A DNA stretch of 45,110 nucleotides from Candidatus Spechtbacteria bacterium RIFCSPLOWO2_12_FULL_38_22 (lineage in GTDB: Bacteria; Patescibacteriota; Minisyncoccia; Spechtbacterales; 2-12-FULL-38-22), in contig MHOK01000022.1 of the NCBI GenBank assembly GCA_001820055.1, forward strand, positions 1-45,110, in the 5' to 3' direction. This document shows, in pieces, positions 1-45,110 of this stretch. Under the pieces are notes generated by a model. It was not told the origin of the DNA. It saw only the letters and a program-made list of their open reading frames with translations, and made no database searches. The position numbers and the translations under genes were made by a program. Position 1 is the first letter of the stretch. Each line of letters starts with the position of its first letter.

Positions 1-289
1 CTTTAGATTCTCCTTTCTTTCTATCGCGTGTAGAGTGAGCCCTTTTTTTGGGAGTATTTATAATTCCTTCTTTAACCAGTATGTTATTAACTACCACGGT
101 TGGCGTCGCACCAACTCCAAGCCAATATTTTATACGGTCTGAATTAAGTTTTAGTTGTTTTAAAGCCGCATTATAAAAACCCACTGCTTCTTTGTATTTT
201 CCCTTTGGGGGAGCAGTGGCTTCTGTAACTACTATCCTAAAACTAGGATCGTGTTTTCTACCTATTCTTTTTAAACGAATTTTTAGCAT
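1..289 (-). CDS. rpsP: 30S ribosomal protein bS16, C-terminus runs off the left edge
   Basis: My own translation from the ATG at 289-287 reads MLKIRLKRIGRKHDPSFRIVVTEATAPPKGKYKEAVGFYNAALKQLKLNSDRIKYWLGVGATPT..., the conserved bS16 N-terminal pattern. It is absent from the ORF track because it is truncated. Confidence 0.85.
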   Translation of the reverse strand, partial: MLKIRLKRIGRKHDPSFRIVVTEATAPPKGKYKEAVGFYNAALKQLKLNSDRIKYWLGVGATPTVVVNNILVKEGIINTPKKRAHSTRDRKKGESK

Positions 290-330
290 ACCTATACTTT
301 TTATACTATTATAATGAAGGAGTCAAATTT

Positions 331-352
331 AAAAGCGACATCTGTCGCTTTT
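331..352 (-). terminator. Rho-independent terminator after the GNAT gene
   Basis: Hairpin AAGCGACA-GAT-GTCGCTT followed by a T-run on the minus strand, directly after the stop at 354. Confidence 0.6.
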
Positions 353-353
353 A

Positions 354-764
354 CTAAGGTGGTTTTTCTAAAGAATACCAGTCAGCTTCGAAAAACCATT
401 CGTAGCGAGTAGCTACAATTTGATAGCCACGCCTTAAATAAAATTCAATTGCATCTTTATGCCTTGCAGAGGTTTCTAAAACAACTTTGGGACAACTCTT
501 TCTTCGGGCACTATCTTCAACTTGTTCTAAAAGAGCCGTTCCTATTCCTTGTCCTCTAAAATCCCTATTTACTATGATGGATTTAAGCACCATTAGTCCT
601 CCGCGCATACAACACCGCGCAGCTCCCACCACACGATTATCTTTAAAAACAGCAAAACATTCTTTTTCCTCAGCAAAATCCCACCCAATTCCTTCGTTAA
701 AAACACGCCAATTGCTTCCTGTAAAACCTCTTATATCCGCGGGTTCTACTCTTCTAACTTGCAC
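354..764 (-). CDS. GNAT-family N-acetyltransferase
   Basis: 136 aa. Acetyl-CoA binding motif RGQGIGTALL in the usual position. GTG start. Confidence 0.75.
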   Translation of the reverse strand: MQVRRVEPADIRGFTGSNWRVFNEGIGWDFAEEKECFAVFKDNRVVGAARCCMRGGLMVLKSIIVNRDFRGQGIGTALLEQVEDSARRKSCPKVVLETSARHKDAIEFYLRRGYQIVATRYEWFFEADWYSLEKPP

Positions 765-833
765 CTATACTCCTGATTACAACTACTAAAATAATACACC
801 ATAAACGAAATAAGTCAACCCCTCATATCAGCC

Positions 834-1520
834 TTACCAACCCTTAACTTCAAGCGCTTTCTGCGCCGCCCCTTCTTGAGCCTCTTGTTTACTAGATCCC
901 CCTCCTTCAGCGACTAATTCTTCTTCCAAATATACGCCAACCACAAAATGCCTGTCGTGATCCGGACCACTTTCTTCTATCACGCCATAAGTAGGAGTTA
1001 TTCCAACCCTATCCTGCGCTTGTTCCTGAAAAGTACTCTTGGGATCGCGATACAACTTATTTTTTAATACTGCCGGCAATTCCTTAATGATGTTTTTTGT
1101 AATAAATTCTTTTGCCGTCTCAAAACCTTTATCTAGGTAAATAGCTCCAATAATAGATTCCACGGCATTTGCCAAAATATACTGACGAGCTCGCCCTGTA
1201 TCCTTTGCCTCCCCCTTACTCAATAGAATATACTCGTTAAAATTCAAGTCAGAAGCTATTTTTGAAAGCATTTTACTATTGACCAACGCGGCTCTCCAGC
1301 TTGTTAAGTCACCCTCTGGGTTATCGTATTTATTATATAGATATTCAGTAACTATTAACTCTAAAACAGCATCCCCCAAAAACTCCAGCCTTTCGTTGTG
1401 ATCAAGGCCAGTATCGGAATGCTCGTTTAAGTAAGAGCGATGTATAAAAGCCTGCATTAGCAAACCTTTGTTCTCAAAATAAATCCCCAACCCTTCCTCA
1501 AATTTAGAAAAATCTTTCAT
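834..1520 (-). CDS. rnc: Ribonuclease III
   Basis: RNase III signature ERLEFLGDAVLE and a C-terminal dsRBD-like block (GGGSSKQEAQEGAAQKAL). Confidence 0.93.
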   Translation of the reverse strand: MKDFSKFEEGLGIYFENKGLLMQAFIHRSYLNEHSDTGLDHNERLEFLGDAVLELIVTEYLYNKYDNPEGDLTSWRAALVNSKMLSKIASDLNFNEYILLSKGEAKDTGRARQYILANAVESIIGAIYLDKGFETAKEFITKNIIKELPAVLKNKLYRDPKSTFQEQAQDRVGITPTYGVIEESGPDHDRHFVVGVYLEEELVAEGGGSSKQEAQEGAAQKALEVKGW

Positions 1521-1610
1521 TGAAATAAAGCTACTAGCTGATAGCTGTTAGCTTTTAGAGAAAACCTCTAACAGCTCAAAGCTATAAGTTACGAGCTGAT
1601 TAATTATTAT

Positions 1611-2111
1611 TTATATATCAACTGGTTTTTTCTCTACACTCCCTTCTTTTTTTTCCTCCTTTGGTTTACTTATCTGCTCTTTTCCAGGTTCGCCTATTTC
1701 GCGATATATTGTTCCCATAACTCCGTTGACAAATCTTCCTGAGCTATCTCCGCCATAACCTTTTGCAAGTTCTATGGCTTCATTTATTGCAACCTTGGGT
1801 GGAACTTCGTCTCTGTTACTCCAAAGAAGTTCGTATATACCCAAACGCAATATGTTTCTATCAACTAAATTCACCTGATCAATAGGCCATTCTGGAGCTG
1901 TTTTTTCTATTATCGCGTCTATCTTATCTAAATTTTTAACTACGCCATCAACCAAGTTTTCAATAAATCCATACTCTTCTTCAATCCCAGCCCCAAACTC
2001 CTCAATATTGCGTTCCCTAAGTCTATTTAACTTATCCATATCTCTACCCCAAAAATCCCATTCAAACAGGGTCTGCATCACAATTGAACGAGCTATGTGT
2101 CTTGAGGCCAT
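1611..2111 (-). CDS. nusB: Transcription antitermination factor NusB
   Basis: 166 aa. NusB-like helical pattern (RSIVMQTLFEWDF..., LRLGIYELL, INEAIELAK) with a lysine- and glutamate-rich tail. Confidence 0.85.
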   Translation of the reverse strand: MASRHIARSIVMQTLFEWDFWGRDMDKLNRLRERNIEEFGAGIEEEYGFIENLVDGVVKNLDKIDAIIEKTAPEWPIDQVNLVDRNILRLGIYELLWSNRDEVPPKVAINEAIELAKGYGGDSSGRFVNGVMGTIYREIGEPGKEQISKPKEEKKEGSVEKKPVDI

Positions 2112-2136
2112 AAATTTTTAAACTTCGTTTAAAAAT

Positions 2137-2275
2137 CAGTAACAAGTAACCCCTAACCAGTAACTCGTAATTGTGGTGCGGAACACCGCCCTTTGTTTGT
2201 ATGCCACAGGCAATTCTGCGAAACAGGACCGCACTTGTTACTAGTTACTGCGAGTCCACCGTCTGGCGGACGAGC
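2137..2275. repeat. GC-rich structured spacer flanked by GTAAC-type repeats (rpmF-nusB spacer)
   Basis: CAGTAACAAGTAAC at the left end and CTTGTTACTAGTTACTG at the right end are inverted. The interior has GTGCGG...CCGCAC pairing and the hairpin CCACCGTCTGGCGGA. It shares GTAACTAGTAACAAG with the 8689/17819 repeat. Confidence 0.6.
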
Positions 2276-2551
2276 TTATTTTTTACTGAGTTCCTCCATA
2301 TTCATTGGAGTCGCGTTTTCTTCTTGCTCCTTTAACTCTTTTGTTTTTTTCTTTTTTGCTCTTTTTTCCAACTTAGCTAAAACGTCCACCACCTCCCTAC
2401 TATTATATGTACCACAATTTTCACACATTGTATGAGATAAAACTGTCTGCGCGCACTTAGGGCATTTACCCAAATTTAGCCCATCAAGAGCATGGTGAGA
2501 TCTTCTATTGTTTTGTCTAGATTTTGTTTTTCGCTGTTTTGGTACTGCCAT
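2276..2551 (-). CDS. rpmF: 50S ribosomal protein bL32 with a Lys/Glu-rich C-terminal extension
   Basis: MAVPKQRKTKSRQNNRRSHHAL followed by the zinc knuckle CPKC...CENCG. Confidence 0.92.
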   Translation of the reverse strand: MAVPKQRKTKSRQNNRRSHHALDGLNLGKCPKCAQTVLSHTMCENCGTYNSREVVDVLAKLEKRAKKKKTKELKEQEENATPMNMEELSKK

Positions 2552-2718
2552 ATTTACCTGTTTCGCCCAGTTAAATTAAAAATAACTTAATTAACCTGCT
2601 TAAAGCTATTATAGCATATATTATTTCTAATCAAAAAACAAGACCTATATAAAACTTGCATATCAAAAAAAATACTCTTTTACAAATTTTATCCGCCAGT
2701 GATGCTTAATTTGAGGCA

Positions 2719-4017
2719 TTATAACTTCAAAAGAAAACTCTTAAATTCACTGAAATCATTGCTTAACAAAATAGCTTGTTTTTCTCGGTCAAGATATTCT
2801 TTTAATCTGTCTGGTATAGATACTGGCACTCCAATAACTTTTTCAACCTCCTCAAAAAATTTGGACGGATGAGCTGTTTCTAAAAATACGCCCGCGTATC
2901 CTTTGAATTTTTTCATAAAGTCAACCAATCCAAGATAAGCAACTGCTCCATGAGTGTCCATGGTGTACTGATACTTTTTGAAAACGCTTAAAAGAGCTTC
3001 CCTTGTTGCTACATCAGAAAAACTCACACCGTGTATGTCGTCTCTCATTTTTCTAACATCATTTTCATACAGTTCAAGCATCCTTGAAAAATTACTCGGG
3101 TTCCCAACATCCATGGCGTTTGAAATCGTAGAGACTGAAGGTTTTGGTTGAAAAGTACCTGTTTTTAAATATCTTGGCACGACATCATTACTATTTGTTG
3201 AGGCAATAAATTTAGCTATAGGCGCACCCATTCTTTTGGCAATAATTCCAGCTGTCAAATTACCAAAATTTCCACTAGGAACAGAGACCGCAATAGGAAC
3301 TCCTTTCATGCTAAGTTGAGCGCTAAGGTATACATAATAAAAAGATTGAGGCAATAACCGCGCTATGTTGATAGAATTTGCCGAAGCAAGCGTCATTTTT
3401 TCTTTTAATTCCCCGTCCACAAAAGCTTGCTTTGCAAGCTTTTGACAATCATCAAAAGTACCCCTAACCTCTAAAGCAGTTATATTTTCTCCCATGCTGG
3501 TAAGTTGTTTTTCCTGTAGCGAACTAACTTTGCCACTGGGATACAAAATAACTACCTTAATACCTTTTACATTCAAAAACCCGTGCGCAACAGCACTGCC
3601 AGTATCTCCGGACGTAGCGACAATAATAGTAATTTCCTGTTGTAATTTTTCGGCAAAAAATCCAAGTATGCGCGCCATAAATCGTGCGGCAAAGTCCTTA
3701 AAAGCACATGTCGGCCCGTGAAACAATTCAAGCACGTACAGTTGTTTATCAAGTTCAACCAAAGGAATACTAAAATTGAACGCCTCTTGAACAATGTTCA
3801 CCAAAATACTTTTTGGCAAATCGGGAATAAAAAAATTTTTGCTCACCTCAAACGCAATATCTTGAAACGACATTGAATTTGCTTTTTTAAAAAAACCATT
3901 TGGCAAACGAGGTATACGGAAAGGCATATACAACCCGCCGTCTGGCGCAAGACCATTCATGACAGCTTGCCCAAGCCCAACCGTCGGACTTTTCATTTGT
4001 GTACTATAAAATTTCAT
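2719..4017 (-). CDS. thrC: Threonine synthase
   Basis: 432 aa. N-terminal ...GLAPDGGLYMP and PLP-lysine motif TCAFKDFAARF. Confidence 0.9.
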   Translation of the reverse strand: MKFYSTQMKSPTVGLGQAVMNGLAPDGGLYMPFRIPRLPNGFFKKANSMSFQDIAFEVSKNFFIPDLPKSILVNIVQEAFNFSIPLVELDKQLYVLELFHGPTCAFKDFAARFMARILGFFAEKLQQEITIIVATSGDTGSAVAHGFLNVKGIKVVILYPSGKVSSLQEKQLTSMGENITALEVRGTFDDCQKLAKQAFVDGELKEKMTLASANSINIARLLPQSFYYVYLSAQLSMKGVPIAVSVPSGNFGNLTAGIIAKRMGAPIAKFIASTNSNDVVPRYLKTGTFQPKPSVSTISNAMDVGNPSNFSRMLELYENDVRKMRDDIHGVSFSDVATREALLSVFKKYQYTMDTHGAVAYLGLVDFMKKFKGYAGVFLETAHPSKFFEEVEKVIGVPVSIPDRLKEYLDREKQAILLSNDFSEFKSFLLKL

Positions 4018-4685
4018 AATGACTGTTTTATTAGTGAAATGAATTGATGAACATCCGTATTTTTGTCAATAATTTCACGAGGGATTATGACATCGGCATA
4101 TTCGCTATACAGGTCGCTTCGTAAACTAAACAACTCTTGATAGCACCTGCTTAGAGTTTGTAAAACCGTCTCACCGTCCCTCGGACTATAAACATCTCCA
4201 AAAATAACTGGTTTTAATTCCTTCAAGTACTGTCCAAACATGTTTTCTTTCATATTTTCAGGGGCCTCAATATAAACTACTGTTGAGTACCTCTTGAGTC
4301 TGTCGCAAATGTTCCTACTGGTGTGGACAATGCTTCCGGTCGTGTCAATAACTGTGTTTTTAGTTTTGCTGTTTTTAATTTGCGCAAAAATATCCTCCAT
4401 AACTTCTCCCTCAAAAAACAAGTATTTTTCTTGATTAGCGGTGAATCTTTCGTCATAGGGTTGACCCATCCAGCGCGAAACATTTTTAATACCTAAATAT
4501 CCCAATCTCTTTAAAACAGGTGCCAGTTTCGCCTCAATTAAATCGTCGCAGTTGATATGTTCAAAACCTATACCGTAAAACTTCTTTGCCCAATAAGTTT
4601 TACCGATGTTAGACATGCCCAAAAAACTCAAAACTAAACGGTTTTCTCGCAAAAGTTTCTCAAATTGTTTTTTTGATAGTTTCAT
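4014..4685 (-). CDS. P-loop kinase, shikimate-kinase/NMP-kinase-like, function unknown
   Basis: Walker A GMSNIGKT, then DDLIE, TTGSIV and VVYIEAP blocks in AroK-like order. Its stop overlaps the thrC start (ATGA at 4014-4017). Confidence 0.6.
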   Translation of the reverse strand: MKLSKKQFEKLLRENRLVLSFLGMSNIGKTYWAKKFYGIGFEHINCDDLIEAKLAPVLKRLGYLGIKNVSRWMGQPYDERFTANQEKYLFFEGEVMEDIFAQIKNSKTKNTVIDTTGSIVHTSRNICDRLKRYSTVVYIEAPENMKENMFGQYLKELKPVIFGDVYSPRDGETVLQTLSRCYQELFSLRSDLYSEYADVIIPREIIDKNTDVHQFISLIKQSL

Positions 4686-4697
4686 ATCGTTATTTGT

Positions 4698-5345
4698 TCA
4701 ACTTAACCTAAAACTTTTTCTATGAATTGGGCTTTGTCCATATTTTGCGAGCATCTTATAATGCAACTCTGTTCCATACCCTTTGTGCAAGTCAAACCGA
4801 TACTGCGGATATTTTTTATGATAATACTTACTCATGCTTCTGTCTCTCTTAACTTTAGCTACAACAGAAGCGGCGGCAACCGATGGTACTAAATTATCTG
4901 CGCCCCGAATGCGTTCATGTGCCAAGTTCTCAAAAATTTTTTGTTTGTATGGGAATCTATCTACAATTGCAAAATCTGGTTTTATTCGCTTATCGGCGAA
5001 TAATTTTTTTACAGCGCGCCGCATTGCAAGCACAGTAGCATGATGAATTTGTTTTTTATCGATGTTAACAGGAAAGACAGAGGCAGTCGCAAAATCCACC
5101 AATCCTTTATTTTTCATATCACAAAACATTTCGTATAATTTCTCTCTTTGTTTTGCGCTTAACAATTTAGAGTCCCGTAACCCCACTATAGGGTTGCCTG
5201 GCAACCCTATAGTGGGGTTACTATAAAACATAAACGCAGCCACAGTTACAGGCCCCGCAAGCGGTCCCCTGCCTACTTCGTCTAAACCTACAATATGTTC
5301 ATATCCATATTTACGTTTTAACTTTTTTTCGTAATTAAAATCCAT
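4698..5345 (-). CDS. rnhB: Ribonuclease HII
   Basis: GLDEVGRGPLAGPV and DSKLLS motifs. It carries an in-frame palindromic insert (see the repeat at 5177-5221). Confidence 0.92.
   Translation of the reverse strand: MDFNYEKKLKRKYGYEHIVGLDEVGRGPLAGPVTVAAFMFYSNPTIGLPGNPIVGLRDSKLLSAKQREKLYEMFCDMKNKGLVDFATASVFPVNIDKKQIHHATVLAMRRAVKKLFADKRIKPDFAIVDRFPYKQKIFENLAHERIRGADNLVPSVAAASVVAKVKRDRSMSKYYHKKYPQYRFDLHKGYGTELHYKMLAKYGQSPIHRKSFRLS
5177..5221. repeat. Palindromic element (TATAGGG family), copy 1, in frame inside rnhB
   Basis: GTAACCCCACTATAGGGTTGCC-T-GGCAACCCTATAGTGGGGTTAC, perfect 22-nt arms. Translated as SNPTIGLPGNPIVGL. Confidence 0.9.
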
Positions 5346-5437
5346 TATGTTAATAATAAATTATAAACAATAAATTTAAAAATCACTTCCTTGCTAAAAT
5401 CCTGATAAAACCAACAAATTGTCCCATTGCTAGAATT

Positions 5438-5466
5438 TTGTAATTTAAAATTTCATAATGTATAAT
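5438..5466 (+). promoter_or_regulatory. Putative sigma70-type promoter for dnaE, possibly giving a leaderless mRNA
   Basis: TTGTAA-17 nt-TATAAT. The ATG at 5473 lies 6 nt after the -10 box and has no Shine-Dalgarno sequence. Confidence 0.4.
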
Positions 5467-5472
5467 CTAAAT

Positions 5473-8400
5473 ATGTCACCCGCTCTCCAACCAAAATTTA
5501 CACATCTTCATGTACATACTCACTACTCGCTCCTAGACGGACTAAGTAAAATTGATGAACTTTTAGATTATGTAAAAGAGTTGGAAATGGATTCCATAGC
5601 AATTACGGATCATGGAAATTTGTACGGCGCTATTGAATTTTACCAAAAGGCAAAAAAAAGAGGACTAAAACCTATCCTAGGATGTGAGATGTACGTTGCC
5701 GATGATATGCGCGAAAAAAAACCCGGCAGAATGGACGGTAAAAACTACCATCACATCGTGCTTTTAGCAAAAAATAATATCGGATATCAAAATCTTATTA
5801 AACTTGTAAGCGCCGCGCATCTAGAAGGTTTTTACTATAAACCTCGTGTAGATAAAAAATTACTTGCTGAACATAACGAGGGAATAATTGCTCTTTCAGG
5901 ATGTTTGGGAGGAGAACTTTCACGCGCCCTTCTTAAAAACAAAACCGAAAAAGCTTTGAAAATTGCTCAAGATTATGCTGACCTTTTTGAACCTGGGAGT
6001 TATTACATTGAAATTCAACAACATCTAAACACACCCGAACAAAATGAAGTTACTCCACAGCTTGTGGAACTTGCAAAAAAACTGAATTTGCCAATCGTTG
6101 CCACACAAGATTCACACTACACACACAAAGAAGATTCGCGCGCGCACGATGTGCTTCTTGCGGTACAGACTGGAAACACAGTAAACGACGAAGATCGTCT
6201 TACTTTTAAACACGACAACTTCTCTGTGGCGACAACCCAAGAGATGATGGAAAAATTTAGCCAGTGGCCAGAAGCAATCCAAAACACACAAAAAATCGCT
6301 CAAGAATGCAATGTGGAACTTACCCTTGGAAAATTTATATTTCCAAACTTTAAACTTGAACTTGGAAAAACCGCAAACCAAATGCTGGACGAACTAACGT
6401 TTAAAGGTATGCGTGAGCGAGGACTGGACAAAGATGCAGAAATTGAAAAACGACGACTCTATGAGTTAAGCGTTATTAACAAAAAAAACTATGCGCCTTA
6501 TTTTCTCGTGGTTGCCGATATAATGCAATTTGCCCACGAAGCAAATATCTATACTACGGTTCGAGGTTCTGTGGCTGGTTCATTTATCGCCTATTTATCA
6601 GGTATTACAAACGTAAATCCCATAGAATTCAGGCTTCCATTTGAGCGATTCCTTAACCCCCACCGCCCATCCGCGCCAGATATTGATATGGACTTTGCGG
6701 ACAACCGCAGACAAGAAGTTATTGAATATACCAAAAAAAAATACGGCGCACAAAATGTAGCTCAAATTGGAACCTTTGGTACTATGATGGCGCGAGGAGC
6801 GGTTCGGGATATAACTCGCGCTTTAGGAAAATCATACGCATCCGGTGATAAAATCGCCAAACTTATTCCTCTGGGATCGCAGGGCTTTCCAATGACTATA
6901 AAACACGCTCTTGAACTTGAACCAACGCTCAAACAGATGTGGAACCAAGATAGCGAAGCGCGAGAAATTTTGGATTTAGCAGAAAAATTAGAGGGCACAG
7001 TACGACACTCGTCAGTCCACGCCGCAGGAGTTGTAATAGCGCCAAAACCACTTACCGAATATGTGCCCCTTCAATATGATCCAAAGGGTGAAAACAACTT
7101 GGTAACGCAATACGATATGCATACTGTAGGTGAAGATGGCGTAGGGCTTCTTAAATTTGATTTTCTGGGAATTCGCAATTTAGCCATTTTAGAAAATGCC
7201 GTACGCTTAGTTAAAAAACGTATGAACATTGATATTAATATCGAAAATATTCCTCTTGATGACAAGCTCACTTTTGACATGTTAGCCCGTGGCGAAACCG
7301 AAGGACTGTTTCAGCTGAACGGATCGGCAATGACTAAATACCTAAAAGAACTTAAACCCAACACAATTTATGATATCAACGCTATGATCGCGCTTTACCG
7401 CCCCGGACCTATGAATAACATTCCTGATTATATCGCGCGCAAACAAGGTCGTAGTCCTGTTAAATACTTTCACCCAAAAGCTAAAAACTTTCTTGAAAAA
7501 TCATATGGAATTTTAGTATATCAAGACGACCTTCTATTTGCGGCAATAGAACTTGCTGGATATACTTGGGAAACGGTTGATAAATTGAGAAAAGCAGTAG
7601 GAAAAAAAATTCCTGCTGAAATGGCCAAACAGCATAAAATTTTTGTGGAAGGATGCCAAAAATATAGCCAAATGACGAAAGAAAAAGCAGAGCAAATTTG
7701 GAAGTTGTTTGAACCATTTCAGGGTTATGGCTTCAACAAAGCGCATGCCGCATGCTACGGCCGAGTTGCTTATCAAACTGCATACATGAAAGCTAATTTT
7801 CCCGTCAACTATATGTGCGCTGTGCTAACTGCAGAATCTGGCGATATGAGTAAAATGACCGTTGTCATGAATGAGTGTAAACGAATGGGTATTGAAATAC
7901 TTCCCCCATCCATCAATGAGAGCGACGAAGAATTTACAGTAACAGTCAATAACAATATAAGATTTGGTCTTACCGCAGTTAAAAACGTAGGAAGCAACAT
8001 TGTGCATGAAATTAAAATAGAAAGAGAAAAAAATGGACGTTTTAATTCCATAGAAGAATTGCTTGAAAGAATAAGTTCCAGAGACCTAAATAAAAAATCC
8101 CTTGAAAGTTTAATTAAAGCAGGCGCTATGGACGAACTATCCTCTAGGAGCACCCTCCTTGAAAATATGGAGAGTTTGCTTCAATATTCAAAGGAGGCAA
8201 AAGCGGCGCACAATTCTGGACAGGAAAGCTTATTTGGTGCTAATACAAAAAGGGGGTTATTATTAAAAGAATCCGAACCCGCAGATATTAAGAAAAAACT
8301 GACATGGGAAAAAGAGTTGTTGGGATTTTATGTATCAAGCCATCCGTTGAAGCAATACGCCCACAAACTATTAAACGTTACACCAATACAAAAATTGGGC

Positions 8401-8664
8401 AACGAAACTAAGCTGGCAAGTTTTATACGAATTGGCGCAATAATAAATAACGTTAAAAAAATAATCACCAAAAATGGTCAGTCAATGATGTTTATAGGAT
8501 TGGAAGATATGAGTGGAAAAATGGAGGGCATTGTATTCCCTTCACTTGCCGAAAAAAGTGGTAATATACTTGAAGAAAACAAAGTTATACTTGCGGAAGG
8601 AAAAATCAGCAGAAGAGATGGAGATATTAAATTTATCTGTGAAAATATCACTGAATTGGTATAA
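5473..8664 (+). CDS. dnaE: DNA polymerase III alpha subunit
   Basis: PHP motif HLHVHTHYSLLDG, a long Pol III alpha core and a C-terminal OB-fold region. The ORF track starts at 5458, but that ATG overlaps the predicted -10 box, so 5473 is preferred. Confidence 0.93.
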   Translation: MSPALQPKFTHLHVHTHYSLLDGLSKIDELLDYVKELEMDSIAITDHGNLYGAIEFYQKAKKRGLKPILGCEMYVADDMREKKPGRMDGKNYHHIVLLAKNNIGYQNLIKLVSAAHLEGFYYKPRVDKKLLAEHNEGIIALSGCLGGELSRALLKNKTEKALKIAQDYADLFEPGSYYIEIQQHLNTPEQNEVTPQLVELAKKLNLPIVATQDSHYTHKEDSRAHDVLLAVQTGNTVNDEDRLTFKHDNFSVATTQEMMEKFSQWPEAIQNTQKIAQECNVELTLGKFIFPNFKLELGKTANQMLDELTFKGMRERGLDKDAEIEKRRLYELSVINKKNYAPYFLVVADIMQFAHEANIYTTVRGSVAGSFIAYLSGITNVNPIEFRLPFERFLNPHRPSAPDIDMDFADNRRQEVIEYTKKKYGAQNVAQIGTFGTMMARGAVRDITRALGKSYASGDKIAKLIPLGSQGFPMTIKHALELEPTLKQMWNQDSEAREILDLAEKLEGTVRHSSVHAAGVVIAPKPLTEYVPLQYDPKGENNLVTQYDMHTVGEDGVGLLKFDFLGIRNLAILENAVRLVKKRMNIDINIENIPLDDKLTFDMLARGETEGLFQLNGSAMTKYLKELKPNTIYDINAMIALYRPGPMNNIPDYIARKQGRSPVKYFHPKAKNFLEKSYGILVYQDDLLFAAIELAGYTWETVDKLRKAVGKKIPAEMAKQHKIFVEGCQKYSQMTKEKAEQIWKLFEPFQGYGFNKAHAACYGRVAYQTAYMKANFPVNYMCAVLTAESGDMSKMTVVMNECKRMGIEILPPSINESDEEFTVTVNNNIRFGLTAVKNVGSNIVHEIKIEREKNGRFNSIEELLERISSRDLNKKSLESLIKAGAMDELSSRSTLLENMESLLQYSKEAKAAHNSGQESLFGANTKRGLLLKESEPADIKKKLTWEKELLGFYVSSHPLKQYAHKLLNVTPIQKLGNETKLASFIRIGAIINNVKKIITKNGQSMMFIGLEDMSGKMEGIVFPSLAEKSGNILEENKVILAEGKISRRDGDIKFICENITELV

Positions 8665-8688
8665 CCAATTCAGTGAGTAACAAGTAAC

Positions 8689-8758
8689 AAGCCTGCCTGC
8701 CGGCCCGCTTCGCCAGAGCTTTAGCGAGGCGAGTAGGCAGGTAACTAGTAACAAGTAA
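8689..8758 (+). repeat. 70-nt GC-rich repeat, copy A (downstream of dnaE)
   Basis: Identical over 70 nt to the reverse complement of 17819-17888. Contains CCTGCCT...AGGCAGG pairing and ends in GTAACTAGTAACAAGTAA. Confidence 0.9.
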
Positions 8759-8769
8759 TTTATAAATAC

Positions 8770-10539
8770 ATGAAAGATGCTAAAAAACTAAATGACATGC
8801 GTCATTCTTGGGCGCATGTACTGGCCCAGGCGGTTAGGAAGTTTTATCCAAAAGCTAAACTCGGTATTGGGCCCACAATTGAAGACGGATTTTATTATGA
8901 TTTTGATAATGTAGATCTAAGCGAAAATGATTTGGCCAAAATAGAAAAAGAAATGAGAATAATTGCTAAAAAGAATTTAAATATTAAAAAAGAAATCTGG
9001 CCAATCAAAAAAACAAAAGAATATTTTAAAGAAAAAAACGCAAACTACAAACTAGAGCTAATAGAGAGTTTAATAAAAAATGACCGGATAAAAGAAGCTG
9101 GCATAGTTTTTACAGGAAAGGGAACTGAAGATGAGTTTATAGATTTATGTCGAGGTGGTCATATAAAAAACACTAAAGAATTGAATACAGATGCATTTAA
9201 ATTAATGAGAGTAGCTGGAGCATACTGGCGAGGTGATGAAAAAAATCCTATGCTAACCCGAATATACGGGGTTGCTTTTGAAACTAAAAAAGAACTGGAA
9301 AAATACCTATGGCAACAAGAAGAAGCCAAAAAAAGAGATCATAGAATTCTAGGAACAAAATTAAAACTTTTTACCTTCGCAGACGAAGTGGGTCCGGGGC
9401 TCCCTCTTTGGCTACCAAATGGAACAGTTATTAGAGAGGAACTGGAAACCTACGCGAAAAAAATAGAAACTCAATGGGGATATAGGCGCGTAGCAACTCC
9501 ACATATTGCCAAAGAAACTTTATACAAAATGTCCGGACATATTCCCTACTACGCCGACGATATGTATCCTCCTATGAAACTTGACGACGGAAATTACTAT
9601 TTAAAAGCGATGAACTGTCCCCACACGCATATGATTTACAAATCCGAACCCAGAAGCTACAAAGATTTGCCCCTTCGACTCGCGGAATATGGAACAGTTT
9701 ATAGGTACGAACTTTCTGGCGTATTGGCAGGATTGCTCCGTGTTCGTGGGTTTACTCAAAACGATGCTCATATTTATTGCAGAGAAGACCAAGCTGAAGA
9801 AGAATTTTTAACAGTGATGAAACTGCACGAATTTTGGTACAAAAAAGTATTCAGAATAAAAGACTTTTACATGCGACTGTCCTTGCCATCAAAAGACAGC
9901 TCTAAATACGCAAACACCCCAAACGGATGGAGTAAATCTGTAAAAATTATTAGAAGCGCTATGAAAAAATCGGGGTTGCCTTATACAGAGGTTACGGGTG
10001 AAGCGGCTTTCTATGGACCAAAAGTGGACTTTCAGATTAAAAGCGTAATCGGACGCGAAGAAAGCGCATCAACTAACCAACTTGATTTTTTGGCAACAGA
10101 AAGATTTAATTTAGACTACACAGACAAAAATGGTAACAAGAAACCGATATATGTCATTCATCGATCTCCGCTGGGATCCCACGAACGATTTATTGCCTTT
10201 TTAATAGAACACTTCGCTGGAGCATTCCCTGTTTGGCTTTCCCCCGCTCAGGTGTGGGTATTGCCCATAAGCGACAGTTTTAAAAAATACGGAGAGGAAA
10301 TTATTAAAAAACTAAAAGAAAATGATTTGCGCGCAGAATTGCGAGACGAAGCAGAAAGTTTAGGTAAAAAAATTAGGAATGGTCAAATTCAAAAAATTCC
10401 TTACCTCCTAATAGTCGGGGAAAAAGAAAAAAAAGCAAGTAGTGTTTCCGTGCGTCATAGAGAAAAAGGAGATGTGGGAACAATGAAAGTTAATAAGTTT
10501 ATAGAAAAAGTATTAAAAGAAATAGCCGATAAAAAATAA
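8770..10539 (+). CDS. thrS: Threonyl-tRNA synthetase lacking the N-terminal TGS domain
   Basis: 589 aa. Starts at the editing-domain HxxxH motif (HSWAHVLAQAV...GPTIEDGFYYDFD), followed by a class II catalytic core and an anticodon-binding domain. Confidence 0.92.
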   Translation: MKDAKKLNDMRHSWAHVLAQAVRKFYPKAKLGIGPTIEDGFYYDFDNVDLSENDLAKIEKEMRIIAKKNLNIKKEIWPIKKTKEYFKEKNANYKLELIESLIKNDRIKEAGIVFTGKGTEDEFIDLCRGGHIKNTKELNTDAFKLMRVAGAYWRGDEKNPMLTRIYGVAFETKKELEKYLWQQEEAKKRDHRILGTKLKLFTFADEVGPGLPLWLPNGTVIREELETYAKKIETQWGYRRVATPHIAKETLYKMSGHIPYYADDMYPPMKLDDGNYYLKAMNCPHTHMIYKSEPRSYKDLPLRLAEYGTVYRYELSGVLAGLLRVRGFTQNDAHIYCREDQAEEEFLTVMKLHEFWYKKVFRIKDFYMRLSLPSKDSSKYANTPNGWSKSVKIIRSAMKKSGLPYTEVTGEAAFYGPKVDFQIKSVIGREESASTNQLDFLATERFNLDYTDKNGNKKPIYVIHRSPLGSHERFIAFLIEHFAGAFPVWLSPAQVWVLPISDSFKKYGEEIIKKLKENDLRAELRDEAESLGKKIRNGQIQKIPYLLIVGEKEKKASSVSVRHREKGDVGTMKVNKFIEKVLKEIADKK

Positions 10540-10542
10540 ATC

Positions 10543-10570
10543 AAAAATGCCGCGTGTTGCGGCATTTTTG
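10543..10570. terminator. Bidirectional rho-independent terminator
   Basis: AAAAATGCCGC-GTGTT-GCGGCATTTTT, with an A-run on one side and a T-run on the other. Confidence 0.8.
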
Positions 10571-10705
10571 ATTTATTTAACTTTTAAAATTCTCTCCCAT
10601 AAAGCTATGTGACATTCGGAAACACCGAGCATTTAATACATAAGCATCAAATGTCTGGTGAGGAGAGAGATTTCTCCGAGGCCACACAGCTTTATAGAAA
10701 AGATT
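10543..10705 (-). ncRNA. Candidate ~160-nt small RNA: long imperfect hairpin with its own promoter and terminator, class unknown
   Basis: Sits between the promoter at 10712-10740 and the terminator at 10543-10570. 10599-10696 folds as ATAAAGCTATGTGAC...GCCACACAGCTTTAT with internal TCGGA/TCCGA and CACC/GGTG pairs. Confidence 0.4.
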
Positions 10706-10711
10706 TGTTTA

Positions 10712-10740
10712 ATTATAACACAAAAAGTGATAAAAAACAA
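10712..10740 (-). promoter_or_regulatory. Putative promoter with extended -10 box
   Basis: Minus strand TTGTTT-17 nt-TATAAT, preceded by TGT. Confidence 0.45.
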
Positions 10741-10756
10741 TGGCTTCTAAGTGAAC

Positions 10757-11044
10757 CGGCTATCCCTGTGTGCGAAAAGGGATAGCCGATTCAAAATCGC
10801 CCTCAGGGTCAAAGGTCAACTGCAGTTGCAGTGGCCTCCGCCCCACGAATCCGTTATTGCCCCACAGCTGGGACACGTCTCTTGTGGCATTGTTCTCCTA
10901 TTCTCGAGGTTGCTTTTCATTTTTGGGAGCCAACCCCTAAGCCCCTTAAGGGAGGAAGTATTTAACACCTTATTTTATTAATTGTGTTACCTCCTCCTTC
11001 AAGAAGCTCAAAGTTTACTACGTTTATGCTATAAACTTAAGATC
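10757..11044 (-). ncRNA. GC-rich structured transcript of unknown class, or an mRNA for a 24-34 aa Cys-rich peptide
   Basis: Lies downstream of a perfect consensus promoter (11051-11079) and is GC-rich in an AT-rich genome. Multiple hairpins, ending at the 11-bp stem CGGCTATCCCT/AGGGATAGCCG (10757-10788). No RNase P, tmRNA or SRP signature strings were found. Confidence 0.35.
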
Positions 11045-11050
11045 ATCTGT

Positions 11051-11079
11051 ATTATAACATTTATATAAGCATATGTCAA
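11051..11079 (-). promoter_or_regulatory. Consensus sigma70 promoter
   Basis: Minus strand TTGACA-17 nt-TATAAT, both hexamers perfect. Confidence 0.7.
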
Positions 11080-11153
11080 CTCTTTTTAGTTTCTCAAGTC
11101 ATGCTACCATAAATTTATTCACGCCATAATTAAAAACCCCTTGATACTGCTAC

Positions 11154-12374
11154 ATGGATAAACAACTAGACAAACTAAACAAATTAGAAGACAAGCGTCA
11201 ACTGGAAACCATAAACCTTATTGCTTCAGAAAATTACGTATCCCCTGCGATACGAGAAGCAATGAGTTCGCGTTTAACTAACAAATATTCTGAAGGATAT
11301 CCAGGCGCTCGTTATTATCCGGGAAATCAATATGTAGATGAAGTAGAAACACTAGCGCAAAAAGAAGCGCTAAAAACTTTCAACCTAAAAAATTCCACTT
11401 GGGGTGTAAATGTGCAACCATATTCTGGAAGCCCTGCAAACTTTGCCGTTTATGCCGCTGTGCTTGAAAAAAATGATACAGCGCTTGGAATGGCTTTGTC
11501 TTCTGGCGGACATCTAACTCACGGCTTCAAGGTTTCCCATAGCGGACGTTTTTTTAATTTCTTTCAATACGGTGTAGATAAAAACGGGTTGCTTAACTAT
11601 GAAGAAGTAGAAAATTTAGCTCAAAAATACAAACCGCGCCTTATAGTATGTGGCGCAAGCGCGTATTCTAGAATAATTAATTTTATAAAACTATCTAAGA
11701 TTGCAAAAAAATACAATACACTCTTAATGGTGGACATAGCGCATATCGCAGGATTAGTTGCAACAGGCGTTCATCCATCGCCATTTTCCGCCAAAAGCGG
11801 ACAGGCCCTAGCTGATATCGTAACCACGACAACTCACAAAACTCTTCGCGGACCACGTGGCGCTATAATCTTTGGACGCGCAGAACTAATGCCTGCTATA
11901 AACAAATCTATCTTTCCAGGACACCAGGGAGGACCTCATAATCACCAGACTCTTGCCATAGCGCAAGCTTTTATAGAAGCGCAAACTCCAAAATTCAAAC
12001 AATACACGGTGCAAATCATAAAAAATACAAAAACTTTAGCAAAGGAGTTGCAAAAATTAAATTTCAATATAGTTTCTGGCGGTACTGACAATCACTTATT
12101 TTTACTTGATTTAACTAATAAAGGCGTGAGTGGAGGAGACGCCGAAAAATTATTAGAAAAAAATAATATCATCGCAAACCGAAACACTGTTCCCAATGAC
12201 CCAAGAAAACCGTTTGATCCATCGGGTATACGCATAGGAACGCCAGCTTGCACAACGCGTGGTATGAAAGAAAAGGAAATGAAAAAAATTGCGCAACTAA
12301 TCGATAAAGCTCTTTGCGGACAAGATGTAAAAAACGAAGCTAAAAAATTAGCAATGGAGTTCCCTACCCCATAA
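11154..12374 (+). CDS. glyA: Serine hydroxymethyltransferase
   Basis: 406 aa. PLP-lysine motif TTTTHKTLRGPRG. Also LIASENY and SGGHLTHG. Confidence 0.95.
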   Translation: MDKQLDKLNKLEDKRQLETINLIASENYVSPAIREAMSSRLTNKYSEGYPGARYYPGNQYVDEVETLAQKEALKTFNLKNSTWGVNVQPYSGSPANFAVYAAVLEKNDTALGMALSSGGHLTHGFKVSHSGRFFNFFQYGVDKNGLLNYEEVENLAQKYKPRLIVCGASAYSRIINFIKLSKIAKKYNTLLMVDIAHIAGLVATGVHPSPFSAKSGQALADIVTTTTHKTLRGPRGAIIFGRAELMPAINKSIFPGHQGGPHNHQTLAIAQAFIEAQTPKFKQYTVQIIKNTKTLAKELQKLNFNIVSGGTDNHLFLLDLTNKGVSGGDAEKLLEKNNIIANRNTVPNDPRKPFDPSGIRIGTPACTTRGMKEKEMKKIAQLIDKALCGQDVKNEAKKLAMEFPTP

Positions 12375-12382
12375 AAATAATA

Positions 12383-13216
12383 ATGAGCGCTATTATACTA
12401 GACGGCAAAAAACTCTCCGAAAAAATTCTAAGCGACCTCAAAAAAGAAATTTCAGAAATAAATAGGCCTATTGAGCTTGCCATTGTTTTAGTTGGAAATA
12501 ATCCAGCCTCTTTAGCTTATACAAAGCGGAAACAGAAGATAGGTGAAGAGCTGGGAATAAAAGTAAAAATCTACAAGTACGAAGAGAATATCTCAACACG
12601 AAAATTAAGAGAAGAAATAAATAAACTCAACAAAAATAAAAAAATTAAAGGAATAATAGCACAACTTCCACTTCCAAATCATATAAATACAGAATCCATG
12701 CTAGATGCCATTAAAGCTAAAAAAGATATTGACGTTTTGGGGCGAGAATCGGTTGGAAGATTATATAAAAACAAATCTAAAATTTTACCTCCAACAGTAG
12801 CCGGCATAAAAAAATTGCTCGACGAGTATAAAATAGAATATAAAGGAAAAAACGTGGCAATAGTAGGTTATGGATCTTTAGTTGGGAAACCAGCATCTAT
12901 GGTTTTTGCAAACGAAGGCGCTAGTATTTTTGTGCTTCGTAGCTCAACTAAAAATAAAAATAAACTACTGCGCGAAGCAGACATAATAATTTCTGGCGTG
13001 GGTAAACCTAATTTAATTACAAAAAAAGATGTAAAAAAAGGAGTTATAATTATGGATGCTGGCATGTCAGAACAGAATGGAAAACTGGTAGGAGATGTGG
13101 CAGACGAAGTTAAAAAAATAGCAAAATATATTACCCCCGTTCCCGGTGGTGTGGGGCCGATGACCGTTGCAATGTTATTTTGGAATCTTTTAGAGCTAGT
13201 AAAAAACCGATCTTAA
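12383..13216 (+). CDS. folD: Bifunctional methylene-THF dehydrogenase/methenyl-THF cyclohydrolase
   Basis: 277 aa. Motifs ILDGK..., VGNNPAS..Y and PVPGGVGPMTVAML. Confidence 0.93.
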   Translation: MSAIILDGKKLSEKILSDLKKEISEINRPIELAIVLVGNNPASLAYTKRKQKIGEELGIKVKIYKYEENISTRKLREEINKLNKNKKIKGIIAQLPLPNHINTESMLDAIKAKKDIDVLGRESVGRLYKNKSKILPPTVAGIKKLLDEYKIEYKGKNVAIVGYGSLVGKPASMVFANEGASIFVLRSSTKNKNKLLREADIIISGVGKPNLITKKDVKKGVIIMDAGMSEQNGKLVGDVADEVKKIAKYITPVPGGVGPMTVAMLFWNLLELVKNRS

Positions 13217-13236
13217 CCCGTTTTTTGTTTTAAAAC

Positions 13237-13447
13237 AATAGTTTGGATTTATACTGGAAATTCCGCCGTAAGCGGGAAAGAGCAAGCGAAGTAGAAATGC
13301 CTGAAGTGAGTAGGAAAAATGACTTGCCAGAGGCCTATCTTTTGCGATTAGCAAAAGTAGTTGTCATTTTTTCGTTAAATGAACGAAGTGCATTTGCTTG
13401 AGCGAGCGAATGGTAGTGTGGAATTGAAAGTATAAATCCAAACTATT
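13237..13447. repeat. 211-nt element with perfect 19-nt terminal inverted repeats, a long imperfect hairpin
   Basis: AATAGTTTGGATTTATACT (13237-13255) pairs with AGTATAAATCCAAACTATT (13429-13447). The interior is partly self-complementary (GAAAAATGAC/GTCATTTTTC, CTTTTGC/GCAAAAG). The right repeat covers the gatB stop codon. Confidence 0.8.
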
Positions 13448-14966
13448 TCAGTTTCTTCTTTAGAAGTTTTTCTGCTACTTGCGGATTTGCCGCCCCTTTA
13501 CTGCGCGCCATTACTTGTCCCACTAAAAACTTAAGCGCCTCTTCTTTGCCCTCTTTATAGTTTCTTACCGCGTCTTCATTTGCTTCTACTATTTCCTGTA
13601 CAAACTTCCCTATTACATCCTCGTCGCTTACTTGTTTAAGTCCTTTTTTTTCTACAATTGCAGACGGTCCTCCTCCGCTGTTAAACATAGCTTCTAAAAC
13701 TTCCCTAGCGCCCGCACTGTTTATTTCTCCTTTGTGAATTAAACAAATAAATTCTCCGAAGTTTTCTGGAGTGATTTTAATATCTTCTACTCTGGTGCCA
13801 GTATCCTGTAATAAAGTTCGCAGATTTTTTACCACATAATTTGTCGTAAGAATTTTTATTTTTTCTTCTGTTTGTGTTAAAACTTTCTTTTTAGCCAAAA
13901 TTCCTACGGAAGAATTAACAGACGCGCAACTTAATGCTTCTGACACAGATTTTTCAAAGTAATCTGCCAAATCGGACTCTTCAATTAAAACATCTACTAT
14001 ATCTAAGGCGTGGTCGTATTCAGTTTGAAAACGATTGCGCTTGGCTTGCGGTAATTCAACCATTGATTTTTTCATTTTATCCAAATCAAATCCATGTTCT
14101 CGACTTATAATTATCGGTGGCAAATCCGGCTCTGGAAAATATCTATATTCTTGAGCTTCTTCCTTGCTTCTCTGTGAAAAAGTTTCTTGGCGCATTTCGT
14201 CCCAACCCCTTGTTTCCTGAACTATTTTTTCTCCTGAATCTAACAACCTGGTTTGTCTGTTAATTTCGTATGCGGTCGCATCCTCCACCACGCGAAGCGA
14301 GTTAAGATTTTTTAACTCTACTTTTGTTCCAAGAATTTTTGATCCTGCGGGAGCTAAAGACAAATTAACCTCTACCCTCATCTGCCCCCTTTCCATGTCA
14401 GCATCTGAAGTACCTAAATAACGTAAAATTAAACGAAGTTCTTTTGCAAACTTTATCGCCTCAAAGGCGCTACTGATAACGGGTTTAGTAACTAGTTCCA
14501 TCAAGGGCACCCCCGCGCGATTAAAATCTACTAAGGAGTATGTATTATCTTGGGAATGTACAAGACGCCCCGCATCTTCTTCTAGATGTATGCGTTCTAT
14601 GTCTATCCTTTTATATTCCCCTCCCAGTTCACTCTTAATAGGTATATCTATGTAACCACCCAAACAAAATGGAATATCGTACTGGCTTATTTGGTAACCT
14701 TTTGGAAGGTCTGGATAAAAATAATTCTTTCTATCAAATTTACTTTCTCCGGCTATTTGGCAATTTAGCGCTAGTCCAACTTGTATGACTTTATTTATTG
14801 CTTCCTTGTTTGCAACAGGTAAAACGCCGGGATGTCCCATGCAAACCGCGCACACATTGGTATTTGGTTCTGCATTAAGATGGTCATTTAAAGAATCACA
14901 AAACATTTTAGTTTTGGTCTTTAGGTGCGCATGAATTTCGAGTCCTATTGTCGGGATATATTTCAT
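13443..14966 (-). CDS. gatB: Asp/Glu-tRNA amidotransferase subunit B
   Basis: 507 aa. N-terminus MKYIPTIGLEIHAHL...KMFC is typical of GatB, with a C-terminal YqeY-like tail. Confidence 0.93.
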   Translation of the reverse strand: MKYIPTIGLEIHAHLKTKTKMFCDSLNDHLNAEPNTNVCAVCMGHPGVLPVANKEAINKVIQVGLALNCQIAGESKFDRKNYFYPDLPKGYQISQYDIPFCLGGYIDIPIKSELGGEYKRIDIERIHLEEDAGRLVHSQDNTYSLVDFNRAGVPLMELVTKPVISSAFEAIKFAKELRLILRYLGTSDADMERGQMRVEVNLSLAPAGSKILGTKVELKNLNSLRVVEDATAYEINRQTRLLDSGEKIVQETRGWDEMRQETFSQRSKEEAQEYRYFPEPDLPPIIISREHGFDLDKMKKSMVELPQAKRNRFQTEYDHALDIVDVLIEESDLADYFEKSVSEALSCASVNSSVGILAKKKVLTQTEEKIKILTTNYVVKNLRTLLQDTGTRVEDIKITPENFGEFICLIHKGEINSAGAREVLEAMFNSGGGPSAIVEKKGLKQVSDEDVIGKFVQEIVEANEDAVRNYKEGKEEALKFLVGQVMARSKGAANPQVAEKLLKKKLK

Positions 14967-15002
14967 AACTTAATCTTATCAACAAAGGCTAACTTTCTCA
15001 AT

Positions 15003-15027
15003 AAAAAATCCCGCTATTTGCGGGATT
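15003..15027 (-). terminator. Rho-independent terminator after thyX
   Basis: AATCCCGC-AAATA-GCGGGATT followed by a T-run on the minus strand. It overlaps the stop codon. Confidence 0.75.
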
Positions 15028-15997
15028 AAAGTTGTTCTGAAATCATTCCTAGTTCTGCTATCTTATCTACAAATTCGTTGCTTTCTCTCTGATTATCAAA
15101 CCTTTTAAAAGCTAGGTCAAATGCTTCTTGTCTGCTTTTTGGCCACTCGTGTGCCTTAATTAATTCTTTCTCAGGACCTGAAAGACGCGTGGCATTTAAC
15201 TGATAATCTTCAAATGCTGAATAACAAATTGGAAGCGCATCTTTCACTATTTGCGCCATTGCGTTTGCAAACACCTGAATCTCATACTGAGCGTGACTAT
15301 CCATACGCAAAGTCAAAAAGTGCATTAAGTTGTGTAAATCAATCTTCCAATACCACTCTGTGTAATTAGCCAACGAAAGACCTATGCGGGCAAGTTCTCG
15401 AGCCAAATCGAAATCTTCACCAACAAACTCTCGATAATGCTCGTAAGTACGTTCATAGTCTTGCTGAAGCAACTCTAAAACTCTTTTTTTCTTTTCAGAC
15501 GAGAGCTCTTCGCCTCGCCCTTGTCGATTTCCTTCTGCTTGCTTTGAAATAACAGAGCTATCAGGCAGGTAGAATTCGTTACTCATAATAGAATAGCGTC
15601 CAGAGTATTCATTAATGTTAGCTGTTCTGTGCCGAACCCATTGACGAGCAACAAAAATGGGCATCTTACAGTGAAACTTAAATTCTACCATTTCAAATGG
15701 AGTGGTATGCATATGACGACGCAAATATCTGATTAGGCCTCGTGTAGTATTTACTTTTGTAGTGCCTTGACCGTAAGACACACGCGCAGCTTGCACAACA
15801 GAATCATCGTTGCCCATATAATCTACAAGATAAATAAAACCGTGATTTAAACATTCAATCGGCCTACCAAGCCAATATTCAGCACCTTCGCTAACAGGAC
15901 GCAGGGTCTTAAGTTCTTCGTATACAGCAATCCTTTGTGGTTCTTCGCTCATAACCCCGACCTCCCCCTTTCTTGGTTGTGGGTTTTGTGTGGTCAT
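15026..15997 (-). CDS. thyX: Flavin-dependent thymidylate synthase ThyX
   Basis: ThyX motif RHRTANINEYSGRY. The ATG at 15997 forms an ATGA overlap with the tmk stop and is preferred over the track start at 16030. Confidence 0.9.
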   Translation of the reverse strand: MTTQNPQPRKGEVGVMSEEPQRIAVYEELKTLRPVSEGAEYWLGRPIECLNHGFIYLVDYMGNDDSVVQAARVSYGQGTTKVNTTRGLIRYLRRHMHTTPFEMVEFKFHCKMPIFVARQWVRHRTANINEYSGRYSIMSNEFYLPDSSVISKQAEGNRQGRGEELSSEKKKRVLELLQQDYERTYEHYREFVGEDFDLARELARIGLSLANYTEWYWKIDLHNLMHFLTLRMDSHAQYEIQVFANAMAQIVKDALPICYSAFEDYQLNATRLSGPEKELIKAHEWPKSRQEAFDLAFKRFDNQRESNEFVDKIAELGMISEQL

Positions 15998-16701
15998 TGT
16001 TTGACCAATAGTGCTTCTAATTCTTTCCAAATTATATCACCTATATCTTGTGCGCTTAGTATTCCGCTGCCGGAAGAACAATCCACTAACGTAAACTGAT
16101 CTGGATATACGACCGACAAACTTCTGTAGGAGTCCGCGGCGCTAAACAGATGACCCATGTCTTGTTCGTGGATATCGCGTTTTTTACCAGCTAAATATTC
16201 GCGCTCACCCTTCTTACCCACTAACTCGTAAGCCACATTGGGGTCTAAATACAAAATTATATTTATATCCGGTTTGGACAACTGTAAAAATTCATACTCC
16301 AGCCATAAAAGTTTATCCCAAAACCTTTCACGTTCTTGTGTATCTTGTATTTTACCACCCTGATGTCCTAAATTAGAAGCCACATAACGGTTAGATAAAA
16401 CTATTTTCCCGCTCTCCAACCACTGTCTAATCTGATCTGCAGCTTGTTTTCTGTCAAAGGCAAACAAAAGAGACGCCGCTTCTGCTCCAATGTCTTTTAA
16501 ATCACCCAACTCTCCGTTTAAATACATTCGTACTGGCGCAGAAGATACATCGTCGTAACGAGGAAAATCAACTAATTCTACATCATGTCCTTGACTTTCT
16601 AATCTCGCTTTCAATACCTCTGCCTGAGTTTTTTTGCCGACACCATCTATTCCCTCAATAACGACAAATAATCCTTTTTTACTCATTTTTTCTTCTTTCA
16701 T
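15994..16701 (-). CDS. tmk: Thymidylate kinase
   Basis: P-loop VIEGIDGVGKKTQ and the tmk-like DRY-type block (LSNRYVASN). Confidence 0.9.
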   Translation of the reverse strand: MKEEKMSKKGLFVVIEGIDGVGKKTQAEVLKARLESQGHDVELVDFPRYDDVSSAPVRMYLNGELGDLKDIGAEAASLLFAFDRKQAADQIRQWLESGKIVLSNRYVASNLGHQGGKIQDTQERERFWDKLLWLEYEFLQLSKPDINIILYLDPNVAYELVGKKGEREYLAGKKRDIHEQDMGHLFSAADSYRSLSVVYPDQFTLVDCSSGSGILSAQDIGDIIWKELEALLVKQ

Positions 16702-16765
16702 GTCAAAGGTCTAAATAGTTTATACATTATTTTTTTACCCAATACAAACAGCATGTGTGAATAAA

Positions 16766-17194
16766 CTAAACCAACCCAGAACTGCCAAATCCCCTTTCTC
16801 CTCTAACTTCGTTTTCCTCAATCTTTTCTACCTCTACAATTTCCGCCCGCAAAACAGGCTTTATAACTAACTGCGCAATTTTTTCTCCTTTTTTAACTTT
16901 GTAAATTTTTCTACCTAAATTAGTAAGCGCTACATGAAGCTCTCCGCGATAATTAGAATCAATTACCCCAGCAAGCGTGGTAACATGATTTTTTATAGAA
17001 ATACCGCTTTTATCCCAAACAAAACCAGCGTGCCCATTTGGTACAGCAACCTTTAAACCCGTAGCAATTATTTCCCTTGTATCAGGTTTAATTTCTACGT
17101 CATGACAAGAAAAAAGATCCATACCCGCGTCCCCCTCATATGCATAAGAAGGCAACTTAGCTGATGGATCTATTTTTTGAAAATATATTTTCAT
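16766..17194 (-). CDS. dut: dUTP diphosphatase
   Basis: Motifs GDAGMDL, AGVIDSNYRGE and RGERGFGSSG. The track start at 17215 is a TTG, so the ATG at 17194 is preferred. Confidence 0.9.
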   Translation of the reverse strand: MKIYFQKIDPSAKLPSYAYEGDAGMDLFSCHDVEIKPDTREIIATGLKVAVPNGHAGFVWDKSGISIKNHVTTLAGVIDSNYRGELHVALTNLGRKIYKVKKGEKIAQLVIKPVLRAEIVEVEKIEENEVRGERGFGSSGLV

Positions 17195-17198
17195 ATTT

Positions 17199-17696
17199 TT
17201 AGCTTTTATCTTCAAGTGCTCCTCCGGGTCCTTTTAAAATTTTCTTCATTTTATCAAATGTTGCGTCAAAATTTAAATCTATTCTTACAAATTCCACATT
17301 GTTGTCCTGCGCTAATTTTTCTACTATACCCTTGCCCCTAGAATTACTGTACTCCCCAACATGTTTTATAGATTTTACGCCAACAGCGATTAATTTTGTG
17401 GTGCATAAAACACATGGAGTACCTAAAACATATGCGGTAGAACCCTTCAAGTCTGAGGTGCTATAAAGAATCGCATTATCTTCTCCGTGGAGAGTTCTTA
17501 TACAATGCCCATCTTCCATTAAATGTCCGTCCTCATCGCACTGAGGATTATTAGGTAAAGAACCGTTATAACCAGCCCCCACAATTCTGTTATCTTTAAC
17601 TAAAAGAGTCGCAGATTTTAATCTATCGCATGTACCCCTTGTAGAATACACATGAGCTAACATAAAAAAGAATTCGTCCCAACTTGGTCTTTCCAT
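17199..17696 (-). CDS. dCMP deaminase (ComEB/DCTD family)
   Basis: Zinc motifs HGEDNAI and PCVLCTTKL. The ATG at 17696 (MERPSWDEFF...) is preferred over the longer track ORF. Confidence 0.85.
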   Translation of the reverse strand: MERPSWDEFFFMLAHVYSTRGTCDRLKSATLLVKDNRIVGAGYNGSLPNNPQCDEDGHLMEDGHCIRTLHGEDNAILYSTSDLKGSTAYVLGTPCVLCTTKLIAVGVKSIKHVGEYSNSRGKGIVEKLAQDNNVEFVRIDLNFDATFDKMKKILKGPGGALEDKS

Positions 17697-17818
17697 AAAA
17701 TTACAGTAAATTACTTCTTGGAATATTATTCTATCACTTCTACAACCAAAAAGCATTCCACAGGGGAATGCTTAGATTATTTATTATGGATTATTAGCCT
17801 CTTAGCTTTTTTAGATTT

Positions 17819-17888
17819 TTACTTGTTACTAGTTACCTGCCTACTCGCCTCGCTAAAGCTCTGGCGAAGCGGGCCGGCAGGCAGGCTT
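17819..17888 (-). repeat. 70-nt GC-rich repeat, copy B (downstream of rplK)
   Basis: Its reverse complement is identical to 8689-8758. Its orientation relative to the upstream gene is the same as for copy A. Confidence 0.9.
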
Positions 17889-17906
17889 ATTGTTTGTTAC
17901 TAATTA

Positions 17907-18329
17907 CTATTTAACATCGATGCCCATGCTTCTTGCGGTTCCCTCTATAATTTTTGAAGCCGCATCAATGTCGTTAGCACTTAGGTCTTCCATCTTTTGT
18001 TGTGCGATTTCTCTAATTTGTGTTTTGGTTACTTTTCCTGCCTTAACTCGCGGCACTTCACCAGATCCTTTTTCTACTCCAGCCGCTTTACGCAGCAAAT
18101 CTGACGCAGGAGATGTTTTTAGTTTGAAGGTAAAAGTTCTATCTTCATACACCGTAAGCTCCACGGGGACTATACTTCCCTTTTTATCTTTTGTGGCGTC
18201 GTTAAACTGCGTAACAAAATCCTGGATGTTTATTCCCTGCGGACCAAGCGCCGTTCCTACTGGTGGAGCAGGTGTCGCCGCTCCCCCTTGAACCTGAAGT
18301 TTTATTATTGTTTTTATTGGTTTTGCCAT
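17907..18329 (-). CDS. rplK: 50S ribosomal protein uL11
   Basis: [35 protein letters not shown]..., the canonical uL11 sequence. Confidence 0.96.
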
Positions 18330-18486
18330 TTTTTATTCGCTAACGCTCATAATAATATGATTCGAATATACGAATGTTTATGCGAATCTACAAATAATAC
18401 ACATGCCCTTGCTTGTTTTTGTATAAAATTCGTAGATTCGAATAATTATTCGTTGATTCGCATCATACCATAAACGAAGCGCGAGC
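18330..18486 (-). repeat. Duplicated intergenic spacer, copy 1 (nusG-rplK)
   Basis: The whole spacer is homologous to 19033-19190. The core at 18346-18491 differs from 19050-19195 at about 5 positions by eye. It forms a long imperfect hairpin built from ATTCG/CGAAT units. Confidence 0.9.
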
Positions 18487-19032
18487 TTATATTTTAGTTA
18501 TTTGCAAGTAGTCAAGCTCAACCGGAGTTTCGCGCCCAAACATGTTCACTAAAACATTTATTTTCCCTTTTTCTTCGTCCACGCTAGAAACTTTTCCATC
18601 AAAATCTTTAAACGGACCGTCGTTAATTTTTACCACGTCACCCACCTTCGCGTCAATCTTATGACGAGGCTCATCAATACCCATTCTTTTTTGTAGTTCA
18701 TCTATTTCTTGTTTTGACACAGGAATCGGGGTGGTGCCTGAACCAACAAATCCCGTAACGCGCGGTGTATTTCTTACAACGTACCAAGAATCATCTGTAA
18801 CAATCATTTCAACTAACACATAACCTGGAAAAATACGCTCTTCAATAATATGACGCTTTCCACTCCTTATTTTTATCTTCTTTTCTTTTGGTACTATTAC
18901 ATTAAAAATTTTATCCTGCATTCCCAAGGATTCTATTCTTTGAAGTAAATTCTGCCGAACAGCATCTTCGTATCCCGAATATGTATGGATTACATACCAC
19001 TTTCTTCCTCTTTTTAATTTTTGTTTTGGCAT
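18487..19032 (-). CDS. nusG: Transcription elongation factor NusG
   Basis: NGN domain (WYVIHTYSGYE) and a KOW motif (GDVVKINDGPFKDFDGKV). Confidence 0.95.
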   Translation of the reverse strand: MPKQKLKRGRKWYVIHTYSGYEDAVRQNLLQRIESLGMQDKIFNVIVPKEKKIKIRSGKRHIIEERIFPGYVLVEMIVTDDSWYVVRNTPRVTGFVGSGTTPIPVSKQEIDELQKRMGIDEPRHKIDAKVGDVVKINDGPFKDFDGKVSSVDEEKGKINVLVNMFGRETPVELDYLQITKI

Positions 19033-19190
19033 TTTATTTCGGCTACTGCCTCATAAAAATATGATTCGAATATACGAATGTTTATACGAATCTACAAATA
19101 ATACATACGCCTTTGCTTGTTTTTGTATAAAATTCGTAGATTCGAATAATTATTCGTTGATTCGCATCATACCATAAACGAAGCGCGAGC
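19033..19190 (-). repeat. Duplicated intergenic spacer, copy 2 (secE-nusG)
   Basis: See 18330-18486. In both copies the repeat begins at the stop codon of the upstream gene and runs to the start codon of the downstream gene. Confidence 0.9.
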
Positions 19191-19385
19191 TTATAATACA
19201 AATTTAGATAGTATCCATTGAAAAAACAAGTCTAATCCCCCCAAATAAATCCCTGTCGCTATAGATACAATCAAAATAAGTAATGTATAGTTTATTACCT
19301 CGCGTCGAGTTAACCAATTAACTCGCTTCATCTCTATTTTGACCTCTCTTAAAAAACGAACGATTTTTGAAAATATAGCTGTCAT
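19191..19385 (-). CDS. secE: Preprotein translocase subunit SecE
   Basis: 64 aa. The segment EVKIEMKRVNWLTRREV followed by a single TM helix, in secE-nusG-rplK synteny. Confidence 0.88.
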   Translation of the reverse strand: MTAIFSKIVRFLREVKIEMKRVNWLTRREVINYTLLILIVSIATGIYLGGLDLFFQWILSKFVL

Positions 19386-19539
19386 ATTTTTGTATTTTTA
19401 TCCGCCTTCGCTCAAGGCTACGGCCTGGCTACGCCAATGGCTATGCCATGGCGAGCGGGATTAAATGGTTCTAAGCTCGCTTTGCTCGCTAAAAACCATT
19501 TTTAAAAGCCCTCGACGGGCTTTATGGATTATTGCTTGT

Positions 19540-19567
19540 ATTATACTACTTTAGATATTTTTGTCAA
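19540..19567 (-). promoter_or_regulatory. Promoter for the secE-nusG-rplK unit
   Basis: Minus strand TTGACA-16 nt-TATAAT. Confidence 0.6.
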
Positions 19568-19582
19568 ATCAAATTGTTATTA

Positions 19583-21808
<2,226 letters not shown>

Positions 21809-21823
21809 TTATAACAAATATAC

Positions 21824-22471
21824 TTATAAATCGTTGTAGCTGATACTTTTAATGTTTTCCTCTTTTAAAACTGGCTGTAGTTCTATTATACCCTGGTAAT
21901 CTTTTTCTCTTGACTTGTTAAAAGCTGAGGCAGAATTAGGGTCATACTGGCCCGGATGCACGCATAACTCGTAGGTACCGCCCGCCTGCATTTGTTTTAA
22001 AAATTTATTCATTTCCGGCCAGTTAAATTCCCAATATTTTCCACCAAAACGAAAAAAGGGTTGCGGAGTATTTTTTGTTTTTATATTTTTCTGTCCATGA
22101 TTTCTTATGGGTAAATTGTGTTCATCTGCAAATTTAGTTGCCTCATCAGAACTTTCTATAAACTTATGCACATCTACGTGGCTGGGTCCAAATCCAAAAA
22201 TTTTTTTAAACAATTCGTATTGGCGAGCTATTTCTTTTTGGTCCAAAATAGACTCCGCTCTTGATTTTGACTCTACATGTAACCCAATGCTTATGTTTTT
22301 TTGAGTATTTAATTTCTTTAATCTTTGTATTTGTTCTTTCTGTTCATCGGTTATCCAATTTACCAAAACTGTGGTAGATTTTATAAAATCCTTCTCCAAC
22401 AAATCTAAAATTTTTTCGTTAAATACCTTGCTATAACCAAAATCATCCGCGTTTATTATTAGTTTAATCAT
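21824..22471 (-). CDS. YdjC/ChbG-family carbohydrate deacetylase-like protein
   Basis: N-terminal LIINADDFGYS motif, 215 aa. Confidence 0.7.
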   Translation of the reverse strand: MIKLIINADDFGYSKVFNEKILDLLEKDFIKSTTVLVNWITDEQKEQIQRLKKLNTQKNISIGLHVESKSRAESILDQKEIARQYELFKKIFGFGPSHVDVHKFIESSDEATKFADEHNLPIRNHGQKNIKTKNTPQPFFRFGGKYWEFNWPEMNKFLKQMQAGGTYELCVHPGQYDPNSASAFNKSREKDYQGIIELQPVLKEENIKSISYNDL

Positions 22472-22488
22472 ATTTGTGAATTAAAAGT

Positions 22489-23616
22489 TTATCGTAACTC
22501 TGCGTTAAATTGTTCAGCTGTTTGGTTGTAAACCTTTTCCTGAATGTCATTAACTTCTTCATTTGTAAGAGTGCGCTCGTTGCTTCTATAAATAATTCGG
22601 TAGGTATAACTTATTTTGTCTTTTCCAAATTTTTCTTCATTTGCATATTTATCCAAAAGCTCAACTTCTTCAACTAAATCGCCACCAATGTCTCGAATAA
22701 GGTCAAAATAATCGTTTGGCACAAATCCTTTATCCACGATAAAAGAAACATCTCTTGGGGCAGGAGGGTACTTACTAACCTCTTCAAATTTGTTGCCAAG
22801 ATGAAGTTGTTTTTTGATTCTATCATCCTCAGACCACAATAATCTGATGTCGGGCAAATCCGTACTTAACATAGCAAGGCGCTCTAGCCCAAAACCAAAA
22901 GCCCATCCATTATATACGTCGGGATCTACGCCCAAATTTTTAAGGACAACACCGCGCACCAAACCGCTTCCCAAAACCTCTAACCAATTGCCACGAACCT
23001 TTATTTCTAATTCAACACTGGGGTCTGTATATGGAAATTCGTCCACGTTAAAACGGTGTTCAATGTCATCTCCATAAATTTTTCTAGCTATTTTTAAAAG
23101 GATATCCTGCAGATCTTGGATTGTAATAATCTTTTTGTTTTTTGGAGTAAGATACCATCCGTCTATTTGGTGAAACACATTCATGTGCTGACGATCCAGT
23201 TCGTCTCTGCGATATACTTTTCCATATGCGATAGCTCCAACGGACATACTGTTTTTTATCTTCTGTTTTACTGCTTCCGCCATTAAATGGTAATACCACA
23301 TAATAGTAGTATGGGTACGCAAAATATGCTTCTCATCTGCATAATAGGTATCGGATTTACTGCGCGCTGGATGATCTTTAGGGAAATTAAATAAATCAAA
23401 ACTAATATCGGCTCCAACAATTTCTGGTATGTTCACAATATCAAAATCTTTAAAATCCGGAAGTTCTAATACCCGATGTACAATTTCTGCTATGGGACTG
23501 CCCTCCTTTCGCGACAAATCAGGCATACTTAAAAAACGCTTTATGCGTTTACTATTAGTATCATCCTTATTTTCAAGAGATTTTTTGATTTTTTCCTCTT
23601 CCTCAAAAGTGACCAT
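22489..23616 (-). CDS. pheS: Phenylalanyl-tRNA synthetase, single-chain type (PheS catalytic core fused to an FDX-ACB anticodon-binding domain)
   Basis: Motif 2 YRRDELDRQHMNVFHQIDG and motif 3 GWAFGFGLERLAML. C-terminal SKYPPAPRDVSFIV...YRIIYRSNERTLTNEEV matches FDX-ACB. The ATG at 23616 is preferred because upstream track codons overlap a promoter. Confidence 0.88.
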   Translation of the reverse strand: MVTFEEEEKIKKSLENKDDTNSKRIKRFLSMPDLSRKEGSPIAEIVHRVLELPDFKDFDIVNIPEIVGADISFDLFNFPKDHPARSKSDTYYADEKHILRTHTTIMWYYHLMAEAVKQKIKNSMSVGAIAYGKVYRRDELDRQHMNVFHQIDGWYLTPKNKKIITIQDLQDILLKIARKIYGDDIEHRFNVDEFPYTDPSVELEIKVRGNWLEVLGSGLVRGVVLKNLGVDPDVYNGWAFGFGLERLAMLSTDLPDIRLLWSEDDRIKKQLHLGNKFEEVSKYPPAPRDVSFIVDKGFVPNDYFDLIRDIGGDLVEEVELLDKYANEEKFGKDKISYTYRIIYRSNERTLTNEEVNDIQEKVYNQTAEQFNAELR

Positions 23617-23623
23617 CTTATGT

Positions 23624-23652
23624 ATTTTAACGCATTTTAGGAGTAAAAACAA
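23624..23652 (-). promoter_or_regulatory. Putative pheS promoter, possibly giving a leaderless mRNA
   Basis: Minus strand TTGTTT-17 nt-TAAAAT, then 7 nt, then the ATG at 23616. No Shine-Dalgarno sequence. Confidence 0.4.
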
Positions 23653-23685
23653 GTGGATATTTTAACGACTATTAGCCTACTATAG

Positions 23686-23720
23686 GGTTGCCAAGCAACC
23701 CTATAGTAGGGTGTCAACTC
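23686..23720. repeat. Palindromic element (TATAGGG family), copy 2, intergenic
   Basis: CCTACTATAGGGTTGC-CAA-GCAACCCTATAGTAGG, with 16-nt arms. Confidence 0.85.
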
Positions 23721-23926
23721 ATAGGTTATAACTGACTTCAACTCTCTCCCTTCGAACTGGCTTTTCTAATCGCCTCATATGAGGTTGAGGCGATTAGAAA
23801 ACGGCTCAACTTTCCGCCGACTGGCGGATTGAGCCGTTTAATTTCTTAAAATTTCACCCTTGTATACAAAAATTCCACTCTGCCACAGGGTAACCCTGTG
23901 GCCATGTAGTAAAGTGCTGAGTAATA

Positions 23927-23957
23927 CAAAAGCCCCTCGACAAGTTCAGGGCTTTTT
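23927..23957 (-). terminator. Rho-independent terminator
   Basis: Minus strand AAAAAGCCCT-GAACTTGTCG-AGGGGCTTTTG. Confidence 0.6.
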
Positions 23958-23965
23958 ATTCTCGT

Positions 23966-24070
23966 TTAGTGCTTCTTTTTCTCTCGCTCTTGAATTTCGT
24001 GCCATCTGCGCATTAGTTCCTTCAATCTTTTTGTAGTACGGTTCATGCTTGCAATCTCTTCCTTTGTCAT
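23966..24070 (-). CDS. Hypothetical 34-aa basic helical mini-protein
   Basis: My own translation is MTKEEIASMNRTTKRLKELMRRWHEIQEREKKKH. It is preceded by AAAGAGGGAAAG and followed by a terminator. It is below the ORF-track size cutoff. Confidence 0.35.
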   Translation of the reverse strand: MTKEEIASMNRTTKRLKELMRRWHEIQEREKKKH

Positions 24071-24129
24071 TGCCACTTTTAATCTTTCCCTCTTTAATAC
24101 TTCTAAAGCGATCATAACATACTATTAAA

Positions 24130-24152
24130 ATACCCGTCAAAGTGACGGGTAT
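24130..24152 (-). terminator. Rho-independent terminator after the ACAD-family gene
   Basis: ATACCCGTCA-CTT-TGACGGGTAT followed by TTTTAAT on the minus strand. Confidence 0.75.
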
Positions 24153-24156
24153 AAAA

Positions 24157-25761
24157 TTATCTAAGGTATGTGCTTTCCAATTGTTCAAACTCCCCGTCAG
24201 CAATTGCAAAAGCTCTCCTAACAACCTCATCACTCACATCTGAAAACTCTTTTGCGCCATAACGACGCCCTGCCAAGATAATCGTTGCTCCTTCCAAAGA
24301 TCCAAATGCTTCTGTTGCCGCAAAATATGGCGCGGGAAGATTTCTTGGATTTTCAATAGGATATTTAAATATAATCTGCTGTAAGGTGTTAAAAAAACGC
24401 ATGCGTCTTTCATAAACCCCTGCTCTATAAGCGACGTCATCCCAAGCATTCATATCTCTAAAGTTATAAACAGCAAATGGCCAAATTCTTACAACATCGT
24501 GCGGTTCAGCGGTAAGTACGCCAGACTGAATTGCTTTCAAAAACCCGCGGGCAACAAGCATGCTTTGAACTTGACTCGTCCCTTCGTAAATTGCTGTTAT
24601 GTAAGAGTCATTAAGAATTCTTCCAATAGCATAGTCCAAAATGTAGCCATTACCGCCAAATACCTGAAGTCCTTGTGTTGCAACCTTGCGTACATATTCT
24701 CCGCAAACCAATTTAGCAAGAGAGGCTTGAGCGTCATATGGACGCGAATCACCAGAAGGAAATTCATCTTTCATTGTAGAAGACTGAAGAGTAAGAGCCC
24801 ACATGATGCGATTGCGCGCTTCCATGTCAAGCAATAGTCCATCACGAATTGCATGTTTTTCATAAATACTTTGGCCAAAAGCTTTGCGTTCTTTTGCATA
24901 TCTCAATGCCTCATCATATGCAGATTCGCCAATACCCACAGCTTGCCCTGCAATTACCGTAGCACGAGAATCACACAAAGTTGTCAGATTAACCTTTCTG
25001 TAGCCATCGTGCAAAGGACCAAGAATTGCAAAAGCTGGGGTTTCGGTAAATATCATTTCGGTTGTAGGAGAATGAGTTAATCCAAGCTTATGTTCATTTT
25101 TGCTTGTATCAAGTGCGCCTCTGGCACGCTCCTCGTCACAATCTACAATAAACACGGTCATTCCTGTATCTTCATTTGCTTCATGCATTTGAGGATCAGA
25201 GATTGCAAGCACTAGCGCATAGTTTGCTTTCCACCCACCCGTAATAAAGCGCTTTGTGCCGGTAATACGCCAAATACCATCTTGACCCAATACGGCCTTG
25301 GCTCGAATTCCTGCGACATGGCTTCCAGCTTCTCCTTCGGTTTGAGCAAAACATCCATCTTTACCAGCTAAAAGTTCTGGCGCAAGCTGCGCTTTAAGAT
25401 CTTCGCTTCCGAAGTTAAAAAGTGGCGCGTTAAAAAGTGAATTGCCGGCACCCACAGAAAGTCCAAGGTCAGCAGCTCCGGGAACACGACACACTTTTCG
25501 AGTAAATGAAGTCAACATACGCGCAGTTATCTGTTCTCCGCCATACTTTTGCGGAATTGCAAACGCGTGTGTGCCAAGTTTTTGAAAAACTCTTACAGAC
25601 TCGTCAAAAACTTCTTCGCTAAGCTCGTGATGTTGTAACGCACGGCTGGCAAGCGGTTTCAAATCCCTTTCACAAAAATCGTCAAAGACCTCGTCCATTT
25701 CGTTTTCACCTTCGCGCGTAGTGAACAACTTATCGGCAGTTAATACCACATCTTGCGTCAT
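24157..25761 (-). CDS. Acyl-CoA dehydrogenase-family flavoprotein, long form of 534 aa
   Basis: ACAD blocks CFAQTEGEAGSHVAG, GTKRFITGG, FGGNGY and IYEGTSQVQ. The ATG at 25761 follows the Shine-Dalgarno AAAGGAG. The track's longer N-terminus runs through an upstream terminator. Confidence 0.85.
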   Translation of the reverse strand: MTQDVVLTADKLFTTREGENEMDEVFDDFCERDLKPLASRALQHHELSEEVFDESVRVFQKLGTHAFAIPQKYGGEQITARMLTSFTRKVCRVPGAADLGLSVGAGNSLFNAPLFNFGSEDLKAQLAPELLAGKDGCFAQTEGEAGSHVAGIRAKAVLGQDGIWRITGTKRFITGGWKANYALVLAISDPQMHEANEDTGMTVFIVDCDEERARGALDTSKNEHKLGLTHSPTTEMIFTETPAFAILGPLHDGYRKVNLTTLCDSRATVIAGQAVGIGESAYDEALRYAKERKAFGQSIYEKHAIRDGLLLDMEARNRIMWALTLQSSTMKDEFPSGDSRPYDAQASLAKLVCGEYVRKVATQGLQVFGGNGYILDYAIGRILNDSYITAIYEGTSQVQSMLVARGFLKAIQSGVLTAEPHDVVRIWPFAVYNFRDMNAWDDVAYRAGVYERRMRFFNTLQQIIFKYPIENPRNLPAPYFAATEAFGSLEGATIILAGRRYGAKEFSDVSDEVVRRAFAIADGEFEQLESTYLR

Positions 25762-25798
25762 TTTGGCTCCTTTTGAATTGTTACTAGGTTCTGCGCCA

Positions 25799-25827
25799 AG
25801 TGTAGCATAAAAAAACTTCAATTTCAA
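25799..25827 (-). promoter_or_regulatory. Putative promoter of the ACAD-family gene
   Basis: Minus strand TTGAAA-17 nt-TACACT. Confidence 0.4.
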
Positions 25828-25861
25828 TCCCCCACACAAATAAAATAACCCCCAAATTAAT

Positions 25862-25885
25862 AAAAAACTTGCCATATTTGGCAAG
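25862..25885 (-). terminator. Rho-independent terminator after the 56-aa ORF
   Basis: CTTGCCA-AATA-TGGCAAG followed by TTTTTTATT on the minus strand. Confidence 0.7.
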
Positions 25886-25886
25886 C

Positions 25887-26057
25887 TTATATTTTTATTA
25901 ACTTATCAAGAGCTGTTCTTACAACTCTTATCAATCCCGCACCCGAGGTCCGACTAACAGGAGCGCAGAAATCTACTTTATTTCTTTCCAACACCCAAAA
26001 GGGAACAAAACCAACTTCTCTCAATTCCATATCTTTTATGCGTCTTTGGATATTCAT
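25887..26057 (-). CDS. Hypothetical 56-aa protein
   Basis: My own translation is MNIQRRIKDMELREVGFVPFWVLERNKVDFCAPVSRTSGAGLIRVVRTALDKLIKI. The Shine-Dalgarno GAGGTG lies 6 nt upstream and it has its own terminator. It is below the ORF-track cutoff. Confidence 0.4.
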   Translation of the reverse strand: MNIQRRIKDMELREVGFVPFWVLERNKVDFCAPVSRTSGAGLIRVVRTALDKLIKI

Positions 26058-26171
26058 GTGGACACCTCGTCTCGTGTACTAGAAATATTATACTATTTGA
26101 AAATAAAAATGCCCTGTGGATTAATTATTTAAAAAAAATAAAAAATTCAGTTTTTCAATTACTAAACTAAT

Positions 26172-26220
26172 AAAAAACAGTTCGTGGCACTGGGTCTTAT
26201 CGACTCAGCGCCACGAACTG
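26172..26220 (-). terminator. Strong rho-independent terminator
   Basis: CAGTTCGTGGC...GCCACGAACTG (11-bp outer stem plus inner pairing) followed by TTTTTT on the minus strand. Confidence 0.8.
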
Positions 26221-26227
26221 TCATATC

Positions 26228-26452
26228 TTAGGTCTTATTAGCGGTGTTGTGTGAGAACACTCCGTGTCCAGAGGGAGTCTGACGCAACCCGATAAGACGC
26301 TTTGCGTTCCTTGCGACCATCGCCTTCGCGTCACCAAAACGCATCTCGCCCTCAGGAGTACCAGAAGGCCACCCTTCAAGTCCCGGGAGTTGCGTATCGC
26401 AACACGGGGGCAGGTGGCACACATGCTTGTCCTTTGTTCCGCCTCCAGCCAT
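26228..26452 (-). CDS. Hypothetical GC-rich 74-aa protein (CHLPPCC motif); could instead be a structured RNA
   Basis: Consensus Shine-Dalgarno AAGGAGG 7 nt before the ATG. The ORF fills the space between the promoter (26485-26513) and the terminator. All three frames are open here, so coding status is uncertain. Confidence 0.45.
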   Translation of the reverse strand: MAGGGTKDKHVCHLPPCCDTQLPGLEGWPSGTPEGEMRFGDAKAMVARNAKRLIGLRQTPSGHGVFSHNTANKT

Positions 26453-26484
26453 TAACTACCTCCTTCGTAGCTGTCTAGTTTAAA

Positions 26485-26513
26485 TTTATATCATTCATTA
26501 CAATCTGTGTCAA
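26485..26513 (-). promoter_or_regulatory. Near-consensus promoter of the GC-rich 74-aa unit
   Basis: Minus strand TTGACA-17 nt-TATAAA. Confidence 0.65.
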
Positions 26514-26519
26514 TATAAC

Positions 26520-26548
26520 TTGCTTTATGCTTGATAAATTGATATAAT
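26520..26548 (+). promoter_or_regulatory. Promoter of the tRNA operon
   Basis: TTGCTT-17 nt-TATAAT. The tRNA 5' end lies 6 nt after the -10 box. It sits back to back with the 26485-26513 promoter. Confidence 0.6.
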
Positions 26549-26553
26549 TTTAC

Positions 26554-26625
26554 CGCGGGGTAGTGAAGTAGTATCACGCGAGGCTCATAACCTTGAGATC
26601 GGGGGTGCAATTCCTCCCCCCGCAA
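26554..26625 (+). tRNA. tRNA(CAT), initiator-like (C1:A72) with atypical D- and T-loops
   Basis: Hand-folded as CGCGGGG TA GTGA AGTAGTA TCAC G CGAGG CTCATAA CCTTG AGATC GGGGG TGCAATT CCTCC CCCCGCA A. CCA is not encoded. Confidence 0.7.
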
Positions 26626-26763
26626 CAAAGTGGAGGGTATACAAAGCAAGGCATCTTGCTTTGTATATGGAATTGCAAGACGGACTGAGCGAAGCGAAGG
26701 AGTCCGGGCAGGAAGCACTTAGCGATGCCGAGCTTATCGAGGCAGAGCTTAATGACTTGACGC

Positions 26764-26783
26764 CAATTCCTCCCCCCGCAACA
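26764..26783 (+). repeat. Exact 20-nt duplicate of the tRNA(CAT) 3' end
   Basis: CAATTCCTCCCCCCGCAACA occurs at 26608-27 and again at 26764-83. Confidence 0.9.
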
Positions 26784-26879
26784 CTTCGACTCGCTTTGCT
26801 CGCTCAGTGCAAGCTACTTCGACAAAGCTTGCCCGGAGTTTGCCGAGTCCAAATGTATTGTTATTGGAGTAAACAACAA

Positions 26880-26957
26880 GGCTGGGTAGCTCAGGCGGTT
26901 AAGAGCAGTACCCTCATAAAGTACAGGTCGTGGGTTCGAGTCCCACCCCAGCCACCA
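26880..26957 (+). tRNA. tRNA(CAT), either elongator Met or Ile2 (lysidine)
   Basis: GGCTGGG TA GCTC AGGCGGTTAA GAGC A GTACC CTCATAA AGTAC AGGTC GTGGG TTCGAGT CCCAC CCCAGCC A CCA. CCA is encoded. Confidence 0.88.
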
Positions 26958-26959
26958 AT

Positions 26960-27034
26960 GCGGGCGTAGCTCAGTTTGGTTAGAGCGCTTCCCTGTCACG
27001 GAGGAGGTCGCCGGTTCAAGTCCGGTCGCCCGCG
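26960..27034 (+). tRNA. tRNA-Asp(GTC)
   Basis: GCGGGCG TA GCTC AGTTTGGTTA GAGC G CTTCC CTGTCAC GGAGG AGGTC GCCGG TTCAAGT CCGGT CGCCCGC G. Confidence 0.9.
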
Positions 27035-27041
27035 CAAATAC

Positions 27042-27069
27042 AAAAGACACCCAATCTTGGGTGTCTTTT
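27042..27069. terminator. Bidirectional terminator (tRNA operon and the convergent minus-strand operon)
   Basis: AAAAGACACCC-AATCTT-GGGTGTCTTTT. Confidence 0.75.
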
Positions 27070-27085
27070 GTATTACCAGAAAACT

Positions 27086-27622
27086 CTATTCCATTCCAAA
27101 TTCTCTAAAAATTTTTTTATAAATATCGATTGTGCGTAGTACCGCTTGACGACTCAACTCATAATTGGGGTCATGAGCTAAAAAATTGCGTACCTTATGA
27201 ACTCGCCATGCCTCATCTAGATATGGAAACTGTCCAGGGCGTATATTTTTCATCCTATCACCCATCGTATCCCCCTTATATCCAAGTGCCTGTATAAGTT
27301 GGTCTAAAATAGAATCTGCTTCAATTATCGCCAGTTTCCAATCAGAAACATAATTTGACTGCAATTTTAAGTCCACTCTACTTAAGTTAGAAAAAACATC
27401 TTTTGTGGATATATTATCTGAACGAAACGCTTTTTGTACATTTCCTACTTTAGATTTTATAGTTTCTGTTTTTACTAATAACCTAATCCACAGTATCAAA
27501 AATAATGCAGAGATAACTGCGCTAAAAAGTTGAATTATTACAATGGGCCTAGAATATAAAATTCCGTCTAATATTTCTATAACGTCCTCCAGGGACCGCA
27601 AAAATAAATCAACTAAGCTCAT
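27086..27622 (-). CDS. Membrane-anchored protein with a C-terminal HEPN-like (DUF4145-like) RNxxxH motif
   Basis: One TM helix (IVIIQLFSAVISALFLILWIRLL). C-terminal WRVHKVRNFLAHDPNYE matches the Rx4-6H motif. Confidence 0.5.
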   Translation of the reverse strand: MSLVDLFLRSLEDVIEILDGILYSRPIVIIQLFSAVISALFLILWIRLLVKTETIKSKVGNVQKAFRSDNISTKDVFSNLSRVDLKLQSNYVSDWKLAIIEADSILDQLIQALGYKGDTMGDRMKNIRPGQFPYLDEAWRVHKVRNFLAHDPNYELSRQAVLRTIDIYKKIFREFGME

Positions 27623-27631
27623 ATTTTTTTA

Positions 27632-29062
27632 TTAATTACCAACTGCTTTTTCGTACGCCCGTGCAACGTCCAGTACAAAGAAGTCTCTTTTTTGTGGACC
27701 GGTTATCTGCATACCAACTGGAAGATTTTTGCCTTCTTCCTTTATTATACCAATGGGTATTGAAATTGCAGGAACTCCTGCCAAATTTGCGTTTACTGTA
27801 TAAATATCGCTCAAATACATCTCAAGTGGATTTTTGGTTTTTTCACCGAATTTAAAAGGTAAAGTTGGAGTAGTTGGAGAAATAATTACATCCACCTTGG
27901 CAAATGCATTCTCGTAGTCTTTCTTTATAAGAGTGCGTACCTTTTGAGCTTTTAAATAGTAAGCATCGTAATACCCCGCAGACAAAGTATATGTTCCAAG
28001 CATAATACGACGCAAAACTTCCTTGCCAAAACCTTTACCCCTAAGTTCCGCATAGTCCTCTATTAAACTTTTCTCTGTATCTTGAACCAAATGTGTTCCA
28101 TATCTTATACCATCAAATTTTGCTAAATTACTAGAAACTTCTGCAGGCATAATAATATAGTAAGCAGCAAGTCCAAAATCTGCATATGGAAGACTTAATT
28201 CTTCTACGCTGGCTCCCATTTTCTTATAAACATCAACAGCCTCGTATATTTTATCTCGTATACGATTATCTAAGCCCTCTCCAAAATTTTCCTTAATTAT
28301 ACCTATACGTAAATTTTCTATATTAAACTTATTTTTAGGTTTATCTATCTCCCGCGAAGTCGAATCCATTACATCCTTCCCGATTAAACACGAAAAAACC
28401 AATGTGGCATCATCTACTGTTTGGGTAAAAACTCCTATCTGGTCTAGAGAAGAAGCCATGGCTATAAGTCCGTATCTAGAAACCGCACCATAGCTTGGCT
28501 TAAAACCAACAACCCCACAAAACGCAGCCGGCTGACGAATACTGCCTCCGGTATCTGATCCCAACGCAAATGGCGCAAGGTCTGCCGCTACGGCTACCGC
28601 AGATCCGCCACTTGATCCACCCGGAACACGAGATACATCATGAGGATTAGAACTTGGCCCAAATGCAGAGTTTTCAGTTGAAGAACCCATGGCAAATTCA
28701 TCCATATTAGTTTTTCCTAAAACCAAAGCTCCAACATTACGTAATTTAGAAACCACCGCAGAATCATACCCTCCATTATAATTTTCTAATATCATACTGC
28801 CTGCAGTTGTGGGCATATTCTCAACTAAGATATTATCTTTCAAGGCATAAGGAACTCCATACAAGGGTTGGGTTTTAAAATTTATATCAGAATGATTTTT
28901 GTCCGCAATTTTAGCTTCTTTTTTTATTCCTTCTTCGTTTACATACAAAAAACTATGCAGTTGTTTATCTTTTTTTTTGATATTCCCCAAATAAAAATCT
29001 GCTAATTCCAGACAGCTTATTTCTTTGCTCTGTATTTTTTGTAAGACTTGTTTAAGGGTCAT
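27632..29062 (-). CDS. gatA: Glu/Asp-tRNA amidotransferase subunit A
   Basis: Amidase signature GGSSGGSAVAVA, 476 aa. Confidence 0.95.
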   Translation of the reverse strand: MTLKQVLQKIQSKEISCLELADFYLGNIKKKDKQLHSFLYVNEEGIKKEAKIADKNHSDINFKTQPLYGVPYALKDNILVENMPTTAGSMILENYNGGYDSAVVSKLRNVGALVLGKTNMDEFAMGSSTENSAFGPSSNPHDVSRVPGGSSGGSAVAVAADLAPFALGSDTGGSIRQPAAFCGVVGFKPSYGAVSRYGLIAMASSLDQIGVFTQTVDDATLVFSCLIGKDVMDSTSREIDKPKNKFNIENLRIGIIKENFGEGLDNRIRDKIYEAVDVYKKMGASVEELSLPYADFGLAAYYIIMPAEVSSNLAKFDGIRYGTHLVQDTEKSLIEDYAELRGKGFGKEVLRRIMLGTYTLSAGYYDAYYLKAQKVRTLIKKDYENAFAKVDVIISPTTPTLPFKFGEKTKNPLEMYLSDIYTVNANLAGVPAISIPIGIIKEEGKNLPVGMQITGPQKRDFFVLDVARAYEKAVGN

Positions 29063-29376
29063 ACTTTTTTTCCGAATACACTTTTAACCTTCACAAAGTT
29101 GCCTTCAGAAAAGGGCACTAGCTTCACTAATATTTTTGCAAGCCCTGTTCTTTGTTTTGCTTCCCCCTCGTATTGTTTATCCAGCCTAAAAACACTGTTT
29201 ATGCCCGATATGTTGCCCACAACTTCCACACCTTTGGTATCTAGCTTATTTAGCTGTTCAACATAATTTAAAATACCGGAAATTTCCAAAGAATAATATT
29301 CCAGATTTTTATCATCTATTTTTAATCGGGAAAGTTCTGCTATTTTTTTAACTTCTTTCTTTGATAATTTCAACAT
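29059..29376 (-). CDS. gatC: Glu/Asp-tRNA amidotransferase subunit C
   Basis: 105 aa. KIAELSRLKI... pattern and a 4-nt overlap with gatA. Confidence 0.85.
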   Translation of the reverse strand: MLKLSKKEVKKIAELSRLKIDDKNLEYYSLEISGILNYVEQLNKLDTKGVEVVGNISGINSVFRLDKQYEGEAKQRTGLAKILVKLVPFSEGNFVKVKSVFGKKV

Positions 29377-29383
29377 AGTTAAG

Positions 29384-31408
29384 TTATTCTATCATATTTA
29401 AAAACTCTTTTTCGCTAACTATTTTTACATCTAACTTCCTTGCTTTTTCGTACTTACTACCCGGATTTTCTCCCGCAACCACATAGTCCGTGTTACTGGA
29501 AACTGAACTTGAAACACTCCCGCCAAGCGCTCTAATTTTTTCTTCTGACTCGTCTCGTGTTAATTTTTGCAAAGTTCCTGTTAAAACAAACTTTTTGCCT
29601 TTCAGTTTTATGCCTAATCGTCTTGGAGAAACAACTTCTACACCCAGCTTAAGCAACTTTTCTATAAACTGCTTGTTGTCTTTATTCTGAAGCCAGTTGT
29701 ATAGTTCTTCCGATACCACCTCCCCCACTCCTTCTACTTCTTTTAACTCCAACAACTTCGCTTTTGTGAATGCTTCCAAACTACCAAAGTAATTTGCTAA
29801 ATCAATAGCAGTTTCCTCTCCTACGTGTAAAATCCCAAGCGCATTTATAAAACGCGCAAGAAAAATTCTTTTACTTTTTTTAATTGCCTCAATCAAATTC
29901 TGGGAAGATTTTTCTTGAAATCCATCCAATTGTAAAAAATCTTCTTGTTTAAGCGTGAACAAATCCGCAGGATCTGAAATAAGCCTATTTTCCATTAAAG
30001 CATCTATAATTCGGGGACCCAAACCTTCAATATCAAAAACCTGCCTACTTGCAAAATAATATATATTCTCTAGCCGGCGCGATAAGCAATTTTTATTTGT
30101 ACAACGCAGTATAACTTCTCCTAGTTTCTTGCTTAATACGGTTCTACATTCCGGACAAAGATGGGGCGCCTTAATTTTTAGAGCGCTAGACGGACGTAAA
30201 TTTTTTATAACCCCCACCACTTTGGGTATAACATCTCCCGCACGTTCCACAATTACCGTATCTCCTATCCTCACATCTAGTCTTTTTATTTCGTCGAAAT
30301 TATGCAATGTAGCGTGGCGCACGATAACACCTCCAACTTTTACAGGATTCATGACAGCAAGCGGCGTTACGGCTCCTGTGCGACCAACCTGTATTTTTAT
30401 AGCTTCCACAATAGTTGTGGTTTGTTTTGGAGAAAATTTTAAGGCCCTAATGCCTCTTGGGCTCTTACCGGCAACACCTAAATCTTCAAAAATCTTATTT
30501 TCATTTACACTAACTACGACTCCATCAATTTGGTATGGTATGCTATCCCTTTTTTCTCTCATCTTGCTCCAATAACTACTCGCACAACTTATATCCGAAC
30601 ACTTTTTTGCAGTATTGTCTGTCTTAAAGCCAAGCGCGTCTAAAACTTTATGCTCTTGTGCATGCTCTCTAATTTCCTGGCTATCAAATATAATATCGTA
30701 AGCTAAAAAAGATAAGGGGCGAGAAGATGTTAATTGAGAGTTTAACTGCCTCATACTTCCTGCCGCTAAATTTCTAGGATTTGCATAGGGCTCTTCGCCT
30801 TGTTTTTTTCTTCGTTTATTCAATATATCAAAATCTTTTTTTTCTATATAAACTTCACCTCTAATTTCTATATCGCCATTTAATATCTTATCCGCTAACA
30901 ACTTGCTACTTATATTTTTAAAAAAAAATAATTTAAGAGGAATACTTTCTATTGTGCGAGCATTAGCTAAAACACTTTCTCCAACCCGCCCATTACCACG
31001 AGTTACAGCTTCTACTAAAATCCCTGCTTTGTACTTAAGGGCTAAAGCTAGCCCATCTACTTTGGCTTCACAAAAATAGGTAAAATTACTATTATCAGAA
31101 AATTTTAAAAGATAACCGCCCCAAGAATTTAACTCTTCCTCGGTAAATATATCCTCTATTGATAGCATCGGCACTAAATGCTCTATTTTCTCAAATTGTT
31201 CCAATGGCTCACCTGCCACGCGCTGTGTGGGGGAATCAGAAGTCACAAGATCTGGATAAGTATCCTCAAGAACTTTTAACTCGTGCTTAAGAGAATCTAA
31301 TGCTTCTTCCGAAATAGTAGCCCTATTAAGTACGTGATAATTATAACGGTGAAGATTTATCGTTTCTTTTAGTTTTTCTACTCGCTGTTTAACTTTTTGA
31401 TTTTGCAT
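29384..31408 (-). CDS. ligA: NAD-dependent DNA ligase
   Basis: Adenylation motif CEAKVDGLA, a Zn finger (CPEC...C..C), HhH repeats and a BRCT tail. Confidence 0.95.
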   Translation of the reverse strand: MQNQKVKQRVEKLKETINLHRYNYHVLNRATISEEALDSLKHELKVLEDTYPDLVTSDSPTQRVAGEPLEQFEKIEHLVPMLSIEDIFTEEELNSWGGYLLKFSDNSNFTYFCEAKVDGLALALKYKAGILVEAVTRGNGRVGESVLANARTIESIPLKLFFFKNISSKLLADKILNGDIEIRGEVYIEKKDFDILNKRRKKQGEEPYANPRNLAAGSMRQLNSQLTSSRPLSFLAYDIIFDSQEIREHAQEHKVLDALGFKTDNTAKKCSDISCASSYWSKMREKRDSIPYQIDGVVVSVNENKIFEDLGVAGKSPRGIRALKFSPKQTTTIVEAIKIQVGRTGAVTPLAVMNPVKVGGVIVRHATLHNFDEIKRLDVRIGDTVIVERAGDVIPKVVGVIKNLRPSSALKIKAPHLCPECRTVLSKKLGEVILRCTNKNCLSRRLENIYYFASRQVFDIEGLGPRIIDALMENRLISDPADLFTLKQEDFLQLDGFQEKSSQNLIEAIKKSKRIFLARFINALGILHVGEETAIDLANYFGSLEAFTKAKLLELKEVEGVGEVVSEELYNWLQNKDNKQFIEKLLKLGVEVVSPRRLGIKLKGKKFVLTGTLQKLTRDESEEKIRALGGSVSSSVSSNTDYVVAGENPGSKYEKARKLDVKIVSEKEFLNMIE

Positions 31409-31412
31409 ATTA

Positions 31413-31832
31413 CTAAAAATTCGCCTCCATGGCCCTATTTGCTTCCTTTAGTCTTCCTATGGAACGAACACATTTATTTGCCGCGCTACACCACTCAAAA
31501 GAAAAATCTAATACAACAACCTCATAAGTAGCGCTGTTGTCCATTTCTGTAACCGTAATCTCACATTCAGCGGGCGGACCACTTGTTGTACAGCTTGCAA
31601 AGTCTCCATTTGCTCTTATTTTATACAAAGCCCTCTCAATACCTGAATCGGCCGCATATATTGCAGGAATGAACTTGCCCACATCCCTTGATATTTTAAG
31701 TTGGCCCAATAATAAGCTGGCTATGCCAAACCCAATAGTAAAAACCGCACTCAAAACCAATATACTCAAATAAAGGGCAACGCCATCTTTGGCTTTTAAC
31801 CTGCGGTTTATAATTTTTAGTATTTTTTTCAT
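31413..31832 (-). CDS. Pilus-associated membrane protein (PilX-like minor component, inferred)
   Basis: N-terminal TM helix (VALYLSILVLSAVFTIGFGIASLLLG) and its position at the end of the pseudopilin block. There is no prepilin cleavage motif. Confidence 0.4.
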   Translation of the reverse strand: MKKILKIINRRLKAKDGVALYLSILVLSAVFTIGFGIASLLLGQLKISRDVGKFIPAIYAADSGIERALYKIRANGDFASCTTSGPPAECEITVTEMDNSATYEVVVLDFSFEWCSAANKCVRSIGRLKEANRAMEANF

Positions 31833-31855
31833 TTTTTTGATGATTGACTAGCTCA

Positions 31856-32404
31856 TTATTTCCAATCATACAAATGGTTTTCTGCAGTAATTTCACGAGA
31901 ATCCCAGTCAACTGTTACACTAACCTGTACATAATCTATACCTTCTGCATCCACCTGATTGGATATACCGACGGTTCTAAAGAAATTTGTCGCGTCCCCC
32001 AAGGTATTGTGACTGTACTTTGTACCGTCCCAGTATAATCTATGACTAGCACAAAGACTTAAACTAGCGCTGTTATAATCTACACAGTATTCCCCCGCAG
32101 ACAACCCAGTATCATAAACTTCTTCTTCAATCCAGTTGCTGTCCCTTATATTTCTTACAACTTCCAAAGCCTCCTGCGCTAAATTTGCTGCAATAACAGA
32201 TTGTTTAAAAGTGCGAATAGTGCCTAAGCTACTAGAAATAACCCCAATAATTGCTAGAGTGCCCATGGTCAAAACAAACATTGAAACCACAACCTCTATC
32301 AATGTGAAACCCCCCAAACTAGCTTTTAGTTTATCCTCCTTCGCCCAAGGCTTCGGAAGGACGCGGTAGCTTTCAGGTTGTAGTTTTTTGATTTTCTTTT
32401 TCAT
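31856..32404 (-). CDS. Type IV minor pilin/pseudopilin with a long leader peptide
   Basis: Prepilin motif G/FTLIEVVVSM after a 31-aa leader (MKKKIKKLQPESYRVLPKPWAKEDKLKASLG). Confidence 0.75.
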   Translation of the reverse strand: MKKKIKKLQPESYRVLPKPWAKEDKLKASLGGFTLIEVVVSMFVLTMGTLAIIGVISSSLGTIRTFKQSVIAANLAQEALEVVRNIRDSNWIEEEVYDTGLSAGEYCVDYNSASLSLCASHRLYWDGTKYSHNTLGDATNFFRTVGISNQVDAEGIDYVQVSVTVDWDSREITAENHLYDWK

Positions 32405-32463
32405 CGTATTTAGTAGTCGCGTGTCTGTATTGCTACAAACTACCGGCTACAACCTACAAACTA
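32380..32463 (-). repeat. 84-nt repeated pseudopilin leader block, copy X
   Basis: About 75 of 84 positions are identical by eye to 33669-33752. It covers the spacer plus the first 8 codons (MKKKIKKL) and contains repeated GTTTGTAG units. Confidence 0.85.
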
Positions 32464-33021
32464 ATTTATGTCTAACTCTCTTGTGCTGACTGTTGTTTGA
32501 ATATTTAATTGAACCCCTTGGCTCTCAGCGCTCTTACCCGCACCACTAGCACTAATTACCATCGTAACCCTTGGCTGTTCTGGATCAGAATTTTGCTCAC
32601 CTTGAACCAAAAAACTCAAGCTATCTATCTTTACGATGGTGTTATCAGTGAGAGCTATCTCTCCGGAAGGAGTGGTTGTATTCTCGTATACTAAGGCGCC
32701 AAAAGAAAGAAAAAAACTTATACAATCAAGGCTGGAATTAATAAAAGATATTTGTGACCCCTGAGTATTAAATGTCGAATTTATTGGTATGCAAACTCCT
32801 GCTGTATCACGTTTTGCAACACGCATTTGGCGCGACATAAACTCCAAAGCAAAATTTATATTTTCTGACATGGCTTTCTCTGTCAGGACCACTCTCTGAG
32901 CTTTAATTGCTACTAAAAAAGCACCTATTGTTACGCTAATCACCACAGTAAAAATTCCCATGGCAACAATCGTCTCTAGTAAGGAAAAACCATCAGATTT
33001 ACGCTTGTTCACTTTATTCAT
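32461..33021 (-). CDS. Type IV minor pilin/pseudopilin
   Basis: Prepilin motif DG/FSLLETIVAMGIF. Confidence 0.75.
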   Translation of the reverse strand: MNKVNKRKSDGFSLLETIVAMGIFTVVISVTIGAFLVAIKAQRVVLTEKAMSENINFALEFMSRQMRVAKRDTAGVCIPINSTFNTQGSQISFINSSLDCISFFLSFGALVYENTTTPSGEIALTDNTIVKIDSLSFLVQGEQNSDPEQPRVTMVISASGAGKSAESQGVQLNIQTTVSTRELDIN

Positions 33022-33039
33022 AAAAATTTTAATAACTAA

Positions 33040-33693
33040 CTATTGTTGCACCCTAGCAATTCCTAATTTATTTACAAAAATATGTATAACTCTATCTTCA
33101 GAATCGCGTAATGTTACCTGCGCCTCATTGCCAGCTAAAGACGGTTCAAATAGAGTTCTTGGGTCTGGGGGTAAAAATGTAATTACAAGCTGACATGGCG
33201 TACCACTACATGGATTTAGTGTACTTACGGTTATATCCTTTTCTAAAGTAACTGTGGACACTTTTTCCCCATAAGGTGTGGCAACGGTTGCACCTTCGCA
33301 CGACGCAGAACCCCCTGAAGCATCAAAAGACTGGTTAGAGTTACAATCTGCAAAAATTATAATGTCCTGTGAATTCTGTTCTAAAAATAACCCAAACCCC
33401 CCCGGACTTACTGAATCACCGTGCAACTTGCCCGCCAAAGAGTTGCTTACAGCTTCTGAAATTGCCTGAGTGACTCTATGAGCCGCCCTTTGGATGGCTA
33501 AGTTTTTTTCACCTTGTCTAAAATTCAAAAAAATTATTCCAGAAATCATAATCGTAATACCCATTAAAACAGTTAACTCTATCAGGGTAAAACCTTTACT
33601 AATGCGTAGTAAGCCCGCCTGCCGGTCGGGCAGGTAGTGAGCCTGCCTGCCGGTCGAGCAGGTAGTAAGTAGTTTTTTAATTTTCTTTTTCAT
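33040..33693 (-). CDS. Type IV minor pilin/pseudopilin with a repeat-containing leader peptide
   Basis: KG/FTLIELTVLMGI after a 35-aa leader. The ATG at 33693 is chosen because the upstream block is shared with the 32404 gene. Confidence 0.75.
   Translation of the reverse strand: MKKKIKKLLTTCSTGRQAHYLPDRQAGLLRISKGFTLIELTVLMGITIMISGIIFLNFRQGEKNLAIQRAAHRVTQAISEAVSNSLAGKLHGDSVSPGGFGLFLEQNSQDIIIFADCNSNQSFDASGGSASCEGATVATPYGEKVSTVTLEKDITVSTLNPCSGTPCQLVITFLPPDPRTLFEPSLAGNEAQVTLRDSEDRVIHIFVNKLGIARVQQ
33606..33672 (-). repeat. 2.4 x 28-nt GC-rich tandem hairpin repeat inside the prepilin leader
   Basis: GTAGTAAGCCCGCCTGCCGGTCGGGCAG followed by GTAGTGAGCCTGCCTGCCGGTCGAGCAG followed by GTAGTAAGTAG. 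Each unit contains CCTGCC...GGCAGG-type pairing. Confidence 0.9.
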
Positions 33694-33752
33694 CGTATTT
33701 AGTGATTGTATGTCTGTATTGCTACAAACTTCCAACTACAACCTACAAACTA
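33669..33752 (-). repeat. 84-nt repeated pseudopilin leader block, copy Y
   Basis: See 32380-32463. Confidence 0.85.
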
Positions 33753-33759
33753 GTTATTG

Positions 33760-34587
33760 CTATAACAATAACGAAAAATACCAATCTATAATACCTTGCC
33801 CCCAAAATAAAGCTACGTATGTTCCAAGTACTAAAAATGGGCCAAATGGAATCTGACTTTTTAATTTTTTTCCTTTAGTTAAAATTAAAATTACACCCAT
33901 TATGCCTCCGGCTACAAAGGCTACAAACAAAGCAACCAGTGCATTGTGCAAACCTAGTAATAAACCCATAAAAAACGCTAATTTCACATCTCCAAAACCC
34001 ATCCATGTGCCCCTGGACAAAAAATGTAAAGCGGCAAAGGGAAGCGCTACCAGCAGGGCGACTGCTATAGAAGCCAAAACAGTTTGTGGATTTCCAATCC
34101 CAATCCCCCAACCCGCGAACCAATTTTTAAACAAATTTGAGCTACCGAGAGACCAAAAATCTAAAAATCTAAAAATTAGTACCAAAACAACTATGGGAAC
34201 TAAAACTAAATCAGGAATTATAAAATGTTTTAAATCGTATACAAATATAACGATTAACCCACTAAGAATACTCCATAAAAATAATGTTTCCCATATAAAC
34301 TGATAACCCACATTGTTTGAAGCTTGTAGAAATAACAATGCAGTTACTATTTCCACAATTGGATACTGCCATGATATTTTATCACCACACCCCCTACACC
34401 TTCGTTTTTGTACGATAAAACTAACGATAGGAATTAATTCGTACCATTTTAATACTTTTTTACAGTGTGGGCAGTATGATCTTTTTTTTACGATGTCTTC
34501 TTTAGCGTACAGTCTATTTATTACTACATTCAAAAAACTGCCTGTTATAAGACCCAGCAAAAAACCTTTTACTAAAAAAAGATGCAT
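33760..34587 (-). CDS. pilD: Prepilin peptidase (A24 family)
   Basis: CPHCKKVLKWYELIPIVSF, the GFGDVKL aspartyl motif and multiple TM helices. Confidence 0.9.
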   Translation of the reverse strand: MHLFLVKGFLLGLITGSFLNVVINRLYAKEDIVKKRSYCPHCKKVLKWYELIPIVSFIVQKRRCRGCGDKISWQYPIVEIVTALLFLQASNNVGYQFIWETLFLWSILSGLIVIFVYDLKHFIIPDLVLVPIVVLVLIFRFLDFWSLGSSNLFKNWFAGWGIGIGNPQTVLASIAVALLVALPFAALHFLSRGTWMGFGDVKLAFFMGLLLGLHNALVALFVAFVAGGIMGVILILTKGKKLKSQIPFGPFLVLGTYVALFWGQGIIDWYFSLLL

Positions 34588-34656
34588 ATACTACTTAGTA
34601 TAACAAAAATTCTCCCGTCTGAGCAGGAGAATTCTTGTTATTTTTGAATTTACTGT

Positions 34657-35133
34657 TTATGGTTGTACGCAATAGGCAGGATCGTCACAGTTGCATCCAA
34701 ATACAGTACCGTCAACATCTGTATCTAAAGCCGCATCCCCCGTATCTTCAAGTATTCCCATTAAAACATAGTTCGTTGCAGCATCTTGGTTTGCGCCATA
34801 AGAATAATTCTGACCAGCGCTAGGATCTGAAACTCCTGTCATTCCAATAACATCTAGTAAGTCTCCCGCTCCTTCTGCTGTAGCACATGTTGTACCCTCT
34901 GTCATTACAGCTGCTAAATCGTCGTCATCTGGGTACTGACCATTGTCATCAAAATAAATTTCCATAGCTAATTGAGCATTTCGTAGGTTACCCACTCGTT
35001 GTGTATCGCGCGCGGATGTTCTTGCGTCGTTTAACGAAACAAGCACTATAGCAGCTAAAATACCTATTATGGCAATAACAATCAAAAGCTCAATCAATGT
35101 AAAACCTCTAGACTTATTTAATATTTTTTTCAT
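34657..35133 (-). CDS. Type IV pilin
   Basis: Short leader [29 protein letters not shown]. Acidic C-terminal domain containing Cys pairs. Confidence 0.88.
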
Positions 35134-35190
35134 ACTACTTAATTTTTAAATTTTTCTTAAAAAGAACGACCTTTATTTATTTTATAAAGA

Positions 35191-35649
35191 TTATGGACAA
35201 TTTGTTGATCCACTAGCCATATGACCAAATCCGGTTTCTGAAGCATATACCATTTCCTCTCCCGTATCCCCAACTTCAAGCGTTGCGTATACACAAAAAG
35301 TTTGATCATCTGCAGTATTGTCTACCCACGTATAACTAGAACCTGATTGTGGATCGTTGGGCATATTGCTTGCAGCAATGTACGTACCAATACCTCCTGT
35401 ATCTGCTGCCGTATAATTGGCATATGTAACATATGCTTCCGCACCCCCACAGGCAGTATCACCATAACACAACTCCATTGCTGTTTGTATGTTTCGTACA
35501 TCTCCCTCTCGTTTTACATCTCGCGCAGTTTGGCGTGGTCCCTGAAGAGCAACCACTACGATAGACGCCAACAACCCAATAATAGCTATAACAACTAAAA
35601 GCTCGATAAGTGTAAAACCCCTAAGCTTATTGTTGAACATATTTATCAT
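35191..35649 (-). CDS. Type IV pilin
   Basis: [30 protein letters not shown]. Confidence 0.88.
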   Translation of the reverse strand: MINMFNNKLRGFTLIELLVVIAIIGLLASIVVVALQGPRQTARDVKREGDVRNIQTAMELCYGDTACGGAEAYVTYANYTAADTGGIGTYIAASNMPNDPQSGSSYTWVDNTADDQTFCVYATLEVGDTGEEMVYASETGFGHMASGSTNCP

Positions 35650-35743
35650 ATTTTTAGTTTAATATTTAATAATTTTAGCATTATCAACTTTTATTATACC
35701 ATGTCATAAAAGAGCTTGCTGGTAATTATTATCCACAAGTATT

Positions 35744-36955
35744 TTACTGTAAAGTATTGATGCTTGTGTATATTGGCAAAAGGACTCCGGCAACTAAAAG
35801 AGCTACGCCAAATCCCATAATAACTATCAACATTGGCTCAATAAGAGAAACAAGGTTATCAACAGCGTTTGTAACTTCCTCTTCATAAAAGCTAGCCACG
35901 TTCTGTAAAATTTCGTCTAACTTTCCTGTTTTTTCTCCAACAGCTATCATTTGGGTAACCATTGCAGAAATTTCGGGATGCTCTTTCAAGGATTGGGACA
36001 AGCTAATGCCCCTACTCACTTTCTCTTTTGCGTCCATAATTATTCTTTTATAAACTAGATTGTCTATAACATTTGCCGATATTGTTAAAGATTGGCTAAA
36101 TGGAACGCCTCCACGAATAAGAAGACCGAAAGATTCTGAAAATCTAAACAAATAAATATTCTTAAATATACGCCCAAAAATAGGAATTTTTAACTGCGCT
36201 AAACTCCAAAACTCTTTACCTGTTTTTGTTTTTAAAAACCGAATAATCCCCACTATGCCCACAATAACTACCGTAACAAATATATACCACTGATTTCTTA
36301 TAAAATCCGATGCCACGGCGATAACTCTTGTTATCAAAGGAAGCTCGGCCCCGGATTGTTCAAGTACGCTCAAAAGTTGCGGTATGACAAATACAAGCAT
36401 TGCAACTCCCACAATTATAAACACTCCCAACACAAAAATAGGATAAATCATGGAACCCCTAATTTTTGAAATAATTCCGTGCTCTCTTTCGGTGTATCGC
36501 GCCAGATAATTTAAAACTTTATCAAGGGTGCCGGACTCTTCACCAGCTTTTACTATTTGTACATAAAAGTTAGAAAATATATTAGGATACTGGGCCAAAG
36601 CTTGATCAAACTCCATACCACCGTCAACGTCAGCAACTATATCTAAAAGAGCCTCCTGCAATTTAGGATTTTCTGTTTGATTGGCAAGTGTATGCAATGA
36701 TTCAACAAGCGGAACTGCAGCGGCAAAAAGTGTAGCTAATTGTCTAGAAAATATAGATAAATCCCTAGAAGAAACCCTCTGAAAAAATTTAAACTGCCTT
36801 AGATAAACCGGAGTGGCCTCAACAGATTTTATTGAAACAACTACAAGATTAATGCGTTGCAATATCTGCAACGCATTTTCTTCGTTAGAAGCTTCAACTG
36901 TTCCCGTCTGGGTTTCTCCTGTTTGAGTTCTTGCTTGATATTCGTAGATTGCCAC
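35744..36955 (-). CDS. pilC: Type IV pilus platform protein (GspF/PilC family)
   Basis: 403 aa. Duplicated GspF-type domain with three TM segments. GTG start. Confidence 0.88.
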   Translation of the reverse strand: MAIYEYQARTQTGETQTGTVEASNEENALQILQRINLVVVSIKSVEATPVYLRQFKFFQRVSSRDLSIFSRQLATLFAAAVPLVESLHTLANQTENPKLQEALLDIVADVDGGMEFDQALAQYPNIFSNFYVQIVKAGEESGTLDKVLNYLARYTEREHGIISKIRGSMIYPIFVLGVFIIVGVAMLVFVIPQLLSVLEQSGAELPLITRVIAVASDFIRNQWYIFVTVVIVGIVGIIRFLKTKTGKEFWSLAQLKIPIFGRIFKNIYLFRFSESFGLLIRGGVPFSQSLTISANVIDNLVYKRIIMDAKEKVSRGISLSQSLKEHPEISAMVTQMIAVGEKTGKLDEILQNVASFYEEEVTNAVDNLVSLIEPMLIVIMGFGVALLVAGVLLPIYTSINTLQ

Positions 36956-36981
36956 GTTTTTTTAATCTATTTAATTCTTAT

Positions 36982-38049
36982 TTATTTCAATAACGACCTC
37001 AACTCTCTTGAGTTCAAAGAATAGCTTTCCGCAACTTCCATAGATATTTTTCCCTCTTTCACCATATCGCTTAAGTATCGATTAAAAGATATCATTCCCT
37101 CATCTCCACCAGTTTCTATAACTAAACCTATTTCGTGAACCTTTCCTTCTCGTATCATGTTGCGTACCGCAGGATTTGCAATAAGCACCTCCACTGCCGG
37201 TATTATTCCCCCATTAAGTTTGGGCACTAACCTTTGCGATACAACACCGATTAAAGTTAGAGCAAGTTGAGCCTTTATTTGTTGTTGTTGCTCCGGTGGA
37301 AAACTATCTATAATTCTATTTATAGTTTGCGCACTATTATTCGTATGAAGTGTTGCTAAAACTAAATGTCCTGTTTCTGCGGCAGTTACTGCGGTAGAGA
37401 TAGTTTCTGGATCTCTCATTTCCCCAAGCATAATTATGTCTGGATCTTGTCGAAAAGAGTCCCGAAGCGCATCTTTAAAACCAAGTGTGTCCCTGCCAAC
37501 TTCGCGTTGATCTATTATTGATTTATCTTGAGTAAAAATATACTCGATAGGATCTTCTATGGTAATTATGTGTTCTGCTCTTTTGTTATTTATCTGCTCT
37601 ATAAGAGCGGCAAGTGTAGTAGATTTTCCATGCCCAGCAGGTCCAGCTATTAATACCAGCCCCTGTTGATAATTAGCAAATTTACTCACAATATCTGGCA
37701 AACCTAGTTCTTGTACTGTCTTTACTTGAGCCGGAATAAAACGAAACGCTAAAGATACTGCCCCAAACTGGTAATACACATTTACACGAAACCGAGCTAC
37801 GTTTTTATATGAATAAGAAAGGTCTACTGATTTGTTTTTCTTTAGTGCTTCATTTTTTTCGTCGTTCAATATAACACCCGCCAAACCCTCGGTATCTTGC
37901 GGTGTTAAAATCTTTTCTTTCGTCATAGGCACTAATTCACCGTCCACGCGCAATGTTGCCGCCCTGCCAGCAGACAAATGTAAATCAGACGCGTTATTGC
38001 GCGCGACATTTTCTAAATATTCAAATAATTTTTGTTCGTAATTTTCCAT
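36982..38049 (-). CDS. pilT: Type IV pilus retraction ATPase
   Basis: Walker A GPAGHGKST and a His box HLVLATLHTN. 355 aa with no N-terminal extension. Confidence 0.88.
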   Translation of the reverse strand: MENYEQKLFEYLENVARNNASDLHLSAGRAATLRVDGELVPMTKEKILTPQDTEGLAGVILNDEKNEALKKNKSVDLSYSYKNVARFRVNVYYQFGAVSLAFRFIPAQVKTVQELGLPDIVSKFANYQQGLVLIAGPAGHGKSTTLAALIEQINNKRAEHIITIEDPIEYIFTQDKSIIDQREVGRDTLGFKDALRDSFRQDPDIIMLGEMRDPETISTAVTAAETGHLVLATLHTNNSAQTINRIIDSFPPEQQQQIKAQLALTLIGVVSQRLVPKLNGGIIPAVEVLIANPAVRNMIREGKVHEIGLVIETGGDEGMISFNRYLSDMVKEGKISMEVAESYSLNSRELRSLLK

Positions 38050-38088
38050 ATTTATTTACCAAACAGCTTACTAAACTATTTTTACTTT

Positions 38089-39843
38089 TTAATATTCCTC
38101 TACCGCTCTTAGCACATCGTCTAATCTTACAACACCCTTCAACGCTTTGATTATCCCATCCTGTTTCATTGTAACCATGCCTTGCCTTAATGCTTCTTGT
38201 TCAATTTTCAAAGCGTTCGCTTCTTCTTCTATTATTATTCTTTTTAGTTCGTCTGTCATTTCTAAAGCTTCAAACATACCGATTCTTCCTTTAGTTCTTT
38301 TATTATTACATTTTTTACACCCCTTTGCTTCCCAAAGTTTATATTTGCTTGATATCTCATACTGAGACAAAACTTCTTTTGGCAGTCTGGCTAACTCTTC
38401 ATCTATCATTCTTACAATTTTTGGAGTTGGTTCTATCTCATATTTGCAATCCTTACATAACCTTCCAATTAATCTTTGGGCAACAGCCAGTGTAACAGAG
38501 CTTGGTATCAAAAATACTTCCACTCCCAAATCTATTAACCTTGGAATTACTCCAACAGAATTATTGGTGTGTATAGTAGAAAAAACCAAATGCCCGGTTA
38601 AAGAAGCTTGTATCGCTAATTTTGCTGTTTCTGAATCTCGAATCTCACCAACCATTACAATGTCTGGATCTTGTCGCACAACACTACGCAAACCAGACGC
38701 AAATGTATAATCAATCTCTGGTCTTATTTGAGATTGTGAAACACCCTCTACGTGATACTCAATAGGATCCTCTAGACTAACAACATTAACCCCTTCTTTG
38801 TTTACCTTGTTTAATCCTGTGTATAATGTCGTGGTTTTTCCAGATCCTGTTGGACCAGATACAAGAATCATTCCAAATGGAGCAGAAATAGCATCGTTAA
38901 ATCTACGCAAATTCTCCTTGTCCAAACCTAAGTCTTCAAACTCTACCGCCGCCGCCGTAGGATCAAGAACACGCATTACAATTTTCTCACCAAGATTTGT
39001 GGGCAACGAAGATACACGAAAATCTATTAGCTTTCCTCCTATATTGGCCCCAAAGCGTCCGTCCTGGGGCACACGTGATTCATCTAATCGCAAAGATGCT
39101 AAAATCTTAACTCTAGCCACTATAGAACTGTGAACCGCTATTGGTAGTAGCAAACTGGAATACAAAACTCCGTCTACCCTATAACGAATACGTGTTTTAT
39201 TACGAAGAGGCTCTATGTGTATATCGGAAGCCTGAGCATCTATGGCATGTTTTAATATAACTGCGACAATTTTTGTAACAGGAGTTTCTTTAACGGTGGT
39301 GATTCCAACATCTTCATCTTTACCCTCATCATTTAGTCTAGTTATATTCTCTTGTAAACTTTTTTCTATTTCTTCTAGTGCGCCGCGAACCTCAACCTGC
39401 ATTCCTTTATAAAGAGTAATAATTGCTTCAAAATCCCTTTCGGTTATAACAACAATTGAGGGCTCGAGCTTTGTTCTTAATAAAAGAAATCTAAGCGCCT
39501 GTTGGGCTTTGATATCTGTAGGATCAACCATGCCAACAATAAATGCATTATCTCCCCTACTTATTGGAACCATTCTATACTGATGAGCTATTTCTTGCGG
39601 AATCAATCCTAGAATTTCTTTTGAAATCGGGTTGGAAGAATCGTAAGTGTAACTTTCTGTTCTGGTGGATTTGGACTTGGCATTCAATAGTTGCTCCAAG
39701 GTTACATTAAATTTTCTTAAAATGTATTCCTCAAAACTTAACTCTTGCGAATCTATATTTGCATTTACGTCGTTAATATCCTGTTGCGTTAAAATCTTTT
39801 GATTTACTAAAATTTCTAATAATTTTTTCTCAAAAATAGTCAT
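38089..39843 (-). CDS. pilB: Type IV pilus assembly ATPase (GspE/PilB family)
   Basis: N-terminal GspE_N-like domain, Walker A GPTGSGKTT and a tetracysteine motif CKDC...CKKC. Confidence 0.9.
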   Translation of the reverse strand: MTIFEKKLLEILVNQKILTQQDINDVNANIDSQELSFEEYILRKFNVTLEQLLNAKSKSTRTESYTYDSSNPISKEILGLIPQEIAHQYRMVPISRGDNAFIVGMVDPTDIKAQQALRFLLLRTKLEPSIVVITERDFEAIITLYKGMQVEVRGALEEIEKSLQENITRLNDEGKDEDVGITTVKETPVTKIVAVILKHAIDAQASDIHIEPLRNKTRIRYRVDGVLYSSLLLPIAVHSSIVARVKILASLRLDESRVPQDGRFGANIGGKLIDFRVSSLPTNLGEKIVMRVLDPTAAAVEFEDLGLDKENLRRFNDAISAPFGMILVSGPTGSGKTTTLYTGLNKVNKEGVNVVSLEDPIEYHVEGVSQSQIRPEIDYTFASGLRSVVRQDPDIVMVGEIRDSETAKLAIQASLTGHLVFSTIHTNNSVGVIPRLIDLGVEVFLIPSSVTLAVAQRLIGRLCKDCKYEIEPTPKIVRMIDEELARLPKEVLSQYEISSKYKLWEAKGCKKCNNKRTKGRIGMFEALEMTDELKRIIIEEEANALKIEQEALRQGMVTMKQDGIIKALKGVVRLDDVLRAVEEY

Positions 39844-39844
39844 A

Positions 39845-40162
39845 TTAGTTTTGTGTTTCTAAAGATGGCTCGAACGGATTAGCTCTTCCAAATGACTCTG
39901 GCGCCTCAAGCGGTGTATATTTATCAAATTGACGCAATACACCATCCTCAAAAAATGATTTCGGTATAGATATCTCTTTAATTAATGCCCGCGCAGCATC
40001 TTGAGTCGCCTTGGGCGTCAATACAGCCCCGCCGCCCCTTGATCTTGGTTTGTTGCCCAATCCTAAAAACAAAACAACCACCGTAACTAAAATAACTCCA
40101 ACCAAAAGACCTACCAATCGTTGCGTGCGTTTTCTTTTTTGTAATGGGGTTAACTTTGACAT
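39845..40162 (-). CDS. Small single-pass membrane protein in the pilus cluster
   Basis: Basic N-terminus followed by the TM helix LVGLLVGVILVTVVVLFLGL. No family was recognised. Confidence 0.5.
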   Translation of the reverse strand: MSKLTPLQKRKRTQRLVGLLVGVILVTVVVLFLGLGNKPRSRGGGAVLTPKATQDAARALIKEISIPKSFFEDGVLRQFDKYTPLEAPESFGRANPFEPSLETQN

Positions 40163-40177
40163 ACAAATTTAAATTGC

Positions 40178-40717
40178 TTAACGAGCATAAAATGCTCTTA
40201 CATTTACTGTAAACACCTCCAAATTATTATCCGCAGGTTTTATGTCTATCTTATCAACTTCAAAAATACGAAGAGATTTTTCTAAACTATTAACAAACTC
40301 CTTTAACGATGGATAATTCCCTTCCAGAACGAGAGTCGTGGACATGGTGCCAAAAAAACCGACGCTCTTTTTTTTACCAATAAGCTCGTCCTCTTTAGTG
40401 CTTATACTATTTACAACCAGCCCGTTCTGTTCTGCTAGATTATTCAAAACGCTTACCAAATTTGCTTTATCTGGAAATTTTGGAACAGCAAGCTCTACTA
40501 AACCCCTGTCTTCATCGGTTAACTTAGAAAAAAACGCTCTAGCTTCTAATATACTTGTCTGTGTTTCCTCAAGAACAAGCACATCTGCTTTCTCGTTGTT
40601 AATCTGTTCATTTAAACTATCAATAACTGTTACATTGGGCCATATAAGCAACCAAGCAAAAACAAGCAGTAGGGTAACTGACAAGGTGTATAGTGTGGTT
40701 TTGGTATTTTTTACCAT
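40178..40717 (-). CDS. PilO-like pilus assembly protein
   Basis: N-terminal TM helix, then a coiled coil and an alpha/beta domain. It lies between the PilN-like gene and pilB. Confidence 0.55.
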   Translation of the reverse strand: MVKNTKTTLYTLSVTLLLVFAWLLIWPNVTVIDSLNEQINNEKADVLVLEETQTSILEARAFFSKLTDEDRGLVELAVPKFPDKANLVSVLNNLAEQNGLVVNSISTKEDELIGKKKSVGFFGTMSTTLVLEGNYPSLKEFVNSLEKSLRIFEVDKIDIKPADNNLEVFTVNVRAFYAR

Positions 40718-40740
40718 ATTATAAATATTCCTCTTATAAC

Positions 40741-41298
40741 CTACTCAAGATACTTATCTTTAATTACTAAAAATGCGCTAAATTCTATCTGTCCAGTTGT
40801 ATTTTTATCGAAACTAGTTAAGTCAACACTCTGTACAAATTCGCTTTTTTCGTGCCATATAACAAACTGCTGACCCAATATTTCAAACGTAGGAACAACG
40901 CCTTTAAGTTCTGCGGTTCTAGTTCCTAATACAAAATTAAGTTCTTCCAGCACGGTGTTGGGGTGAATGCTGGCTTCAAAAACAGGAAATAACTTTGAGG
41001 GAAAATCTCGCGCATCAAGTATGCCTTTTAAGGTTTGGGTTTTTTTAGCAAATACTTTTATCTCTGTTGTTTGCGTATTTTCTGCAAGTTCAAGTAGAAC
41101 ATCTTTTTTACCCTGCAAATCTACAATTCTTTTCTCTAAACTTTTAATCCACAGTTCGCTTCCAGCGTATAAAAAAACAAAAAATACAAACACAACAAGT
41201 ACAGGACTAAGGTACTTGTATTTTTGCATAATTCTAGAAATATTTATCCCCTCCTGTGTTTGTTGGCCTCTGCCATGTGGGATTAATGAAATTGCCAT
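40741..41298 (-). CDS. PilN-like pilus assembly protein
   Basis: Cytoplasmic N-terminal peptide, a TM helix and a coiled coil. It lies immediately downstream of pilM. Confidence 0.55.
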   Translation of the reverse strand: MAISLIPHGRGQQTQEGINISRIMQKYKYLSPVLVVFVFFVFLYAGSELWIKSLEKRIVDLQGKKDVLLELAENTQTTEIKVFAKKTQTLKGILDARDFPSKLFPVFEASIHPNTVLEELNFVLGTRTAELKGVVPTFEILGQQFVIWHEKSEFVQSVDLTSFDKNTTGQIEFSAFLVIKDKYLE

Positions 41299-41383
41299 AA
41301 GCGACTAATAACTAGAGATAAATCTGCTTGCGCAGTATATATCTGTGTTTATAAACTCAAAACACTTAATACTAAAACCCAAC

Positions 41384-42427
41384 TTATTTTCTCAACGCCA
41401 ATCCAACTGCAACTGAAAAATCCGGACTGTTTACTCCCAACATATTTTTTAAGCTATTGGGAATCTCCACAGCACGAAAAGGATTGCCAATTTCAACATC
41501 AATGCGTAAAACCTCTTTCACATATTCTACCAACCCCGGCATAAGCGCCGTTCCACCACACAACATTAATTTAGATGCTCTTTGCCCGCCCTCCTGAACA
41601 TAGTTATCTAAAACTTGTTGGCTCTCTGTCAAAATTTTATCTAAGGATATTCTAATTAATTCAAGCGCGTTACTGTCGCTGGATTTCATACCGTCTTTTT
41701 TCTTTAACTCCTCTGCCCTTTCCATATCTATGGACATGCCTCTGGCGATTGTCCTTGTAGCGCTTGCTCCGCCGTAATCTATATTGTGGTGCATAACAAC
41801 AATGCTCCTATCTACCACACTTATATTAGTTGTTCTGCTTCCAATATCTAAAACCGCTAAAATATCTTGGTTATCGGCAGGAATTAAGGCCCTAGCACTG
41901 CTGAACGTTTCCAGTTCCATAGTGGTTAACTCTATATTTATCATTTTAGAAAGCTTGTTATATCTATTCACTATCTCATTTGGAACCGCTACCGTTAAAA
42001 CCTTGAACTTTTGAGGATTAGATATGCTGTCTACTTTCATCCAGTCAAACTGAACTTCCCCAATTGGTACCGGTATATATTTTCTAACTTCGTATTGTAC
42101 GGCATCCTGCAATTCATCGTCGCCCATGCTTGGTAAATCTATAAGGGTTGCGAAACTGGAAAAAACAGGCAAGGCCATGGTAGCTCTTTTTGCGACAAAT
42201 CCAGCACCAGAATACATATCTTGTAAAACATTTGCTATCTGGGAGTCCAATATATTAAAGGATCCGGAATGCGTACTAATGTAATCTCCTTTGGCAAAAA
42301 ATTGAGCATAGTTATTAAGCTTTATATTATTGCCATCGTGTAATAATTCAACCATCTTAATTGAAGAAGTTCCTATATCTATACCTAGGTTATAAATTTT
42401 GTTCTGTTTTTTAAAAACGCTCCACAT
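41384..42427 (-). CDS. pilM: Type IV pilus assembly protein PilM (actin-like ATPase fold)
   Basis: GIDIGTSSIKMVEL and LDIGSRTTN motifs. The track start at 42436 is a TTG, so the ATG at 42427 is preferred. Confidence 0.85.
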   Translation of the reverse strand: MWSVFKKQNKIYNLGIDIGTSSIKMVELLHDGNNIKLNNYAQFFAKGDYISTHSGSFNILDSQIANVLQDMYSGAGFVAKRATMALPVFSSFATLIDLPSMGDDELQDAVQYEVRKYIPVPIGEVQFDWMKVDSISNPQKFKVLTVAVPNEIVNRYNKLSKMINIELTTMELETFSSARALIPADNQDILAVLDIGSRTTNISVVDRSIVVMHHNIDYGGASATRTIARGMSIDMERAEELKKKDGMKSSDSNALELIRISLDKILTESQQVLDNYVQEGGQRASKLMLCGGTALMPGLVEYVKEVLRIDVEIGNPFRAVEIPNSLKNMLGVNSPDFSVAVGLALRK

Positions 42428-42616
42428 AATATACAAAAATAGCCCACGCTTAATACCGACTTTGGGTTCTCTGTCTATATATATTTTAACAAAATAAAAC
42501 GATTAATACTAAAAACTAATCCACACTAAACCGAATTTATAATTTTAATAAAATCTTGTTTAAAACAATTCAGTATGTTTTAACTAAGAGGATAGAATTC
42601 AAATCAAAACCCAATT

Positions 42617-43336
42617 ATGCTCCTATCTAAAATAAGAAACTTTGTAACAGAATCCGTAATCCCCTCCTACTGTTACGGCTGTAAAAAAGAAAGCACTTAC
42701 TTGTGTGAGGATTGTTTTGAAATTATAAATTCATTTTCAAAAAGCATATGCCCTCATTGCAAACAAGCTCTAGCCTTTGGGAAACTACCTAACACTTGTC
42801 GCCGCGAACTTTATTTAGACCGTATATTCAGCTGCGCAGACTATAAAGATGTGCGAATAAAAAACTTGATAAAAGACTTGAAATACAATTACTCTTTCGC
42901 GCTTGCAAAACCATTAGCGGAATTTGGATATTGGTGGCTGCAAAAAAACGAATATGCAGACGAAATTAAAAATAATATTGGTTTAATAATTCCTATTCCA
43001 TTACATAAAACTAAATTAAAAAAACGTGGATTTAACCACGCAGAACATCTTGCAAAACATTTAGGAGTTTTGCTAGATATTCCAGTTGCTAATAACCTTC
43101 TTACTAAAAATCGGCGTACAATACCTCAAATTGAAACTGAAACCAAAGAACAACGACAAGAAAATTTAAAAAACGCTTTTAGCACTATAGGGACTCCTGG
43201 AGTCCCTATAGTGAGCACAAATGTTTTGCTAATTGATGATGTACTCACCACCGGATCCACCCTTCGTGAATGCGCAAAGGTTTTGCGAAAAAATGGAGTT
43301 AAAGAAGTTTGGGCGCTAACTATCGCACAAGACTAA
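42617..43336 (+). CDS. comFC: ComF-family phosphoribosyltransferase (ComFC)
   Basis: N-terminal Cys clusters (CYGC..CEDC, CPHC) and the PRTase motif LLIDDVLTTGSTL. Confidence 0.85.
   Translation: MLLSKIRNFVTESVIPSYCYGCKKESTYLCEDCFEIINSFSKSICPHCKQALAFGKLPNTCRRELYLDRIFSCADYKDVRIKNLIKDLKYNYSFALAKPLAEFGYWWLQKNEYADEIKNNIGLIIPIPLHKTKLKKRGFNHAEHLAKHLGVLLDIPVANNLLTKNRRTIPQIETETKEQRQENLKNAFSTIGTPGVPIVSTNVLLIDDVLTTGSTLRECAKVLRKNGVKEVWALTIAQD
43183..43213. repeat. Palindromic element (TATAGGG family), copy 3, in frame inside comFC
   Basis: CACTATAGGGACTCC-T-GGAGTCCCTATAGTG. Translated as STIGTPGVPIVS. Confidence 0.88.
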
Positions 43337-43373
43337 ATTAGTGAGTAGTGAGTAGCAGGCGATAGTAAAAAAT

Positions 43374-43402
43374 AATTCCTAGGGGTTGAACCCCTAGGAA
43401 TT
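43374..43402. terminator. Bidirectional terminator between comFC and pyrE
   Basis: AATTCCTAGGGG-TTGAA-CCCCTAGGAATT, with A-rich and T-rich flanks. Confidence 0.75.
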
Positions 43403-43427
43403 TAAACCCTCAGAAAAATCGCTAAAA

Positions 43428-43937
43428 TTATGACAATAAATCCTCTACAGTCAATAGATGCTTAACTGATATTTCCAATTGCGCGTCTCCCCGCTTCACT
43501 ACAACACATGCTTGTAAAATTTTGGCTCCTGTCGGTTTTAATGCCTCTATCACTTGGGTAATACTGTTTCCTGTGGTTAAAACATCATCTATAACCACTA
43601 CCCTATCTTGCATGTTTGGGATATACCCATCAATCATTTCTTTTGTTCCATGATTTTTAACCTTATCTCTGATAAGCGATAGTTTTAAATTATTTTTAAG
43701 AGCGACTGCGGTTGCAAGTGGTATGCCTCCATATCCGCAAGCTCCAACGCATGTTGTGTTGTTAAAATTTGACTTCAATAAATTACTCATCGCTTCCACC
43801 AACAAAAAAAAAGCCCAGGGATCTCCGTAGGCCTTTTTTATATCAACATAAAAATTAGACATCTTTCCGCTTCTCAACCGAATTGGTTCTTTTATCACCA
43901 CGCCTAATTCTTTTAGTTTTTTAATAAGAAGTTGCAT
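43428..43937 (-). CDS. pyrE: Orotate phosphoribosyltransferase-like PRTase
   Basis: RLRSGKMSNFYVD and the PRPP motif VVVIDDVLTTGNS. Confidence 0.75.
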   Translation of the reverse strand: MQLLIKKLKELGVVIKEPIRLRSGKMSNFYVDIKKAYGDPWAFFLLVEAMSNLLKSNFNNTTCVGACGYGGIPLATAVALKNNLKLSLIRDKVKNHGTKEMIDGYIPNMQDRVVVIDDVLTTGNSITQVIEALKPTGAKILQACVVVKRGDAQLEISVKHLLTVEDLLS

Positions 43938-43940
43938 ATA

Positions 43941-44661
43941 CTATTTTATGTAAACTTCGTTGCCACTTTTTTTAAATTCCTCCAAAAATTGTTTTTCTAT
44001 AAAATTATTTAGGTAAGATATGTTGTGAAAGAGTAAGCTTGAATCTAAAACTGCTTTTCTTCTCCTTAGATCACCTGCGTATTGTGGCAAATCCTTATAT
44101 TCTCCCAAATCTAACCTCCGAGACTCTTCTACTGCTTCGTCAAACGATACAAGAAACTTTTTTGTCTTAAAAATAATATAGTTTCTTGTTCCAAATAAGC
44201 AAGACTTTACAAAATGCAGTGACGCAGTGTCCTTGTCGCCATTGCGATACGAATGTGTGGCCGCCAACGCATAACCGAGGTTAAACCTCACTTCTTGAAG
44301 TAAATCCAACATTGCAATTTCCGGCTTCTCAAGATTTTCAACTACCCTTTCTCCTGATACTGTTTTTGCCGATTCTGATAATTCTCTGATATAAATATTT
44401 TTTTGAAACGGCGTATCTATATTGCCTTCAACAAATTCCTCATACAAAAACGGGAACACGCTTACCCCCCCATTTTTTAATGTCCAATTTGTTTTTTATT
44501 TCCATGCGACTTACATAGTTATTCTTTTTCATTAAAACCCCTATTTCATAATCGCTCCCCTCGTAAAAATCGTCGCGCGCCCTAGATCCATAAATAAAAA
44601 TAGAAGCAGGATTGAATGCTTCTTCAATATCTTTAATCAATTTTTCTAAATTTACTTTCAT
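43941..44661 (-). pseudogene. Pol-beta-superfamily nucleotidyltransferase with a helical C-terminal domain, split by a frameshift at a G7 tract
   Basis: N-terminal ORF (44440-44661) carries the NTase motif YGSRARDDFYEGSDYEIGV. The downstream 172-aa ORF (43941-44459) is offset by one base. The G7 tract (44465-44471) and A6 tract lie just upstream of the junction. Confidence 0.5.
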
Positions 44662-44666
44662 AAAGT

Positions 44667-44698
44667 TGGCGTCCTCGAGAGGATTCGAACCTCCGACC
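44667..44698 (-). pseudogene. 3' fragment of tRNA-Arg (variable loop to CCA)
   Basis: 32 nt identical to 44930-44961. Confidence 0.85.
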
Positions 44699-45075
44699 AT
44701 GTCCTGTATTTAACAACTGAAGTTTATTTAGCGGAGCGTATATTGTTTATATTTGAGGCACGAGGAGCGACGCGATGCGGTTGCATCGTGAGCAACAAGC
44801 AACAAAAAATATAAGCAATATACGCCCGCCCCTTGGGAAACAAAATAATACATTATCTGCTGTGTTACTCCTTCTCAAGGTAGTAAAACTACCTTTTCGT
44901 CGGAGTGTCTCGCACTAGTCCTGCATCTTTGGCGTCCTCGAGAGGATTCGAACCTCCGACCTCAACCTCCGCAAGGTTGCGCTCTATCCAGCTGAGCTAC
45001 GAGGACATCAAAGATGCAGGATCTAATATATTATTTTGTTTCTAAGCTAAACTTCAGTTGTTAAATACAGGACTT
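44699..45075 (-). mobile_element. 377-nt cassette with perfect 26-bp terminal inverted repeats, carrying a tRNA-Arg gene
   Basis: The inverted repeats GTCCTGTATTTAACAACTGAAGTTTA at 44701-44726 and 45048-45073 are perfect reverse complements. The cassette is flanked by the two halves of a tRNA-Arg gene. Confidence 0.5.
44930..45006 (-). tRNA. tRNA-Arg(GCG), CCA encoded
   Basis: GTCCTCG TA GCTC AGCTGGATA GAGC G CAACC TTGCGGA GGTTG AGGTC GGAGG TTCGAAT CCTCT CGAGGAC G CCA. Confidence 0.88.
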
Positions 45076-45110
45076 ACCTCCGCAAGGTTGCGCTCTATCC
45101 AGCTGACCTG
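45076..45110 (-). pseudogene. 5' fragment of tRNA-Arg (D-arm to the 3' side of the anticodon stem), runs off the right edge
   Basis: 31 nt identical to 44965-44995. The last 4 nt of the window differ at 2 positions. Confidence 0.7.

Follow-up and report, generated by a model that had tools for sequence, protein, structure and literature searches.

Does a bacterium that carries a phenylalanyl-tRNA synthetase (PheRS) in a single gene, built to the plan of the mitochondrial enzyme, actually translate with it, and if so, where did the gene come from? Textbooks, AARS Online and reviews recognize three types of PheRS: the bacterial (alpha-beta)2 enzyme, the archaeal/eukaryotic (alpha-beta)2 enzyme, and a monomer typical of mitochondria. 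We found no description in the literature of a bacterial monomeric PheRS, and none that pairs 'PheRS' with 'Patescibacteria'; the genome papers on Minisyncoccus and Parcubacterium do not mention phenylalanyl-tRNA synthetase genes in their supplements. The gene considered here lies in a stretch of 45,110 nucleotides ('the window') from an ultra-small CPR/Paceibacteria bacterium, and an earlier note, made from the sequence by itself, had described it as a PheS core fused to an anticodon-binding domain in a bacterial host. It is highly likely, in our view, that this fused gene encodes the organism's housekeeping PheRS, and that the one-chain, PheRS-M design stands in place of the classical (alpha-beta)2 enzyme.

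The gene and its product

The gene and its parts are arranged as follows:

23617..24156, minus strand: leader 5' of the fused gene, ~540 bp, with many hairpins
22489..23616, minus strand: fused single-chain PheRS coding sequence, complete; 375 aa from the ATG at 23616, the ATG from which homologs align
23500..23616, minus strand: N-terminal segment (residues 1-39) made of short helices, distinct from the coiled-coil domain of PheS
22807..23499, minus strand: class II PheS-type catalytic core, residues 40-270 (Pfam tRNA-synt_2d)
22777..22806, minus strand: interdomain linker, residues 271-280, directly preceding S281-K282; pLDDT below 50 at residues 275-280
22492..22776, minus strand: FDX-ACB (B8-type) anticodon-binding domain, residues 281-375 (Pfam FDX-ACB)
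22651-22653, 22645-22647, 22609-22611 and 22492-22494, minus strand: predicted G34-recognition residues D322, Y324, S336 and the C-terminal R375, respectively

The reading frame is intact on the minus strand over 22489..23652, with a formal TTG start at 23652 and the stop codon, TAA, at 22489-22491; the 375-residue product that the note had proposed begins at the ATG. The leader matched neither a T-box nor anything else in Rfam, and contains a promoter-like site at 24140-24111.

Both halves of the proposed fusion are found by Pfam: tRNA-synt_2d over residues 40-270 (E 3.7e-55, 187.5 bits), and FDX-ACB over residues 281-375 (E 1e-24, 87.2 bits). The core carries the expected landmarks—HPAR (82-85), motif 2 GKVYRRDELDRQHMNVFHQIDGW (132-154), the Phe-pocket loop FPY (194-196), and motif 3 NGWAFGFGLERLA (236-248). 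The N-terminal coiled-coil domain of PheS (Phe_tRNA-synt_N, PF02912), said to be missing, does not match anywhere in the 375 residues, and a related CPR genome has a canonical PheS that includes it; the AlphaFold2 (AF2) model has helices at residues 5-15 and 20-30 in its place. The pheT_bact model aligns to the protein by its last ~110 positions only.

The protein scores 262.3 bits on pheS_mito (TIGR00469, NCBIfam) against a cutoff of 258.35, a margin of only 4 bits, and 168.3 on bacterial pheS (TIGR00468), below the cutoff of 237.45. Its family falls on both sides of the pheS_mito cutoff (244-264 against 258)—P0121 above it at 264.3, close relatives below it, as P0089 at 244—and eukaryotic members score 300-430. 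The best sequence matches in the PDB are human mtPheRS (phmmer, E 1e-62), with bacterial PheS at 1e-40 or weaker. The strings of human FARS2 given in the note are accurate, for in the phmmer alignment segments of 3CMQ and 8P8X stand opposite DLPDIRLLWSEDDRIKKQL and NDYFDLIRDIGGDLVEEVELLDKY; its version of the C-terminus of E. coli PheT (ISRFPANRRDIAVVV, LFDVYRGKGV, SRTLEEEEI) was essentially right, too.

Residues, fold, and the case of SrmL

Two bacterial fusions of this kind, SrmL and P0124, are probably accessory paralogs whose genomes have a normal PheST as well, so the architecture does not by itself establish a housekeeping role. The gene in the window might be another: its product would then be, as SrmL is, a 'mystery ligase' that works outside translation or in some specialised task, and canonical pheS-pheT would lie elsewhere in the genome. 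SrmL (NF051887) has the same two domains, and true SrmL is plasmid-borne in Glutamicibacter, which also has a normal PheRS; P0124 comes from an Oligoflexia MAG and is 44% identical to the window protein. The window protein itself scores 242.2 bits on NF051887, but this is under the cutoff of 300, and true members reach 375-524.

The residues, too, point away from SrmL. Every catalytic and pocket position agrees with FARS2 (R136, H149, Q150, G216, GWAFG and R246 among them) except in the FPF loop that sandwiches the substrate, where the second Phe is Tyr, as it is across the whole family. D322, Y324, S336 and R375 are the equivalents of human D364, F366, S375 and R414, whose roles in G34 recognition have been described for human mtPheRS (PMC7540514), and all four are kept in every one of the eight family members compared; across the family at large they vary little or not at all. 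In SrmL, by contrast, five pocket positions are changed (H82S/N, F194H, G216E, W238L, F240L/S/M), three of the four G34 positions differ, and the C-terminal Arg is missing. At every position compared, the window protein has the FARS2-type residue and not the SrmL-type.

The AF2 model (pLDDT 88.5, pTM 0.83) has 3CMQ, 5MGH and 8P8X as its top Foldseek matches, in the closed state. Superposition on FARS2, which the note had suggested, extends over the full length, with TM scores of 0.77/0.72 over 388 columns for 3CMQ, whereas bacterial PheS superposes over the core only. S281-K282 aligns with Ser322-Lys323, the hinge of human mtPheRS (PMC7540514).

The chromosomal slot

The strongest indication of function comes from the company the gene keeps. 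Its neighbors are compact bacterial genes (gyrB, nusG, gatA/B, ligA and thyX) and bacterial tRNAs, as befits the bacterial host that had been supposed, and several of them serve as synteny anchors:

27632..29062, minus strand: gatA (amidase), upstream anchor
21824..22471, minus strand: YdjC-like gene (Pfam YdjC, 79 bits), an insertion that separates gyrB from the fused gene in this genome
19583..21799, minus strand: gyrB, downstream anchor
18487..19032, minus strand: nusG, second downstream anchor; its 181 aa match the length found in Nealsonbacteria and Sungiibacteria
13443..17756, minus strand: far end of the block, with dCMP deaminase (17199-17756), tmk (15994-16701), thyX (15026-16030) and gatB (13443-14966)

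On the Nealsonbacteria chromosome CP179891.1, the order is gatC-gatA-x-x-pheS-pheT-gyrB-secE-nusG-rplK-dCMP deaminase-thyX-..-tmk-..-gatB, so that the genes of the far end also lie downstream of pheST-gyrB-nusG there. The Sungiibacteria chromosome CP066690.1 reads gatC-gatA-...-fused-x-gyrB-..-secE-..-nusG-..-rplK, and the window reads gatA-...-fused-ydjC-gyrB-..-nusG-..-dCMP deaminase-tmk-thyX-gatB. The block is conserved on both flanks, and the slot that holds pheS-pheT in Nealsonbacteria holds the fused gene in the other two. More widely, the fused gene has gyrB as its neighbor in 56 of 81 loci, as pheT does in six of 13 CPR pheST loci. Since the fused gene sits in the slot where relatives keep pheS-pheT, the one-chain enzyme thought typical of mitochondria very probably serves a large group of bacteria in charging tRNA-Phe. 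Occupancy of this slot is hard to square with an accessory gene.

Distribution

The two-domain architecture recurs in more than 7,000 database clusters. The fused family accounts for thousands, among the Yanofsky-, Azam-, Doudna-, Nomura-, Kaiser- and Sungiibacteria, and occurs on closed chromosomes as well, CP066690.1 and OY970175.1 among them. The thought that the window's gene might be a chimeric assembly, a frameshift product or eukaryotic contamination, which its unusual architecture and nothing else would prompt, has next to no likelihood: so wide a distribution, on closed chromosomes and among bacterial neighbors, refutes it.

Each of the 81 loci that we examined has exactly one fused copy, and within 10 kb on either side, 1.31 Mb of flanks in all, neither PheT nor a second PheS was found. 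Among the matches listed, fused genes are named from Yanofsky-, Azam-, Giovannoni-, Doudna-, Brenner-, Zambryski-, Nomura-, Colwell-, Kaiser- and Sungiibacteria, and PheT from Nealson-, Portnoy-, Magasanik-, Uhr-, Komeili- and Falkowbacteria, 'Pacebacteria' and Minisyncoccales; in those matches, the two sets of named lineages do not overlap at all. Over 44 genomes, the fused protein is about as well conserved as GyrB (mean p-distance 0.37 vs 0.33). A gene that is single-copy, near-universal in its lineages, conserved like GyrB, and accompanied by PheT in none of those named behaves less like an SrmL-type accessory than like the enzyme itself; we consider the accessory reading very unlikely. 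The note had made its reading conditional on the absence of pheT; the slot, the flanks of the 81 loci and the lineages named all agree with that, and the genome probably lacks pheS and pheT altogether. Judged from the replacement at the locus and the conserved residues, the protein would charge tRNA-Phe as a monomer, without a beta subunit.

Origin of the gene

If the fused gene replaced pheS-pheT, it might have done so by arising from it. The fused gene sits where pheS-pheT lay, and the gap between pheS and pheT in relatives is only about 13 bp, so one in-frame deletion could join PheS to the B8 domain of PheT and yield the architecture; the C-terminal tail of PheS (DLRSFFENDLRFLKQF in E. coli) is even kept, as DIRLLWSEDDRIKKQL. 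Likeness to the mitochondrial enzyme would then reflect convergence and fast evolution. The trees say otherwise. In the core tree, each of 100 replicates unites all fused forms—bacterial, eukaryotic, phage-borne and SrmL—and sets them off from all canonical PheS, and none groups the fused proteins with CPR PheS, although these are neighbor-joining trees on simple distances, and long-branch effects could exaggerate the separation of the fused clan. The FDX-ACB tree likewise groups the Paceibacteria domain with CPR PheT B8 in 0 of 100. Identity in the core is higher to eukaryotic FARS2 (40%) than to CPR PheS (33%) or other bacterial PheS (36%). Nor does the minimal PheS of L195 provide a bridging form. 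Seven Doudnabacteria-like loci do have a stand-alone PheT-B2-like ORF, possibly a relic of the resident pheT, but it lies directly upstream of the fused gene and not between the core and B8; the window has no such upstream partner. Local invention by deletion is therefore rejected for now, on the two trees and the mini-PheS test, and strikes us as most improbable.

Separation from all canonical PheS argues, instead, that the resident genes were displaced by an old monomeric lineage, rather than recently fused in place. The note had looked to phylogeny to settle whether this was an ordinary bacterial PheS, and it does: the protein falls outside all of them, in one clan with mitochondrial FARS2, at 100% bootstrap. 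Eukaryotes could, then, have been the donors. A CPR ancestor might have gained nuclear FARS2, possibly by way of a virus, and the bacterial forms would in that event be silent on the origin of the mitochondrial enzyme. Many sequences in the clan are eukaryotic; phage-like contigs, which could have served as vectors, carry short FARS2-like genes; and the bacterial and eukaryotic branches are sisters, which is compatible with transfer in either direction. Against this, the window's bacterial branch is sister to the eukaryote/phage branch in the core tree and is not nested within eukaryotic FARS2, the bacterial monomers cover deep diversity (Paceibacteria, code-25 CPR and one Oligoflexia MAG), and they have none of the insertion that splits eukaryotic FARS2 alignments in two. 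We regard acquisition from eukaryotes as rather unlikely. Exact-peptide patterns found no close relatives on IMG/VR viral contigs.

A bolder reading is offered as a possibility, somewhat less likely than not. The one-chain PheRS may be an old prokaryotic or viral lineage, and not a eukaryotic invention for mitochondria. It may be the only PheRS of much of the CPR, where it might behave as a cassette that can be swapped for pheS-pheT, or the reverse, at the gyrB locus; and eukaryotes may have drawn their mitochondrial enzyme from the same pool, possibly via large phages or viruses. In the GyrB tree, genomes with pheST and genomes with the fused gene are interleaved, on very short and poorly resolved internal branches, and distances between fused genes correlate only modestly with those between GyrBs (Pearson 0.38, Spearman 0.14). 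The idea that replacement happened once, long ago, and was then inherited vertically is not supported.

A possible mechanism

Unless homology to human mtPheRS misleads us, the enzyme would work as follows. Its class II core (motifs 1-3, HPAR, the FPY loop and GWAFG) would bind ATP and phenylalanine, form Phe-AMP, and then pass Phe to A76 of tRNA-Phe. The FDX-ACB domain would swing from a closed to an open position on the S281-K282 hinge, and G34 would be read by Asp322 and Ser336 through hydrogen bonds, by Tyr324 through stacking, and by the C-terminal Arg375. The B3/B4 editing domain is absent, and fidelity must rest, therefore, on the active site or on trans-acting factors. As to history, the source of the gene would be the old fused-PheRS clan, which also includes eukaryotic FARS2, phage-borne copies and SrmL paralogs, and in Paceibacteria-type CPR lineages it would have displaced pheS-pheT at, or next to, the original locus beside gyrB.

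If a major share of the CPR does translate with a monomer, then heterotetramer and editing domain are both dispensable in free-standing bacterial cells, across thousands of species clusters, closed genomes included. Completeness estimates for these lineages could not use pheT as a universal bacterial marker. The origin of mitochondrial FARS2 becomes testable, given a rich prokaryotic and phage outgroup, and in this family there is a compact bacterial model for FARS2, an enzyme relevant to disease. A further question is how an enzyme without editing stays faithful in the face of tyrosine and meta-tyrosine.

Comparison with known systems

The closest known relative is mtPheRS (human FARS2, yeast MSF1; PheRS-M in AARS Online; TIGR00469). 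Both are single chains with a PheS-type core and a C-terminal FDX-ACB domain, and neither has the coiled coil or an editing domain. They share the fold over their full length (3CMQ, TM 0.77), the SK hinge, catalytic and pocket residues that are identical bar FPF to FPY, an Asp/aromatic/Ser/Arg set for reading G34, and a phylogenetic clan. They differ in that the window gene lies on a bacterial chromosome amid housekeeping genes, and in that its product has no targeting presequence, no FARS2 insertion between motifs 2 and 3, and no N-terminal 'GRNLH..HPL' motif of the kind found in eukaryotic and phage forms. Core identity is only ~40%, and the window protein is a sister of the eukaryotic enzymes, not one of them.

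FARS2-like PheRSs on huge-phage-like contigs, presumably auxiliary viral genes, resemble the window protein in architecture, size (340-375 aa), lack of a presequence, and prokaryote-style context, but they have the eukaryote-type N-terminal motif and group with eukaryotic FARS2, not with the CPR branch. SrmL is bacterial, too, is ~350-420 aa long, and shares the two domains and the fused clan; it differs in its plasmid and non-housekeeping contexts, its altered pocket, and an anticodon-binding domain that has lost its C-terminal Arg and keeps only one of the four G34 contacts.

Classical bacterial PheRS (TIGR00468/TIGR00472) has a homologous core, a homologous last domain (B8 = FDX-ACB), and, in related CPR genomes, the same slot upstream of gyrB; the reaction is presumably the same. 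It requires two genes and ~1,000-1,150 residues, however, where the window organism has one gene and 375 residues. The window protein has neither the PheS coiled coil nor PheT domains B1-B7, among them B5 and the B3/B4 editing site; it scores below both family cutoffs, and stands apart from canonical PheS in the trees.

The gene and its product

The PheRS gene of the window is a single intact ORF that joins a PheS catalytic core to FDX-ACB, the domain (B8) with which PheT ends in the canonical two-gene enzyme.

22489..23652, minus strand: fused PheRS ORF, intact; 375-aa product from the ATG at 23616, stop TAA at 22489-22491
23653-24157: leader 5' of the gene, about 500 bp, containing multiple perfect hairpins plus a small, ~50-codon ORF; no Rfam family matched

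Pfam places the class II PheRS core (tRNA-synt_2d) at residues 40-270 of the product (187.5 bits) and FDX-ACB at its C-terminus, residues 281-375 (87.2 bits), and finds no match to the PheS N-terminal coiled-coil domain, which bears out the architecture proposed in an earlier note. Scored with NCBIfam models, the protein comes out marginally above the cutoff of pheS_mito, the model of the mitochondrial enzyme (262.3 bits, cutoff 258.35), and fails bacterial pheS (168.3, cutoff 237.45), as the mitochondrial-type assignment in that note would have it; it aligns solely to the last ~110 positions of pheT_bact. Its top PDB sequence matches are human mitochondrial PheRS, FARS2 (E about 1e-62), with bacterial PheS at 1e-40 or weaker and PheT matching through its last domain only. 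The FARS2 and E. coli PheT strings that the note had given proved essentially right when compared with the sequences. Its observation is confirmed, and its interpretation, a mitochondrial-type single-chain PheRS in a bacterium, is supported. Database labels disagree: the protein is a 'hypothetical protein' at NCBI and a 'PheRS alpha chain' at JGI.

Homologues

The fused protein has matches in over 7,000 database clusters, some of them on closed chromosomes. The nearest share both domains and come from MAGs of CPR bacteria (Patescibacteria), under the names Yanofsky-, Azam-, Sungii-, Giovannoni-, Doudna-, Brenner-, Zambryski-, Nomura-, Colwell- and Kaiserbacteria. Searched exhaustively with phmmer, 1.84 billion representatives yielded 293 proteins at E <= 1e-30, which sort into five groups.

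Groups of homologues at E <= 1e-30
(a) Paceibacteria family: collapsed into one representative, P0121
(b) Other bacterial monomers: P0124 (Oligoflexia MAG), P0126, P0125/P0127
(c) True SrmL ('PheS-related mystery ligase'): 375-524 bits to NF051887; one member is plasmid-borne in Glutamicibacter
(d) Eukaryotic FARS2: numerous, with presequences
(e) Short FARS2-like proteins: 340-375 aa, encoded by contigs with the look of huge phages

In P0125 and P0127, W replaces G at conserved positions, and the P0127 gene (L287 9463-10833) has no translation under code 11; their hosts are therefore probably CPR bacteria of code 25, reading UGA as Gly, as the sequences suggest, and Gracilibacteria/Absconditabacteria-like. 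If so, the monomer is present in that CPR class, too.

The window protein is not itself SrmL: it scores 242.2 bits with that model, below the cutoff of 300, and true SrmL differs from it at five pocket positions and retains just one of the four contacts to anticodon base G34. The plasmid copy of SrmL (L288 6830-7948; Glutamicibacter nicotianae pGnB68, NZ_CP142605.1; 524 bits) is annotated as a hypothetical protein, and lies immediately 3' of a Cmx/CmrA gene for chloramphenicol efflux.

The short FARS2-like genes lie at L286 6001-7047 (a 340,874-bp scaffold), L289 7001-8065 (a 160-kb contig) and L290 7001-8074; the contigs are dense in small, co-oriented ORFs and encode domains of phage type (PhageMetallopep, PcfJ, DNMK, PTH2). 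A further copy occupies 613869-614858 of a 635-kb uncultured phage, LR745206.1. In trees, the copies on phage-like contigs group with eukaryotic FARS2.

Predicted structure and functional residues

An AlphaFold2 model built from 32 family members is confident (pLDDT 88.5, pTM 0.83), with low-confidence stretches at 141-143 and across the interdomain linker, 275-280. Foldseek ranks human mtPheRS structures first, and the predicted model superposes on FARS2 (3CMQ, TM 0.77/0.72 over 388 columns) in what would be the closed state, as a mitochondrial-type enzyme should; bacterial PheS chains match its core only. In human mtPheRS, anticodon base G34 is read by Asp364, Phe366 (Tyr-beta731 in T. thermophilus), Ser375 and Arg414, and the hinge is Ser322-Lys323 (PMC7540514). 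Alignment to the human protein gives D322, Y324, S336 and the C-terminal R375 as the window's equivalents of the former, and S281-K282 as that of the hinge; all four predicted G34 positions are invariant or nearly so across the family. The motif 2 and motif 3 arginines, HPAR, FHQ and GWAFG are identical to FARS2. The sole systematic change falls in the loop sandwiching the substrate's phenyl ring (residues 194-196, window 23029-23037), where the FPF of eukaryotic FARS2 is FPY in all Paceibacteria members, the code-25 forms and SrmL. With no editing domain in the enzyme, this tyrosine could affect how well Phe is told from Tyr.

Genomic setting

The neighbours of the fused gene are ordinary bacterial housekeeping genes—gyrB, nusG, gatA, gatB, ligA, thyX, tmk and dCMP deaminase—together with four tRNAs. 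Canonical CPR pheS-pheT operons were gathered by motif scan and PheT-alignment scan, and the gene after pheT in these genomes is an ortholog of the fused gene's neighbour.

Gene order around pheS-pheT and the fused gene
Nealsonbacteria CP179891.1 (complete): gatC-gatA-x-x-pheS-pheT-gyrB-secE-nusG-rplK-dCMP deaminase-thyX-x-tmk-x-gatB
Sungiibacteria CP066690.1 (complete): gatC-gatA-...-fused-x-gyrB-x-secE-x-nusG-..-rplK
Window (minus strand): gatA-x-(tRNAs)-acyl-CoA dehydrogenase-fused-ydjC-gyrB-..-nusG-..-dCMP deaminase-tmk-thyX-gatB

The fused gene thus takes the place of pheS-pheT in a block whose two flanks are conserved. Across 81 loci (the window and 80 species genomes) gyrB adjoins it in 56, co-oriented in 39 and divergent in 17, and gyrB directly follows pheT in six of the 13 CPR pheST loci. 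Every one of the 81 has exactly one copy of the fused gene, and their 1.31 Mb of flanks hold neither PheT nor a second PheS.

The block has local peculiarities.

24157-25884, minus strand: acyl-CoA dehydrogenase-like gene, 535-575 aa, with the gatA block on one side and the PheRS gene on the other
19583-21799, minus strand: gyrB; a triple tandem (L)TASNAQAG at about 21650-21730, in the N-terminus before the conserved ATPase domain

The former, an unusual gene for a CPR genome, lies in a stretch of G+C 0.42 (against about 0.37), and is not at the matching position in the Nealsonbacteria or Sungiibacteria chromosomes. The Sungiibacteria GyrB ortholog (L285 12174-15515) has an intein instead of the repeat, and in the Nealsonbacteria chromosome a LAGLIDADG homing-endonuclease gene (L284 7993-8673) lies just 5' of pheS, inside the block.

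Seven Doudnabacteria-like genomes have a stand-alone ORF, 131-163 aa long, immediately 5' of the fused gene (L044 9462-9878, L045 9456-9866, L024 9412-9846, L020 2388-2816, L022 3537-3959, L056 9487-9978, L074 7672-8067); the window has none. It matches PheT in the B2/tRNA-binding OB domain (105 bits, pheT_bact positions 38-152, against 84 bits for YtpR), and could be what remains of the displaced pheT, or else a helper that binds tRNA in trans.

Origin

Our trees are rough, being neighbour-joining on corrected p-distances. In the catalytic-core tree (198 columns, 97 sequences), all fused forms, the window protein and FARS2 among them, split from all canonical PheS, including that of CPR, in 100/100 bootstraps, and never group with CPR PheS; the expectation that the protein would fall outside ordinary bacterial PheS is upheld. 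Within the fused clan, one branch unites the bacterial monomers (Paceibacteria, code-25 forms, P0124/P0126), and its sister branch comprises eukaryotes, phages and SrmL. The FDX-ACB tree repeats this shape with weak support (39%), and likewise does not link the domain of the fused forms to CPR PheT B8. In the core, the window's family shares 40% identity with eukaryotic FARS2, 33% with CPR PheS and 36% with other bacterial PheS.

A CPR locus, L195 (5281-7837), encodes a minimal canonical PheRS: a 241-aa PheS without coiled coil, and a 605-aa PheT. It is bordered by two genes (339 aa and 995 aa) that in two other loci, L034 and L060, lie on either side of the fused gene; their nucleotide identities are 78% and 67-68%. 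We rejected this mini-PheS as an intermediate toward the fused form; it is an ordinary PheS.

A recent local deletion joining pheS to the end of pheT would also yield a PheS core with a terminal FDX-ACB, but both trees, the identities and the mini-PheS make it less likely, and lead us to favour displacement: a member of an old monomeric lineage would have replaced pheS-pheT at, or beside, its own locus. A GyrB tree did not tell one displacement from several. That eukaryotes drew FARS2 from a prokaryotic or viral pool of such monomers is a tentative thought, and we lean somewhat against it.

Distribution and role

CPR names with canonical PheT among the matches listed are Nealson-, Portnoy-, Magasanik-, Uhr-, Komeili- and Falkowbacteria, 'Pacebacteria' and Minisyncoccales; among those matches, a minority of them named, there is zero overlap with carriers of the fused gene. 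In a deliberate attempt at refutation, we took as query the PheT of a pheST genome whose GyrB falls with the Doudnabacteria-like fused set, and the matches listed included no Doudnabacteria PheT. We read the absence of pheT at two levels: it is shown for the ancestral locus and, among the matches listed, for the named lineages. The fused protein is about as conserved as GyrB (mean p-distance 0.37 versus 0.33 in 44 genomes), and is very probably the organism's working PheRS.

Comparison with known systems

Searchable papers on PheRS forms treat the monomer as organellar, and in the openly searchable literature, which leaves subscription papers outside, we found none joining PheRS with Patescibacteria. 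In one large study of protein families in CPR, alpha and beta subunits were grouped as a single family, which would mask the difference between fused and pheS-pheT forms. The architecture of mitochondrial PheRS (PheRS-M) was known already; the bacterial chromosomal variant of these CPR lineages is apparently new, with an earlier description in the subscription literature possible. The window's group resembles PheRS-M in architecture, fold and key residues. Unlike PheRS-M, it is a bacterial chromosomal gene, which we read as housekeeping; it has no presequence, eukaryotic insertion or eukaryotic N-terminal motif; it has FPY in place of FPF; and it forms a separate branch, whose pheS_mito scores straddle the family cutoff.

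Follow-up and report, generated by a model that had tools for sequence, protein, structure and literature searches.

How does a tRNA gene come to be broken by a piece of DNA that carries an intact copy of the very same gene? tRNA genes are classic landing sites for mobile DNA, and the usual escape from the damage is a replacement for the displaced 3′ end. In the 45,110-nt stretch of DNA analysed here (the window), which comes from a groundwater candidate-phylum bacterium of the Spechtbacterales (Patescibacteria), an older tRNA-Arg gene is broken by a palindromic cassette of 373 bp with a complete copy of the same tRNA-Arg inside. A sequence-only reading of the window had described such a gene, split by a cassette with inverted repeats at its bounds. 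Our base-for-base check bears this out, in that every element listed there is present and all coordinates are right.

Anatomy of the nested tRNA-Arg locus

We refer to the outer, resident tRNA-Arg(GCG) gene as R0; the cassette lies between its positions 42 and 46. Read on the minus strand from the window end inwards, the locus is composed as follows (L with a number denotes a locus used for comparison, or its contig).

45107–45110, minus: last 4 nt of the 20-nt GC palindrome CCTGCCTGCCGGCAGGCAGG, which lies between outer tRNA positions 11 and 12 (L001 8801–8831)
45076–45106, minus: R0 5′ fragment, equal to inner tRNA positions 12–42 (31/31 identical)
45074–45075, minus: AA filler at the left junction; the junction GGAGGT-AA-GTCCTGTA is identical in L021
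45048–45073, minus: left arm of the 26-nt perfect inverted repeat, at the outer end of leader S; 92% identical to its L021 homologue
45007–45047, minus: remaining 41 nt of leader S, holding the left arms of a second repeat (45017–45042) and of the leader/trailer repeat (45007–45021)
44930–45006, minus: inner complete tRNA-Arg(GCG), X type (ARAGORN; Rfam tRNA model, 65.9 bits)
44917–44929, minus: trailer directly after the CCA, an inverted copy of the tRNA-adjoining leader segment; 11-nt exact complement (p about 0, shuffles)
44863–44916, minus: insert of about 55 nt with a hairpin, splitting the inverted copy of S (seen when S is aligned globally to the reverse-complemented downstream sequence)
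44837–44862, minus: right arm of the second repeat (85% complementarity), where one mismatch pairs as G.U on the tRNA-sense strand
44727–44836, minus: GC-richer structured module of about 110 nt in the inverted copy of S, holding a stem of about 24 bp and the GTGAGCAACAAGCAACAA motif
44701–44726, minus: right arm of the 26-nt perfect inverted repeat, 100% complementary to 45048–45073
44699–44700, minus: AT filler at the right junction, read from the sequence
44667–44698, minus: R0 3′ fragment, equal to inner tRNA positions 46–77 including CCA (32/32 identical)

The complete inner gene, which ARAGORN and Rfam both call at 44930–45006 on the minus strand, is of the X type, with the acceptor stem GTCCTCG/CGAGGAC and an encoded CCA. 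The two outer halves are identical to it over 31 and 32 nt, as had been claimed, and over the positions that lie within the window (12–77) they lack together only the trinucleotide TGA. The arms of the 26-nt inverted repeat pair at every position (26/26; 0 matches expected in shuffles), and they are only the tip of the 69-nt leader S (45007–45075), which is 91% identical to L021 2148–2216. S recurs in inverted orientation past the 3′ end of the inner tRNA. The second 26-nt repeat (44837–44862 and 45017–45042, 85%) shows that this holds for all 69 nt of the leader, and in the alignment the inverted copy is complete and in order, begins right after the CCA and is split by the two hairpin inserts of about 55 and about 110 nt. 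The alignment shows what was, to judge from the sequence, the original form of the cassette, namely a complete tRNA-Arg(GCG) that follows leader S (69 nt) and is followed by the same leader inverted.

Several smaller elements of the earlier description were recovered as well, among them the leader/trailer repeat that overlaps the CCA and the stem of about 24 bp. The interior motif had been likened to a GC-rich repeat near 8674, and indeed GTGAGCAACAAGCAACAA at 44788 and GTGAGTAACAAGTAACAA at 8673 both match, with 0 such matches expected by chance. The module of about 110 nt has homologues in L015 (1232–1335) and L024 (7755–7858), where it stands alone at other loci and shows covariation, with 7 compensatory base pairs. 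For the insert of about 55 nt, no other copy was found in the loci compared. Past position 45110, where a check had been advised, the outer gene continues in longer contigs with the rest of the 20-nt palindrome and with positions 1–11, followed by two more 5′ fragments in the L001 contig. The palindrome sequence is common to L002–L004 and L006.

R0 looks dead, and it probably is a split pseudogene, since it lacks 3 nt, carries the 20-nt palindrome in its D arm and in one strain has a G18>A substitution. ARAGORN accepts the joined outer exons as a 74-nt tRNA-Arg once the palindrome is removed, and makes no tRNA call when it is kept, such that the diagnosis depends on the palindrome, the 3-nt loss and one SNP. 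The inner X-type tRNA is presumably the working gene that supplies the tRNA.

The region as a whole folds with a z-score of −13.7, and the inner tRNA is enclosed by nested helices of 26, 26 and 12 bp. In a primary transcript, S should pair with its inverted copy, so that leader and trailer enclose the pre-tRNA in a long helix. Such a helix would resemble the rRNA type of RNase III processing stem, and a role of this kind may be the reason that the 26-bp tip stays perfectly complementary. A gene for RNase III is found at 834–1520 on the minus strand (E = 1.6e-43). Complementarity between leader and trailer is confined to the nested tRNA-Arg cassettes, as it occurs in 0/20 of the other tRNAs examined. 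A scan for sigma-70 consensus promoters detected none in S.

States of the locus in strains and related species

An assembly artefact at the contig edge had been named as an alternative, and the window does end in a palindrome inside a repeated tRNA segment, the kind of place at which assemblers typically break off. We give this explanation next to no credence, because the identical structure is present in contigs from six separate assemblies and samples of the same species, four of which run 4–9 kb past the window end, and because the repeats of 31–33 nt are far shorter than the k of 141 implied by the k141 contig names. Furthermore, homologous junctions are found in other species, and the strain variants behave like real alleles: L004 carries the G18>A substitution in the outer copy only, and L006 a 131-nt tandem duplication of the unit of 5′ fragment and S, with a SNP of its own. 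The segment has the same orientation in all six assemblies, which speaks against an invertible segment. The arrangement is real, old and common to related species.

Two relatives have what we regard as empty syntenic sites. In L014 (N type) and L023 (X type), a plain tRNA-Arg(GCG) directly follows the DUF5673 gene, and the tRNA begins within a few nucleotides of the DUF5673 stop codon. A trace of the cassette in related genomes, for which a search had been proposed, is present in L021. This locus has R0 positions 1–42, AA and S (91% identical) with the same left junction, and then a complete X-type tRNA; the right arm and the 3′ fragment are absent. The outer fragment of L021 is itself a chimera, N-type to about position 22 and R0-type from 24 to 42.

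A second cassette is found in L024 and L016/17. This cassette, C2, consists of unrelated inverted repeats and a complete N-type tRNA, and it sits in the D loop of the same broken gene, between R0 positions of about 18–22 and 24. The first cassette (C1) is represented in the window, L021 and L024, and C2 in L016/17, L024 and L021. In L024, C2 is followed by R0 positions 24–40 and then by S-like sequence, and the second tRNA of this locus is a chimera with an X-type 5′ part and an N/R0-type 3′ part. In L017, C2 is followed by a collapsed GTCCGAC...GTCGGAC hairpin and then by a displaced R0 3′ fragment that starts at position 45, analogous to the one in the window. C2 has no CCA, and its repeat begins 9 nt after the discriminator base; C1 and C2 both have GTCC...GGAC-like ends.

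The left junction is common to species whose pilM genes are only about 59% identical, which implies that the event is old. In the two species compared, S is 91% identical, as against 68% for pilM, 67–74% for tRNA-Ser genes and 48% for the flanking DNA; S, so much more alike than these, is therefore under constraint. L014 is the closest relative sampled, and its site is empty, so that an ancient origin requires a clean secondary loss in the L014 lineage. The argument over ancestral as against repeated insertion is drawn from the loci of seven species and is not backed by a species tree.

What differs from strain to strain and from species to species is in line with recombination between the direct tRNA repeats, as far as can be told from their sequences, and such repeat-to-repeat recombination is seen directly in the 131-nt duplication of L006 and in the chimeric second tRNA of L024. 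The insertion had also been called potentially addictive. Nothing supports this: recombination between the direct repeats can drop the cassette and still leave the cell a functional tRNA, a course suggested by L014, L023 and L021.

A search for homologues of DUF5673 returned 3 proteins only, all on short contigs; the contigs L025–L028 do not include the tRNA-Arg locus, and in L019 and L020 synteny is lost. Searching a genome collection for related loci with the adjoining phosphoribosyltransferase gave only a distant match in Saccharibacteria, and a metagenome scan with the 32-nt 3′ half of the tRNA gave four unrelated genomes with plain tRNAs.

Origin and persistence of the cassette

The sequence-only reading had favoured a mini-element that inserted into the tRNA gene while supplying a replacement copy. 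The interruption, the intact copy and the empty sites of relatives all agree with this, but a recent or active mini-transposon is not supported. Our preferred explanation, which we hold to be an even call, is that the resident tRNA-Arg(GCG) was disrupted long ago by an insertion that made good its own damage, and that the locus has since been kept and reshuffled by homologous recombination. A foldback cassette has entered between R0 positions 42 and 46, with the loss of 3 nt of R0 and with the AA and AT fillers at the junctions; later, two hairpin modules entered the right arm of the cassette, and a REP-like GC palindrome the D arm of R0. For the first insertion, our best guess is that repair of a double-strand break took in a snap-back copy of the S-tRNA unit. 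The cassette brings no mobility enzyme; the half-tRNA direct repeats (positions 1–42 and 46–77) would serve as homology arms. Recombination through these arms, within the same genome or after uptake of DNA from relatives, could duplicate, trim, remove or re-install the cassette, from which the different states in strains and sister species would follow. The homology arms, at 31–42 nt, are near the lower limit for RecA-type recombination. The 100% identity of the outer fragments to the inner gene would have to be put down to gene conversion or to a re-insertion of later date. Mobility of any kind is something that we infer, as no copy was seen at other loci in the collections searched, and nothing shows that the cassette is still jumping.

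It is instructive to hold this preferred explanation against a non-autonomous foldback or MITE-type transposon, with the 26-bp ends as transposase sites and site-specific insertion into tRNA-Arg(GCG) by a transposase from another part of the genome, the cargo tRNA sparing the host any harm. The perfect tips (26/26) next to diverged inner arms (22/26) look as if the tips were recognised by a protein; moreover, two different tRNA-bearing, inverted-repeat-flanked cassettes with GTCC...GGAC-like ends sit in the same resident gene, and the L021 junction is identical in combination with a different outer tRNA type. However, there is no target-site duplication: the flanks read GGT-AA and AT-GGTC with the TGA of the target lost, and the losses amount to 3 nt for C1 and about 5 nt for C2. 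The left arm of L021 is 92% conserved though its right arm is gone, and hence its conservation does not come from paired ends. Pfam searches found no transposase or integrase in the scanned ORFs of the window, which include most of those with 130 aa or more, or in the upstream genes of L001 adjacent to the locus. The expectation that the cassette might be multi-copy failed too, as neither the repeat nor S turned up elsewhere in the window, the 28 loci or the genome, viral and phage collections. In particular, the 45-kb window has no second copy of the 26-nt repeat with up to 3 mismatches allowed, and an exact search with a 22-mer of the repeat gave no match in the GTDB species genomes or IMG/VR. 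Among the loci compared, S occurs only at the homologous locus of L021; a 30-mer of S that is kept in two species has no match in viral contigs, and the cassette matches INPHARED phages through its tRNA part only. We consider a transposon of this type unlikely.

Two further explanations dispense with such a transposon, and we regard both as distinctly improbable. The locus might be the scar of one or more phages, plasmids or islands. Their integrases would have taken tRNA-Arg as attB, with parts of the tRNA duplicated as attL/attR, and nearly all of the inserted DNA would have been deleted since. This lineage does show traces of the kind: in the window, tRNA-fMet is followed by a 137-nt insert and then by 19 nt that repeat its 3′ end, in L021, L023 and L024 tRNA-Ser(GCT) is accompanied by 3′-end copies of this sort of 18–19 nt, and variable small cargo genes (GIY-YIG, MazE-like, NTase) adjoin such tRNAs. 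The displaced tRNA-Arg 3′ fragment, moreover, begins in the variable loop, near what we take to be the typical att positions within tRNA genes. However, an att duplication leaves one direct repeat and not 5′ and 3′ fragments that make up a gene; the 32-nt 3′ direct repeat (44667–44698 against 44930–44961) is accompanied on the other side by an independent 31-nt 5′ repeat, which an integrase model does not predict. Mirror-image arms of 69 nt at both fragments and a complete internal tRNA would also go unexplained, and no integrase is found in or beside the cassette (scanned ORFs and neighbours), whose longest ORF is at most 47 aa. The genes that adjoin the locus are those for DUF5673, an NTase fragment, a 172-aa protein and the phosphoribosyltransferase. 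The other explanation does without any mobile element and supposes an accident of replication or repair in situ. A fork that stalled at the structured and highly transcribed tRNA gene would have led to template switching and snap-back synthesis, from which the partial duplications and the inverted leader copy would have arisen together in one complex event. Here the inverted arm begins immediately past the tRNA 3′ end, a point at which the acceptor stem could prime fold-back synthesis, the two arms share their outer boundary, the junctions have small deletions and 2-nt fillers and not duplications, and the structure is single-copy. But S is not native upstream of the resident gene, as the plain loci show, and so came from elsewhere; the two unrelated cassettes in one gene would call for two such accidents; and the outer pieces are direct and not inverted, unlike a pure fold-back duplication.

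A long intervening sequence had also been entertained, in which the outer halves are exons and the 377-nt insert is excised from the RNA in the manner of split tRNAs, archaeal introns or RNase III substrates. The helix adjoins both half-tRNAs within a region that folds into nested helices, ARAGORN takes the joined exons as a tRNA, and the RNase III gene is present. Nevertheless, we judge this explanation very improbable. The host is a bacterium (Pol III alpha, LigA, GyrB), the exons lack 3 nt of the anticodon stem/variable loop, the 20-nt palindrome abolishes the tRNA call, the conserved G18 is lost in one strain in the outer copy only, and in L021 the 5′ "exon" and S stand without a 3′ "exon". 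A test for group I or II introns was negative, the break being at positions 42/46 and not at 37/38 of the anticodon loop; Rfam at gathering thresholds found only tRNA in the whole window, with no group I/II intron, and a permissive scan (E up to 1) of L001 8600–9300, which holds the locus, and of window 26400–27100 likewise gave only tRNA.

Two other origins were tried and rejected. In a decayed tandem array of three tRNA genes, the deletions would have had to stop just where the mirrored copies of S do. A retro-copied mature tRNA does not serve as a general origin, given that C2 has no CCA and its repeat begins 9 nt after the discriminator base.

A bolder extension of our preferred explanation is that C1 and C2 belong to a so far undescribed kind of selfish DNA: transposase-free foldback cassettes of tRNA-Arg(GCG) that home into tRNA-Arg(GCG) and neutralise their harm by the cargo tRNA. 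They would pass between related genomes by recombination through the half-tRNA arms, for instance when these bacteria, which have type IV pilus genes, take up DNA, and they may first have been made by self-primed snap-back copying from the CCA end. We hold this to be doubtful. Were spread by recombination through tRNA halves true, the tiny genomes of these organisms would harbour selfish DNA of a minimal kind, and this would explain why N and X "alleles" of tRNA-Arg(GCG) occur at one locus across the Spechtbacterales. If a single old accident is all that the locus records, it is a curiosity that matters little beyond itself. Whichever applies, such loci break short-read assemblies, and their partial copies and nested genes can mislead the counting of tRNAs in MAGs.

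Relation to known systems

In our literature search we met no account of tRNA genes in CPR bacteria that are nested or flanked by inverted repeats, yet parts of the arrangement resemble systems known from elsewhere. Homing group I introns in bacterial tRNA genes are intervening elements whose harm is neutralised and which can spread via recombination in the exon homology (PMC3984707). Compared with the introns of that account, the cassette meets its harm by a spare gene copy and not by splicing, its site is at the boundary of anticodon stem and variable loop and not in the anticodon loop, and it has no Rfam intron match. Archaeal split and intron-containing tRNA genes have complementary flanking sequences (PMC4090602, PMC3978253), and a long helix abuts the 5′ and 3′ tRNA parts there, as it does here. 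The present host, by contrast with those described there, is bacterial; the halves are incomplete, L021 has no 3′ half, and the lesions speak against their use.

With regard to a possible function of the long helix, the processing stems of rRNA operons, in which complementary leader and trailer bracket a stable RNA and are cut by RNase III, offer a parallel. The inner tRNA shares the long complementary leader and trailer, and the host has the RNase III gene. However, L021 keeps S without a complementary trailer, and stem cleavage is putative here. We know of no bacterial tRNA with such a processing-stem arrangement of leader and trailer.

In size and shape the cassette is reminiscent of bacterial MITEs and foldback elements, of which the Correia, RUP and Rickettsia palindromic elements are known examples. 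Like these, it is small and non-coding with terminal inverted repeats, an element that can sit inside genes and that can fold as a whole into one long hairpin. It differs from MITEs in that it has no target-site duplication, is single-copy as searched and has no cognate transposase that we could find, and in that it carries an apparently functional gene identical to its target.

A further comparison is that with tRNA-integrating islands and prophages. In a survey by Williams (2002), tyrosine integrases reportedly use attB sites in tRNA genes, and the 3′ part of the gene is restored by a copy that the element brings. The cassette likewise has a tRNA gene as its target, has its insertion neutralised by a replacement tRNA sequence brought along, and has downstream of it, as a direct repeat, the 3′ tRNA fragment that it displaced; the classical island pattern itself is present at the tRNA-fMet of the same genome. 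Unlike an island, the cassette measures only 373 bp and has no integrase; inverted repeats mark its ends, its cargo is an entire tRNA together with a leader, and fragments of the target are left on both sides, one 5′ and one 3′. In this locus the inserted DNA brings a whole spare gene, with inverted repeats at its bounds and no enzyme shown, and a second, unrelated cassette of the same design lies in the same gene in sister species.

Nested anatomy and lesions of the outer gene

The window codes for a bacterial Pol III alpha, LigA, GyrB and GatB as well as a type IV pilus cluster and has a GC content of 38%, and its PilM homologues put the organism in Candidatus Spechtbacteria / Spechtbacterales. 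At its end, a complete tRNA-Arg(GCG) gene lies within a split copy of the same gene. All elements listed in the sequence-only reading were recovered on the minus strand with ARAGORN, Rfam and repeat searches with shuffles:

44930-45006, minus: complete inner tRNA-Arg(GCG) (ARAGORN; Rfam tRNA model, 65.9 bits)
45048-45073 and 44701-44726, minus: arms of a perfect 26-nt inverted repeat (0 matches in shuffles of the window)
45076-45106, minus: outer 5′ fragment, tRNA positions 12-42, identical to the inner gene
44667-44698, minus: outer 3′ fragment, tRNA positions 46-77, identical to the inner gene

The outer fragments are direct copies placed outside both inverted-repeat arms, and between them TGA alone is absent relative to the inner tRNA. 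The 12-bp leader/trailer repeat that overlaps the CCA of the inner tRNA is present, as are the ~24-bp stem and the GTGAGCAACAAGCAACAA motif, and the longest ORF of the cassette has at most 47 aa.

Same-species contigs were fetched by exact-sequence look-up with the neighbouring phosphoribosyltransferase (five ENA assemblies, one JGI metagenome, one NCBI MAG). The nested structure is present in six of them, four of which run 4-9 kb past the window end. An assembly artefact at the contig edge, entertained in the earlier reading, is ruled out by these six contigs from independent assemblies and by the length of the repeats (31-33 nt), which is far below a k of 141, as inferred from k141 contig names. 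Beyond 45110, where that reading had called for an extension, the outer 5′ fragment indeed continues as the same tRNA-Arg, via a 20-nt GC palindrome (CCTGCCTGCCGGCAGGCAGG) within which the window ends. This palindrome divides the outer gene at positions 11/12, with the missing GTCCTCGTAGC upstream of it, and the stretch from the DUF5673 gene to the outer gene holds two more 5′ fragments, GTCCTCGTAGC and GTCCGTAGCTCAG. Strain variants at the locus act like alleles: one contig (L004) carries G18>A in the outer copy only, and another (L006) has a 131-nt tandem duplication of a unit of 5′ fragment plus leader, the copies of which differ by one SNP.

The 26-nt repeat is the outermost portion of a longer symmetry that involves the whole 69-nt leader (S), which separates the inner tRNA from the outer 5′ fragment. 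When S is aligned with the reverse complement of the 233 nt downstream of the inner tRNA, its three blocks all reappear inverted and in the same order, beginning directly after the CCA: the tip block (26/26 nt matched), the next 26 nt (22/26, one mismatch being a G.U pair on the tRNA-sense strand) and the leader segment adjoining the tRNA. Two later insertions, of ~55 nt and ~110 nt, break the inverted copy. Thus, the original cassette was a foldback consisting of S, tRNA and inverted S. Such leader/trailer complementarity is confined to the tRNA-Arg cassettes, being absent at 20 of 20 other tRNA genes examined, and a promoter scan of S found no sigma-70 consensus promoter.

The ~110-nt insert, to which the long stem and the GTGAGCAACAAG motif belong, forms a structured module in its own right and is conserved:

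44727-44836, minus: module within the cassette
L015 1232-1335, plus: homologue 5′ of pilM in a related species
L024 7755-7858, minus: homologue 5′ of clpB in another relative

Seven covarying base pairs stay paired through two-sided changes among these three sequences, each from one species. The module lies ~65-140 nt upstream of differing genes (the nucleotidyltransferase fragment described below, pilM and clpB) and has no match to an Rfam family; possibly, it represents a non-coding RNA or a regulatory element not described so far.

Directly beyond the outer 3′ fragment (43941-44700, minus), an 86-aa nucleotidyltransferase fragment (Polbeta/NTP_transf_2) is overlapped by a 172-aa ORF that has no Pfam match. 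The two could form a nucleotidyltransferase pair of toxin-antitoxin type, either frameshifted or in two parts. The first ATG chosen by the ORF caller (44700) falls within the cassette junction; translation probably begins at ATG 44661 instead. The pair is missing in relatives, and in L014 mscL occupies its place.

The locus in related Spechtbacterales

The gene order DUF5673, tRNA-Arg(GCG), phosphoribosyltransferase/pilM is conserved, such that the same locus can be read in six other species (percentages are PilM identities). L014 (76%) has an empty site, with a plain tRNA 7 nt past the upstream gene that is of N type (acceptor GCGCCCG, without encoded CCA), and in L023 (55%) the same position is taken by a plain tRNA of X type, with acceptor GTCCTCG and an encoded CCA. 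In L021 (59%), an outer 5′ fragment (1-42) is followed by AA, by homologues of the 26-nt arm and of the leader, and by a complete X-type tRNA, so that the left junction is identical to that of the window; the right arm and the 3′ fragment are both missing. Its outer fragment is N-type to about position 22 and 'CAACC-type' at 24-42, and therefore looks recombinant.

A second cassette, with unrelated repeats, is found in other relatives. In L024 (56%), a complete N-type tRNA is bracketed by a 19-nt repeat and its inverted copy; a 5′ fragment (1-18) precedes this unit, and a fragment 24-40 follows it. Next come TAATTAACAACTGAAAT, which resembles the 26-nt arm of the window, and a second tRNA that combines an X-type 5′ strand with an N-type 3′ strand. 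In L016, L017 and L018 (59%), CCCCGCACTAAAATTT stands behind each of two 5′ fragments (positions 1-20/22); a complete N-type tRNA comes next, then the inverted copy of that sequence (AAATTTAGTGCGGGG), a short GTCCGAC...GTCGGAC hairpin and a degenerate 3′ fragment beginning at position 45.

Between the window species and that of L021, the coding sequences of pilM and DUF5673 are 68% and 62% identical, two tRNA-Ser genes 67% and 74%, and the outer fragment (positions 12-42) 93.5%. S is 91% identical as compared to 88% for the inner tRNA-Arg and 48% for the 100 nt past it, which argues that the constraint on S is at least that on the tRNA, and this holds even in L021, where the inverted partner of S is missing. 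The two inner tRNAs are three compensatory stem changes apart; hence, the block was not transferred very recently. Truly odd are the strong conservation of S and the fact that two cassettes of like design recur in a single gene.

Inserts and repeats at other loci

Behind an initiator-type tRNA-Met lies a 137-nt GC-rich insert whose core (GAGTCCGGGCAGGAAGCACTTA...ACTTGACGCC) is homologous to an insert 3′ of tRNA-Ser(GCT) in L024. Both inserts have the 3′ end of their respective host tRNA downstream and an inverted partial copy of that end upstream. Furthermore, tRNA-Ser(GCT) is followed in three species by a long hairpin whose 3′ strand is an 18-19-nt copy of its own tRNA 3′ end and whose 5′ strand is the complement, with compensatory changes in the inner hairpin between L021 (GGGAGTGCC/GGCACTCCC) and L023 (GAGAATGCC/GGCATTCTC). 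The gap to tRNA-Ser(TGA) holds species-specific small genes, which points to a hot spot for cargo on the 3′ side of tRNA-Ser(GCT).

26554-26783, plus: whole tRNA-Met region (tRNA 26554-26626; T-loop-to-3′-end recopied as 19 nt at 26764-26782)
L021 1318-1406, L023 2539-2656 and L024 3228-3385, minus: tRNA-Ser(GCT) hairpins
L001 7675-7980, minus: tRNA-Ser gap of the window species, 101-aa GIY-YIG nuclease
L014 876-1485: tRNA-Ser gap, two small ORFs
L016 5380-5589: tRNA-Ser gap, MazE-like antitoxin
8691-8745, 33606-33661 and 21638-21720; L001 7569-7590 and 8812-8831: GC-rich hairpins built on CCTGCCTGCCGG
18346-18491 and 19050-19195: 146-nt direct repeat, 97% identical, flanking the nusG ORF (18487-19032)
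5182-5218, 23676-23712 and 43181-43217: 37-nt perfect-palindrome hairpin (CCCACTATAGGGTTGCC.GGCAACCCTATAGTGGG)
22489-23652, minus: phenylalanyl-tRNA synthetase

The CCTGCCTGCCGG family, dispersed in this AT-rich genome, resembles REP-type elements. Its members include one in the D arm of the outer tRNA-Arg and another that forms three in-frame 27-nt tandem repeats within the 5′ end of the gyrB ORF (19583-21799). The 37-nt hairpins probably act as shared terminators or make up a further family of small repeats. The phenylalanyl-tRNA synthetase is apparently one 387-aa chain (tRNA-synt_2d plus FDX-ACB), like the monomeric mitochondrial type and unlike the usual bacterial alpha2-beta2 enzyme.

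Origin of the locus and comparison with known systems

One scheme accounts for every state of the locus. A first cassette, C1 (S, X-type tRNA, inverted S), would have broken the resident gene at positions 42/46, and a second, C2 (unrelated inverted repeats and an N-type tRNA), would have broken it again at ~18-22/24, after which each lineage would have lost or duplicated pieces via recombination between direct tRNA repeats. The L021 state could then stem from recombination between two 3′ repeats, the chimeric second tRNA of L024 from an early crossover within the 3′ repeat, the L006 duplication from unequal exchange in the 31-nt 5′ repeat, and the plain loci of N type (L014) and X type (L023) from exchange on both sides. 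We infer that the outer gene is dead and that the inner gene supplies tRNA-Arg(GCG). The half-tRNA repeats would serve as homology arms by which the cassette is duplicated, trimmed or lost, and possibly re-installed from related DNA.

In the transcript, S and inverted S would pair into a long helix around the pre-tRNA, which could explain the perfectly paired 26-nt tip; since an RNase III gene is present at 834-1520, this helix is a possible RNase III substrate. Joint change of the two arms is hinted at by a single site, where L021 and L024 both have TAATTAAC and the window has TATTTAAC with a matching change in the right arm. As to the first insertion, a break in the resident gene may have captured a snap-back copy, which would fit two facts, namely that the inverted arm begins right after the CCA and that the arms share the same outer end point; this geometry is seen in C1 and is absent from C2.

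A tRNA intron or split tRNA would make the outer fragments exons of one gene, and ARAGORN does accept them when joined after removal of the palindrome. The rejection of this reading hence rests on the combined lesions and on no single one: the host is bacterial, no intron model matches, the exons lack 3 nt, the palindrome abolishes the tRNA call, the G18 mutation is limited to the outer copy in one strain, and L021 has no 3′ exon. A simple integrase scar predicts one repeated tRNA segment, whereas complementary 5′ and 3′ pieces abutting mirror-image arms are observed. The sequence-only reading of an inserted cassette that brings a replacement copy is borne out; a recent, mobile and addictive mini-element is not supported. 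An active MITE is not demonstrable: the target is not duplicated, the scanned ORFs include no transposase, and a second copy turned up neither in the window nor in 28 loci nor in the genome, viral and phage collections searched. Mobility is unproven. An old fossil reshaped by recombination is the simplest outcome.

A literature search returned no description of nested tRNA genes of this kind in CPR bacteria, which is a weak negative. Closest in concept are tRNA-targeting islands and prophages, whose element-borne 3′ end restores the target, and closest in form is the foldback MITE. The locus lacks defining features of both, and of tRNA introns too, and thus falls outside these families; we rate it as a tRNA-gene insertion that compensates for itself.
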